36,695 nucleotides of DNA from a virus, in the IMG/VR virus record IMGVR_UViG_3300043959_000048. One strand, given 5' to 3'. A program made the translations under genes and the position numbers. Each line of letters opens with the position of its first letter. Within the stretch, counting starts at the first letter, position 1. Under the pieces are notes generated by a model. The model saw only the letters and a program-made list of their open reading frames with translations. It was not told where the DNA came from and did not search any database. This document shows, in pieces, positions 1 to 36,695 of the stretch.

Positions 1-30
1 CCCGCCCTGTCCGCAATAAGGGTTCCCGGC
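1..30. repeat. attL core (direct repeat cccgccctgtccgcaataagggttcccggc)
   Basis: Identical 30-mer at 36666-36695. The repeat may extend leftwards beyond the window. Confidence 0.85.
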
Positions 31-48
31 AATATACCTGGAACCCTT
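18..48 (+). terminator. Hairpin spanning the att core/phage arm junction (AAGGGTTCC - 13 nt - GGAACCCTT), followed by TAATTAT
   Basis: Perfect 9-bp inverted repeat, 18-26 with 40-48. The left arm belongs to the att core and the right arm is phage DNA. It could rebuild a terminator for the upstream host gene. Confidence 0.3.
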
Positions 49-151
49 TAATTATGCCGTATCACCCATGGCAGTAGGCATCCCGTATAATGCAGACAAC
101 AATAGCACATAGTGCCTAAGAGTGTTGTAAAGTGCTGTAAAGTTGTTACTT

Positions 152-171
152 GTGTGGTGCTTCGTGTGGTG
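152..171 (+). promoter_or_regulatory. Candidate integrase arm-type binding sites (GTGTGGTG x2, 12-bp register), attL arm
   Basis: GTGTGGTG at 152-159 and 164-171. The same octamer pair with the same 12-bp register and orientation occurs at 36581-36588 and 36593-36600. Confidence 0.4.
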
Positions 172-217
172 AAAAACAGCAACGGAAACGCGCCACACTA
201 AGACGGGGGGGCGCATC

Positions 218-1573
218 ATGGGTCGACGCAGATTCGGCAGCATCGTCGCCGTTGGGAAAGACAAGCGTGCATGGATAGAAGCGCGCTACACGCCACCGAC
301 AGCCTTGCGTGACAAGTGGCCGCGAATGCCCAGACGATTCGCCAAACGATTCCCCGAAGGGTGGGAAATCCAAGCCGAGCAATGGCTCAACGATGAGGAG
401 AGACTCATACGTCTCGGGACATGGACGCCGCCGAGCCAGCGACGACACCAGCATCAGGGCGAAACCACGACATTCCACGATTACGCGACGAAATGGATAG
501 AGCGGCGCCGCAAACCCGACGGCAAGCCAGCAAGGGAAACCACCAAGCAGAAATACCGGGAGAACCTGCGAAACCACCTCGACCCGGCATTCGGCAGCAA
601 GCCGATATCCGAGATCTCCTACCACGACATCACCGAATGGTACGACCAGTATCCCATCGGAGCTGACGGCAAGGGAGAAGCGCAACGCGTCCAATGCTAC
701 GTCCTGCTCAAAGCCATCATGAAAACCGCCGCCACCGAGCCACTGGACGACGCAGGCACCACGCTCATAGACAAGTCGCCAGCCACATTCAACATCGCAA
801 AATCCAGGAAACGGCATGTCACGCTCATAGCCGAAATGGGGGAGCTGATCGCCATCAGCAGTGCGATGCCCGACTGGCTGGCGCTCGCCGTCGTATTGGC
901 GGGCACTCTTGGATTGCGCGAGGGCGAGTGCTGCGGATTGCGGCGAAGCGATTTCGAACTGGATGCTACTCCGCCCATGCTGCATGTGCGGCATGCGGTC
1001 AAGCCCATATACGATGCTCATGGTCATCGGTCGTTGATATTGGATGAGCCGAAAACCCCTGGAAGCATGCGCGACATCGTCATACCGGACAGCTTGATCC
1101 CACTGATAATCGACCAGTTCGACCGTTACTCCGGCGAGGGCGATGATGGCATGCTGTTTCCGGGGAGGAAGGGCAATGCCTTGTTTTCGCCGCAGTCTTT
1201 GCGCAATGCCTGGGAGCGGGCTCGAGGCATCGTTCCACGCTTGAGAACCATGAGATTCCATGATCTGCGTGACACGGCGCTGACTCGCTTGGCCGAGTTG
1301 GGTGCTACCGGGGGCGAACTGATGGCGCAAGCCGGGCACACATCGCTGAAGGTCGCATCGGTATATCAGAAAACGTCTGACTCGCATCGTGGCGAGGTGA
1401 TGGCACGATTGGATAGGGCTATTGTCGGTGCGGAGGAGCGTCCTGCGAAAGCTTCGGGAGCATCCGCTTCATTGGTCGATGAGCTGGCGAGACTCGGCGA
1501 AATGCACGGATCCGGTGTATTGGATGATGAGGAGTTCAAATCGGCGAAGAAAAAACTATTAGGGGAGTCCTAG
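218..1573 (+). CDS. int: Tyrosine recombinase (phage integrase) with C-terminal SHOCT-like tail
   Basis: 451 aa. A G-rich SD (7 G, 205-211) precedes the ATG. Catalytic signature is visible: LREGECCGLRRSDF (Arg box), RFHDLRDTALTRL (H-x-x-R) and AGHTSLKVASVYQ (His...Tyr). First gene inside attL. The tail LVDELARLGEMHGSGVLDDEEFKSAKKKLLG looks SHOCT-like. Confidence 0.92.
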   Translation: MGRRRFGSIVAVGKDKRAWIEARYTPPTALRDKWPRMPRRFAKRFPEGWEIQAEQWLNDEERLIRLGTWTPPSQRRHQHQGETTTFHDYATKWIERRRKPDGKPARETTKQKYRENLRNHLDPAFGSKPISEISYHDITEWYDQYPIGADGKGEAQRVQCYVLLKAIMKTAATEPLDDAGTTLIDKSPATFNIAKSRKRHVTLIAEMGELIAISSAMPDWLALAVVLAGTLGLREGECCGLRRSDFELDATPPMLHVRHAVKPIYDAHGHRSLILDEPKTPGSMRDIVIPDSLIPLIIDQFDRYSGEGDDGMLFPGRKGNALFSPQSLRNAWERARGIVPRLRTMRFHDLRDTALTRLAELGATGGELMAQAGHTSLKVASVYQKTSDSHRGEVMARLDRAIVGAEERPAKASGASASLVDELARLGEMHGSGVLDDEEFKSAKKKLLGES

Positions 1574-1605
1574 GGCTGAGTCTCTACACCTGCTAGGCTG
1601 GTCCC

Positions 1606-1845
1606 ATGATCGACGATGACGCCGAGGGGCTGGAGCAGCTGAGGCGAGATAGGCTTGCCGAGGCGGAGCGAGGGTTGCGGAAGCTGGTGCGAGAGGGGTT
1701 GTTGACGCCGGAGACTTACGGCAAGATATGGATGGTGTTGCACACTGAGTCAGCGCGGCTTGTTGAGGCCGAGCAGGTGCGGGGAATGCACAGGATGCGG
1801 AAATCGAATTGTGAAGGTTTTCCTTGGCGGTGTCTATGGGGTTGA
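1606..1845 (+). CDS. Hypothetical small protein (79 aa), uncertain
   Basis: ORF follows int with no clear SD. The first ~55 codons have G/C-ending codon bias. It contains REGLLTPETYGKI, faintly SHOCT-like. Its stop lies inside the TTGACA box of the next promoter. Confidence 0.3.
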   Translation: MIDDDAEGLEQLRRDRLAEAERGLRKLVREGLLTPETYGKIWMVLHTESARLVEAEQVRGMHRMRKSNCEGFPWRCLWG

Positions 1846-1871
1846 CATTCTCCCCCATGCGTGTCTATACT
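1842..1871 (+). promoter_or_regulatory. Near-consensus sigma-A/sigma-70 type promoter of the cargo operon
   Basis: TTGACA (1842-1847), 18 nt, TATACT (1866-1871). The SD AAGGAGA (1888-1894) and ATG 1900 follow. Confidence 0.6.
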
Positions 1872-1878
1872 ATAGACA
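1862..1878. promoter_or_regulatory. Candidate operator: perfect 17-bp palindrome TGTCTATA-c-TATAGACA over the -10 box
   Basis: Read directly from the sequence. An extra TGTCTAT half-site lies at 1831-1837. Confidence 0.5.
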
Positions 1879-1899
1879 TCAGCGATCAAGGAGAACGAC

Positions 1900-2235
1900 A
1901 TGGACGCGATCACCAGCCGGATCGGCAAGTACAGTCCCGACGACGACGATTCGATCATCTACGAGGTCTCGGATGCGCAGGGGATCATCTGCGCGCTCTA
2001 CCTCGACCCCGAGCACCACATGATCGAGAACGTCGAGACCCGTGACGACCGGCTGCATGAGGGATTCGCCACGAGACTCTTCGCCGCCGCCGATGACGAG
2101 ATCGGTGCGTTCCTCGCCCCCGAATTCTGCCGCACCTCGGATGGTCAGGGATGGGCGGATCACATGGAGAACGAGGGGTACAGCGTCATGGATGTGGATA
2201 CCGCAGAGAAAATAGTGTATGGGGAGGATGAGTGA
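1900..2235 (+). CDS. Hypothetical small acidic protein (111 aa), first gene of cargo operon
   Basis: Strong SD AAGGAGA 5 nt upstream of the ATG, directly downstream of the promoter. D/E-rich. I recognise no family. Confidence 0.65.
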   Translation: MDAITSRIGKYSPDDDDSIIYEVSDAQGIICALYLDPEHHMIENVETRDDRLHEGFATRLFAAADDEIGAFLAPEFCRTSDGQGWADHMENEGYSVMDVDTAEKIVYGEDE

Positions 2236-2236
2236 C

Positions 2237-2626
2237 ATGGACATCGCCGAATTGACAAGAGAGCTGGCGCATCGGTCCGACATGGACCTGGACGCGGCAC
2301 GGGAGTTGGCAGATGAATACTTGTCGCAGGCCGAAGCCGTGGATGATCGGAAGATAGACCGATCCGACATCTCCGACGACGATGCGCAGACGGTTTTCAC
2401 CGCGGCAGAAGTCGGTGAGACGCTCGACCCGCAGTCGCCGGCTCTAGGCGAGATCGAGGATATGACCGCCCGCATCGGTGAGCTGACGCATAGGATCGGA
2501 GACATCGCGGACCGTCGCAATGAGCTGATCGTCCGCGCGTATCATCGAGGCACAAGCGTGCCTAGGCTCACATCGGCCAGCGGTCTGAATCGGTCAAGAA
2601 TCTACGCGATCCTCAAAAAAGCATGA
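2237..2626 (+). CDS. Acidic protein with C-terminal helix-turn-helix (about 129 aa); candidate operon autoregulator
   Basis: SD GGGGAGGA at 2221-2228. The ATG at 2237 lies 1 nt after the upstream stop; alternative in-frame ATGs are at 2219 and 2228. The C-terminus RRNELIVRAYHRGTSVPRLTSASGLNRSRIYAILKKA reads as an HTH. Confidence 0.65.
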   Translation: MDIAELTRELAHRSDMDLDAARELADEYLSQAEAVDDRKIDRSDISDDDAQTVFTAAEVGETLDPQSPALGEIEDMTARIGELTHRIGDIADRRNELIVRAYHRGTSVPRLTSASGLNRSRIYAILKKA

Positions 2627-3825
2627 GACGCGGCAAGCCGATCACGCAATACGGGGCGGACGGGAATTTCCTGCGGTCCTTCGACAGTAGGACGGAGGCC
2701 GCGTCATGGCTGAGAGATCATGGTCATCCAAAAGCTAAGGTAGGGGGACTGTCCCGTCTCACCGACGGCATCATCTATGGATTCCGCTGGCGAGATGGAA
2801 GGCATGGCGGGTCAGTGCCGGCCGACGACGGGCATGCGTACAGACGGGTGATTCTGCGTTTCACGGACGGGCACCTCGACGGACGCTTCGACTCGCTGGC
2901 CGATGCGGCCCGCGACCTGGTGGCGCACGGCCACCCAAAAGCGGTGTCCGCGACAATCGGAAACGTCGCACAAGTCCCACTAAGGCGCGCCTTCGGACAC
3001 CAGTGGCGGTATGAGGACGAATGGGACGGGAAAGACCTAGCGACATACGGGCCAAGGAAGCATCGGGCCAGAAACAAAAGCGCGTATGTGCACAAAAAGG
3101 TTGACGCGAGGAAAAAGCCGGTCATAGGCACCGACGCCAAGGGCGTGGTCATGAGCTTCGAGTCGGCTTCCGCTGCGGCAAGACATCTCCGTGGTCACGG
3201 ACATCCAAAAGCGTACTCGCATCGGATCGGCGAAGCGGCGCAAGGGCGCGCGCCCACCGCCTACGGATGGACGTGGCGGTACGGACACGGGGAAAAAGGA
3301 TCATCGACCTCGAATGGCGAGTCAAATTCGCACCTGTGGCTGCAATGGAATCACACGCGGCGCAAATGCCGCTCGCCCAAGGATGCGGCATGGGGGCGTT
3401 ACGGCGGGAGGGGAATCCGCGTGGACCCGACGTGGGAGGACTACATGACCTTCCATGAGTGGAGTCTCGCGCACGGGTACAAGGATGGCCTCACTTTGGA
3501 TCGCAAGGATCGCGACGGCGACTTCACGCCGGACAATGCGATCTGGGTGAAGCCCGGGGAGGGATATACCTACGTCGCGCCCGGTCTGCAAAAAGCAGTG
3601 ATCCAGATCAGCGACGGAGTGGAAGTGAATCGCTATCGGAGCGTCCAGCGGGCCGCCGAATCGCTGATCGCCGCCGGAAGCGGAGCGAAAAGCGGCGACA
3701 GGACCACCACCATGTCCAACATCGTATGCTGTCTCAAGGGGCGCACGAGAAGCGCTTATGGCTTCTACTGGAAATACGTCGCGGAGGACGACATCAAGGC
3801 CGCTGGCGATCCGTCATCACAGTAG
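2623..3825 (+). CDS. Homing-endonuclease-like DNA-binding protein: 4 NUMOD1-like repeats around a His-less HNH_3/AP2-like core (400 aa)
   Basis: ATGA start/stop overlap with the upstream gene. Three repeats carry an invariant HGHPKA and end in G(F/H/W)xWRY (aa 5-57, 74-130, 164-220). A fourth, diverged repeat ends SAYGFYWKY (aa 323-385). The central WGRYGGRGIRVDPTWEDYMTFHEWSLAHGYKDGLTLDRKDRDGDFTPDNAIW resembles the ...LDRIDnnGnYxPxNxxW core of phage HNH_3-type proteins, but the catalytic His position reads LDR. Confidence 0.7.
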   Translation: MRRGKPITQYGADGNFLRSFDSRTEAASWLRDHGHPKAKVGGLSRLTDGIIYGFRWRDGRHGGSVPADDGHAYRRVILRFTDGHLDGRFDSLADAARDLVAHGHPKAVSATIGNVAQVPLRRAFGHQWRYEDEWDGKDLATYGPRKHRARNKSAYVHKKVDARKKPVIGTDAKGVVMSFESASAAARHLRGHGHPKAYSHRIGEAAQGRAPTAYGWTWRYGHGEKGSSTSNGESNSHLWLQWNHTRRKCRSPKDAAWGRYGGRGIRVDPTWEDYMTFHEWSLAHGYKDGLTLDRKDRDGDFTPDNAIWVKPGEGYTYVAPGLQKAVIQISDGVEVNRYRSVQRAAESLIAAGSGAKSGDRTTTMSNIVCCLKGRTRSAYGFYWKYVAEDDIKAAGDPSSQ

Positions 3826-3865
3826 GACCACAGCCTGCATCGACACCACCTCCTACGCGAGAAAA

Positions 3866-3893
3866 GCCCCCACCTCCGCAAGGAGGTGAGGGC
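3866..3893. terminator. Convergent terminator between cargo operon (+) and lysis cassette (-)
   Basis: Arms GCCCCCACCTCC and GGAGGTGAGGGC form a 12-bp stem with one mismatch and loop GCAA. On the minus strand it is followed immediately by UUUUCUC. On the plus strand a T-run (3904-3907) follows after a gap. Confidence 0.6.
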
Positions 3894-3938
3894 GATTCGC
3901 GTGTTTTCAGACTGTCAACTCATGGTTGACGGCTGGAT

Positions 3939-4247
3939 CTATTCGGCGTCCTTAGGTGTGCCGATGTCGAGCAGCGCATCAAGCCACGCGCTGGTAATGC
4001 CCACAGCCTTGAAAGCTGAGTAGGCGACCTGCACACCGCCGATGACCGCGAACACGCAGGTCAGCCATGCGGCCGGATCGGCAGGGATGCCGGCGATGAA
4101 GCCGGTGGCAAGGCCCGCAAGCAGGCTGACTCCGATACTGATAAAGCGAGCGACATTGCCGCTCAGGGCGTGCGTTTTGATGGCCTGCACGATGTAAGGC
4201 ACGAGGATCGCGCTGATAAGCGTGGCGATCAATTGGATAGTGGTCAT
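3939..4247 (-). CDS. Holin (102 aa, 2-3 transmembrane segments)
   Basis: Small hydrophobic protein with a charged C-terminus (GTPKDAE). It lies immediately downstream of the endolysin and is the last gene of the minus-strand operon. Confidence 0.75.
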   Translation of the reverse strand: MTTIQLIATLISAILVPYIVQAIKTHALSGNVARFISIGVSLLAGLATGFIAGIPADPAAWLTCVFAVIGGVQVAYSAFKAVGITSAWLDALLDIGTPKDAE

Positions 4248-4256
4248 AGTGTGTCC

Positions 4257-5219
4257 TTAGATTCGTATGGTTTGCCCGGGGTGGATGAGGTTGGGGTTTT
4301 TGATGTTGTTTTTGGCTGCCAAGGCCTGCCAGGTGGTGTGGTGCGTGGCGGCGATACCGCTCAAAGTGTCGCCTTTGCGCACCGTATACGTGGCTGCTGC
4401 TGCGGGTTTCGCTGCCGGGGCCGGAGCAGGGGCTGCGACGTCGATGAGGATCGATTGTCCTGCGTTGATGCGGTTAGCGTCGCGAATGCCGTTAAGCTGT
4501 TGCAGGCGCTGCCAGGTGGTGCCGAAACGATTGGCGATGCCGCTCAAGGTGTCGCCCGCCTTGATAACGTAGGAGCGGACGCCGGCAGCAGGCTTAACGG
4601 ATGCGGGAGCAGGCGCGGGGGCAACGGCAGGCTTGGCTGGGGTTGGTGCACCCCATTTGACCTGCCCGTAGTCGGCTAGGGATGTGCGCACGAAATCACA
4701 GTCGCCCCCACCCAGACGCTGGCCATTGGCATACTGATACATCCGGATGCCTTGAGCGACCTTGCCGCCGCTCCATGCATAGGTCTGCCACGCCGCATAA
4801 CCGCGTCCCATGGCGTGCGCGCACGGCCCGTAGCCCGCATACACGCCAGTCAGCGCCTTGCCGAGCACGCTGGCGGCTCCGTCAAGGTATGCGTCGAGCA
4901 ACGCGTATTCGCCCGGACGCATGTCATAATCCACTGCGAAATACACAAGAGACAGCGGCAGGCCCAGAGCAAGGGTCGCATTACGGGCGTCCGTGGCGTC
5001 GTTGATACCGGCTTGGTGTCCGCCTTTAACGGTCGTGCCGGTGGTCTCGTACACGAGCGTGAGCGAGAGTCCTGCGGCTTTGATCTGCGCGATCTCACCG
5101 CGGGACAGTGCTTTCGACCCTCTGCCGGTCAGGTAACGGATTACGCCCACGCGTCCCGCGGCTTTGACCTGCGCGAGATTGGGACGCGCCCACGCGTAAT
5201 CGATAAGTTCAGTAGCCAT
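4257..5219 (-). CDS. Endolysin: N-terminal glycoside-hydrolase-like (DUF1906/Rv2525c-like, GH25-like) domain plus 2 LysM repeats
   Basis: SD AAGGAGG. Two LysM motifs are present: YVIKAGDTLSGIANRFGTTWQRLQQLNGI...INAGQSILI and YTVRKGDTLSGIAATHHTTWQALAAKNNI...IHPGQTIRI. They are joined by Ala/Pro linkers. The N-terminal pattern is VIRYL...AAGLSLTLVYE...VYFAVDYD. Confidence 0.88.
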   Translation of the reverse strand: MATELIDYAWARPNLAQVKAAGRVGVIRYLTGRGSKALSRGEIAQIKAAGLSLTLVYETTGTTVKGGHQAGINDATDARNATLALGLPLSLVYFAVDYDMRPGEYALLDAYLDGAASVLGKALTGVYAGYGPCAHAMGRGYAAWQTYAWSGGKVAQGIRMYQYANGQRLGGGDCDFVRTSLADYGQVKWGAPTPAKPAVAPAPAPASVKPAAGVRSYVIKAGDTLSGIANRFGTTWQRLQQLNGIRDANRINAGQSILIDVAAPAPAPAAKPAAAATYTVRKGDTLSGIAATHHTTWQALAAKNNIKNPNLIHPGQTIRI

Positions 5220-5254
5220 TGATGGCCTCCTTGATAGTTATTTCGGGTATGAAA

Positions 5255-5278
5255 AAACCGCCCCAGGTGGAGCGGTTT
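5255..5278 (-). terminator. Intrinsic terminator-like hairpin between XhlA-like gene and endolysin
   Basis: On the minus strand AAACCGC...GCGGUUU forms a stem of 7 bp plus 2 further pairs, followed by UUUC (six U in total). Confidence 0.5.
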
Positions 5279-5301
5279 AACGGCTGGTAGGTCGAGGGCG
5301 G

Positions 5302-5610
5302 TTAGTGCATGATGAGTGGTATGGCCCATTCGAGCAGTCCCACGATCAGGCCGACGACGGTGCCGGCCGCGCCGGCTGCCTTCCACACCGAGTCCTTGAG
5401 ATCCTGCACGGTGCTTTTCAAATCGGCCATATCATCGTCCGTGTCGGCTTTGAGGTCGTCGATACGCCTGTTGACGTGTTTGATGTCGCTCTCGTGCAGC
5501 TCCTGCGACTCCAGGCTGTCGAGCCGGTGGTCGATGTCGTTGAAGCGCTGGGTCATGGTTTCTTTCAGGTCCTTGAGCTGGGCTGAGATCACATCAGGCG
5601 AATCAGGCAT
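5302..5610 (-). CDS. XhlA-like lysis-associated protein (coiled-coil N-terminus, single C-terminal TM)
   Basis: 102 aa. SD AAGGAG. The heptad-like charged N-terminal part is followed by the hydrophobic segment AAGAAGTVVGLIVGLLEWAIPLIM. Positioned just upstream of the lysin/holin pair. Confidence 0.6.
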   Translation of the reverse strand: MPDSPDVISAQLKDLKETMTQRFNDIDHRLDSLESQELHESDIKHVNRRIDDLKADTDDDMADLKSTVQDLKDSVWKAAGAAGTVVGLIVGLLEWAIPLIMH

Positions 5611-5671
5611 GTGAGAATACTCCTTGCGGTGACGATGGCGACGATGGAATCCTCAGACACAATGCACCCAC

Positions 5672-5929
5672 TCAGGATCGTTGGTATAGGGCGGTGCACA
5701 ATACGTCGCCAGTGCGCACCGCGTCGGAGTATACGTTGTCCGACGGGCTTGTCGGGACACCAATAGATGTGAATCCAATCCATCCCATTGATACGGAGGA
5801 GATCCAGCAGATGAATGAGTATCCGGGCACGGTTGGCGCGGTGACCGGCGCTTGGTTGGAATTGGAGAGACTCACGACTGTGCTCTTGGCTATGATCGGT
5901 CTGTCGTGCAGTATTGAGGTTCGTGTCAT
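5672..5929 (-). CDS. Hypothetical protein (85 aa)
   Basis: TAAGGAGcaaccc-ATG: a strong SD 6 nt before the ATG, directly after the fibre gene stop. No recognisable motif. Confidence 0.5.
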   Translation of the reverse strand: MTRTSILHDRPIIAKSTVVSLSNSNQAPVTAPTVPGYSFICWISSVSMGWIGFTSIGVPTSPSDNVYSDAVRTGDVLCTALYQRS

Positions 5930-5939
5930 GGGTTGCTCC

Positions 5940-6833
5940 TTATTGTCCGTCGTCGTAGACGAGGCCGATCTGCGGGCCGGTGATGTAGCAGGGCGTGGAT
6001 GGGCTGGTGAAATCGTTGAGTGCGCCGGTCGTGTAATACGTTGGTGTGCGGATGTCGATGGTGCCGTCCGCGCGCACGCTCAGCCCGTTGCCGGGTTTTA
6101 CGGTGCCTAATACGGTGGCGGTGGCGGCTTTGGCTTGCGCGGCCGCGTTGGCTGCATCAGCCGCAGCGGTGGCGTCACTGGCTGCGCTCTGCGCCTGAGT
6201 GGTAGCTGCGGTAGCGTTGCTGGTTGCGTCTTGGGCTGCGGATGCTGCGGCATTGGCGGTGCCGGCAGCCGTGTTGGCTGCATCCCTCGCGGTATTGGCT
6301 TGAGTGGCTGCCGTGTTGGCTTGCGTAGCTGCGATGGTGGCGGATGATGCGGCCGTGTTGGCGTTGCTGGCAGCTTCGTTGGCTTGCGTGGTCGCGGTGC
6401 CGATCGCTGCGATGGCTTGTTTGAATTCGGCCAGATCATCAGGCACCTCGCCGGTGGCTTGCAATACGCTTGGCTCGACTAACGCTTCGAAATTGCGGCT
6501 GTCGATGATCATGCCGTTGCGGCTGAGCTCCACGCCAAACGTCACCGCGGCAGTGGCCAGTGCCTGGCGTGGAATGGGTGTGGAGAATGTGAGCGTGTCC
6601 GCGCCTGTCACGGGGCTCATGGTCACGTAGCCGCCCGATGAGCCGGACAGGTCACGATTCCATAATAATCGTGCGCTGATGCCAGTATCGGTCACGGGCA
6701 CGCCATCATCGCTTACGCGCACCCGGAACGAGCGCCCGCTCACGTCCCCGGCGTTTAATCGTACGGGTGGGATCCAGTCCGATGCCGTGTCGAGGCTGAT
6801 GTCAATGGCCCGGTAGTCGTCTAAAACGCTCAT
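5940..6833 (-). CDS. Baseplate upper protein-like tail fibre / receptor-binding protein (BppU-like N-domain, coiled-coil shaft, small C-terminal head)
   Basis: SD GAGGAGAG. The N-terminus RLNAGDVSGRSFRVRVSDDGVPVTDTGISARLLW fits the BppU N-terminal pattern. Aa 149-239 form 13 consecutive Ala/Thr/Asn heptads. It sits downstream of Tal. Confidence 0.75.
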   Translation of the reverse strand: MSVLDDYRAIDISLDTASDWIPPVRLNAGDVSGRSFRVRVSDDGVPVTDTGISARLLWNRDLSGSSGGYVTMSPVTGADTLTFSTPIPRQALATAAVTFGVELSRNGMIIDSRNFEALVEPSVLQATGEVPDDLAEFKQAIAAIGTATTQANEAASNANTAASSATIAATQANTAATQANTARDAANTAAGTANAAASAAQDATSNATAATTQAQSAASDATAAADAANAAAQAKAATATVLGTVKPGNGLSVRADGTIDIRTPTYYTTGALNDFTSPSTPCYITGPQIGLVYDDGQ

Positions 6834-6846
6834 ATTCAGCTCTCCT

Positions 6847-8961
6847 CTAGCTTAGGGGTGTCACGCACGCCCAGTGGCGGTTCGATTCGAATTTCCAGGC
6901 GCCGTTGTTCGCGCAAAACGCTTGCACGCAATGACGCGTTTCCATGTAATAGCTTGTGTATGGCTGCAAGCCGGTGACCAGGAAACTGTTGGAGACGCTC
7001 GAGCCGACGGTCTGCTTCGAATTGTTCTCCCACACGGCGTTCGACACTTTCACCGCGTCGGCCATGTTCTGGTCCTTGATCAGCGTGTTCGACCCATCCG
7101 CGTTGTGCCGCCAGACTTGGAATGAGTATCCGGGCACGGCGATGGTCGTGCCGTTGGTCGAGCCCAACGCCTGGATATATACGCCGATGTACGCGCCAAT
7201 ATCAATGCGCACCGACGTATTCCAGTTCGTTTCGAAAGAGATCCGCACGCACGCATCGTCGTACGGGTCGGGGCTCCATGAGCGATTATACGTACTCGGG
7301 CTGGCTCCACTCGTCCAACTCTGAGCGGCGACCGCGAACAATGGGTCGGTGTTGAATACGCTGCGGCTGATGTCTCGCATCCGGCCCGAGCCAGTGTCCA
7401 ATAAGGTGAATCCGTTGGCGGCGTCGGCGCCCATATGCGCGTATGGCGTCCCGTTTTTGTACGCGGTCACGCCATTGCCGTCCAACCCCACGTAATTATT
7501 CGACGTACTGGAGCGGATGCTGACGTTCGCGGCGTTGATGATCCCCGTGTATAGGGCGTCGGCCACGAGACCATGCCCGTTGCCCAGTGTGCGCCAATCC
7601 CAATCGCCATTGGATTTCCTGCCGTCCGCGATACGCAGGTAGCCGCCGCCCAGTTGGATCGCCATCGTAGGATTCTGATCCTCCGGCCTGTCATACACGT
7701 AAAGCCCCTGCCCGGGCTTGATGTACGTGTATCCGCCGGTCGCGTTCATAATCCCGTTGAGACCGGATATGACGTCGTTGAGATAATCGTTGCCCAATGT
7801 GGCGGCGGAATCCCAGCTGCTCGCATGCCCGGTGAGCTGATCGAGCGCCTGCTGCACGCGCGCCGAACGCTGCGTGTAACTCTGCGTGATATTGCCCAAT
7901 GTGATCTTCGCGTCCGACAGGGGGCCGACCAGATCCTCCTCAAGCTTGAGCACCCGACCCTCTAATCGCAGGGCGGGCGTGAACGTGGTGTCCACGATAT
8001 GCACGCTGTCGCCCACGTCAACCCCGTCCGCGTCCAAGCCCGCCCGGCCGAGCGCGGCCACATCCGCCTCATAGCTCACTACGGGCTTGCTTACTTCAAG
8101 CAGCCGCGCCTTGGTGTGGGCGAGCAGCACACTGGGATCGTCATCATCCGGGAATTCCGCGTCGCCTACGCTTGGGGAGATCGACCCGTCCGGGCCGACC
8201 ATGCCCCAGGCGGCGGTTGCCGCCGCGTCCTCCACATACTTGAGCCCATGGTTGACGCTGCTGAAATCGATTTTGCGACTATAGCCGCCGGTCGCATCCC
8301 CCTCATCATCCGTCTGCTCGATGCCCTTGCCCCACCCGTATAGTCTGGTGATGACGTCTGACGCGTCGACTGTGCGACGGATACCAGTCAAATCACGCCC
8401 GTACTCGAACCGGCGGGTCACGGACGCGGATCCCCGGCGCGCGGGAAGATCCACAATCCTGCGGGCAATAGCGCGCTTATCCGGGGTGAGCGCGATACGC
8501 GTAGACAATTCCAGCCCATACGTGTCAGTGATCGACTGGATCGCCGACAGCACGCTCATGTGATAGAACGCGAGGTCAGCCGTCGGCGTGGATCCGGCCC
8601 CCACCTCGCCCAATGACCACCGGGTGCCCGCCAATGCCTTGGCCAGACAGTCGGCCGGGTATGCGCCGCGATTGCGCACGTCGACAATGTACGCGCGCGA
8701 CAGCTCCGCGATGCTGCCCGAGCAGTATGCGGTAGTCACCGGCATGCCATCCGCGCGCTGCACGTCAACCGACCGCACCACATACTCACACCACCGGCCC
8801 AGCGAGTCGCGGAATACAATGCGATCATCCTTGGCAACCATGGCCCCGGTGACCACGTCCAACGTGTCGGTCGCGTCAGTGGCGCGCGACCGCACCGCGC
8901 TGCGCACATCACCGAGATCCGAAACATAGGATCCCCACCGGTCAAAAAGCATGAAACGCAT
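6847..8961 (-). CDS. Tail-associated protein Tal (prophage tail endopeptidase / minor structural protein family) with C-terminal putative binding domain
   Basis: 704 aa, positioned after tape measure and Dit. The N-terminal two thirds look like siphovirus Tal. SD AAGGGG. Confidence 0.8.
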   Translation of the reverse strand: MRFMLFDRWGSYVSDLGDVRSAVRSRATDATDTLDVVTGAMVAKDDRIVFRDSLGRWCEYVVRSVDVQRADGMPVTTAYCSGSIAELSRAYIVDVRNRGAYPADCLAKALAGTRWSLGEVGAGSTPTADLAFYHMSVLSAIQSITDTYGLELSTRIALTPDKRAIARRIVDLPARRGSASVTRRFEYGRDLTGIRRTVDASDVITRLYGWGKGIEQTDDEGDATGGYSRKIDFSSVNHGLKYVEDAAATAAWGMVGPDGSISPSVGDAEFPDDDDPSVLLAHTKARLLEVSKPVVSYEADVAALGRAGLDADGVDVGDSVHIVDTTFTPALRLEGRVLKLEEDLVGPLSDAKITLGNITQSYTQRSARVQQALDQLTGHASSWDSAATLGNDYLNDVISGLNGIMNATGGYTYIKPGQGLYVYDRPEDQNPTMAIQLGGGYLRIADGRKSNGDWDWRTLGNGHGLVADALYTGIINAANVSIRSSTSNNYVGLDGNGVTAYKNGTPYAHMGADAANGFTLLDTGSGRMRDISRSVFNTDPLFAVAAQSWTSGASPSTYNRSWSPDPYDDACVRISFETNWNTSVRIDIGAYIGVYIQALGSTNGTTIAVPGYSFQVWRHNADGSNTLIKDQNMADAVKVSNAVWENNSKQTVGSSVSNSFLVTGLQPYTSYYMETRHCVQAFCANNGAWKFESNRHWACVTPLS

Positions 8962-8970
8962 GAAAACCCC

Positions 8971-9303
8971 TTAAACGATGTAGCAAATAGAAAAATATAT
9001 CTTCGAGCCCGCGCTCATTGTGATGTCAGCCTGATTTGCAAAACCGACGATCCCATTCGATCCCACATAATATAAATTCCTCGGAGATCCGCCATCGTTA
9101 AATGCCTGCTGAGCCCGCGGCCGGTACTCCACTGGTAATGTATATACCTCTAAATACTGCTTAGAAGCCACATCCACCGGCAGTGGGAATCCATCGAACC
9201 GCAACTGTACAACCGGGCCGAACACATCAACATACACCCCTTCCTGCAATTGCTTCGTCACCGATTTCAAAGGGGGGGGGGGGAGTATTTGCGTACGCGC
9301 CAT
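8971..9303 (-). CDS. Orphan small protein (110 aa) between Dit and Tal; carries a 12-nt poly-C tract at codons 7-11
   Basis: SD AAGGAG with a 6-nt spacer. The protein starts MARTQILPPPPLKS. About 50% G+C by hand count, well below the flanking genes. No family recognised. Confidence 0.65.
   Translation of the reverse strand: MARTQILPPPPLKSVTKQLQEGVYVDVFGPVVQLRFDGFPLPVDVASKQYLEVYTLPVEYRPRAQQAFNDGGSPRNLYYVGSNGIVGFANQADITMSAGSKIYFSICYIV
9272..9283. repeat. Homopolymeric tract G12 (C12 on the coding strand)
   Basis: Counted directly: a + 9 g (9272-9280) + 3 g (9281-9283). It encodes CTC CCC CCC CCC CCT in the 8971-9303 ORF. Confidence 0.95.
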
Positions 9304-9318
9304 AAGAGGCTCCTTACA

Positions 9319-10086
9319 TTAGATCATGGTCTGAGGCTCATAAGAAAGCGAGCCGGAACAATTAGTCAGCGTCAGCTGCGTGGCTTTCGGCACCAGGGGA
9401 AACCAATCGGAATCCAATGTGACCGGCACCACATTGCCGTTCGCGCGAGCCACACGATGAGCGCAATCAAACACCACCAAACCAGTGACCATGGCGCCCG
9501 GCGCATACGTCAAGTGACGTGACCCGCACGACACCGACACACTCGACACCCCGCCAGACGGCGACACCGACAACACCGGCCACGACTCACGATTCCCAGC
9601 CACACGCACCCACTGAGCGCCCGAAACCAAGGGCACAGAGCGACGGCTACCATACAGGTACGGTTGCGCAGTCAACACCACCTGTATGCTGCTCTCTCTT
9701 GGAGCAATCGCATATCGTTTATCTGCCCACGTACCGGTCTTCAGCCTGCCCCGGTATTGGCCAGGAAGACCACGCCACTGGATAGTGGCTTGGCTCCCGT
9801 TAAGTGCGCCAAGACGCATTTTTGCCGATATGAGATCATCTTCTCGACTATTGGCGATAAGCGTCATCGTGATGTCTCTCATGCCCGGATACGCGTTTCC
9901 CTGATCGTCGGTCAGAGACTGATCGACAGCTCCTGCCGACCCCGGAATAGTCACGAGACTAATCGCAGAGTCACTGGCAGCTATCACCAGCCCCTCTGCT
10001 CCCAGTCTCAACATCATGCGTTCGATCGGCATATCATTGATCTTGAGATCCTCGACAAAAGGGATTCGCGTGTACATGTCAAGCAT
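9319..10086 (-). CDS. Distal tail protein Dit (siphovirus tail component family)
   Basis: 255 aa, located immediately downstream of the tape measure gene. Size and position are typical of Dit. Confidence 0.75.
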   Translation of the reverse strand: MLDMYTRIPFVEDLKINDMPIERMMLRLGAEGLVIAASDSAISLVTIPGSAGAVDQSLTDDQGNAYPGMRDITMTLIANSREDDLISAKMRLGALNGSQATIQWRGLPGQYRGRLKTGTWADKRYAIAPRESSIQVVLTAQPYLYGSRRSVPLVSGAQWVRVAGNRESWPVLSVSPSGGVSSVSVSCGSRHLTYAPGAMVTGLVVFDCAHRVARANGNVVPVTLDSDWFPLVPKATQLTLTNCSGSLSYEPQTMI

Positions 10087-10089
10087 GGC

Positions 10090-13000
10090 TCACCTACCAT
10101 TTCTCATTTGTCGTTCCAGCTCGTAGCTCAACGGTTTCGTCAGTTTCCCAGCCATGACCGCGACGCCTTTATCGTTGAGCTCTAATACGATTCCGCGGCG
10201 CATCGCCGAGGCTATAGCGTTGGCAATATTGTTCTCGGTCAGACCAAGTGGAGCAGCAACCGTATTTACCGTCGATATCTGTGTTTTAACCGGCAGATCA
10301 CCGGTACGGTTCATCTGGTCGAGATTCGATATGCCGATTCGTTTCGCCGCCCACGCGCGCACCACGTATTCCTTGTCGCTGAGCATGGTGGGGATACTGT
10401 CAGATGTAGTAGTGCCCGGCCCGGTAACATACCCGTTCGGCCCTCCGTCGGCCAAATGCTGGATTGGGCCGCCGTTCGCACGATGTATGAGACCGCCATT
10501 AGCACTATGGCCGAAATAAGCGGTCATAGAACTTCCGATTCCACTGAAGAAGTTCTTGATATTGCTCCACGCTCCGCCGGCCATTTTCGCGAAGAAATTC
10601 GTCGTATGGCTGCCGGGCACGCTCCCTATGGCATTTCGGGCGCTCCGAACTTCATTGCCTGTCTGGTCAATGGCATGCAGGTGGGCGTTGGGGCTTTCCC
10701 TGCCGAAACTGCGCATGGATGCTACCGCTTGACCGGTTTTGCTCATCGCATCACTGTTGTTAGCCGTGAGCAGTGATTTGACTTCCTTGGGCAGCCGGTC
10801 GTAGTTGATATGCAGGTTGTTAGTGTCGCCGTTCGCCTGGGCGGTGAGAGCTGACATGACGGTCTGCTTCTGTTTCGGCGTCAATCCGAGCGTGTCCAGA
10901 TACGCTTGGACTTGGCCTTTAGTCATATTCGCATTCTCGGTGATCTTGGTGCCCACGTCGCCTGGTATCAGTCCGAGCTTGTCCGCATACTGCTCCGCTC
11001 CTTGCTGGCTCATGCCCATCGACCGCAACGTGTCGATGAGGCTGTCGCGCATCTGCTGCACTTCGTTCTTCGCCGCCTGCGTTGACTGGGCGAGAGTGCC
11101 GTTTGCTTTGCCGTAGGCGAGCTGCTGCTGCACGTTGACCATGAGCGCGTCCGTCGACTGCTGGATCGCCTGACTGCTCGCGTCAGTCAACCCCCTGTTA
11201 TGGGACAGGTCATCGCCATTGGCCTTGAGCGTCGTGGAAAGCTCGGAGAACTTCGACTGCACCATCGAGGATGCCGAATTGACTCCCTGCGCGGTGGTCG
11301 AATAGTCGACCATCGCTCTAATGGTGTCCTTGTACGAGTCGCGCAATCCGTTGACGGTGTCCTTGATGGACTGCATCTTGGCTTTGTATGTGCCGTTGAT
11401 GGTGATACCGCTGCCGGCCGCATCGTTCAACTGCTTCAACGCGCCGGAGTTTCCTTCGACCGCCTGCTGCACGGTGGACAGACTCGTGCCCGTGTCCCTG
11501 ATAAGAGCGGAAAGATTCGAGTCCTTGCCGAAGCTCGAGAGCTTGTCAATGAAACCGAGGTCGCCGGTCTTACCTGCGGACACGCTGCTCCAGAACGCGC
11601 TCGTGCTCTCCGCACCGCCGCGCATCGCCTGGCTGAACGCATCCGTCGTGGCCTTCGACTTCTCCTGCTGGTCGCTCATGGTCGCCAAATACCCTGTGAC
11701 GCCAAGGGCCGCCGCACCGAACATGATGCCTGCAGCGCTGAAACCGCCGACCGAAGATGAAAGCACGCCGGTCTTACCGGCAGCACCAGAAGCCTTGGCC
11801 CCTACCTGCTCGACCTTGCCGGCGGTGTGGCCGAGGCTTCCGGCGGCGGATTCGGCGCTTCCCGCCGTGTTGGACAGGGTGTCGGCCAGTCCGGTCAATG
11901 CCTGCGTCTTCGACAGTCTCTGTGAAATCAGACCGCCGATGGCGCCGGACACCGAGCCGATGCCGCCGGTCACGGTCTTGAGAACGTTGACCACGCCGCT
12001 GATCGGCGTGATGACGCTGCGCATCTGACCACCGAACAACACTGTCGCCGCGATGCCGGTCTGCACCGGCTGAGGCAGACGCTCGAATGTCTTGATGAGA
12101 TCAGCGAGAATCGGCAGCACCGGCCGTACAAGATTCAACGTGGAACTTACCCCGTTGAGTCCGCGGTCGAGCAGGGAGAATCCCGAGTTCGCGCCCGTGA
12201 ACGTCGACTTCACCGGTGAAACCGCGTCGATGACCTGCTTGACGCCGCCACGAATTCCCGAGAACGAGTCGAGCAGACGGTTCATGGTCGCGTCGTCGAT
12301 GTGGAACGCGGTCTGGAACGCCTTGGCGAACTGATGCTTCTCCACCATGCCGCTGACGGAATCCCACGTTTTCGTGAACCATGAGGTGAAACCGGACAGC
12401 TTGTCCGTAGCGAAGTTGATCGCACCGGTCAACTGTGGTTTCAACGCAGTCAGCACACTCTGGCCGAACCCGGTGACGGCGGCCTGCCAGTTGCCGATGG
12501 CCCCCTCGAACGTGCTCGTCGACTGAGCGGCCTGTTTGGCCGCATCAGTCATGCCGAGATCCATGATCGCCTTGTTGAATTCCTCGGCGGTGATCTGACC
12601 TTTGGCCATGGCGTCACGGAAATTGCCGGTGAACGCCTTGTTTTTCTTCATCGCGTCCTGGAGTTTGCCGGACGCCCCGGGGATGGCGTCTGCCATCTGA
12701 TTCCAGTTTTCAGTCGTCAGTTTGCCGGCGCCTGCCGTCTGCGTAAGCACCATGCTCACGCTTTTGAACGTGTCGGCGTTGCCTCCTGCAACAGCATTGA
12801 GGTTTCCTGCCGCTTCTGCCAACTGCCCGTAGCCCTTGACTCCATTGGCAGCGAGCTGAGACGTGGCATTACGGATATCCGCAATGTCATACACGGTCAC
12901 ATCAGCGTAATGCTGAGTGCTTTTGGTGAGCTTCGCGATCGTGCCATTGTCGATGTTGGCGAACGTGAGGGTGGATTTGAACTTGTCCGTGGAATCAGAC

Positions 13001-13707
13001 GCGTCCATCGCGCTTTGGGACATTCCAGAGAACAATCCCATGATGCGTTGCGTAGCCGCTGACGCTATTCCGGCGACTACACCCCATTTGATGCTGAACC
13101 GGTCGAGATTACCGCTAACGGTATCGATCTTCTCGTTGTCAAGACTACGGACACTGTTTTTGATCCGGTCGATCGCTCTCGTGAACAGACTGGTCTTGGG
13201 AGCTTCGACCGTTGCTGTCTTCACATTAGCGACGGCCTGCTTCGCGTTCTTCAACCGCTCCTGCGCTGAGGTGAGCGTCTGACTGGCCGCTTCTTCCCTG
13301 CGCTGGGCGGAAGCGAGCTTCTCTGATGCTGCGATGGCCTGGGATGACCCTGCTCCGTATTTCTCAACGGCCTCATTGAGCTTGGCCTGCGCGACACGCA
13401 CCGCTCCAGCGGCGTCCTGCTGCTTGAGCAGTGCCGAGCTCATGGCCCTCGCTGCCGAAGAGACCTCGCCTTTCAGCTTCGACATGGCCTTCGACCCAAG
13501 ATCACCGGTGGACCCGTCGAACGACGACTTGAGATTCCTGCCCAGATCAGCGCCTGTCTTAGAGCCGACGCCCTTGAATAGGCGGCTGAACAGGCTGGAT
13601 CCCTCGTTCCCCGACCCCTGCACTTCCTTGAGTACAGTGGAGCGGAAGCCTTTCATGTCGGCGAATATGGAGACGTGTGCGGAACCAACTTCTGAGCCGT
13701 TAGCCAT
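10090..13707 (-). CDS. Tape measure protein
   Basis: About 1205 aa, Ala/Gly/Ser-rich and helical, with hydrophobic stretches. It follows the G/G-T chaperone pair. SD AGGAGA lies 6 nt before ATG 13707; the ORF track starts at TTG 13713. Confidence 0.9.
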   Translation of the reverse strand: MANGSEVGSAHVSIFADMKGFRSTVLKEVQGSGNEGSSLFSRLFKGVGSKTGADLGRNLKSSFDGSTGDLGSKAMSKLKGEVSSAARAMSSALLKQQDAAGAVRVAQAKLNEAVEKYGAGSSQAIAASEKLASAQRREEAASQTLTSAQERLKNAKQAVANVKTATVEAPKTSLFTRAIDRIKNSVRSLDNEKIDTVSGNLDRFSIKWGVVAGIASAATQRIMGLFSGMSQSAMDASDSTDKFKSTLTFANIDNGTIAKLTKSTQHYADVTVYDIADIRNATSQLAANGVKGYGQLAEAAGNLNAVAGGNADTFKSVSMVLTQTAGAGKLTTENWNQMADAIPGASGKLQDAMKKNKAFTGNFRDAMAKGQITAEEFNKAIMDLGMTDAAKQAAQSTSTFEGAIGNWQAAVTGFGQSVLTALKPQLTGAINFATDKLSGFTSWFTKTWDSVSGMVEKHQFAKAFQTAFHIDDATMNRLLDSFSGIRGGVKQVIDAVSPVKSTFTGANSGFSLLDRGLNGVSSTLNLVRPVLPILADLIKTFERLPQPVQTGIAATVLFGGQMRSVITPISGVVNVLKTVTGGIGSVSGAIGGLISQRLSKTQALTGLADTLSNTAGSAESAAGSLGHTAGKVEQVGAKASGAAGKTGVLSSSVGGFSAAGIMFGAAALGVTGYLATMSDQQEKSKATTDAFSQAMRGGAESTSAFWSSVSAGKTGDLGFIDKLSSFGKDSNLSALIRDTGTSLSTVQQAVEGNSGALKQLNDAAGSGITINGTYKAKMQSIKDTVNGLRDSYKDTIRAMVDYSTTAQGVNSASSMVQSKFSELSTTLKANGDDLSHNRGLTDASSQAIQQSTDALMVNVQQQLAYGKANGTLAQSTQAAKNEVQQMRDSLIDTLRSMGMSQQGAEQYADKLGLIPGDVGTKITENANMTKGQVQAYLDTLGLTPKQKQTVMSALTAQANGDTNNLHINYDRLPKEVKSLLTANNSDAMSKTGQAVASMRSFGRESPNAHLHAIDQTGNEVRSARNAIGSVPGSHTTNFFAKMAGGAWSNIKNFFSGIGSSMTAYFGHSANGGLIHRANGGPIQHLADGGPNGYVTGPGTTTSDSIPTMLSDKEYVVRAWAAKRIGISNLDQMNRTGDLPVKTQISTVNTVAAPLGLTENNIANAIASAMRRGIVLELNDKGVAVMAGKLTKPLSYELERQMRNGR

Positions 13708-13709
13708 TG

Positions 13710-14422
13710 TCAATCTCCTATTCTCATTTCGCTCATGGCAGCTATGCCAGCACTGGTCATTTCCTCATTCGATGGCGTATCGTCTGCCAGATGATAGGGG
13801 AGCAGTTGCTCAGGTAATCCCGCACGCAATAGACGCAGATAATCAGGCCATGCGATCGGATAATCGAAATTATTATGTTTCGCGCCGGTCATAGTCCCGG
13901 TATCGGACAGGAGCGACGCGTGCAATGCGATCGCATCCGCATAGCGGAGCCTGCCACCAACGTCACCCGACAGGCTCCATCCCAATCGGGCGAAATCCGC
14001 CGCGACCTCGATACGATCCGGGGTTACTTCGACCCAGAAGGCTCGTATTTTCCCAGTGACGCCAACTGCACGTTCTCGACCACGTCAGCATATTTGCTGG
14101 CGAGCGCGAGCAGTACTACGGATGGCTCCGATTCGATGGCTTGCATCATGGTTTTCGTGCCCAGGTTTTCTTTTTCGAGCAGGTGCTTGATCTGGTCGAG
14201 CGGGGTGAGTGTGTCATCCTGTCCGTCGAAATATTGTGCGGTCAGGTCGAGCGGTAGGCGGTATGTGTGCCCGGTGTAGGTGCGGATGTACATGTTCGGG
14301 TATTTGACGATGTACCGGTTCTGGACTTGCTCTCCGGCGGTGATGATGTCTTGTTCGAGCGTGCCGTCGTTGGCGTGTTCGAAATCGAGGTTTGTTGGGA
14401 TTCCAATATTTTTCGTAGTCAT
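13710..14422 (-). CDS. Tail assembly chaperone G-T fusion via -1 programmed ribosomal frameshift (predicted 237 aa)
   Basis: The 0 frame reads CTG GGA AAA. After a -1 slip the frame GGG AAA ATA ... stays open through the 13710-13985 ORF to the TGA at 13710-13712 (checked by hand). Confidence 0.7.
14024..14422 (-). CDS. Tail assembly chaperone, 0-frame product (gpG-like, 132 aa)
   Basis: Lies between the major tail and tape measure genes. It contains the slippery heptamer near its 3' end. Confidence 0.8.
   Translation of the reverse strand: MTTKNIGIPTNLDFEHANDGTLEQDIITAGEQVQNRYIVKYPNMYIRTYTGHTYRLPLDLTAQYFDGQDDTLTPLDQIKHLLEKENLGTKTMMQAIESEPSVVLLALASKYADVVENVQLASLGKYEPSGSK
14048..14054 (-). 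promoter_or_regulatory. -1 frameshift slippery heptamer G_GGA_AAA
   Basis: The plus strand reads ttttccc at 14048-14054. It is in the correct X_XXY_YYZ phase relative to the gpG frame. Confidence 0.7.
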
Positions 14423-14469
14423 GGTTCACTCCAATATTTGTTGTTCACTCGCGTTGATCCCCGTAGGGG

Positions 14470-14506
14470 CCCGGCCGCAGACTGAGTGAGAGTATCTGCG
14501 GCCGGG
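14470..14506 (-). terminator. Strong hairpin downstream of major tail protein gene (12-bp perfect stem)
   Basis: CCCGGCCGCAGA (14470-14481) pairs with TCTGCGGCCGGG (14495-14506) around a 13-nt loop. There is no U-tract, so it is either an I-shaped terminator or an mRNA stabiliser. Confidence 0.45.
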
Positions 14507-14518
14507 AGTAATGGTGGG

Positions 14519-15118
14519 TCAGCCCTGTGAGGCTGCCTTGGGGACAGCGGGGCCGAATTGCTTGTACGGGGATCCGTTGAACAATGGATCCTCTTCCCAT
14601 TTCAAGGTGACCTTGGTTCCGGGGTTCTCACCTCGGGAATCCTGGCCAGGCTCGACCTTGGTGACTTGGGCGACTCCGTTGCGACGTCGTTCGATGCCGC
14701 CGTCGCGATATTTGACGATCTCCGCGAGGATCAGACGAGCGTCGGGCAGTGACGTGTCGACGTAGATGATGCCGTTCGCGTCCGGTGTCTTTCCTTCGGT
14801 GAGCTGCAGCACCGCGGGATTGTCCTCCGCGCAAGTGACCTCAACGGTTCGCGTTGCGTCACCGGGCTTCTCATACCCTTTTTGCCAGAATTCAGTCGCG
14901 TCCTCAGAATCGATGGCGGTCTGGGGCGCGCCGTCCTTTTTTACCAGTCCGAGGATCTGGTATCCGGTAGGCAGCGTGAGTGGAGTGGCTCCGAGGTCAG
15001 CGTCCGCTATCACATTGTCGGCCGCGTATGGCGCGAATGCCAATGATCCTCCGATGGGGATATTGACTTTGCTCAGGTCGTTGCCAGCGGAATCAGCAGT
15101 AGGTGTGGTATCAGCCAT
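14519..15118 (-). CDS. Major tail protein
   Basis: 199 aa. SD TAAGGAG. Located between the tail terminator and the chaperones, and bracketed by hairpins. Confidence 0.75.
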   Translation of the reverse strand: MADTTPTADSAGNDLSKVNIPIGGSLAFAPYAADNVIADADLGATPLTLPTGYQILGLVKKDGAPQTAIDSEDATEFWQKGYEKPGDATRTVEVTCAEDNPAVLQLTEGKTPDANGIIYVDTSLPDARLILAEIVKYRDGGIERRRNGVAQVTKVEPGQDSRGENPGTKVTLKWEEDPLFNGSPYKQFGPAVPKAASQG

Positions 15119-15141
15119 ATTGGTTGCTCCTTATACGACAA

Positions 15142-15161
15142 AGCCGTCCCGTAGGACGGCT
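15142..15161 (-). other. Hairpin upstream of major tail gene (AGCCGTCC-cgta-GGACGGCT)
   Basis: Perfect 8-bp stem with a 4-nt loop, in the 56-bp gap before the major tail SD. Confidence 0.4.
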
Positions 15162-15174
15162 GATATTGGTTTGG

Positions 15175-15585
15175 TTATTGGATAGTGCCGACGACCGTGT
15201 ATTCCACGGTGAGATACCGGCGCGCGTAATCATGATCGTCAGCGACCGCATAAGGGCCGTTGCAGCCGGATTCCACGACGGCGGCGATAGGCGAGCCAAC
15301 CGGCCGTATGACGTCGTAGCAGGTCAGATGCGCGTAGACGAGCCGTGCCAGATCATTGGCTGGCTTGTCCGCGGTTTTCGACCCGGCGAGCACGCTCACA
15401 CCTAAAGAGCGGTCGAAGCGTTTCATGTCAAGCTGTGTCCCACCATCGTCACGGATGATGATCACCGGCTTCGCCAATGGCGTCGTCAGATCGGATGGCT
15501 CTTTGTTCGTGATCCGCGCGTCGGCGATCTGGCTGCGAAGCCACGTGCACAGCCACAGCTCCATGTCAGGAGGCAAGTAGATCAT
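15175..15585 (-). CDS. Tail terminator / tail completion protein
   Basis: 136 aa, last of four connector genes before the major tail gene. The assignment is positional. Confidence 0.55.
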   Translation of the reverse strand: MIYLPPDMELWLCTWLRSQIADARITNKEPSDLTTPLAKPVIIIRDDGGTQLDMKRFDRSLGVSVLAGSKTADKPANDLARLVYAHLTCYDVIRPVGSPIAAVVESGCNGPYAVADDHDYARRYLTVEYTVVGTIQ

Positions 15586-15872
15586 TTGCCCGCCTTCTTC
15601 AAAGCGCGAGCAAGATTACCGGTCTTCGACTCGATTATCAGCGTCTTCGGATCGGTTCCGACCACCATATACGTGTCACGATGGGAGTGATGCACAACCT
15701 TGAGTTGGATGCCATCGCGATAAGCACCAGTGTCCACCGGCGCTGACGCTTTCGCTTGTGCGAGCACAGATTCAGCCTTCGACTTGCATAACGACTGCAC
15801 GCCAGAGCTCCGAAGGATTGCGGTGAAAAACGAATCGTCGAAATCGACATGCGTCTGTCCCGTTCCAGCCAT
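15582..15872 (-). CDS. Head-tail adaptor, HK97 gp10-like
   Basis: 96 aa. The motif APVDTGAYRDGI resembles the conserved VDTG..R of the HK97 gp10 family. Its start overlaps the upstream stop (TAATG). Confidence 0.6.
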   Translation of the reverse strand: MAGTGQTHVDFDDSFFTAILRSSGVQSLCKSKAESVLAQAKASAPVDTGAYRDGIQLKVVHHSHRDTYMVVGTDPKTLIIESKTGNLARALKKAGK

Positions 15873-16261
15873 TAGCCGATCACCTCCTCGAGCGCCGCCA
15901 CCAGCGTGGGCTGCCAGCCAGTAAACGGGTTCTTGTCATGCGCGGGAAAGCCCTGCACTGTCCACTTGCGACCGTCCGAGCAGACGATCCGGTCGCCGCG
16001 TTTGATGTCGGCAGCAAGATCATCGGTGACGAATTCGGCCGTTGACACGACTTCGCTGCGCGTCGCATCATCGGACTGCTCGGATGACGTGACGGTGTGG
16101 ACATAGCCGTTGATCGGTATGGTGTCTGGATCTGACCAGTCGCCGATCGTCACGTTCTCCGGATCATATGGGTCGACGACTGTTTTCCGTCGTTGACGCG
16201 AATACCCGTCGAGCACGTGGAGGAACGCGTCTCCTGCCTCGAGATCGCTGATCAGGCTCAT
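15872..16261 (-). CDS. Head closure / head-tail joining protein
   Basis: 129 aa, second connector gene after the capsid gene. The assignment is positional. Confidence 0.55.
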   Translation of the reverse strand: MSLISDLEAGDAFLHVLDGYSRQRRKTVVDPYDPENVTIGDWSDPDTIPINGYVHTVTSSEQSDDATRSEVVSTAEFVTDDLAADIKRGDRIVCSDGRKWTVQGFPAHDKNPFTGWQPTLVAALEEVIG

Positions 16262-16770
16262 GGCATGCCTCCCAGCCGGTACGGGGCCAGCCTCGCTATC
16301 TCGTCACGCATGGGCGTGACCACGTCATAGCTTGCCGACGACCCGTTGGTGGACTGGCTGGTGACCATGCCAGCAGGCGTCGACGCGGCACGCCTCGCCA
16401 TGCTCACCAGCACACCCTGCACATCGGGACAGTCATCGTATCCCGCGTTGATGTCGTAGCTGACTGCGCCTACCCCCACAGGCAATACGCCTGAAAGGAT
16501 CTCAACGAGACCGGTTTCGCGATTGTACGCGTAGATGAGCGGCCGCCCATCTCGGTCGGTGAGCGACGTGACCTGCGTGACATGACGGGCGGGCAGGTGC
16601 AGCAACGTGCCGCCACGCGTATTCAACGTTCCCGTCAACCGGACATTGGGCGTTACGTGCCACCCGCAGTATCGGCGGATGGCAGCCTGCGCGGAATGCA
16701 GCCAGAACATGGAGTCGGCTTCGAACGAGCCGGGATTAGGGATGATATCCGGGATTATCGCGTCAGCCAT
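16258..16770 (-). CDS. Head-tail connector (gp6-like)
   Basis: 170 aa, immediately downstream of the major capsid gene. The assignment is positional. Confidence 0.55.
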   Translation of the reverse strand: MADAIIPDIIPNPGSFEADSMFWLHSAQAAIRRYCGWHVTPNVRLTGTLNTRGGTLLHLPARHVTQVTSLTDRDGRPLIYAYNRETGLVEILSGVLPVGVGAVSYDINAGYDDCPDVQGVLVSMARRAASTPAGMVTSQSTNGSSASYDVVTPMRDEIARLAPYRLGGMP

Positions 16771-16791
16771 GACATCACCTCGCTTCTGGGA

Positions 16792-17991
16792 TCAGGCCCC
16801 GACCTTCAGCCCGAGCGCGACCGAAACGAACGCCTGCGGATACTTGACTTGCAGCCCGAGACGCTCCTTGACGCGGAACGTGACCTTATCGTTGGTGAAA
16901 TCGTTCTCGTTCGAATTCGTGGATTCGACGCGCAGCCCGCCTTTGCGGAACACCATGCCGCCAGCCTTGAACGCGCCCACCAGCACGGTGCCTGACGTGA
17001 TGCTCGGAGTGACGACGGTACGCAAACCCCAAAGTGCCGGGTTCTGCAGTACACCGCCCTGACCGTACTGACCGGAGAAGAAACCACCACCGTAGTACTG
17101 CTGGTTTCCATCCTTCGAAAGACGCAGCGCCTCGTAATCAGCGGGATTGATGACGATTGCGTCCGCAGGGAAGCCAGTGGCAGTGTTGATCAACGTGGTC
17201 GCGTGGAAGATCCGATCGGGATCCGCATCCGCGCCCTTGGCAATTGTTTGGATGCCGCGATTGAGGACGCCCTTGAGATCGGCGTTCGCACCAGCGCCAG
17301 ACAGCAGCTGCAATTCCTCCTGCAATTGCAGGTTGTAGGAAGCATGCTGCTGGATTTCGCTGACCACGTATGGGTAGTCCTCGGCCATGTCGTCCGAGAT
17401 CTTCCAGTAGGCGGCGACTTCGGTAAGCGAGTCGACAATCCACGTCGGGTCAGGCAGATGCAACTGCGGCTTCTGCGCGCCTTCCTTGACAGTTTTCGCA
17501 CCGCCTTCCAACGACCCGTACACCGGATATTTGATGCTGTTGCCGCTGATGGATCCAGCGGAGAACAGGCTGGCGACAGTCAGCGCGTATTCAGTTCCCC
17601 ACACGCCCTGCTGATCGATGTCAGTGACATACGGGCCGTAAGCCCCGTCCGGTCCACCAACCACTTGCGTATCCGTCGCAGCCTTGAATTCGGAGGTCTG
17701 GAACGGATGGGTCTTGGTCTCCAGCACCGTCAGACCCTTGGCAGCCAATTCCTGCACGTACAGGTCGCCCAGAGTCTTCGCCTTCATGGGGGCCTTCTTG
17801 GGCTGCTCGCCGAGCTTGTCGAGATCCGAGGTGACGGACTTGAACAGACCGATACGCTCGGACAGCTTCTTCGCCTCTTCGTAATGCGCCTTGAGCTCCT
17901 TCTGCTCTTCTTCGGTGATGTTCTCCATCCCCTTGTCGGTGATGGCCAGAGCCGCCTTCTTCTCGGCGGCGAGTTGCTCCACGATGTTCAT
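16792..17991 (-). CDS. Major capsid protein, HK97 family, with N-terminal delta (scaffold-like) domain
   Basis: Start taken at ATG 17991 (MNIVEQLAAEKK...), just after the protease stop; the longer ORF-track start overlaps the protease. A coiled-coil N-terminal ~90 aa precedes a typical capsid body. Confidence 0.85.
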   Translation of the reverse strand: MNIVEQLAAEKKAALAITDKGMENITEEEQKELKAHYEEAKKLSERIGLFKSVTSDLDKLGEQPKKAPMKAKTLGDLYVQELAAKGLTVLETKTHPFQTSEFKAATDTQVVGGPDGAYGPYVTDIDQQGVWGTEYALTVASLFSAGSISGNSIKYPVYGSLEGGAKTVKEGAQKPQLHLPDPTWIVDSLTEVAAYWKISDDMAEDYPYVVSEIQQHASYNLQLQEELQLLSGAGANADLKGVLNRGIQTIAKGADADPDRIFHATTLINTATGFPADAIVINPADYEALRLSKDGNQQYYGGGFFSGQYGQGGVLQNPALWGLRTVVTPSITSGTVLVGAFKAGGMVFRKGGLRVESTNSNENDFTNDKVTFRVKERLGLQVKYPQAFVSVALGLKVGA

Positions 17992-18007
17992 GGATACCTG
18001 CTTTCTG

Positions 18008-18754
18008 CTAGTTTGCCAGCGAGAGGAAGTCGCTGATTTGTTTGAATTCCTCGGCCCACTTCGGGTCAAGATCTTTATGTTCGGATTCGGCGGATTTCTT
18101 CGCGTCATCCTCGGAGGCTTTGCCGTCCTCTCTGGAATCGTCCGATTCTAGGTCGTCCGGCGTTTCGGTGATGGAGTCGAGAAGCTCCGACAGAGCGTCA
18201 TGTGCTTTGCGGATCTTCGACTCGTTGGACGCGCTGATCGCGCGGCCGGCCTTCACCTCAAGCACTTCCGCCCCCTGGTTGGCGGCGATCTGCACGAGTG
18301 AGATTTCGAAAAGCTTTATCTGCCGGAGCTCCCGGTAGCCGTCCCACGGGTCGTCGGATCCCTCGGTTTGCACGAATGCGGTCTGCGTAGCGATGTAGCC
18401 GATGCTCATCTGGTGAATGAGACCACGTTGCAGCAGTTCATACGCGCGTTTGCCTTCTGGGATATCGAGATCGAGGCGCGCGGTGATGAGCAGTCCGTGA
18501 TCATCCTCGACGGCGCTTAGCGTCTGGCCGATGATCATGTTGGGGGTGTCGTCGGAGTGCTGCCAATGGATCGGGATGCCAGAACCATCTCCATGGAAAT
18601 CGTCCTTCAACGTGCCGGAGAACGCGCCTTTGACGATCTGGTCGTTGTACAGATCGCGATCCCATGTCGATGCGTAGCCGCTGAACACGCCTGTGCCCTC
18701 ACCGGGAAGCGCTTTGACTTCCTTGACCTGCACATTGAGATGGTCAAATTTCAT
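18008..18754 (-). CDS. Prohead maturation protease (HK97 / S78 family)
   Basis: 248 aa between portal and capsid. The motifs FSGYASTWDRDLYNDQIVKGAF and LFEISLV are typical of this family. Confidence 0.85.
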   Translation of the reverse strand: MKFDHLNVQVKEVKALPGEGTGVFSGYASTWDRDLYNDQIVKGAFSGTLKDDFHGDGSGIPIHWQHSDDTPNMIIGQTLSAVEDDHGLLITARLDLDIPEGKRAYELLQRGLIHQMSIGYIATQTAFVQTEGSDDPWDGYRELRQIKLFEISLVQIAANQGAEVLEVKAGRAISASNESKIRKAHDALSELLDSITETPDDLESDDSREDGKASEDDAKKSAESEHKDLDPKWAEEFKQISDFLSLAN

Positions 18755-20171
18755 CGGATTGTCCTTTCATGCCGTCCCACTCGCGTTGGAAGCCGGCATC
18801 ATATTGGTGCAGGCGTTTGAATTCGTTGAACATGGCGAGCGCCTGCGCGGTTTTCCCGTTGGGACTGTCCGCCTGTTGCGCGTTCTGTGTCTGGCCGCCG
18901 TCCTGCGGGCTGGGCTGGCCGCCTTCGGACACGTTCAGCGGTGTTATGAGCTCGTCGCCACCCTTGACGGGTGGCATGTCGAGCAGGCGCCTCGCGTAGT
19001 TGGTGCTCATGAACGGGCGTCCGGTCGCGGTTGACAATGCCTGGTATTGGGTTTCCATCGTGCCGCGCAGCTTGCTATCGAGGTTCGCCTTCACATAGCA
19101 GTCGGGTTCGCCCACCGCAGAGGGGATCGTGAGGTTCAGCGCCTCCTCCAATGCGGTGATATAGGGAAGCAATTCGACGTTCCACAGTTTTTCCTTGTAT
19201 GCGGCGATGTTCGAATTGGTTCCTGTACGGAAGCCGATGTTCTCGGGCGATATCTGGAACGCGGTGGCGACGGCGATGTTGATGTCGTTGCGCGCCTCGA
19301 GATCGTTCATGTCGACGGGCTTGAAGATGTTCTCGACAGCGCGGATCTCCATGCCGTCCTTCAGCGTCGGCATGCCGCCTGCCATTCCGCCGGATGCGGC
19401 GTAGTTGCGCATGCCCTGGGAGAATTCGTCATAGTCCTCCTGCGACGCCCAGGGCACCTCCTTCGGACGGAACACATAGGCCGGTATCTGGCCGCCATTC
19501 TTCGCGATGTTCTCGCGGTATTTCATCAGCGCACGTGTTTCTGCGAGCAGCGGAAGCAGCACATCAGTGAGTTTCGCGCCAAACTGCAGCGAGCTGACAT
19601 ATCCGATGTCGAGCACGACGCGGGGATCGGGCAGTGAGTAAGTCTTGTCCGGGATGATCGCATGACCGTCGATGCGGACCGACTGGATCTCCCCGAAAGA
19701 GTTGGCCGTCAGATGGTACATGTCTACCGGCATGCGGCGCAGATTGTAAGTGCCTTTGGAATCCATGCCGAGCAGGCACAGCCACTTGTCCTCGAGGAGC
19801 ATGTCCTCCAGGAGCGTCTGTACGAACCGGTATCGGCTCACTCCCGGCATGCGGCTGGGACGTTTCATCAGCTCGTAGAATGGCCCGTTCGTCACTTCGA
19901 TGGGGTCGCCGTTACTGTCTTTCCGATAGACCTTGAGCGGCAGGCTCGCAATGTTGCGGACGATGAAATCGACGACGGTGCGCACGGCGTACTCACGGCA
20001 GTACATGCCGTTCAGATCGTATTCGAATTGCGTGTCTGTCGGCCATGGGTCGCCGTTGCTCACGCTGGTCGCCGGAGTCACTGGTAAAGAAACGCCCATA
20101 TTGGTCGGATCCGCGTAGGAGCGAAAACTGGCGAGAGCAGGCCCGTGCAGGAGGCGGTCGAACAATCCCAT
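18744..20171 (-). CDS. Portal protein
   Basis: 475 aa. SD GAAGGAGG. Located directly after the large terminase. Confidence 0.85.
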   Translation of the reverse strand: MGLFDRLLHGPALASFRSYADPTNMGVSLPVTPATSVSNGDPWPTDTQFEYDLNGMYCREYAVRTVVDFIVRNIASLPLKVYRKDSNGDPIEVTNGPFYELMKRPSRMPGVSRYRFVQTLLEDMLLEDKWLCLLGMDSKGTYNLRRMPVDMYHLTANSFGEIQSVRIDGHAIIPDKTYSLPDPRVVLDIGYVSSLQFGAKLTDVLLPLLAETRALMKYRENIAKNGGQIPAYVFRPKEVPWASQEDYDEFSQGMRNYAASGGMAGGMPTLKDGMEIRAVENIFKPVDMNDLEARNDINIAVATAFQISPENIGFRTGTNSNIAAYKEKLWNVELLPYITALEEALNLTIPSAVGEPDCYVKANLDSKLRGTMETQYQALSTATGRPFMSTNYARRLLDMPPVKGGDELITPLNVSEGGQPSPQDGGQTQNAQQADSPNGKTAQALAMFNEFKRLHQYDAGFQREWDGMKGQSDEI

Positions 20172-20190
20172 GGCAAGCCTCCTTCAAGGT

Positions 20191-21801
20191 TTATGCGAAT
20201 CTGACTTTGACGCCCACACTGGGCTGGTATTTCGGTTTCTCGGGAGCGCCATCGGACGTCTCGAGCGCATACAGCGCTTCTGACTGTGCGATAAGACCAC
20301 TGGTCTGCATCGCGCTGTTGGCACGATTCCACACCTCGACCTCGCCCAAACGTTTCGTGACCGCGACCGACACCTGTTGTTCGATCGCCGGCTGAGGCAA
20401 ATGACGAAGTTTGTTCTCACGCACGCGATCCTTGAAACGACCGCAGGCAGCACCGAGTTTGAATCCCTCGATCATGTGCACTGTCCAACCTGCTTCGGTC
20501 AGTGGGTCGATGAAATCGACAGCCGGACAGCCTTTCGACTGGATCGCGACCTCATGAATGCTGGGCCACCGCTCACGCAGCAATTTCAAGTATTTCGTTA
20601 CCCACAGCATGCCGTCACGCCGCGCGATCGTCTCCACGTGGGGAAGACCATCGGAGCGAAGCCCGGCGGCGGAAATGTATGTCGTCGATCGGTCGCTAGA
20701 CGTATCGATCCCGAGCACGACACGATTGCCGTCTGGTATCGCGGAATACGCGTCGATGCCGCGCTTCCACATCTTCGGATCCAGATACGGTTTGATGTCG
20801 GCGGTGACCCATTGGCACAGCACTTCAGTGCGATACGACGCTTCGGTCATGCCGTTGATATCGGCTTTGAGAGTCTGATAGGTCATAGGGCCATAGCCCA
20901 TGGACGGATTCGCCTGACGCAAACCGTCCAGGTCATCCAGCTCGCAACCGTCAACCGCCGACCATTCGAAATAGCCGAACGACGCATCCTCTCCGTTCGC
21001 CCACTCCTCGGCCGAACGGATCCCGGTCTCCACGTACTCGTTCCATGAGGCGACCAGTGATCGCCCCGTGTCCTTGAGCTTGGCGAGCACTATGCTGCGA
21101 TAGTCGCCGGCGTTCGAGATTCCCCATAGTTGGGAGCTCCACACGGCCTTGGTGATCTGGCTTACCGCATTCCAACCGTCATGGTTGTGCTGTTCTCGCA
21201 ATTCGTCGAACATGGCGCGCGCGGCGCTCTTGGAACGGATGTTGTTCGCGGCGCGGACGATGTACTTGGCTTTCGACCTGCATACAATCGCCTCCTCGCC
21301 GTTCGTATTCCTGATGTTCTGCACCATGGATTGCAACGCGTCGATCGCCAGCGCCGATTCCTCATCCGTCTCCGGATTAGGATTGCACCAGGATTTCACC
21401 GTGTCATAGGGGCCGCGCGCATTATCCAACGTCTGCGCGGCCCCCACGACCATGAATTTGATTGGCGGCACCATATCGGGATGGCGCTGCGAGTCGACGA
21501 AAAGCCACCAGGCGGCCAGCACGCCCATCGTCGTCGTCTTCCCATTCTGCCTGGCGACCAATACGATAACACGACGGAAACGGTAGGAGCCATCGTCGAG
21601 CAATTCCAACGCGTGAATTAGTAGCCAGCACTGCCACGGATACAGGTGCACGTGCAGCACCATCTCCGCGAATGCGATGACCGCATACCCGTTGCTCGTC
21701 GTCTTATCCAACGGTCGTAGCGGTGGGGTGAATACGCGCGGAGTCGTGACACCATGCTGCTGATCGCATATCTCGCCGTCGATGACGCAATCCTCAGCCA
21801 T
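20191..21801 (-). CDS. terL: Terminase large subunit
   Basis: 536 aa. P-loop-like VLVARQNGKTTTMG. Positioned upstream of the portal gene. Confidence 0.88.
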   Translation of the reverse strand: MAEDCVIDGEICDQQHGVTTPRVFTPPLRPLDKTTSNGYAVIAFAEMVLHVHLYPWQCWLLIHALELLDDGSYRFRRVIVLVARQNGKTTTMGVLAAWWLFVDSQRHPDMVPPIKFMVVGAAQTLDNARGPYDTVKSWCNPNPETDEESALAIDALQSMVQNIRNTNGEEAIVCRSKAKYIVRAANNIRSKSAARAMFDELREQHNHDGWNAVSQITKAVWSSQLWGISNAGDYRSIVLAKLKDTGRSLVASWNEYVETGIRSAEEWANGEDASFGYFEWSAVDGCELDDLDGLRQANPSMGYGPMTYQTLKADINGMTEASYRTEVLCQWVTADIKPYLDPKMWKRGIDAYSAIPDGNRVVLGIDTSSDRSTTYISAAGLRSDGLPHVETIARRDGMLWVTKYLKLLRERWPSIHEVAIQSKGCPAVDFIDPLTEAGWTVHMIEGFKLGAACGRFKDRVRENKLRHLPQPAIEQQVSVAVTKRLGEVEVWNRANSAMQTSGLIAQSEALYALETSDGAPEKPKYQPSVGVKVRFA

Positions 21802-21809
21802 GACTCACC

Positions 21810-22106
21810 TCACCCGAACCGCGACAAATACTCCTGCATGTCATTGCGCACATTCTCCTGCGCAGGCTTCGCGTCAACGGCAGCGACCGGCTTCGACGGG
21901 TCAAAGCCCAGCGTCGAGCATGTCGAATTGAATGTGCGCCAATCGTTATATCCAACATGTCCCTTGAGCGAGTCGATCATGTCTGCCTGATATCGGGCGG
22001 AACACAATTCTGCGGCCTGACGCTCAAGATCGATCTCCCCAACGTCCTTCAACGCCTTGATCGAGCGTTCCAACGCGGTACGCAAACGCCCAAAACGAGT
22101 AGCCAT
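21810..22106 (-). CDS. terS: Terminase small subunit (positional)
   Basis: Start taken at ATG 22106, with SD AAGGGAG and a 7-nt spacer; the ORF-track start 22142 is a GTG without an SD. It lies immediately upstream of terL. Confidence 0.55.
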   Translation of the reverse strand: MATRFGRLRTALERSIKALKDVGEIDLERQAAELCSARYQADMIDSLKGHVGYNDWRTFNSTCSTLGFDPSKPVAAVDAKPAQENVRNDMQEYLSRFG

Positions 22107-22261
22107 AGCGTAACTCCCTTCAATCAGCACTGCATCAATCACCGAAACGCCGTAAATCCAACGGAAACAGGGAGCTGTGATGCCAGTGACAGGAAATTAT
22201 CAGGGAATCGTCGGGGAGAGGACGCCCCACCACGCGGGTAGTGGGCCATGTTCGGACGGTT

Positions 22262-22492
22262 TCAGGATTCTACCGCCCCTACCCGGTCGTGCATTACCCA
22301 TGTGCTGTCGAAAAATCGTTCTCCGTTCGCGGGTTCACGTTCGTCGCCGATGATGATGGGGACGTGGACGATGTCGCCATGTGCCTCGGGCTTGCCGTAG
22401 GTGATGGGAATGCTGATGGTTTCCTCGCCGATACGGTTGCCATCATCGTCGGTGATGGTGATGTGTTTGGTGATCTCGCTTGGTGGCTTCAT
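22262..22492 (-). CDS. Hypothetical protein (76 aa)
   Basis: SD AGGAGA. Located between HNH and terS. Confidence 0.55.
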   Translation of the reverse strand: MKPPSEITKHITITDDDGNRIGEETISIPITYGKPEAHGDIVHVPIIIGDEREPANGERFFDSTWVMHDRVGAVES

Positions 22493-22501
22493 GCTGGTCT
22501 C

Positions 22502-22810
22502 CTATGCGGCTTGGATCCATTGGCGGCTCAACGTGCCGAGTGGCTTGGCTGGGTCGCGGTTGCCGCGCAGGTTGTTGCAGCTGGTGTGCGATGGGCGGAA
22601 GCCCGCGGGATCCTCCTGCAGGTCGGGACTCTTGGACACGGGGAAGTAGTGGTCGAGGTTGTAGCTGTCGTCCGTGGTGTTCTGCGCGGCCTCGTAGTCG
22701 ATGGGCATGCCGCACAGCCAGCACACGTCGTGGCGAGCCCGGCACTGGGCGAAGAATGCTTTGCGTTCCGCTTCGAACCGGCGTGTGTGGGTGCGGACCC
22801 TGTGTGCCAT
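22502..22810 (-). CDS. HNH endonuclease (terminase-associated)
   Basis: Start at ATG 22810, with SD AGGAGG and a 6-nt spacer. Motifs: CWLCG...NLDHYFPVS...SHTSCNNLRGN. Confidence 0.85.
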   Translation of the reverse strand: MAHRVRTHTRRFEAERKAFFAQCRARHDVCWLCGMPIDYEAAQNTTDDSYNLDHYFPVSKSPDLQEDPAGFRPSHTSCNNLRGNRDPAKPLGTLSRQWIQAA

Positions 22811-22846
22811 GCGCTCGCCTCCTAGCCTTGCTTCTTGGGTACGGTG

Positions 22847-22876
22847 AAGCCCGGGTCGCTTATGCGGCTCGGGCTT
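22847..22876 (-). terminator. Hairpin at the early/late boundary (13-bp stem, 2 mismatches, loop TTAT)
   Basis: AAGCCCGGGTCGC (22847-22859) pairs with GCGGCTCGGGCTT (22864-22876). It sits in the 91-nt gap before the HNH gene and has no U-tract. Confidence 0.35.
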
Positions 22877-22901
22877 TAACGCGGTACAGGAAAGAGAATC
22901 A

Positions 22902-23759
22902 TCAGGAGCAGTTTGGTTTTTCATCCACTTCTCCAACTGCAATAGTCGGAGACACTAGCGTTTTTTGCAAATCGGACACGCTGGGAAATGTTGAATTATT
23001 CGGCGCGAGAGTCAGCCGGTACACATCGGAGTACAGGTATCGGCGCTTTCCGCCTTTCCCATCTGCCGGTTCGATGCTTCCACGGTCTGCCCATTTGGTG
23101 ATTCGCTTACGGGTCAGGTGGATGCCAGAGTCGGTGAATGCTTTGGCAATCTGGCTTGCGGTACCGGTCTTGGTCTGGTCGAAGCAGAGGGTGGATAGCC
23201 GGTGGAGTTTGACGGTGAGGACGCGTTGCTCTCTGCCACATGTGGAGCATGTGACCCATTGGTCTTGCATGCCAGCAGTCAATGGCGTGGCGCATAGTTC
23301 GCAGACGCCGATCTCTCGGCGCTGCTCCGGTGGATCCAGTACCCGGTCGATTTGTGTCGCGAGGCGGGTAAGCGTGTCGAGGTACATGCTGGAGTCGGCG
23401 AGATGGGGGAGCCAGGTGTGTTCGGCGCAATGCTGCAGCATGTCACGCAATGAGAGCTTGGAAGGATATCGTGGTTCGAGCGCGTCGACACCGTCCAATC
23501 GTCGTAGCAGCTCGGCGGCTGTGCTGTCGAGGATGTCGATGAGATCGAGCACGTCGAGCCGGATCGGCGTTTGTGGCGTGGCGAGGATGATGCGAGTGGG
23601 GGAATGTCCGCCGGGGTGCAAGGTCGCGTCGAGGCTGTCGTGCAATGGCGCGACATCGTTGCTTAATCGCAGGAGCAGGAGCCCGAAGCGCAGCTCGCAT
23701 TCGGGGCATAGCGTGCAATCGTCACCTGTCTGGCTTCCGCAGTGAGTGCAATAGGTCAC
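22902..23759 (-). CDS. Zn-ribbon / HTH DNA-binding protein (candidate late-gene regulator)
   Basis: Start taken at GTG 23759 (GTGA overlap with the upstream stop). It has two CxxC...CxxC clusters (CTHCGS...CPEC; CELC...CSTCG). A C-terminal HTH-like TGTASQIAKAFTDSGIHLTRKRITKWADRG is also present. Confidence 0.6.
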   Translation of the reverse strand: MTYCTHCGSQTGDDCTLCPECELRFGLLLLRLSNDVAPLHDSLDATLHPGGHSPTRIILATPQTPIRLDVLDLIDILDSTAAELLRRLDGVDALEPRYPSKLSLRDMLQHCAEHTWLPHLADSSMYLDTLTRLATQIDRVLDPPEQRREIGVCELCATPLTAGMQDQWVTCSTCGREQRVLTVKLHRLSTLCFDQTKTGTASQIAKAFTDSGIHLTRKRITKWADRGSIEPADGKGGKRRYLYSDVYRLTLAPNNSTFPSVSDLQKTLVSPTIAVGEVDEKPNCS

Positions 23760-24025
23760 TGGTCTGGTTCCTTCCGTTTGCGTTTTCCTTGTCCTTTGTG
23801 CGACCGGTAGTATTCCTGCTGGTAGATTCGATGCTTTTGAATGTCTGTCATGTCTTTCGGCCAATAGTGGTAACGCCGTTTCCGCTGTTGCTCATGACCG
23901 GATGGGGGAGTGTCGTCTGACGGCTGCTGGGACGTGCTCTGCGAAATACCTGACCTACAGGCGTTGATATACGTCTGCACCCATGGTTCAGACAGATCGA
24001 CGTGGACGCTCTCATCCGATGTCAT
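23756..24025 (-). CDS. Hypothetical basic protein (89 aa)
   Basis: ATGA overlap with the upstream gene. The C-terminus is Lys/Arg-rich. Confidence 0.5.
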   Translation of the reverse strand: MTSDESVHVDLSEPWVQTYINACRSGISQSTSQQPSDDTPPSGHEQQRKRRYHYWPKDMTDIQKHRIYQQEYYRSHKGQGKRKRKEPDQ

Positions 24026-24504
24026 AGCAGCATCAGCTCCTTCTCGACGGTTTTCGCCGCCCATGGATCTGTAGAGTCAGGCAACGGGGTGACGTTCGGC
24101 CAGATCATTTCGTCGGCATGATCGACATGCTTGGGGAAAGTGAGTGGTCGGCTGCTGATGACGCCCAGCGTGCAATCGTGCAATGCGAGGTATTCGCCCT
24201 GGGGGGCGATGCCTGCTGCGCCGAATGTGGATAGCAGGCTGATCTGATCCAATCCAGGTATGCGGCGAATGCGGACGAGTGGCTTGCCGAGGATGATGGC
24301 GATGGTGAGATCATCGCCTGCAATGATTCCCGCATCGTATGATTCCCACACGTTTTCTCGGCATTGGATCGTCCAACGTTTGCACCCATCGCATTTGCGG
24401 GCGACGAGCTTGCTGAGGTTGCCGTGCTTAGTGATACGGGCGAGCCATGACGGCTTGCGCCGGTATTCGCGCTGGTATTCGGCATATTTGCGTTGGTCTC
24501 TCAA
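24022..24504 (-). CDS. Hypothetical protein (160 aa)
   Basis: TTG start overlapping the upstream stop (TTGA). No clear family. Confidence 0.5.
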   Translation of the reverse strand: MRDQRKYAEYQREYRRKPSWLARITKHGNLSKLVARKCDGCKRWTIQCRENVWESYDAGIIAGDDLTIAIILGKPLVRIRRIPGLDQISLLSTFGAAGIAPQGEYLALHDCTLGVISSRPLTFPKHVDHADEMIWPNVTPLPDSTDPWAAKTVEKELMLL

Positions 24505-24644
24505 AAGTCCGGCCCCTTGTCTTGCGAAGTTTCGATGACGGCTTTGACGAGCGCGATGGGCTGTTTGAGCAGGTGAGCAGTCTCCTCGGGCGAATATCCG
24601 GCATCAGCCCATTTGAGGATCATGTCGATCATTGACTGCTTCAT
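24501..24644 (-). CDS. Small HTH protein (47 aa), below the ORF-track cutoff
   Basis: Hand translation: MKQSMIDMILKWADAGYSPEETAHLLKQPIALVKAVIETSQDKGPDF. SD GAAAGGA. Both ends are overlap-coupled. Confidence 0.55.
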   Translation of the reverse strand: MKQSMIDMILKWADAGYSPEETAHLLKQPIALVKAVIETSQDKGPDF

Positions 24645-24748
24645 GATTCCTTTCGTTGCTTTCCGGTGCTTGTGCTCATTGCGGTATTGCGTGTGGAGGA
24701 GCGTCCATGTACCGGCATCTTCGCGTATGAGTCCAATGCGATTCTCAT
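24641..24748 (-). CDS. Possible 35-aa ORF filling the gap, ATGA-coupled at both ends
   Basis: Hand translation: MRIALDSYAKMPVHGRSSTRNTAMSTSTGKQRKES. The only support is the double ATGA coupling. Confidence 0.3.
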   Translation of the reverse strand: MRIALDSYAKMPVHGRSSTRNTAMSTSTGKQRKES

Positions 24749-24948
24749 ATTCCCAGTCCTCCGTCCAAGAGCCATAGAATGGTCCCTAGATTCGACGCGA
24801 AAGCCGCTATACCGACTGGAAGCAGAAATAACGGCGTCGCCTCACTGTTGGGGGTGTGTGTGGTGAACCAAACTCCCCAGACCAAAACTGCGATCATGGC
24901 GATGTCGAGCACAACCCACAGTACGAGCCCGATTATTTTCGATATCAT
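24745..24948 (-). CDS. Small membrane protein (67 aa, 2 TM)
   Basis: Start at ATG 24948 with SD GAGGAGGA. It has two hydrophobic segments. Confidence 0.6.
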   Translation of the reverse strand: MISKIIGLVLWVVLDIAMIAVLVWGVWFTTHTPNSEATPLFLLPVGIAAFASNLGTILWLLDGGLGI

Positions 24949-25172
24949 GATTCCTCCTCGCCCTTGAGCACCATGCTCGACCACGCAAGCAGCGTGTCCG
25001 CTATCCACTTCGGCCCCCTCGGATCATGCAGCAGCGCATCGGCGACGAAGCATTCCAGCTCCTCGTCCTGCAGCACGATGCGCCCCAGGGTCATCGACTC
25101 GCCGTAGTTCTCCATCGTGATGCGAATCTGCATCGGCAGTCTCACATCATCGGTCTTCTTTTCCTCAATCAT
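24945..25172 (-). CDS. Hypothetical protein (75 aa)
   Basis: ATGA-coupled at both ends. Confidence 0.55.
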   Translation of the reverse strand: MIEEKKTDDVRLPMQIRITMENYGESMTLGRIVLQDEELECFVADALLHDPRGPKWIADTLLAWSSMVLKGEEES

Positions 25173-25396
25173 GATTCCTCGATTTCGTATGGGTTTGGTG
25201 ATATGTCGATGTTGTCGAGCAGCCGGTCGTATTCGCCAGCGGAATGGCCTTCACGCCATGCCTTGCTAGCTATCTCGCGATCGTGGTCGGCAAGCCACCT
25301 GTCGAAACCTTCTCCGGAATCGGAAAGGAATGTATGCATCAATCGCACGTATGTGTAGCGAACCACTTCAGTGGTCGGCATATGTTGATTACTCAT
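25169..25396 (-). CDS. Hypothetical protein (75 aa)
   Basis: ATGA-coupled at both ends. Confidence 0.55.
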   Translation of the reverse strand: MSNQHMPTTEVVRYTYVRLMHTFLSDSGEGFDRWLADHDREIASKAWREGHSAGEYDRLLDNIDISPNPYEIEES

Positions 25397-25758
25397 GATT
25401 CACGCTCCCGATTCTCGGCGATTTCGGTCAACGCGACTCGCATGGCTTTCGGTGTAACCAGAAATCCCTCGTCGACCAGCGCATCCACTATTATTTCGCG
25501 TTCCTCGTCACTGAACATCAGCGCCTCACGGCGGATACGAGCGTCATGGTCGGACAGGGATTCGATAGTATAGCCGTCATAATCAGATCGGAGCTGATCC
25601 CAATTCAATGTTTCCGCACTTGTGTCATACCAATGTTCGTCATCATCGCAATAACCTGTCGCGTCTTTTTCGATATATACTTCGTCGGCACAGCAGTGGA
25701 GAATATACAAACCGTTGGCCTGCGGTTCTGGCATGTCCTTGGCTATCAGCTCACTCAT
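25393..25758 (-). CDS. Hypothetical acidic protein (121 aa)
   Basis: ATGAGTGA overlap with the Dam gene stop. Confidence 0.55.
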   Translation of the reverse strand: MSELIAKDMPEPQANGLYILHCCADEVYIEKDATGYCDDDEHWYDTSAETLNWDQLRSDYDGYTIESLSDHDARIRREALMFSDEEREIIVDALVDEGFLVTPKAMRVALTEIAENRERES

Positions 25759-26209
25759 AGTCTCGGCCTCCCAATACCGCGATCATGCTGGGGAATGGAG
25801 CGGCATCCCCACGTTTGCCGTCCGTCTCGAAATGCAGCCGCCCCGGTACGAACCTGATTTGCGCTCTGCGGTACAGCCAGCGATGGAACCATCTGGTGTC
25901 CGTACGGGCGGGGACGAGCATCACTACCAGAGTGTCCGGGCGCAGCGCCTCCGCTGCGCACTTCTCCACCCACTTGCCGATCGCTCGGCCATATGGCGGG
26001 TTGCAGAACACCGTCTCACCCCCCCACTCATGGTCAAAGGCTGAGTCATGCTCGCTGTAATACTTGGCGCACTTATGATTCGCCTCGCTAGCGTCGGCAT
26101 CGAGCGTGAAATGAAATTCCGCGTCGAGTTGGTCGAAGAGTCTTTGAGGTGTCTCCCAGTCCATGCGATTGCTGCCGAACGCTGCGCCGTTGTCGATAAA
26201 CTCACTCAT
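25751..26209 (-). CDS. DNA N6-adenine methyltransferase, phage Dam family (orphan)
   Basis: Start taken at ATG 26209 (SD GGGAG). Motifs: MDWETPQRLFDQLDAEFHFTLDA and FCNPPYG (NPPY catalytic motif). No adjacent restriction endonuclease. Confidence 0.85.
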   Translation of the reverse strand: MSEFIDNGAAFGSNRMDWETPQRLFDQLDAEFHFTLDADASEANHKCAKYYSEHDSAFDHEWGGETVFCNPPYGRAIGKWVEKCAAEALRPDTLVVMLVPARTDTRWFHRWLYRRAQIRFVPGRLHFETDGKRGDAAPFPSMIAVLGGRDYE

Positions 26210-26444
26210 GGTCGGACTCCCATTCATTGCATTCAAGAATGTCAATGAACGCACCCGTCAGCCTGTCCAGCGCATGGCATTCGTCGTCGGCTATCTCTCT
26301 AATGACCGCATATTCTGGTGTTTTCTGGAAAATTCCCTCACTTGTCCGCTCGACAGTGAATTCCAGCGTCAGCCCTGATTCCATTTCAATCTCAGAGTGG
26401 ATTTTCTTGAGATCGTCGCTGGTATTGGTGGATATGATTCTCAT
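26202..26444 (-). CDS. Hypothetical acidic protein (80 aa)
   Basis: Start at ATG 26444 with SD AGGAGA. Confidence 0.55.
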   Translation of the reverse strand: MRIISTNTSDDLKKIHSEIEMESGLTLEFTVERTSEGIFQKTPEYAVIREIADDECHALDRLTGAFIDILECNEWESDHE

Positions 26445-26452
26445 GATTTCTC

Positions 26453-28819
26453 CTATCGATGTTGTTGCACTGTGGTCAAAACCGAATTCCACAACGTGGT
26501 AAGCTCCGCGTCTCCAAGACCGCTCAAATGTCCGCGTTGGAACGTCTCGTAACGAATAGCGGACTCGTTGTCACGATGGTTGAGCAGTCGGCCGAGCGCC
26601 CAGTTGAACAGCGTGGTATTGCGCTGCCCCTCGGGTATCGGCGTCATATCCGGATTCCCATCACCCGTTGAAATTGGATCCCCGCGAATGATCTCATCCA
26701 CACTGGGAAGAGCAGCTGCACTGACAGGAGCCGCAGCAACCGGTATGGTCGGCGATGATGGCTGAACGCCATCCACATACCCGTTGGATTCAAGCCACTG
26801 AACCATTCGCGGAGTCATGACCGGCACACTGCCATCCGCCGGCATATCAAGCAATTGGTATTCGCCCTTATCCGTATGGCTGCCGGGACCGATGACATAC
26901 CCCTTGTTCTCGCAACGAATATCGACGGGAATGCCGTGATTATGCACGCTATTCTTAAGCTTGCCCAATAGTTCCAGGGGGAGCGCATAGTAGGCGTGCA
27001 CGCCTCCTGACGGGGTTCCGACCAAATACGTGCTGGGGAAAACGTCACTACCGTATTGGCCGATCTGCGTGTTCAGCGTCGTCCAACCATCGGCGATACC
27101 GTCCTCTTTGGCTTTGTCCATGTCGATGACGGACATGCCCAATCCGGGGACTACCGCGTACGCTGCCGTGTCCGGGAGGATCGTGGAATCATACTGCGGA
27201 TCCTGACTGAGCTTCTTCCAATTCCTAGCGACCTTATTCGCATCCGCAGGCGTGTAGGCGCAGCGGAACATGAATTCGCCAGGCAACGGCAACGGATCAG
27301 CCTCGATAGGCTCAGGCAACGACGCGACAACATCGGCCGACACAAGCGGCTCGCTTCCGCTCTCATCGATAATCGTTTTCGCGTATATGTCGAAACGCTG
27401 ACGGTCTACAACACGAACGACACGGATCCGCTTACCGTCAAGCTTGCGGCTTGTGCCCTGGGCGAGGCCCAGCAGGTTGAGTGTCGAATCAGGTATCTGA
27501 TGGTGGAACTCATCGCGGAACTTCTTGCTTGATGCCGCAGGATCGTCGTACCGTTCCGAATTCTCGTTGATCTCGCTGATGATCCAATACATTTCATCGC
27601 TCACGCTCCGGGCAGAGGTCAGGTTCACGATCTCGGGATCGTCGCCCTGCTCCCACAATCCGCAGGAGAGCACATAGAATGCGACCGCATGTTCGCGGGC
27701 GAACAATTCGATCTCGTGGTACTGGCTGTAGGATCGTCCTTCGCTTGAGTGCATTTCAATCTTCACGAAACGCCTGCGGTCGGAGGGCTCGCTGCTGTCG
27801 GCGAAGGGATTGTTCGTCAGGATGACGATGGTCGCCGTCGGCTTGATCGTCCGATACTTGCCTCCGGTGACGCGCGCCTGCATGCGTGATCCGGTGGACA
27901 ACGCGCGCAACGGGGCGAGCATGTCCTCGGTGACTGTCGGCGCCTCATCCTCATAGGCGAATGCCTTGCCGTCCATCGCATCATTCATGCCCTCCCGGGC
28001 GAATCCGAATCCGCTCCGCCCGCAATAATCAGAGATCTTGAACCCAGGGAATACGCGTCGGTCGGAAAGCATGCCGAGCACGATCTGCTGCATGATAAGC
28101 GTCTTGCCGTCACCGCCATGGCCTGAGAGCACATAGGACAATTGTTTGAACGGCTCGAGCCATGGAGTGGCGAACAATCGGAGCAGGTTCAGATAACTGC
28201 TGTCGTCGTTCGTGAGCCAATGGCAGTATTCCTGCGCCTTGCTGATGGCTTCCTCGCTCAATCCAGTTGGGTCGAACGTCTGGGTGACTGCAAGCTCGTC
28301 GTCGACCAGGTGCGTGATATGCCCATTGCGGCGGACGTAGACGGTGTCGCCGATGCGGATCCCGCGCTCGACCTGGGGAAACCATTGCGATCGTTTCGCT
28401 TCCCGAATGATCGTATCGCTGTATGCGGGCTTGCGGTCGTTGGACTGGCTGTTTGATCCGATCGAATACTCGTCTTCGATGGTCTTGACTGGGTGCCAGC
28501 TGTTGAGGATCCTGCGCGGCCCGTCATGGTCGTCGATGTCCGGGTCTCGGCGCCAGAGCGTGTCCTGTGACGGGCAGTAACGGAGATGACCGTTTTTCAA
28601 ATCCCATATGGCTTTCTGATAGCCGGGGTGGATCACGGGTTTCTTCTCGCTTTTTTTGATGCTGCCTATGGTTTCGCAGACAAGTTCGAGAGGCTGTCCG
28701 GTGATGGTCCTGACGGTGGTGTTGCCGTTGGGCGGGGCGAATCCGGTGGTGAGCATCGCGAAGATCCCCGCGTAGCGTGCGGGCAGTTCCTCAGTGGGTA
28801 TCGGCTCGTATCCGCTCAT
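26453..28819 (-). CDS. Replication protein: SF3 (D5/P4-type) helicase core followed by PrimPol (archaeo-eukaryotic primase) domain and PriCT-1-like tail
   Basis: 788 aa. Helicase motifs: Walker A SGHGGDGKT (aa 232-240), Walker B AFAYEDE (aa 286-292), SF3 motif C IVILTNN (aa 331-337). PrimPol motifs: SVIDMD (aa 563-568), TPSGGVHAYY (aa 602-611), PVDIR...GYVIGPGS (aa 631-646). PriCT-like: PEGQRNTTLFNWALGRL (aa 729-745). Confidence 0.85.
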   Translation of the reverse strand: MSGYEPIPTEELPARYAGIFAMLTTGFAPPNGNTTVRTITGQPLELVCETIGSIKKSEKKPVIHPGYQKAIWDLKNGHLRYCPSQDTLWRRDPDIDDHDGPRRILNSWHPVKTIEDEYSIGSNSQSNDRKPAYSDTIIREAKRSQWFPQVERGIRIGDTVYVRRNGHITHLVDDELAVTQTFDPTGLSEEAISKAQEYCHWLTNDDSSYLNLLRLFATPWLEPFKQLSYVLSGHGGDGKTLIMQQIVLGMLSDRRVFPGFKISDYCGRSGFGFAREGMNDAMDGKAFAYEDEAPTVTEDMLAPLRALSTGSRMQARVTGGKYRTIKPTATIVILTNNPFADSSEPSDRRRFVKIEMHSSEGRSYSQYHEIELFAREHAVAFYVLSCGLWEQGDDPEIVNLTSARSVSDEMYWIISEINENSERYDDPAASSKKFRDEFHHQIPDSTLNLLGLAQGTSRKLDGKRIRVVRVVDRQRFDIYAKTIIDESGSEPLVSADVVASLPEPIEADPLPLPGEFMFRCAYTPADANKVARNWKKLSQDPQYDSTILPDTAAYAVVPGLGMSVIDMDKAKEDGIADGWTTLNTQIGQYGSDVFPSTYLVGTPSGGVHAYYALPLELLGKLKNSVHNHGIPVDIRCENKGYVIGPGSHTDKGEYQLLDMPADGSVPVMTPRMVQWLESNGYVDGVQPSSPTIPVAAAPVSAAALPSVDEIIRGDPISTGDGNPDMTPIPEGQRNTTLFNWALGRLLNHRDNESAIRYETFQRGHLSGLGDAELTTLWNSVLTTVQQHR

Positions 28820-28848
28820 TTTCCGGCCTCTAACAGCTGGATGTTCCT

Positions 28849-29135
28849 GGTTACGTGAACGCCCCTAAACACCGCCCCATATATACACAGAGAAAAAACA
28901 ACAACAACAACAACAGAATGGTGTATGTGCCGTGACCAACGTACCAAAGCAGCTTCGCTCTTACTCCTGCTTGAAGTTTGGTGGTTACATGAGGTCTGGG
29001 AAATCGTGACCGGTGACGTTTTCCCTGTGACCACAGCCCACTTTGTCACACTCATTTGTGACCGGTTACGTAACCGGTAACGTTTTTGTGTGATGGAATT
29101 GTGAGTGGTTACGTTTTTTATGCACTGGTTACGTT
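28849..29135. repeat. Iteron array / putative origin of replication
   Basis: GGTTACGT occurs at 28849, 29064, 29107 and 29127; the last two are 20 bp apart. Variants are GGTTACAT (28983), GGTGACGTT (29012) and GGTAACGTT (29076). GTGACC occurs at 28932, 29006, 29027 and 29058. A perfect 18-bp palindrome ACCGGTTACGTAACCGGT lies at 29061-29078. The array sits in a 429-bp gap that I judge non-coding, just upstream of the helicase/primase gene. Confidence 0.6.
28897..28914. repeat. (AAC)6 microsatellite within A-rich stretch
   Basis: Counted directly. It lies inside the origin-like gap. Confidence 0.9.
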
Positions 29136-29248
29136 CAATATCTGCGTAGAACATTGAGTCTCCTTCCTGACATTTTCCTCGTGGCCGTCGAGGCCATCGC
29201 ACCCTCGATGCCGGCTTGATTACCGGAACGGCCAACCACAATCACCCG

Positions 29249-30139
29249 CTAGAATTCGGGCTCGTCCTCGCTGCCCGAGTGCGCCATCGGATTTGCCGCG
29301 TCCGTGATCGCGAGCACCTGCTGCAGTGTCGTGCCGAGCAGGCCCGCGATCTCCTGCGGGGCTTTTCCGGCCGCTTTGAGCTGGAGCACCTGCTGCTGGT
29401 TGACCGCCATAGGCTGCGGTTGCGCCACCTGCGGCTGCTGGACTGGCTGCTGGATAGGCTGCTGCGCGGTAGCACTCCATCCGCCGAAAGGACTCTGCGG
29501 CGGCTGCTGCTGTTGGGGATTGGGCTGGCTGTAGTCAGACTGCTGCACTGGCTGGTAATAACCCTGCTGCGGCTGCGCAACAGCCTGCTGGACTGGCTGC
29601 TGCGGGTTGACCAGCGCACTCACGCCATTCGCCGGGACGATCCTGTACTCATACACCTTGGGAGCCTGCGGAGCATTGCCACGCTCGCCCAATCCGGAGA
29701 ATGTTGCGGTCATCGTGTCACCGTTTTTCGGAGGATTGCCGCCCGCCTGCTTGCACGCCTCGCGGAACGCCTTCAATTGGATTCCCCAGCCCTTGATCCA
29801 CAGGCTGCGCCGGCCATCGTCATCATCCACGCTTGGGTCTCTGAGCGTGGTCTGCAGGACGATGTGGATCTGCATCTGGGGACGTCCGTCATTCCAGAAC
29901 GCGGGCTGTTTGGATTGGAAATCATGCGCTTGAACGGTCTCGACGAGGTCTACGACGCCGGTGACGCTGGCTCCTATCTGGCTGTCGGCATTGAAGAACG
30001 CTTTCGCGCCGCTGCCCGACAGGAGGTCATCGATGCTGCTGAGCTTCGCCGCCGGCGCCTGCTGCGGCTGCTGACCATACCCGTACTGCTGAGGCTGGTA
30101 ATTGTTGTTGTATCCGTTGTTGTTGGGTCCTGCGAACAT
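29249..30139 (-). CDS. Q/N/P-rich protein with acidic ...SEDEPEF C-terminus; candidate ssDNA-binding or annealing protein
   Basis: 296 aa. The SD AAGGAAAGAG is followed by A8. The N-terminus is prion-like (NNNGYNNNYQPQQYGYGQQPQQ), followed by a central globular ~130 aa and a long Q/P linker. The terminal acidic tip ending in F resembles the SSB DDDIPF tip. It sits between the exonuclease and the origin. Confidence 0.4.
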   Translation of the reverse strand: MFAGPNNNGYNNNYQPQQYGYGQQPQQAPAAKLSSIDDLLSGSGAKAFFNADSQIGASVTGVVDLVETVQAHDFQSKQPAFWNDGRPQMQIHIVLQTTLRDPSVDDDDGRRSLWIKGWGIQLKAFREACKQAGGNPPKNGDTMTATFSGLGERGNAPQAPKVYEYRIVPANGVSALVNPQQPVQQAVAQPQQGYYQPVQQSDYSQPNPQQQQPPQSPFGGWSATAQQPIQQPVQQPQVAQPQPMAVNQQQVLQLKAAGKAPQEIAGLLGTTLQQVLAITDAANPMAHSGSEDEPEF

Positions 30140-30163
30140 AATTTTTTTTCTCTTTCCTTGTTG

Positions 30164-31069
30164 TTACTTGGTTGTTGGCTGGTATGTGGGTTCGAGCAGC
30201 GGGATCAGAGCCCGCCACTTGTCGGGCACCGCGGGAAAATTCTCGTTGGTGAGGTCGCTGAGCGCGCCATCGTCGGGCCACGTGTGATCCGAGAAATCGT
30301 GGGTGGGTGATTCCGGCAGCAAATGGATCCACGCATCGCGCATATCTGCTCCGTCCGCCTGTTCGATCACGTCCATGAAGTTGACGAGCAGCTGAGCCCT
30401 GGCGAGCGCCCACTGGCCTGGTTTGGGATCCCAGTCCTGCTCCCACGGGATGGCGTCGTTGAGGCTGATGCCGTTTCGTGGAAGGAAGTAGATCGCGGAT
30501 CGTTCGATCGGATCGTCCATGTTCTGTAGGCCGAGTCCGTAAAGACTGGCCTGCACTGCGTATTGCTGGCTGATGCCATGCGCTTTCACGTTGCGTAGCG
30601 TGGTCGATCCTACGATTTTCCAGTCGACGGTGGTGGCGGTCTGCCGGTCATACAAATCGATGTGCCCGCCGATCTTGTATCCGCCGTACAAGCCGTTGAG
30701 CTGGCCGCTGGTGACGGCTTTCTCGGTTTCGAATCGCGTGTTATCGTGGTCGGGGTCGAATCCTGTCTTGTTGAGCGTGGGGAACAGTTTTTCGAATTGG
30801 GCATGCACGGCGGTGCCGATATAGGGCAGCCATGCTGCTTGCTGTCCTTGCTGCGGCCATCCGGCTAGCTTGGCGGCCAGCGTGTGCAGGCTGTCGGTGC
30901 CGAGTTCGCTGGGACCGATTTCGACTTGCTGGCTTCTAGGCTGGTTGCGGATTGCGGTTTCGATGATCGTGCGGATCTCCGGCCACAATTGCGGTTGATC
31001 ATCTTCGACTGGCGTCAGCGTCGCTTGTATTGTTGTCGGCTGTGGCATGCTGATGATCTGCGCGCTCAC
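30164..31069 (-). CDS. PD-(D/E)XK family exonuclease (RecB/Cas4-like recombination nuclease)
   Basis: Motifs GHIDLYD...TVDWKIVG (D...D-x-K) and QQYAVQASLY (QxxxY). Start taken at GTG 31069 (GTGA coupling, SD AAGGAG 7 nt upstream). ATG 31087 and ATG 31048 are alternatives. Confidence 0.7.
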   Translation of the reverse strand: MSAQIISMPQPTTIQATLTPVEDDQPQLWPEIRTIIETAIRNQPRSQQVEIGPSELGTDSLHTLAAKLAGWPQQGQQAAWLPYIGTAVHAQFEKLFPTLNKTGFDPDHDNTRFETEKAVTSGQLNGLYGGYKIGGHIDLYDRQTATTVDWKIVGSTTLRNVKAHGISQQYAVQASLYGLGLQNMDDPIERSAIYFLPRNGISLNDAIPWEQDWDPKPGQWALARAQLLVNFMDVIEQADGADMRDAWIHLLPESPTHDFSDHTWPDDGALSDLTNENFPAVPDKWRALIPLLEPTYQPTTK

Positions 31070-31224
31070 GGGCGTTCTCCTTCCCATATCTCATCCGCTG
31101 CCTCATGGCAGAGCTGATCGAGTTCCTCGCTGCGGATGATGAACAGGTCGTCGGTGATGTTGAGATCGTGTCTGAAGATCGCGTGGCTGATAGCCTGGCT
31201 GATCTCATTGTTTGTCTGCTTCAT
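31066..31224 (-). CDS. Small ORF (52 aa), below the ORF-track cutoff
   Basis: Hand translation: MKQTNNEISQAISHAIFRHDLNITDDLFIIRSEELDQLCHEAADEIWEGERP. It has an ATGA overlap upstream and a GTGA overlap downstream, and fills an otherwise empty 130-nt gap. Confidence 0.5.
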   Translation of the reverse strand: MKQTNNEISQAISHAIFRHDLNITDDLFIIRSEELDQLCHEAADEIWEGERP

Positions 31225-31661
31225 GCGACAGTAACGCTCGGCTTGCTATGGGTCTCGTATGCTTCCAATGCTTGCGGGCTGAATTGCGAGCGCACTGATT
31301 TCGAGTCCAGATTGGATGTGTAGAGCTGCGGGAATGTTTCGACGGGGAAGTTCTTCTTGATTTTCGCTGTGTCGAGTCTTACCGCGCCTTTCTTTACCGT
31401 CACCTTCAATGCGCCGGCCTGATAGGTTCCGATCTCATGGGTTTCGAGGATCAGTGTTTTCAGGCTGTCGATTTCGGTTTTGGCGTTGTCGATGATGGTT
31501 TGCAGGTCGCTGATTCGCAGGGCTTGCGCTTCGAGAAGTCGCTGGTGGATTTCTTCGTCTGTAGGCTGGTTTGTGGGCTGTGTGGAGTTTTCGCGCAGGT
31601 CGAAGAAGCTGGTGTCGACTGTTGCGGCTGGGATTGTTTCGATGGTTGGCGTGTTGCTCAT
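31221..31661 (-). CDS. Coiled-coil protein (146 aa), possibly Gp157/Gam-like recombination accessory
   Basis: Start at ATG 31661 with SD AAGGAGA. An N-terminal coiled coil (EEIHQRLLEAQALRISDLQTIIDNAKTEIDSLKTLILE) is followed by a basic beta-rich part. The family call is weak. Confidence 0.35.
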   Translation of the reverse strand: MSNTPTIETIPAATVDTSFFDLRENSTQPTNQPTDEEIHQRLLEAQALRISDLQTIIDNAKTEIDSLKTLILETHEIGTYQAGALKVTVKKGAVRLDTAKIKKNFPVETFPQLYTSNLDSKSVRSQFSPQALEAYETHSKPSVTVA

Positions 31662-31690
31662 GATGATTTCTCCTTGATTGCTATTGACTG

Positions 31691-31918
31691 TTAGATTTCG
31701 ACGCCGGCGGGCACGATCGGCGTGATATTGGTCACGTGGCCGTGTTCGCTGCTGGTGCTTTTCCCGCAAGACTTGCAGACCATGTCTGGGATGACGTGGT
31801 TGTAGTAGTAGGAGTCGTCGTAGCCTCGTACGTCATGTTGTTCGGCTCCGCAGTATTCGCATTGGTAGTCGGCGTAGAAGTCGCGGCGGTGTTGCCGGAG
31901 TCGTTTGACGAGTTTCAT
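31691..31918 (-). CDS. Zinc-ribbon protein (75 aa)
   Basis: Start at ATG 31918. Motifs: CEYCG...CKSCG. Confidence 0.5.
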   Translation of the reverse strand: MKLVKRLRQHRRDFYADYQCEYCGAEQHDVRGYDDSYYYNHVIPDMVCKSCGKSTSSEHGHVTNITPIVPAGVEI

Positions 31919-31920
31919 TT

Positions 31921-32097
31921 CTATTCTTCTTCCTTGTTGCTTAAATATGATTTGGTTGGTGTCCATCCGCAGTTGCGGTGGCCGGGGTGTTTCATGCGGT
32001 GCGCGGCTATGATCTGCACTGCGATCTCTAGGGGGCAGTCGTCATGCAATACGCCTTCGACGTGGCAGCGGGGAGAATACAGTCGACGCTTACTCAT
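31921..32097 (-). CDS. Small Cys/His-rich ORF (58 aa), below the ORF-track cutoff
   Basis: Hand translation: MSKRRLYSPRCHVEGVLHDDCPLEIAVQIIAAHRMKHPGHRNCGWTPTKSYLSNKEEE. It has an ATGAGTAA overlap with the upstream stop and fills the gap exactly. Confidence 0.5.
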   Translation of the reverse strand: MSKRRLYSPRCHVEGVLHDDCPLEIAVQIIAAHRMKHPGHRNCGWTPTKSYLSNKEEE

Positions 32098-32407
32098 CCG
32101 ATCCGGCCGCCTGTTCCAACGTCACGTCCTGCTGCTTGGGGTGGCGCAGATTCTGGATCGCCATGTTCGTTTGCCGGATGATCTGATTCATGGTGCGTGC
32201 CACGTTGATGACGGCAAGCTGGTTGCCGCCGTAGATCGGCTGCTTGTCGTTCTCGAGCGCTTTCTGCGCGGCGCTGATGAAGTCGGCTGCCGCATCCTGC
32301 ACCTTGTTGGCTTTGATGAGGAGCGGGGCGAGATAGGGATGCAGATCCGGCGCGTCATCGTCGAATAACGGGTGCTGCTCCGCTGTGGTTTTGGTCGTTG
32401 CGGTCAT
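32090..32407 (-). CDS. Hypothetical protein (105 aa)
   Basis: SD AAGGAGA. Confidence 0.55.
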   Translation of the reverse strand: MTATTKTTAEQHPLFDDDAPDLHPYLAPLLIKANKVQDAAADFISAAQKALENDKQPIYGGNQLAVINVARTMNQIIRQTNMAIQNLRHPKQQDVTLEQAAGSDE

Positions 32408-32437
32408 GATGTTTTCTCCTTGATTATTGGTTGTTGT

Positions 32438-32869
32438 TTATATGGGGTTGATGCTGACGAGCGTGTGTGTCACGTATGGTTCGTTGTGGTGGGTGAGTTG
32501 GTCGCCGGCACGCCGGTTTCGCATGGTCCCAGGTCTGTACCCACGGACGCGCTGGTCGGGCATGATCTTCGTGGCGTGGAACCGTATGACCTGCGCGTCG
32601 TCCTGGTAGGCGAGTCCGTTGAGCGCGTCCATGACGAGCTTCAATAGGTTGTCCAGATCCGGGCGGCCTCGCTTCGACATGTAGAACACGGCGGATATTT
32701 CGACCGGCCCGTCGTTTGGCGTGGAATCCGGGTAACGCGTTTGGAAGGCGGCTCGTACTCGTTTCTCGGCGTCCAGTGTGCGTTTCGGGGTGATGCCGTG
32801 CCCTTGGTAGACTCGCGGTCGTGCTTTGGGGATCGGTTCGCCAGGGATTTTGATCGCGTACCCGGTCAT
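32438..32869 (-). CDS. rusA: RusA-family Holliday junction resolvase
   Basis: Start at ATG 32869 (MTGYAIKIPGEPIPKARPR...). Motif: RPDLDNLLKLVMDALNGLAYQDDAQV. Confidence 0.85.
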   Translation of the reverse strand: MTGYAIKIPGEPIPKARPRVYQGHGITPKRTLDAEKRVRAAFQTRYPDSTPNDGPVEISAVFYMSKRGRPDLDNLLKLVMDALNGLAYQDDAQVIRFHATKIMPDQRVRGYRPGTMRNRRAGDQLTHHNEPYVTHTLVSINPI

Positions 32870-33039
32870 GATCGTGCCTCGTTCTGCAATGCCTGGATGG
32901 TGACGTCCATGCGCAGGATCGTGTCGTGGCACTGGTCGAGGAAATCGTCGACGGCGTCCATGTCATAGCCCTCGCGTAGGCGGTGCGTGGGAAATTCCTT
33001 GGTTTTCACGTCGCCGGGGGTGAGCAGATCACTTGCCAT
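32866..33039 (-). CDS. DivIVA-domain mini-protein (57 aa), below the ORF-track cutoff
   Basis: Hand translation: MASDLLTPGDVKTKEFPTHRLREGYDMDAVDDFLDQCHDTILRMDVTIQALQNEARS. SD GGAGG with a 5-nt spacer. ATGA overlap with rusA. It matches the DivIVA N-terminal signature L-T-P-x-D-(V/I)-x-x-K-x-F-x(4-5)-R-x-G-Y-x-x-x-x-V-D-x-F-L. Confidence 0.75.
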   Translation of the reverse strand: MASDLLTPGDVKTKEFPTHRLREGYDMDAVDDFLDQCHDTILRMDVTIQALQNEARS

Positions 33040-33223
33040 CGTCGCCTCCAGTGATCATGAGAATCAGCAGGCCGAGCATGAGCATCAGGAATGGGATCAG
33101 GCTGAACACGTCGTGGATGATGCCGTAAACGAACCAGATTCCCATGATGATCGCGATCGTGGCGATGATCGCGTCGAACAGCAGGCGCCATGTGATGAGG
33201 TTCTTGATTTCCTGTGGTGTCAT
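33029..33223 (-). CDS. Small membrane protein (64 aa, 2 TM)
   Basis: Start at ATG 33223 (ATGA overlap). It has two long hydrophobic segments. Confidence 0.55.
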   Translation of the reverse strand: MTPQEIKNLITWRLLFDAIIATIAIIMGIWFVYGIIHDVFSLIPFLMLMLGLLILMITGGDDGK

Positions 33224-33504
33224 GATTTGTCTCCGAGCCATTGATTGATGCTTTGGACGCTGACGAGTATCTTGCGGCCAGCGCGGCGTGCTCTCAATGC
33301 GCCCTGGTCGATGAGCTTGCGTGTGATGTGCGGGTCGCTGATGGAGAGCAGGCGGCTTGCTTCCTTGAGGCTGACGGCTTTGGGCTGTGCGCGTCGCCGC
33401 GCTTCGAGCAGTTCGATGGCCGCGAATATCTGCTCCAGGGTCGCTATTGTCTGCTTGCGGGGCTGTTCGGGCGGGGCGGGCGGCTGTAATGCGATGTTGC
33501 TCAT
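33220..33504 (-). CDS. Excisionase-family (HTH_17/MerR-like) DNA-binding protein; candidate Xis
   Basis: VSLKEASRLLSISDPHITRKLIDQGALRARRAGRKILVSVQSINQWL fits the excisionase-type winged HTH pattern. There is no other Xis candidate near int. Confidence 0.55.
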   Translation of the reverse strand: MSNIALQPPAPPEQPRKQTIATLEQIFAAIELLEARRRAQPKAVSLKEASRLLSISDPHITRKLIDQGALRARRAGRKILVSVQSINQWLGDKS

Positions 33505-33713
33505 TCCACGCCTCTTACCGCTCCGTAGCGCACTCCGCTGAAGAATTTACGCAGTTCGTACGCGCTGCCGATAGTGATTAGTTGGCCGGTCTCATCGCGC
33601 AGTTTGAACTTCGTGCCGTTCGTGGCTTCGATCTTGAACGCGATGCCGGTGTCTTTTTCGATCTTGTCTGCTATCCCGATCAGCTCAAAGAGCCGTAAAC
33701 TTGTGTTTGGCAT
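33501..33713 (-). CDS. Hypothetical protein (70 aa)
   Basis: Second gene of the early operon; its stop overlaps the next start. Confidence 0.5.
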   Translation of the reverse strand: MPNTSLRLFELIGIADKIEKDTGIAFKIEATNGTKFKLRDETGQLITIGSAYELRKFFSGVRYGAVRGVE

Positions 33714-33740
33714 TTGATGCTCCTAGAAATGTGTTGGATG

Positions 33741-33989
33741 TCACTGGGCTCCCGTTGCAGCGGGGGCCTTCTTCACGTCTGTGGTGGATTGCTGGCGGTG
33801 GCTTTTCAGGTAGTTGAGGACGTCCTCCTTGGCGTAGAGGATCATCTTGCCGACCTTCGAATATTTAGGGCCGATGCCCGCTGACCGCCAGTAGCCGAGC
33901 GTCCCTATCGGTATCCCGGTGAGGTCGGATACCGCTTTCGGCGAATTTATCGGCTTGAGCCGTTCGTCGAGTTCCGTGAATGGGATCAT
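33741..33989 (-). CDS. Cro-like / AlpA-type HTH protein, first early lytic gene
   Basis: PKAVSDLTGIPIGTLGYWRSAGIGPKYSKVGKMILYAKEDVLNYL is an HTH_17-type motif. It is divergent from the repressor gene across a 118-bp switch region. Confidence 0.7.
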   Translation of the reverse strand: MIPFTELDERLKPINSPKAVSDLTGIPIGTLGYWRSAGIGPKYSKVGKMILYAKEDVLNYLKSHRQQSTTDVKKAPAATGAQ

Positions 33990-34034
33990 GTTCTGCTTTC
34001 ACTTCCTTTTAGTGTTTCAAAGCTGATAACTTGT

Positions 34035-34063
34035 AATCTAACACAAGGTTTCTTTATTGACAA
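34035..34063 (-). promoter_or_regulatory. Early lytic promoter (minus strand)
   Basis: On the minus strand: TTGTCA (34063-34058), 17 nt, TAGATT (34040-34035), preceded by TGT (extended -10). Confidence 0.5.
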
Positions 34064-34071
34064 CTACTGAG

Positions 34072-34100
34072 TTGATTCGGGCATGTCGTGTTGTTATAAT
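34072..34100 (+). promoter_or_regulatory. Repressor promoter giving a leaderless transcript
   Basis: TTGATT (34072-34077), 17 nt, TATAAT (34095-34100), with TGT directly upstream (extended -10). The ATG at 34108 starts 8 nt after the -10 box and no SD lies between them. Confidence 0.6.
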
Positions 34101-34107
34101 TGAAAAC

Positions 34108-34911
34108 ATGAGAATTCAGAACGCAATAGGCGAATACGTGCATGAGTGTCGGACAACATATAATCTGACGCTCGATCAGATCGCCACCGAATCACGCAGA
34201 TACGGCAGCAATTGGAACTCCGGCTCCATAAAGAAGCTCGAGGGTGGGCAAGTCGCCGCCACGCTCGAGAATATGCTCATAATCGCCAGGACGATCAACT
34301 CGCTCACCAATGGCGACATATCATTAGCTGACATGTTTTCGGACGATGATTCCGTGGATCTGGGAGATCGCATAGTGGAAAGCGACGAGATACGACGAAC
34401 GCTCAACGGATCTTCCGTGCTGTTCGAGGTGTCAGCGAACAGCGATGTGAGATCACGGGCCACCGAGGTTTTCATGTCATCCATGCCCGAGATAATGCAG
34501 CAGGTCTCCACCGCGATTATCGGATCCCTTCCTGACGATGATTGGGGGAGAGCCGATGCCCATGAGCCGAGCCTTGCTGAGCATCGTGCCGCGAAAAAGC
34601 TGGGCATTACTCCGGTTGCCGTGGCTGCGCTCTGTTTAACGCGTTACGGACGGTTCCTCGATGACGAGGCGGCTCGCAGAGCAGGCGATGGCGCGTCGCC
34701 GCAGAAACGAGGTCGCGAGACACGTGGCATCGTCGAAGAACTCGACCTGCTGCTCGAGGAAATGATGAATTCCGAATCCCATGCCTCTGCCCCTGGCGTG
34801 CTTTCCGAGGAGGAGCGCAAGCGCCGCGCCATTGCCGACCTGAACCTCGCGGCGAATGACAATCCGGATAAGGAGGCGGAAAGCGAATACTTTGCCGACG
34901 AGGGAGCCTGA
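34108..34911 (+). CDS. XRE-family (Cro/CI-type HTH) prophage repressor, ImmR-like, no S24 peptidase domain
   Basis: Start taken at ATG 34108 (MRIQNAIGEYVHECRTTYNLTLDQIATESRRYG...IKKLEGGQ); the ORF-track TTG start at 34057 lies inside the promoter. The long C-terminal region has no LexA-like Ser/Lys motifs that I can see. Confidence 0.8.
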   Translation: MRIQNAIGEYVHECRTTYNLTLDQIATESRRYGSNWNSGSIKKLEGGQVAATLENMLIIARTINSLTNGDISLADMFSDDDSVDLGDRIVESDEIRRTLNGSSVLFEVSANSDVRSRATEVFMSSMPEIMQQVSTAIIGSLPDDDWGRADAHEPSLAEHRAAKKLGITPVAVAALCLTRYGRFLDDEAARRAGDGASPQKRGRETRGIVEELDLLLEEMMNSESHASAPGVLSEEERKRRAIADLNLAANDNPDKEAESEYFADEGA

Positions 34912-34921
34912 CTTCGCGCGA

Positions 34922-35329
34922 ATGAGATATGGCGACATGCGGCGCTACGCCGATTCTCTCGGCGTCACCGTATGCAGCGAACATCTCTCCAGCGGCAGGC
35001 AGGGATTATATTCCGCCAAGCTTGACATGATCGTCATTGACCGCGCAATCACCTATACCGCCAAGCGCTGCACTCTCATGCATGAGCTTGTCCACTGGAG
35101 GCACGGAGACAGGATATGCGATTCAGCCATCGGGGCGCGAATCGAGAATCGTGCGAGACGAGAGACGGCTATGCTGCTCGTTGCGCCTGCTGACTATGCG
35201 CTGGCCGAGCAGGTCTACGAGGGGGATGTTTTCAGGATTGCCGCCGAGTTGGATGTGACGCGGCAGGTCGTCGAAGATTATCAGTCCATGGTGCTATCGC
35301 GATTGCGCGAAACACGGGAAGCGATATAG
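34922..35329 (+). CDS. ImmA/IrrE-family zinc metalloprotease (anti-repressor protease)
   Basis: HEXXH in CTLMHELVHWRHGD. It is located immediately downstream of the XRE repressor. The start is uncertain (ATG 34922 or 34937). Confidence 0.8.
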   Translation: MRYGDMRRYADSLGVTVCSEHLSSGRQGLYSAKLDMIVIDRAITYTAKRCTLMHELVHWRHGDRICDSAIGARIENRARRETAMLLVAPADYALAEQVYEGDVFRIAAELDVTRQVVEDYQSMVLSRLRETREAI

Positions 35330-35359
35330 TTTCTTTCAGGCGCTGTTGCCTGAAAGAAA
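35330..35359 (+). other. Perfect 12-bp-stem hairpin between ImmA gene and membrane-protein gene
   Basis: TTTCTTTCAGGC-gctgtt-GCCTGAAAGAAA. There is no downstream U-run, so it could be an attenuator, a processing site or an operator. Confidence 0.4.
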
Positions 35360-35379
35360 GATAGAGAAGGGGAGAAATC

Positions 35380-36573
35380 ATGACCAATCCAATAATCCCA
35401 CAGCAACCAGCGCCGCAAGGCCCCGAAGAAATCCAGCCCCATTACTCCGCCTACCCACAACAAGGACAGCAGCAACATGCGACTCCGCCCACGCCAATAC
35501 CACCAATAGACCCGAATCAGCCCCACCGCCGCGATCTCCGCCAGACAAACAAAGGTACAAGCGGACTCGCCATTACCGCCCTAGTAATCGGAATTATCAG
35601 TATCGTGCTTTCCTGGGTTCCGATAATCAACAATTTCGCTGCTTTCCTAGCTTTGGTCGGCATAATATTCGGAATCATAGGAATCACCAGAACCGGTCAC
35701 AGAAGCAAGAAAAAAGGTCGCGGGATAGCAATAGCTGGAACCGTGCTGTCTGTAATAGCCATCATCGTCACACTTATCACCCAATCTGCCTATGGGAAAG
35801 CCTTAGACAAGGTGACAAACACTGGTTCGACGCCAAAAGCAAGCTCAGCTACAATCAAGAAGGACAACCTTGCTGCATGTAAGACTCTTCTGGGCGATGA
35901 TATGAAAATCGTCACAGGCATCCCGGATCTGATCACCGGGATAGGGGACAATGCCACAACAAAGCAACAGGATCAACTCGAGAAAACGCATCTGAAAATC
36001 GAGGATGCGCGCAAACAAGCTGAAAGCGGTCTCGCAGGCCATCTCGCCTCTCTCGATACCCCGTTTAAACAAGCATATGACGTCATGCACGGCGGCGGCG
36101 GATCGATCGATATGGATACATCGCATGTGGAAAACGACATAACCAACGTCATGAATGACTGTGCTGATGCAGGATATAAAATCGCCGATACGAACACGGA
36201 CGAATCCTCCGACTCCTCTGTGGACGAGAAGCCTCTGGCAAGCGTTTCAGGTGGCAAATATGCCGGCAAAGATAACACAGGATTCGGCAGTGGAACATTC
36301 ACGGTTCGCAATGACAGCGACAAGCCGCTGAAATCGGTGTCGCTGACTGTTTCGGAACTGGACGCATCGGGCAATATCCTGCAGGAGACGTATCCGCAGC
36401 TCGATAGCGATCTGCAGCCAGGGCAAAGCGCGAATCTCGAATACCTGCTCAGCCCCGACGATCTCACGAAAACGCGTTCCGTGCAGGTCACGAAGCTCTC
36501 GTGGATGCTCGACGATAACGGGGACGGATTCCAGGAGGTAAGCGTTTCCTCCGACCCGGTGCAAGTGAAATGA
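35380..36573 (+). CDS. Membrane protein: Pro/Gln-rich N-terminus, DUF4190-like TM hairpin plus third TM, large extracytoplasmic domain ending in an Ig-like (DUF4352-like) module; candidate superinfection-exclusion / lysogenic-conversion factor
   Basis: SD GGGGAG. TM segments are GLAITALVIGIISIVLSWVPII, FAAFLALVGIIFGIIGI and IAIAGTVLSVIAIIVTLI. The C-terminus reads FTVRNDSDKPLKSVSLTVSELDASGNILQ. It is the last gene before attR, co-oriented with the repressor, and visibly more A/T-rich than the structural genes. Confidence 0.75.
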   Translation: MTNPIIPQQPAPQGPEEIQPHYSAYPQQGQQQHATPPTPIPPIDPNQPHRRDLRQTNKGTSGLAITALVIGIISIVLSWVPIINNFAAFLALVGIIFGIIGITRTGHRSKKKGRGIAIAGTVLSVIAIIVTLITQSAYGKALDKVTNTGSTPKASSATIKKDNLAACKTLLGDDMKIVTGIPDLITGIGDNATTKQQDQLEKTHLKIEDARKQAESGLAGHLASLDTPFKQAYDVMHGGGGSIDMDTSHVENDITNVMNDCADAGYKIADTNTDESSDSSVDEKPLASVSGGKYAGKDNTGFGSGTFTVRNDSDKPLKSVSLTVSELDASGNILQETYPQLDSDLQPGQSANLEYLLSPDDLTKTRSVQVTKLSWMLDDNGDGFQEVSVSSDPVQVK

Positions 36574-36580
36574 GCCTATA

Positions 36581-36600
36581 GTGTGGTGTTTAGTGTGGTG
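36581..36600 (+). promoter_or_regulatory. Candidate integrase arm-type binding sites (GTGTGGTG x2, 12-bp register), attR arm
   Basis: GTGTGGTG at 36581-36588 and 36593-36600, plus a partial GTGGTG at 36653-36658. Mirrors the pair at 152-171. Confidence 0.4.
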
Positions 36601-36665
36601 GTGTTTTCGGATAGCGTCATTTGATCTGTTGTTTTGATTGCTGTTGTCGGCAGTGGTGGCGGTTA

Positions 36666-36695
36666 CCCGCCCTGTCCGCAATAAGGGTTCCCGGC
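36666..36695. repeat. attR core (direct repeat)
   Basis: Identical to 1-30. Lies directly after the last prophage gene and an arm region with repeated GTGTGGTG motifs. Confidence 0.85.

What the first reader, a model, noticed from the sequence alone, without database searches (positions are those of the whole stretch)
1842..3825. Integrase-proximal 3-gene cargo operon with near-consensus promoter and a palindromic operator: candidate lysogen-expressed system of unknown function
Three tightly packed ORFs lie between int and the lysis cassette and are transcribed opposite to all lytic genes. The first stop (2233-2235) is 1 nt from the ATG at 2237, and the second junction is an ATGA overlap at 2623-2626.

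They are preceded by one of the two best promoter matches I found in the window:
- TTGACA (1842-1847), 18 nt, TATACT (1866-1871).
- SD AAGGAGA (1888-1894).

A perfect 17-bp palindrome, TGTCTATA-c-TATAGACA (1862-1878), covers the -10 box and the predicted start site. Another TGTCTAT half-site lies at 1831-1837. The operon therefore looks repressor-gated, and gene 2 has a C-terminal HTH that could be the autoregulator.

The block ends at the convergent terminator at 3866-3893. This position and architecture are typical of prophage morons such as defence, exclusion or TA-like modules.

I could not place the content in any characterised defence family: two small, strongly acidic proteins plus a 400-aa multi-repeat DNA-binding protein.
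Basis: partly seen in the sequence, partly recalled or inferred. Interest (0 to 1): 0.72.

Follow-up and report, generated by a model that had tools for sequence, protein, structure and literature searches.

The report
Self-regulated mini-acetyltransferase operon in temperate actinophage
Next to the integrase of a complete temperate phage genome sits a real three-gene operon with its own promoter and operator: a tiny acetyltransferase-fold protein, a DNA-binding regulator and a homing-endonuclease-like protein. The same layout recurs in other phages of actinobacteria and resembles a counter-defence operon, but its function is untested.

Summary
The described sequence features are all present at the stated coordinates.

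What the three genes are:
- **Gene 1** (1900-2235) is a 111-aa acidic protein with a minimal GNAT acetyltransferase fold.
- **Gene 2** (2237-2626) has an acidic N-terminal half and a basic C-terminal helix-turn-helix (HTH).
- **Gene 3** (2623-3825) has four NUMOD1-type DNA-binding repeats around a degenerate HNH-like core.

The window is a circularly assembled whole phage genome, not a demonstrably integrated prophage.

In 9 of 16 distinct loci from Actinomycetota phages, prophages and plasmids, a gene-1 relative is followed directly by a ~115-130-aa HTH protein (PHROG 2311). It is preceded by palindromes over the -10 box and start site. The palindrome sequence changes with the HTH recognition helix, which supports autoregulation.

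Gordonia phage Finkle gp31-gp30-gp29 shows the same three-gene layout in the same genome slot.

No known defence family matches. Solitary gene-1 relatives argue against a toxin-antitoxin pair. The logic is closest to anti-CRISPR/Aca operons, and AcrVA5 is a precedent for a small GNAT-family effector.

The target, the timing of expression and the direction (defence or counter-defence) remain untested.

The parts
1831..1847 (+). Imperfect palindrome TGTCTATggggTTGACA (candidate operator O2). It overlaps the -35 box.
   Evidence: (I7/D6). It lies 31 bp upstream of O1. It is not conserved in L008.
1842..1871 (+). Sigma-70-type promoter: TTGACA, 18 nt, TATACT.
   Evidence: 11/12. It is the only 11/12 match in the window; 0.125 are expected per genome. 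The GGGTTG of the -35 region and the -10 box are conserved in L008/L009.
1862..1878 (+). Perfect palindrome TGTCTATA-c-TATAGACA (candidate operator O1). It covers the -10 box and the predicted start site.
   Evidence: unique in the window, none in 100 shuffles. The 23-nt block GTGTCTATAnTATAGACATCAGC is 22/23 identical in L008/L009, while the upstream 120 nt overall are 56% identical and the gene-1 coding sequence 71%. Analogous palindromes lie upstream of most gene-1 relatives.
1888..1894 (+). Shine-Dalgarno sequence AAGGAGA of gene 1.
   Evidence: AAGGAG is conserved in L008/L009.
1900..2235 (+). Gene 1: 111-aa acidic (pI 4.07) protein with a minimal GNAT fold.
   Evidence: (pLDDT 93.9).
2237..2626 (+). 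Gene 2: 129 aa. Residues 1-70 are acidic (pI 4.05). Residues 71-129 are basic (pI 10.4) with a weak HTH_28/HTH_23-type motif. It is the candidate autorepressor.
   Evidence: It has no homologue apart from its own sequence. It has the same position and build as the PHROG 2311 HTH partners of gene-1 relatives, but homology is shown only over the HTH (hhalign E = 0.023).
2623..3825 (+). Gene 3: 400-aa basic (pI 9.8) protein with four NUMOD1-type repeats (three N-terminal, one C-terminal) around an HNH-like core (residues ~228-313). The core lacks the catalytic His (LDRKDRDGDFTPDN). Its start overlaps gene 2 (ATGA).
   Evidence: NUMOD1 28.2 bits against a 22.8 cut-off; PHROG 3377, E = 2.6e-23; D1 repeat.
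3866..3893 (-). GC-rich hairpin between the converging operons. Its T-run is on the minus strand, so it is the terminator of the holin/endolysin transcript. It is a possible weak stop for the plus-strand operon.
   Evidence: (I1).
1606..1845 (+). 79-aa ORF between int and the promoter. Its status is uncertain and it has no family match.
   Evidence: GC3 is 0.70, similar to neighbouring genes. L008 has no counterpart.
218..1573 (+). Tyrosine integrase with a C-terminal SHOCT domain (context).

Best explanation
This is a self-contained, autoregulated accessory ('moron') operon of a temperate phage that infects an actinobacterium.

Proposed mechanism:
1. Host RNA polymerase starts at a near-consensus promoter (about position 1878).
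2. The first product is a 111-aa acidic minimal GNAT-fold protein that keeps the acetyl-CoA-binding core. It is the effector. It most likely acetylates a basic target protein, or binds one in an acetyl-CoA-dependent way.
3. The second product binds the palindromes over the -10 and -35 boxes through its basic C-terminal HTH and shuts the promoter down. Expression is therefore a self-limited burst or a low steady level.
4. The third product is a DNA-binding protein derived from a homing endonuclease. Its nuclease core looks degenerate. It occupies a slot that in related phages holds other large DNA-binding proteins (MucR-like).

The operating logic is that of anti-CRISPR/Aca operons. The most likely role is counter-defence or host takeover.

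Shown: the operon anatomy, the gene-1 fold, the gene-3 family, and the recurrence of the layout elsewhere. Inferred: binding by gene 2, enzymatic activity, the target, and the timing of expression.
For: **Anatomy.**

**Gene 1 is GNAT-like.**
- A profile search found 34 relatives of about 100-120 aa.
- 24 of the 35 aligned family sequences (gene 1, P0002 and relatives) hit Pfam GNAT models.
- A family profile hits RimI in the PDB at E = 3.6e-6.
- The AlphaFold2 model has pLDDT 93.9.
- All top Foldseek PDB hits are GNATs.
- The top viral hit is annotated as an acetyltransferase domain, with TM 0.80.
- Motif A (R-x-x-G-x-A) is kept across the family.

**A recurring module.**
- In 9 of 16 distinct loci a PHROG 2311 HTH gene follows the gene-1 relative directly.
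- Perfect TGTAGA-N4-TCTACA sites occur only upstream of these genes. In three loci they sit at -38 and -15 from a leaderless ATG.
- All four loci whose HTH helix 3 reads DRM(T/A)(V/I)R share that operator. Loci with other helices have other palindromes.

**Same genome slot and same three-gene layout.** Seen in Gordonia phage Finkle gp31-gp30-gp29, and in L163, where the pair is followed by a zinc-ribbon/HTH protein and converges on an endolysin.

**Counter-defence-like neighbourhoods.**
- Gene-1 relatives sit next to pairs of a small acidic 'YDIDAI' protein and an Aca2/YdiL-like HTH.
- One relative lies near an Acb2/Tad1-hairpin gene.

**Precedents.** AcrVA5 is a small GNAT-family anti-CRISPR (10.1101/2021.11.16.468554). 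Aca proteins repress acr promoters through inverted repeats (PMC6765145, PMC9410906).
Against: - No functional test exists for any step.
- Gene 1 itself does not reach any Pfam GNAT threshold. Its motif A reads L-H-E-G-F-A; the usual Arg is replaced by Leu.
- Gene 2 has no homologue apart from itself. It matches the PHROG 2311 family only over 25 HTH residues. It matches no Aca family in Pfam.
- L008/L009 carry the identical operator but no gene 2.
- In L169 only the right half of the palindrome plus TCAGC is conserved. Part of the conservation may therefore be a promoter or start-site element rather than an operator.
- The operon lies on the same strand as int and the putative repressor. That fits expression in the lysogen and a host-protecting role equally well.
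- The 'AcrVA2-like' label in L152 was not reproduced at E < 0.01.
Confidence: 0.45

Rival explanations
1. Defence or superinfection-exclusion module expressed from the prophage. The lysogen expresses the operon, and the GNAT-fold protein, alone or with the gene-3 DNA-binding or nuclease protein, blocks incoming phages.
For: - The operon is on the same strand as int, the putative repressor, the ImmA-like peptidase and a DUF4190 membrane protein.
- It is insulated from late transcription by the convergent hairpin.
- From my own knowledge: this slot in actinophages often holds lysogen-expressed defence genes.
- Gene 3 gives a weak PADLOC 'HEase' hit, E = 5e-4.
Against: - Genes 1 and 2 match no PADLOC defence family.
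- Gene-1 relatives also occur as solitary opposite-strand genes in phages. In L169, no integrase or repressor was seen in the stretch examined.
- Their neighbours are small acidic proteins with Aca2-like regulators, and in one case an Acb2/Tad1-like gene.
- The gene-3 nuclease core lacks the catalytic His.
Confidence: 0.25
2. Type II toxin-antitoxin or addiction module. Gene 1 is a GNAT toxin, and gene 2 is an HTH antitoxin that also represses the operon.
For: - It is a tightly coupled two-gene unit with palindromes over the promoter, found on phages, prophages and a Nocardia plasmid.
- From my own knowledge: GNAT is a known toxin fold (TacT, AtaT, KacT).
Against: - Gene 1 is only 111 aa and strongly acidic.
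- By inference from the alignments and the model, it lacks the N-terminal helices and C-terminal strands of full GNATs.
- The gene order is effector first, and there is no RHH/DUF1778 partner.
- Relatives occur alone, with no adjacent partner gene (D_HF5_3, L169), or with unrelated partners (L008/L009, L162).
Confidence: 0.08
3. Not one system. Gene 3 is a free-standing, selfish homing-endonuclease-type gene that landed behind an unrelated two-gene module. The three genes share a transcript but not a function.
For: - The gene-3 core has relatives in 370 phage records. There are up to three places per genome in Staphylococcus phages of about 141-143 kb. They are annotated as HNH endonuclease or hypothetical protein.
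- Its closest homologue, in Bifidobacterium crudilactis, follows a different HTH gene.
- Most gene-1/HTH pairs have no gene-3 relative.
Against: - A large DNA-binding protein follows the HTH gene in several independent loci: the window, L147, L155, L163 and Finkle. In the window and in L147 it overlaps the HTH gene by 4 nt.
- That recurrence suggests the slot has a role.
- The HNH-like core looks degenerate.
Confidence: 0.3
4. Regulators of the phage's own development. Genes 2 and 3 are transcription factors for the lysis-lysogeny or excision decision, and gene 1 is a modulator.
For: - Two of the three products are DNA-binding.
- The operon is close to int.
- One gene-1 relative is fused to an excisionase-type HTH_17 domain.
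Against: - The phage already has an HTH_17 Xis/Cro-like gene (33741-33989) and a separate putative immunity region with a different promoter and no similar palindrome.
- The module moves between unrelated phages and plasmids.
Confidence: 0.1

Closest known systems
Anti-CRISPR/Aca operons (for example acrIF8-aca2; PMC6765145, PMC9410906, PMC8633003)
   Same: A strong promoter with inverted repeats over the -35 and -10 boxes. Small acidic effector gene(s) come first and an HTH repressor gene lies directly downstream. They are carried on phages and plasmids, and the effector is exchangeable. For example, Finkle gp31 replaces the GNAT-fold gene upstream of the same HTH family.
   Different: Gene 2 matches no described Aca family. 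No anti-CRISPR or other inhibitory activity is shown. Here the effector family is conserved together with the HTH family across 9 loci. A third large DNA-binding gene is attached.
AcrVA5, a GNAT-family acetyltransferase anti-CRISPR (10.1101/2021.11.16.468554)
   Same: A small GNAT-family protein encoded by a mobile element and used as an effector.
   Different: No sequence match. It was not among the top 50 Foldseek PDB hits. The target and activity of gene 1 are unknown.
PanZ/YhhK (PDB 2k5t, 4crz), a small GNAT-fold acetyl-CoA sensor that binds PanD
   Same: It is the best structural neighbour in the PDB (TM about 0.56). From my own knowledge: it is a small GNAT-fold protein that acts by acetyl-CoA-dependent protein binding rather than by catalysis.
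   Different: 16% identity. It is a cellular metabolic regulator, not a mobile-element gene.
GNAT/RHH type II toxin-antitoxin systems (TacAT, AtaRT, KacAT; from my own knowledge)
   Same: A GNAT-fold protein paired with a DNA-binding autorepressor and palindromic operators.
   Different: Those toxins are full-length, about 160-180 aa, and bind tRNA. The antitoxin comes first and is RHH/DUF1778. Gene 1 is 111 aa, has pI 4.07, comes first, and its relatives can occur alone.
Free-standing NUMOD1/HNH homing endonucleases of phages (I-HmuI type; PHROG 3377/374)
   Same: Gene 3 has NUMOD1 repeats and the PHROG 'HNH endonuclease' core.
   Different: Arg replaces the catalytic His (DR instead of DH/HH). 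There is no Pfam HNH hit. Gene 3 is translationally coupled to a regulator gene.
Gordonia phage Finkle gp31-gp30-gp29 (ON456347; PMC9476905)
   Same: It has the same three-gene layout (small acidic protein, about 120-aa HTH, about 380-aa DNA-binding protein). It is on the reverse strand, converges on the membrane-protein genes that follow the forward-transcribed structural arm, and lies in the central region that also holds the integrase.
   Different: gp31 is not GNAT-like. gp30 is PHROG 2311, which gene 2 is not detectably. gp29 is MucR-like, not NUMOD/HNH-like. The functions are also unknown.

Membership tests
GNAT (GCN5-related N-acetyltransferase) superfamily - gene 1 | The GNAT alpha/beta fold | tested here: met
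   The AlphaFold2 model has pLDDT 93.9. The top 40 Foldseek PDB hits are all GNATs, with TM 0.5-0.56. The top BFVD hit is an acetyltransferase domain with TM 0.80. The fold is truncated: the matches cover beta2-beta4, alpha3, beta5 and alpha4.
GNAT superfamily - gene 1 | Motif A, the pyrophosphate-binding loop Q/R-x-x-G-x-G/A | tested here: inconclusive
   The family consensus R-G-E-G-L-A fits. G55 is nearly invariant and A57 is invariant. Gene 1 itself reads L-H-E-G-F-A, whereas P0002 reads R-H-E-G-L-A.
GNAT superfamily - gene 1 | A match to a curated GNAT profile above threshold | tested here: not met
   Gene 1 has no Pfam GNAT hit at E <= 0.1. The link is indirect, through relatives (24 of 35 hit, best E = 6e-8) and through a family profile against RimI (E = 3.6e-6).
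GNAT superfamily - gene 1 | Acetyl-CoA binding and acyl transfer | not testable with these tools
   Needs biochemistry.
acr-aca operon | Small effector gene(s) directly upstream of an HTH gene in one operon on a mobile element | tested here: met
   The layout recurs in relatives.
acr-aca operon | Inverted repeats overlapping the promoter | tested here: met
   O1 covers the -10 box and start site, and O2 covers the -35 box. Relatives have analogous sites.
acr-aca operon | The HTH protein belongs to a described Aca family | tested here: not met
   Gene 2 gives only weak HTH_28/HTH_23 hits and no Aca2_YdiL hit. An Aca2_YdiL hit above cut-off exists only for a neighbour of a gene-1 relative in L152 (24.5 against 23.8 bits).
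acr-aca operon | The effector inhibits CRISPR-Cas or another defence, and the HTH protein represses the promoter | not testable with these tools
   Needs genetics and EMSA.
GNAT/RHH type II toxin-antitoxin | An RHH/DUF1778 antitoxin gene upstream of a full-length GNAT toxin | tested here: not met
   The order is reversed and there is no RHH/DUF1778 hit. Gene 1 is 111 aa with pI 4.07.
GNAT/RHH type II toxin-antitoxin | Obligate pairing of toxin and antitoxin | tested here: not met
   Gene-1 relatives occur alone in Caudovirus D_HF5_3 and L169, and with other partners in L008/L009 and L162.
HNH/NUMOD homing endonuclease - gene 3 | NUMOD1-type DNA-binding modules | tested here: met
   Pfam NUMOD1 scores 28.2 bits against a 22.8 cut-off. 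Four repeats are visible in the sequence and as DNA repeat D1.
HNH/NUMOD homing endonuclease - gene 3 | Membership of the phage 'HNH endonuclease' core family | tested here: met
   PHROG 3377 E = 2.6e-23 and PHROG 374 E = 8.7e-19. There are 370 phage records with relatives.
HNH/NUMOD homing endonuclease - gene 3 | Catalytic His-Me finger residues (H...N...H/N) | tested here: not met
   The sequence reads LDRKDRDGDFTPDN, with Arg where HNH_3 has His. The distal E-Q-x-x-N segment seen in P0007 is absent. There is no Pfam HNH hit. The alignment to HNH_3 was made by eye.
Known anti-phage defence systems (PADLOC 2.0) | A match of any component to a defence-system profile | tested here: not met
   Genes 1 and 2 have no hit. 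Gene 3 has only a weak 'HEase' hit, E = 5e-4.

The most novel reading that the evidence does not exclude
The minimal GNAT proteins (the gene-1 family) with their PHROG 2311-type HTH partners would be a new family of enzymatic counter-defence modules. It would be widespread in Actinomycetota phages and plasmids. In this reading, a roughly 110-aa acetyltransferase inactivates a host immune protein. It is controlled by a new Aca-like repressor family whose operators have diverged with the recognition helix. It is often coupled to a large DNA-binding protein (MucR-like or NUMOD/HNH-like).
Probability: 0.25. Interest if true: 0.75.

Novelty: new variant of a known kind. Interest (0 to 1): 0.5.

Why it matters
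- Phage counter-defence and prophage-encoded accessory genes are poorly known for Actinomycetota, including gut and dairy bifidobacteria.
- From my own knowledge: enzymatic effectors are rare among known anti-defence proteins.
- This locus gives a concrete, testable module: a 111-aa GNAT-fold effector, a candidate repressor, and a defined 17-bp operator.
- It also gives a comparative handle for finding more cargo genes by association: a conserved HTH partner family and operators that co-vary with it across about 16 loci.
- If the module turns out to be only a regulated gene of unknown role, it remains an ordinary phage accessory region.

Tried and rejected
- **Near-identical DNA.** Megablast of 1-6000 against 50,697 phage records found no match.
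- **Operator as a search pattern.**
  - The 21-base form found nothing in viral or genome collections.
  - The 16-base form gave 120+ metagenome and 17 viral hits. Apart from the already known L009 contig, all were chance matches in unrelated, mostly low-GC DNA.
- **Sequence searches of the PDB.** Nothing for gene 3, and nothing for the two-sequence gene-1 profile (A2). Gene 2 gave only two insignificant matches (E >= 0.12).
- **Homology of gene 2 to the PHROG 2311 partners.** BLAST, hmmsearch and hhalign detect only the 25-residue HTH. I therefore treat them as analogous, not homologous.
- **Main immunity repressor as the operator binder.** The immunity intergenic region has no related palindrome, and none exists elsewhere in the window.
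- **A divergent promoter inside the palindrome.** Rejected by reading the minus strand: the spacing is only 9 nt.
- **A structured RNA.** No Rfam match reached significance (the only one, E = 0.5, lies far below its gathering score). The palindrome also lies upstream of the predicted start site.
- **The search for related loci with family alignments.** It failed for lack of a conserved stretch. I used a hand-made degenerate pattern instead.
- **First AlphaFold2 run.** With only two sequences the model was poor (pLDDT 57), so I did not use it.
- **The 418-aa protein upstream of the L153 pair.** It looks like a recombinase by eye but has no Pfam hit, so I did not count it as an integrase.


Full report
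**1. Observation**

Reading 1-4500 and listing ORFs confirms the coordinates:
- -35 TTGACA at 1842-1847, an 18-nt spacer, and -10 TATACT at 1866-1871 (11/12).
- Shine-Dalgarno AAGGAGA at 1888-1894.
- Gene 1 at 1900-2235, gene 2 at 2237-2626, gene 3 at 2623-3825.
- One base between the gene-1 stop and the gene-2 ATG, which is preceded by GGAGGA, and an ATGA overlap at 2623-2626.

The 11/12 promoter match is the only one in the window. Simulated genomes give 0.125 on average.

The palindrome TGTCTATAcTATAGACA (1862-1878) is unique even with three mismatches, and none appears in 100 shuffles. The upstream 'half-site' is part of a second, imperfect palindrome, TGTCTATggggTTGACA (1831-1847). It lies over the -35 box, 31 bp away.

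Four corrections are needed:
- The hairpin at 3866-3893 is scored on the minus strand, so it ends the holin/endolysin transcript.
- A called 79-aa ORF (1606-1845) lies between int and the promoter.
- The HTH of gene 2 has only weak profile support.
- The window carries a 30-bp terminal direct repeat, and contig L002 spans the junction. It is therefore a circularly assembled, complete phage genome.

The terminase places the phage among actinophages. It is 72% identical to a human faecal phage and 50% identical to Propionibacterium freudenreichii phages.

The plus-strand block runs across the junction in this order:
- a putative repressor (34108-34911);
- an ImmA/M78 peptidase;
- a DUF4190 membrane protein;
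- the junction region, where attP presumably lies;
- int, then ORF79;
- genes 1-3.

**2. What the genes are**

*Gene 1.* It had only one close relative (P0002, 71-72% identity). A two-sequence profile searched exhaustively found 34 relatives of about 100-120 aa.
- 24 of the 35 aligned family sequences hit Pfam GNAT models, best E = 6e-8.
- The family profile hits RimI and other GNATs in the PDB, best E = 3.6e-6.
- With the 35-sequence alignment, AlphaFold2 gives pLDDT 93.9.
- All leading Foldseek PDB matches are GNATs. PanZ/YhhK is first, with TM about 0.56.
- The best viral match is an 'acetyltransferase domain' protein with TM 0.80.

The conserved part is the acetyl-CoA-binding core: beta strands, motif A (R-x-x-G-x-A), and an H-A-P...T-x-E-G...F-A-E-x-V-G-G segment. 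By inference from the alignments and the model, the N-terminal helices and last strands of full GNATs are missing. Gene 1 is strongly acidic, with pI 4.07.

*Gene 2.* It has no homologue apart from its own sequence. Residues 1-70 are acidic (pI 4.05). Residues 71-129 are basic (pI 10.4) and carry the weak HTH.

*Gene 3.* It has NUMOD1 above the Pfam cut-off and a core matching PHROG 3377/374 'HNH endonuclease', E = 2.6e-23. There are four repeats of the type F-x-S-x-x-x-A-A-x-x-L...G-H-P-K-A...Y-G-W-x-W-R-Y.

The core reads LDRKDRDGDFTPDN. By eye it aligns to HNH_3 with Arg in place of the catalytic His, and there is no Pfam HNH hit. Relatives of the core occur in 370 phage records, with up to three places per genome in Staphylococcus phages of about 141-143 kb. 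The closest full relative is a Bifidobacterium crudilactis hypothetical protein, 36% identical.

PADLOC, NCBIfam and Rfam add nothing.

**3. Comparative evidence**

I fetched loci through exact-protein look-ups, a degenerate DNA pattern for the N-[IV]-E-[VT]-R-x-D-R-x-x-E-G-x-A motif, and tblastn against phage records. This gave 16 distinct loci with a gene-1 relative, all from Actinomycetota or their phages where an organism is named.

*A conserved partner.* In nine loci (L151, L153, L154, L155, L157/L166, L160, L161, L163, L164) the next gene, overlapping or a few bases away, encodes a 113-132-aa protein of one family (hmmsearch E = 1e-20 to 1e-54). It has an acidic N-terminal half (A-W-L-G...T-D-D-Q...P-D-P-D-D) and a C-terminal HTH (G-[LIV]-D-R-x-T-[VI]-R-x-x-L-G-K). 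This family is PHROG 2311, 'HTH DNA binding protein'. Gene 2 has the same position, size and charge layout. It aligns to that family only over the HTH (hhalign E = 0.023). I therefore call it analogous.

*Conserved operators.* Upstream of the gene-1 relatives there are palindromes in almost every locus.
- Perfect TGTAGA-N4-TCTACA sites occur only there within L151, L153, L154 and L157.
- In three loci they lie at -38 and -15 from the ATG. The second site then contains a TAGAGT-type -10 box and abuts the start codon, which indicates leaderless mRNA.
- These four loci share the helix-3 sequence DRM(T/A)(V/I)R.
- Loci with other helix-3 sequences carry other palindromes:

| Locus | HTH helix 3 | Palindrome type |
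|---|---|---|
| L155 | LHRKTIR | TGTACA type |
| L160 | VQRAKTLR | TGTACA type |
| L161 | LSRITVR | TGGTATAG-type palindrome |
| L163 | LARDTVR | TGTAGAATTCTATACA |
| window | LNRSRIY | TGTCTATA-N-TATAGACA |

This co-variation is the best available evidence that the downstream HTH protein binds the operator.

*The window's own operator.* Between the window and L008/L009, the 23-nt block GTGTCTATAnTATAGACATCAGC is 22/23 identical. The gene-1 coding DNA is 71% identical and the upstream 120 nt overall are 56% identical.

**4. The slot and the third gene**

Gordonia phage Finkle is a cultured temperate singleton (PMC9476905). Its reverse-strand trio converges on membrane-protein genes gp27/gp28, in the central genome region that also holds integrase gp45:
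- gp31, a 127-aa acidic protein that is not GNAT-like;
- gp30, a PHROG 2311 family member (E = 6e-36);
- gp29, a 382-aa protein with ROS/MucR and HTH domains.

Other loci show the same pattern:
- L163 has the GNAT/HTH pair, then a 226-aa zinc-ribbon/HTH protein, converging on a VanY/PG-binding endolysin.
- L155 has the pair, then an HA-domain/HTH protein and a ROS/MucR protein.
- B. crudilactis (L147) has an acidic 79-aa protein, then a 135-aa XRE-type HTH, then the gene-3 homologue overlapping it by 4 nt, then a ROS/MucR protein.

So 'small acidic protein, HTH, large DNA-binding protein' is a recurring layout. The homologous families in each position are exchangeable.

**5. Associations that bear on function**

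- In L008/L009 the gene-1 homologue follows an integrase and has its own copy of the promoter. It is followed, behind a second copy of the promoter, by small acidic ORFs and an XRE-type HTH.
- That HTH is homologous to the L147 HTH (45% identity) and to a 140-aa protein in L152. The L152 protein passes the Pfam Aca2/YdiL cut-off, 24.5 against 23.8 bits.
- Each of these HTH genes is preceded by a small acidic protein with a 'YD(I/V)DA(I/V)' motif. BLAST links the L009 and L147 members. The L152 protein is grouped by motif only.
- L162/L165 have a 154-aa member of that acidic family directly after the gene-1 relative.
- In L167 a gene-1-like domain is fused to an HTH_17 domain. It converges on a lysis cassette that also holds an Acb2/Tad1-hairpin gene.
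- In Caudovirus D_HF5_3 and L169 the gene-1 relative is a solitary opposite-strand gene at a module boundary.

**6. Interpretation**

The anatomy and the family-level evidence support an autoregulated accessory operon whose effector is a minimal GNAT-fold protein.

The TA reading is weakened by four points: the size and charge of gene 1, the gene order, the exchange of partners, and the solitary copies.

The defence reading has positional support only. The counter-defence (acr-aca-like) reading is supported by:
- the operating logic;
- the acidic cargo genes next to Aca2-like regulators;
- the AcrVA5 precedent (10.1101/2021.11.16.468554; PMC6765145; PMC9410906).

It still fails the one membership feature that could be tested: gene 2 is in no described Aca family. 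I therefore say the operon works like an acr-aca operon without filing it as one.

**7. Unexplained**

- L008/L009 keep the window's operator but lack gene 2.
- In L169, and in the second promoter copy of L008/L009, mainly the right half plus TCAGC (AGACATCAG) is conserved.

Part of the conservation may therefore be a promoter or start-site element, or the binder may be a factor shared by these phages or their hosts.

**8. Verdict**

This is a real and well-delimited operon. Two of its three genes can now be placed in families. It shows a recurring but undescribed pairing of a minimal GNAT-fold protein with an HTH protein, and operators that co-vary with the HTH. Its function is untested. It is a new variant of a known kind (regulated phage accessory or anti-defence-type operons) and is of moderate interest.

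Noticed in passing
window 1-30 and 36666-36695: A 30-bp terminal direct repeat. Contig L002 runs from the DUF4190 gene across the junction into int. The window is a circularly assembled complete phage genome of about 36,665 bp, and attP presumably lies in the roughly 310-bp gap between 36573 and 218.
   Followed up: yes
window 34072-34110: TTGATT, 17 nt, TATAAT (10/12) ends 7 nt before an in-frame ATG at 34108 of the putative repressor ORF. This suggests a leaderless repressor mRNA and a start 17 codons downstream of the longest ORF. The protein has no Pfam hit.
   Followed up: partly
window 34856-35329 and 35380-36573: An ImmA/IrrE-type M78 metallopeptidase gene overlaps the end of the putative repressor gene. 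It is followed by a 397-aa DUF4190 membrane protein just before the junction. These are a likely induction protease and a likely lysogenic-conversion or exclusion gene.
   Followed up: partly
window 1606-1845: A 79-aa ORF between int and the promoter is called as a gene in every contig that carries it. It ends inside the -35 box, has no family match, and has no counterpart in L008.
   Followed up: partly
L008 3650-3760 and L009 500-600: A second, degenerate copy of the whole promoter element (GACACGCCCGAAAC...GTTGTATTTT...AGACATCAG) precedes the next small acidic gene. The promoter therefore seems to travel as a cassette.
   Followed up: partly
L147 5193-5250: A perfect 12-nt-arm palindrome AAGCGGTGGTAAtTTACCACCGCTT lies directly before a TGCTATACTtATAGGCA element. 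Both are upstream of the acidic 79-aa gene in B. crudilactis. It is either the terminator of the resolvase gene or an operator of the Aca2-like HTH.
   Followed up: no
L152 4252-5385 and L167 2703-4235: TnpB/IS605 OrfB-type genes (Cas12f1-like_TNB) lie within a few kb of gene-1 relatives in two unrelated loci.
   Followed up: no
L053 and L117 (metagenome hits of the palindrome pattern): These unrelated contigs carry 2 and 5 copies of TGTCTATANTATAGACA at regular spacing (about 54-110 bp), so they hold some repeat array.
   Followed up: no
window 1879-2520, minus strand: A 213-aa antisense ORF covers gene 1 and part of gene 2. Its GC3 (0.67) is lower than that of gene 1 (0.80), so it is probably spurious.
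   Followed up: partly
protein P0039 (199 aa, low-GC organism): It contains two tandem gene-1-like domains, so the minimal GNAT unit may work as a dimer.
   Followed up: no

Follow-up and report, generated by a model that had tools for sequence, protein, structure and literature searches.

A 12-nt cytosine tract in a small tail-module gene of a putative Bifidobacterium phage: a candidate phase-variable locus

Can a run of 12 identical bases, placed at the very beginning of a small gene in the tail module of a phage, serve as a switch that turns this gene on and off? The question is raised by ORF110, a gene of 110 codons lying between the genes of the distal tail protein (Dit) and the tail-associated lysin, or tail tip protein (Tal), in the viral contig IMGVR_UViG_3300043959_000048. 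Bifidobacterium phages, to which this virus probably belongs, are poorly understood, and few of them have been propagated. If a tail-tip accessory were really switched by a homopolymer, the genome sequence alone would mispredict virion composition and host range, and lysogen populations would hold a ready-made mix of phage phenotypes. One variation device of this group of phages is already known, namely the Rin shufflon of dnaJ2-integrated bifidoprophages (PMC6109161). A homopolymer switch would constitute a second, cheaper mechanism of variation beside this shufflon, mirroring the pilus switch of the host.

Genomic context of ORF110

The window, that is, the whole stretch of DNA that was analysed (36,695 nt), corresponds to an entire JGI metagenome contig. 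A direct repeat of 30 nt is found at its ends; the assembly is, therefore, circular, with a length of about 36,665 bp. It carries an integrase gene (218–1573) and a tail module containing the genes of the tape measure protein (10090–13713), Dit (9319–10086, minus strand; PF22768 SPP1_Dit and phrog_33), Tal (6847–8961, minus strand; PF06605 (Prophage_tail), with phrog_12312 and phrog_19445 (Tal)) and, downstream of Tal, a fibre-like protein (5940–6833). These Pfam and PHROG matches support the position given to ORF110 in the initial annotation of this DNA, with Dit as its upstream and Tal as its downstream neighbour, in a block running from the tape measure protein to the fibre. An endolysin gene is also found downstream of Tal. 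The capsid is similar to those of actinobacteriophages, and the closest relatives of Tal belong to Bifidobacterium phage Bbif-1 (52%), a Gardnerella prophage (50%), and high-GC IMG/VR contigs (57–59%), Gardnerella being a member of the Bifidobacteriaceae. Given these Tal relatives in the Bifidobacteriaceae and the GC content of the contig, the host is most likely a Bifidobacterium.

ORF110 (8971–9303, minus strand, with its ATG at 9303) encodes a protein of 110 amino acids, an ORFan predicted to be all-beta. The Shine-Dalgarno (SD) sequence AAGGAG (9309–9314, minus strand) lies 6 nt upstream of the ATG; both the 110-codon reading frame and the SD with its 6-nt spacer are thus present as annotated. 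The TAA stop codon of Dit is located 15 nt ahead of the ATG of ORF110 and in frame with it. On the other side, Tal possesses its own SD (AAGGGG, 8967–8972), which overlaps the ORF110 stop codon, and the spacers around the gene amount to 15 nt on the Dit side and 9 nt on the Tal side. Between the two alleles of ORF110 described below, the dN/dS ratio is 0.44 in the annotated frame, versus 0.98 and 1.30 in the other two frames, which argues that ORF110 is a genuine coding gene, translated and under constraint. A start codon located downstream of the tract was considered and rejected, as the candidate GTG27 is GTT in the second allele, whereas the upstream AAGGAG and ATG are conserved.

The base composition of ORF110 differs from that of its surroundings. 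Its GC content is 49.5% (47.5% without the tract), compared with 56.2% for Dit, 61.6% for Tal, and 57.9% for the contig, which places the gene within the lowest 2.7% of equal-sized windows (1.4% without the tract). The contrast initially described, of about 50% against 68–72% in the flanking genes, is therefore real as far as ORF110 is concerned, but smaller than claimed, since the flanks only reach 56–62%. Such a deviant GC content is moron-like.

The initial annotation had presented ORF110 as an acquired insert, and had proposed to survey related prophages for its presence. In this survey, the gene was lacking at 12 of the 12 related Dit-Tal junctions (Gardnerella L004, IMG/VR L007–L016, and Bifidobacterium phage Bbif-1), in which the Dit stop is followed by the Tal start within about 1–12 nt. 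In several of these relatives, the junction consists of TAA-AGGAG-(5–6 nt)-ATG, the last codon being the start of Tal. In the window, the SD found at this position serves ORF110, and Tal is equipped with the new SD AAGGGG. The gene-free junctions, together with a GC3 of 0.55 for ORF110 versus 0.61–0.77 for its neighbours, bear out the acquisition, and indicate that ORF110 is an insert placed exactly at the Dit/Tal junction in one lineage of temperate siphophages of Bifidobacteriaceae. As the 12 related junctions do without it, the gene would be accessory, and dispensable in principle.

Terminator-like sites were searched for between positions 6500 and 10500, and promoter-like sites on either side of ORF110; none were found. 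A moron, understood as an autonomous insert with its own promoter and terminator, was rejected on these grounds and in view of the spacers of 15 and 9 nt. Because of this tight spacing and of the lack of flanking promoter-like and terminator-like sites, ORF110 is probably expressed as part of the late tail operon, rather than as a free-standing moron. A mobile insertion marked by flanking repeats was rejected as well, the only matches being short and chance-like.

The cytosine tract and the reading frame

The tract consists of 12 uninterrupted cytosines on the minus, coding strand (9272–9283, G12 on the plus strand). Read on the minus strand, the region comprises TAA (the Dit stop), TGT, the SD AAGGAG, CCTCTT, and the ATG, followed by GCG CGT ACG CAA ATA, then by codons 7–11 (CTC CCC CCC CCC CCT, encoding LPPPP), and finally by TTG AAA. 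The 12-nt homopolymer that drew attention to this locus as a putative slippage switch is thus borne out by the sequence, as is its translation.

The consequences of a change in tract length were simulated in silico for runs of 8–16 cytosines. The full-length protein is obtained with runs of 9, 12, and 15 only. Runs of 8, 11, or 14 lead to a TGA immediately past the tract, with peptides of 10–12 amino acids, while runs of 10, 13, or 16 lead to a stop after 24–26 codons. This matches the earlier hand count, according to which 11 cytosines produce a stop right after the tract, and 13 cytosines a TGA about 14 codons further on. Adding or removing a single unit, therefore, truncates the ORF110 product to 10–26 amino acids in silico, and a further change restores the frame. 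The products of these OFF states are so short because the tract is located at the 5' end of the gene. A gene encoding two proteins by programmed frameshifting or transcriptional slippage was also considered. This dual-coding candidate was rejected, since both alternative frames stop 0–14 codons past the tract and their products are negligible. No significant signal of RNA structure was detected around the tract (z-score 0.0).

Such a run is highly unusual in this genome. No other homopolymer of the 36,695-nt window exceeds 8 nt, the next ones being a T8 and two runs of 7, and a first-order Markov model predicts only 2.4 × 10^-3 G/C runs of at least 12 nt per window by chance. PPP does not occur in any of the 22 other genes of the window, and none of the 14 PP pairs found in these genes is encoded by CCC-CCC, CCC representing 31% of the proline codons. 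Considering the codon usage of the genome, the probability of LPPPP being encoded as this perfect run is about 0.004. In addition, about 160 kb of related phage DNA contains no G/C run of at least 8 nt outside the ORF110 alleles. The C12 tract is thus genuine and non-random. A contingency locus is defined here by an uninterrupted homopolymer of about 7–9 nt or more, located within a reading frame or a promoter, and three features of such loci are found in ORF110, namely the in-frame homopolymer, the frame logic, and the non-random occurrence.

Alleles, assemblies and the encoded protein

Searches of 5.8 billion clusters and 1.84 billion representatives yielded only one other allele of ORF110. 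This protein, P0002, has 109 amino acids, shares 74% amino acid identity with the product of the window, and is encoded by two Logan contigs (L002 and L003). The allele of the window was also found in L005, with a C12 tract, and, truncated at the contig end, in L001. In L002 and L003, the tract reads CTC CCC CCC CCC TTG, which corresponds to a C10 run encoding LPPPL in frame. Homologues with mixed proline codons, which the initial annotation had regarded as contrary to its proposal, were not observed, the sole diverged homologue having a pure C10 run. The purity of the tract across the two alleles is not statistically remarkable, given about five synonymous sites and a dS of 0.19 (P about 0.4). 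The alleles differ by C12TTT versus C10TT, which amounts to the loss of one CCT codon, and for this reason they constitute no proof of single-base slippage.

The divergence between the alleles is unevenly distributed. The Dit and Tal flanks of the window are 95–96% identical to L002 at the DNA level, over about 3 kb shared. In ORF110, the N-terminal part, which contains the tract (codons 1–47; 9163–9303, minus strand), shows 92.8% nucleotide identity between the alleles, with a dN of 0.039 and a dS of 0.19. In the hypervariable C-terminal part (codons 48–110; 8971–9162, minus strand), identity is 68.2%, with a dS of 0.77 and a dN of 0.35, compared with a dS of 0.16 and a dN of 0.013 for Tal. 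As synonymous divergence is also several-fold higher there, the C-terminal half looks as if it had been replaced by recombination with a diverged allele, and not mutated in place. A diversity-generating retroelement is disfavoured, since the 36.7-kb genome contains no template repeat or second copy of the variable region, and a scan of approximately 18 larger ORFs revealed no reverse transcriptase. Phage proteins that bind the virion and also meet a variable partner are usually built in this manner, with one conserved half at the N-terminus and one swapped half at the C-terminus. Such an architecture suggests that the N-terminal part of ORF110 is a putative docking half, bound to conserved phage components, and the C-terminal part a putative ligand-facing half, directed towards a variable partner; it is the best, albeit indirect, argument that the protein has a role in interaction with the host.

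The tract is spanned by four assemblies (the window, L005, L002, and L003), all of which are in the ON frame, and they represent two lineages only; no OFF variants were found in the protein collection. Two of the six assemblies break at or beside the tract: L001 begins with CCCCCCTTTG, and L006 ends 7 nt short of the first cytosine. Such breaks fit length heterogeneity and the failure of Illumina sequencing on G-tracts, described as the 'G's end' problem (PMC9187656), equally well. The 90% clusters of Dit and Tal have two members each and, hence, provide no unbiased sample of tract lengths. Neither an exact 27-mer search nor profile-based locus searches of IMG/VR and JGI metagenomes retrieved further copies. 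The run, or its exact length, might be a sequencing or assembly artefact, given that the window is a metagenome contig, that two assemblies are interrupted at the tract or beside it, and that G/C homopolymers are error-prone on Illumina, their annotated lengths sometimes being wrong (PMC9187656). Nevertheless, this is extremely unlikely, as the tract is present in at least three further assemblies, obtained from different runs and with a different assembler (C12 in L005; C10 in L002 and L003), and every recovered length keeps an ORF of 110 or 109 codons open under coding constraint. More generally, homopolymer tracts break short-read assemblies, as in the two of six cases seen here, and functional genes may look like pseudogenes, or the reverse.

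The encoded protein offers few clues to its function. No significant match was found in Pfam, PHROG, NCBIfam, PADLOC, or PDB sequences. Word-indexed searches, run with the single sequence and with a two-allele profile, recovered the two alleles only, and tblastn searches against GenBank phages returned nothing. There are no ORF110 paralogues in the genome of the window or in its relatives, and no Rfam families in the window. Structure prediction, which had been recommended with the initial annotation, was performed with AlphaFold2 (AF2) in two runs. The models are all-beta but unusable, with pLDDT values of 37 and 38. The 58 C-terminal residues align end-to-end with the C-terminus of phrog_9468 (E 0.017), and also match the C-terminus of a minor-tail PHROG (E 0.4), both hits being weak. 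A phmmer search against the 1.84 billion representatives revealed only a 14-residue motif, GGSPRNLYYVGSNG, common to the repeat protein P0003. The latter weakly matches a fungal fucose lectin propeller, and the motif resembles the blade repeat of a lectin-like propeller, which gives a weak hint. Regarding receptor-binding features, the gene belongs to the tail-tip module, its C-terminal half is hypervariable, and its product shows no homology to any receptor-binding protein. The candidate baseplate component proposed at the outset is thus not borne out by any family or structure match, gene position being the sole argument for it; from this position, the ORF110 product may be designated as a putative tail-tip or baseplate accessory.

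A comparison can be made with BppA of the lactococcal phage Tuc2009, an accessory baseplate protein of a Gram-positive siphophage that is thought to add carbohydrate binding. Like BppA, ORF110 would be a small, lineage-specific, and dispensable addition to an adsorption device based on Dit and Tal. Unlike ORF110, which is inserted between Dit and Tal, BppA is encoded downstream of Tal, together with BppU and BppL, and it is not known to be phase-variable. To our knowledge, the two proteins share no similarity in sequence or fold.

Alternatively, the tract may well switch, but act on a cytoplasmic late protein, such as an anti-defence or assembly factor, encoded in the tail operon. ORF110 is a small ORFan of low GC content whose C-terminal half is rapidly replaced, features that are likewise typical for anti-defence genes; its product matches no structural family, and the supposed partners, Dit and Tal, are nearly invariant between the two alleles. 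Against this stand the location of the gene, tightly packed at the exact Dit/Tal junction, its use of the SD that drives Tal in relatives, the all-beta prediction, the weak alignments of the C-terminal 58 residues with phrog_9468 (E 0.017) and with the minor-tail PHROG (E 0.4), and the lack of a PADLOC match. A cytoplasmic protein is, therefore, considered rather unlikely; this judgement concerns function, is orthogonal to the mechanism, and is not additive with those given for the other alternatives.

Precedents and competing explanations

Hypermutable polyG tracts were reportedly described by Sorensen et al. in 2021 in genes of Campylobacter Fletchervirus phages. The resemblance lies in an intragenic G/C homopolymer of a phage genome and in mixed phage populations generated by slippage and linked to host recognition and resistance evasion, as is proposed for ORF110. 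However, the Fletchervirus phages are myoviruses with a lytic life cycle that infect a Gram-negative host; each genome carries several tracts, for which experimental proof is reported, whereas ORF110 is an ORFan located between Dit and Tal in a temperate actinobacterial siphophage, with a single tract that is known from its sequence alone. Homopolymer-repeat contingency loci have also been described in T2 and T4 (agt, rIIA), where reversible frameshifts occur at homopolymers in non-essential phage genes, with bet-hedging as the proposed benefit, which is the same logic as that suggested here (Gomez, Barrick and Waters 2025, bioRxiv, PMC12633550). In these lytic coliphages, the tracts are short (about 6 bases or more) and serve the evasion of host defences, while that of ORF110 is much longer and lies inside the tail module.

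The closest parallel is provided by the probable host. In Bifidobacterium, pilus genes carry intragenic G9–G13 tracts at their 5' end, which have been proven by experiment to act as ON/OFF switches through replication slippage (Penno et al. 2022, PMC9187656). At the bbr_0113 locus, annotated as G11, maximum-depth sequencing of a single-colony culture detected about 37% G11 and 60% G12, and the ratios of tracts of this type changed in mice (PMC9187656). This switch of the sortase-dependent pili is comparable to ORF110 in the type and length of the tract (G9–G13 versus C10 and C12), in its intragenic position near the 5' end, in the frame logic, and in the probable host family, with its replication and repair machinery. 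The pilus is, moreover, a surface-interaction structure, a role that is putative for ORF110. The two systems differ in that the pilus switch affects a host chromosomal gene that is annotated OFF, is turned ON by slippage, and exerts polarity on the downstream operon, whereas ORF110 is a phage gene with ON as its consensus state, followed by a gene that has its own SD.

The initial annotation knew of no described case in actinobacterial phages. This agrees with a limited literature search, in which no phase-variable tract was found for such a phage, and the main bifidoprophage paper makes no mention of tracts, homopolymers, slippage, or frameshift. The novelty claimed was, nevertheless, overstated, given the hypermutable tracts already known in phages (Campylobacter Fletchervirus; T2 and T4, PMC12633550) and the G-tract switches of Bifidobacterium (PMC9187656). 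It is plausible that the ORF110 tract works as a simple sequence repeat (SSR) contingency locus, of a type already known both in phages and in Bifidobacterium.

The favoured explanation, to which a probability of about 0.55 can be attributed, is that the C12 tract is a phase-variable switch operating through replication slippage. Slipped-strand mispairing during DNA replication, either of the prophage or in lytic growth, would add or remove one cytosine, shifting the frame into a TGA after 10–26 codons (OFF), and a further slip would bring the gene back to ON. A lysogen or phage population would then be a mixture of genomes with and without production of the 110-residue protein, and Tal, keeping its own SD, would still be made in both states. 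The protein would be a dispensable tail-tip or baseplate accessory, its N-terminus docking on the phage and its C-terminus facing the host surface or a host defence. Since the Bifidobacterium machinery already slips at G9–G13 tracts, a 12-nt run in a prophage, copied by the same replication machinery, should be at least as unstable. We infer that slippage would occur at a useful rate, that the protein would be part of the virion, and that the ON/OFF mixture would be adaptive.

The main rival to this switch is that the tract is a mutational by-product, a C-rich proline stretch having been expanded by slippage in a tolerant N-terminal tail, with no adaptive role. The tract would still slip, and the OFF variants, mildly deleterious or neutral noise, would be purged by selection for the ON frame, with no bet-hedging involved. 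All tract-spanning assemblies are, indeed, in frame, the alleles differ by exactly one proline codon (PPPP versus PPP), as would be expected of in-frame drift in a tolerant linker, and the purity of the tract is not significant at the divergence observed (dS 0.19). Furthermore, the tail and infection genes of coliphages are depleted of homopolymer repeats, those of at least 6 bases being under-represented there (PMC12633550). On the other hand, one synonymous change would suffice to remove an instability that comes at a cost, but the runs of both alleles (10 and 12 nt) have stayed pure; no other such run is found in the genome or in about 160 kb of relatives; and contingency loci typically have their tract where this one lies, at the very 5' end of an accessory gene that is dispensable and evolves fast. 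A by-product is, overall, a possible explanation, but not the preferred one. The peptide, rather than the DNA, might also be what matters. The stalling of ribosomes by poly-proline, relieved by EF-P, is well established, and the PPPP near the N-terminus (LPPPPL, residues 7–12), whose prolines are kept in both alleles, could act as an EF-P-dependent translational throttle in the tail operon. However, such a throttle leaves unexplained why the proline codons are all CCC or CCT, placed after a CTC so as to form a perfect homopolymer (P about 0.004). The number of prolines differs between the alleles, and no significant RNA structure (z = 0.0) or other regulatory feature is found nearby. This makes the throttle very unlikely as the explanation, although it would be compatible with the slippage switch and not exclusive of it.

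That the switch constitutes an adaptive host-range bet-hedging device is a tentative proposal, and a doubtful one. In its most specific form, a phage tail-tip adhesin would be toggled by the C-tract, mirroring the host pili, candidate receptors that are toggled by G-tracts. Bursts with and without the adhesin would then match piliated and non-piliated hosts, and the swapped C-terminal half would track receptor variants. This scenario is speculative and, on present evidence, improbable. If true, it would represent the first phase-variable adsorption accessory in a phage of actinobacterial gut commensals.

Returning to the slippage switch, its effect would probably be confined to ORF110. With the gene OFF, ribosomes would leave untranslated about 300 nt of ORF110 located upstream of Tal, a stretch that contains 30% G and 18% C. 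Such a G-rich, C-poor untranslated RNA would be a poor entry site for Rho and, as Tal also has its own SD, little polarity on Tal would be expected, so that only ORF110 would be affected by the switch. It is also known that ribosomes can slip by +1 on CCC-C codons, which could make the OFF states leaky.

Genome ends and assembly breaks

The two termini of the contig, when compared, carry an exact direct repeat of 30 nt (window 1-30 = 36666-36695). The sequence thus represents a complete phage genome, assembled as a circle of about 36,665 bp, and not a prophage with host sequence on either side.

This phage was also assembled independently from two metagenomes (L001 and L006), and both assemblies end at or beside the ORF110 homopolymer, the run of 12 C on the coding strand of the 110-codon gene lying between the Dit (distal tail) and Tal (tail tip) genes. 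The L001 contig begins with CCCCCCTTTG (L001 1-10), and the end of the L006 contig (4784-4796) is situated 7 nt short of the run.

ORF110 and the neighbouring tail genes

Dit, ORF110, and Tal (window 8961-10086) share one common reading frame, a situation expected by chance in about 1 in 9 cases, and are separated by only TAA plus 15 nt (Dit/ORF110) and TAA plus 9 nt (ORF110/Tal). Readthrough of these stop codons would yield Dit-ORF110 or ORF110-Tal fusions, an option without any support.

The match of all Tal relatives is limited to residues 1 to ~480, the last ~225 residues (~479-704, window 6847-7527) being specific to this lineage. Phages with the window type of ORF110 (C12) and those with its second allele (C10) show 95% conservation in this lineage-specific C-terminus. 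Immediately downstream of Tal, on the minus strand, lies the gene of a 297-aa protein (window 5940-6833), which is the likely fibre or receptor-binding protein; it shows weak N-terminal matches to neck-passage PHROGs and contains a long low-complexity stretch rich in Ala, Thr, and Asn (AANTAA-like).

Plus-strand genes and other homopolymers

Between the integrase and the endolysin, on the strand opposite to the structural genes, a 400-aa plus-strand ORF (window 2623-3825) combines NUMOD1 and I-HmuI-like domains with matches to HNH-endonuclease PHROGs, and probably encodes a homing endonuclease. Also on the plus strand, a DUF4190 membrane-type protein of 397 aa is encoded at window 35380-36573, where a low-GC patch (35473-36209) is among the lowest-GC stretches of the genome. 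This gene may be expressed during lysogeny, as a moron or superinfection-exclusion type function.

The second-longest G/C run of the genome is a G7 (window 205-211), which occupies the Shine-Dalgarno (SD) position of the integrase gene, 6 nt before its ATG (218); a different length of this run would change both the strength and the spacing of the integrase SD. A T8 run (window 30142-30149) lies inside the 24-nt gap between two minus-strand ORFs (29249-30139 and 30164-31087).
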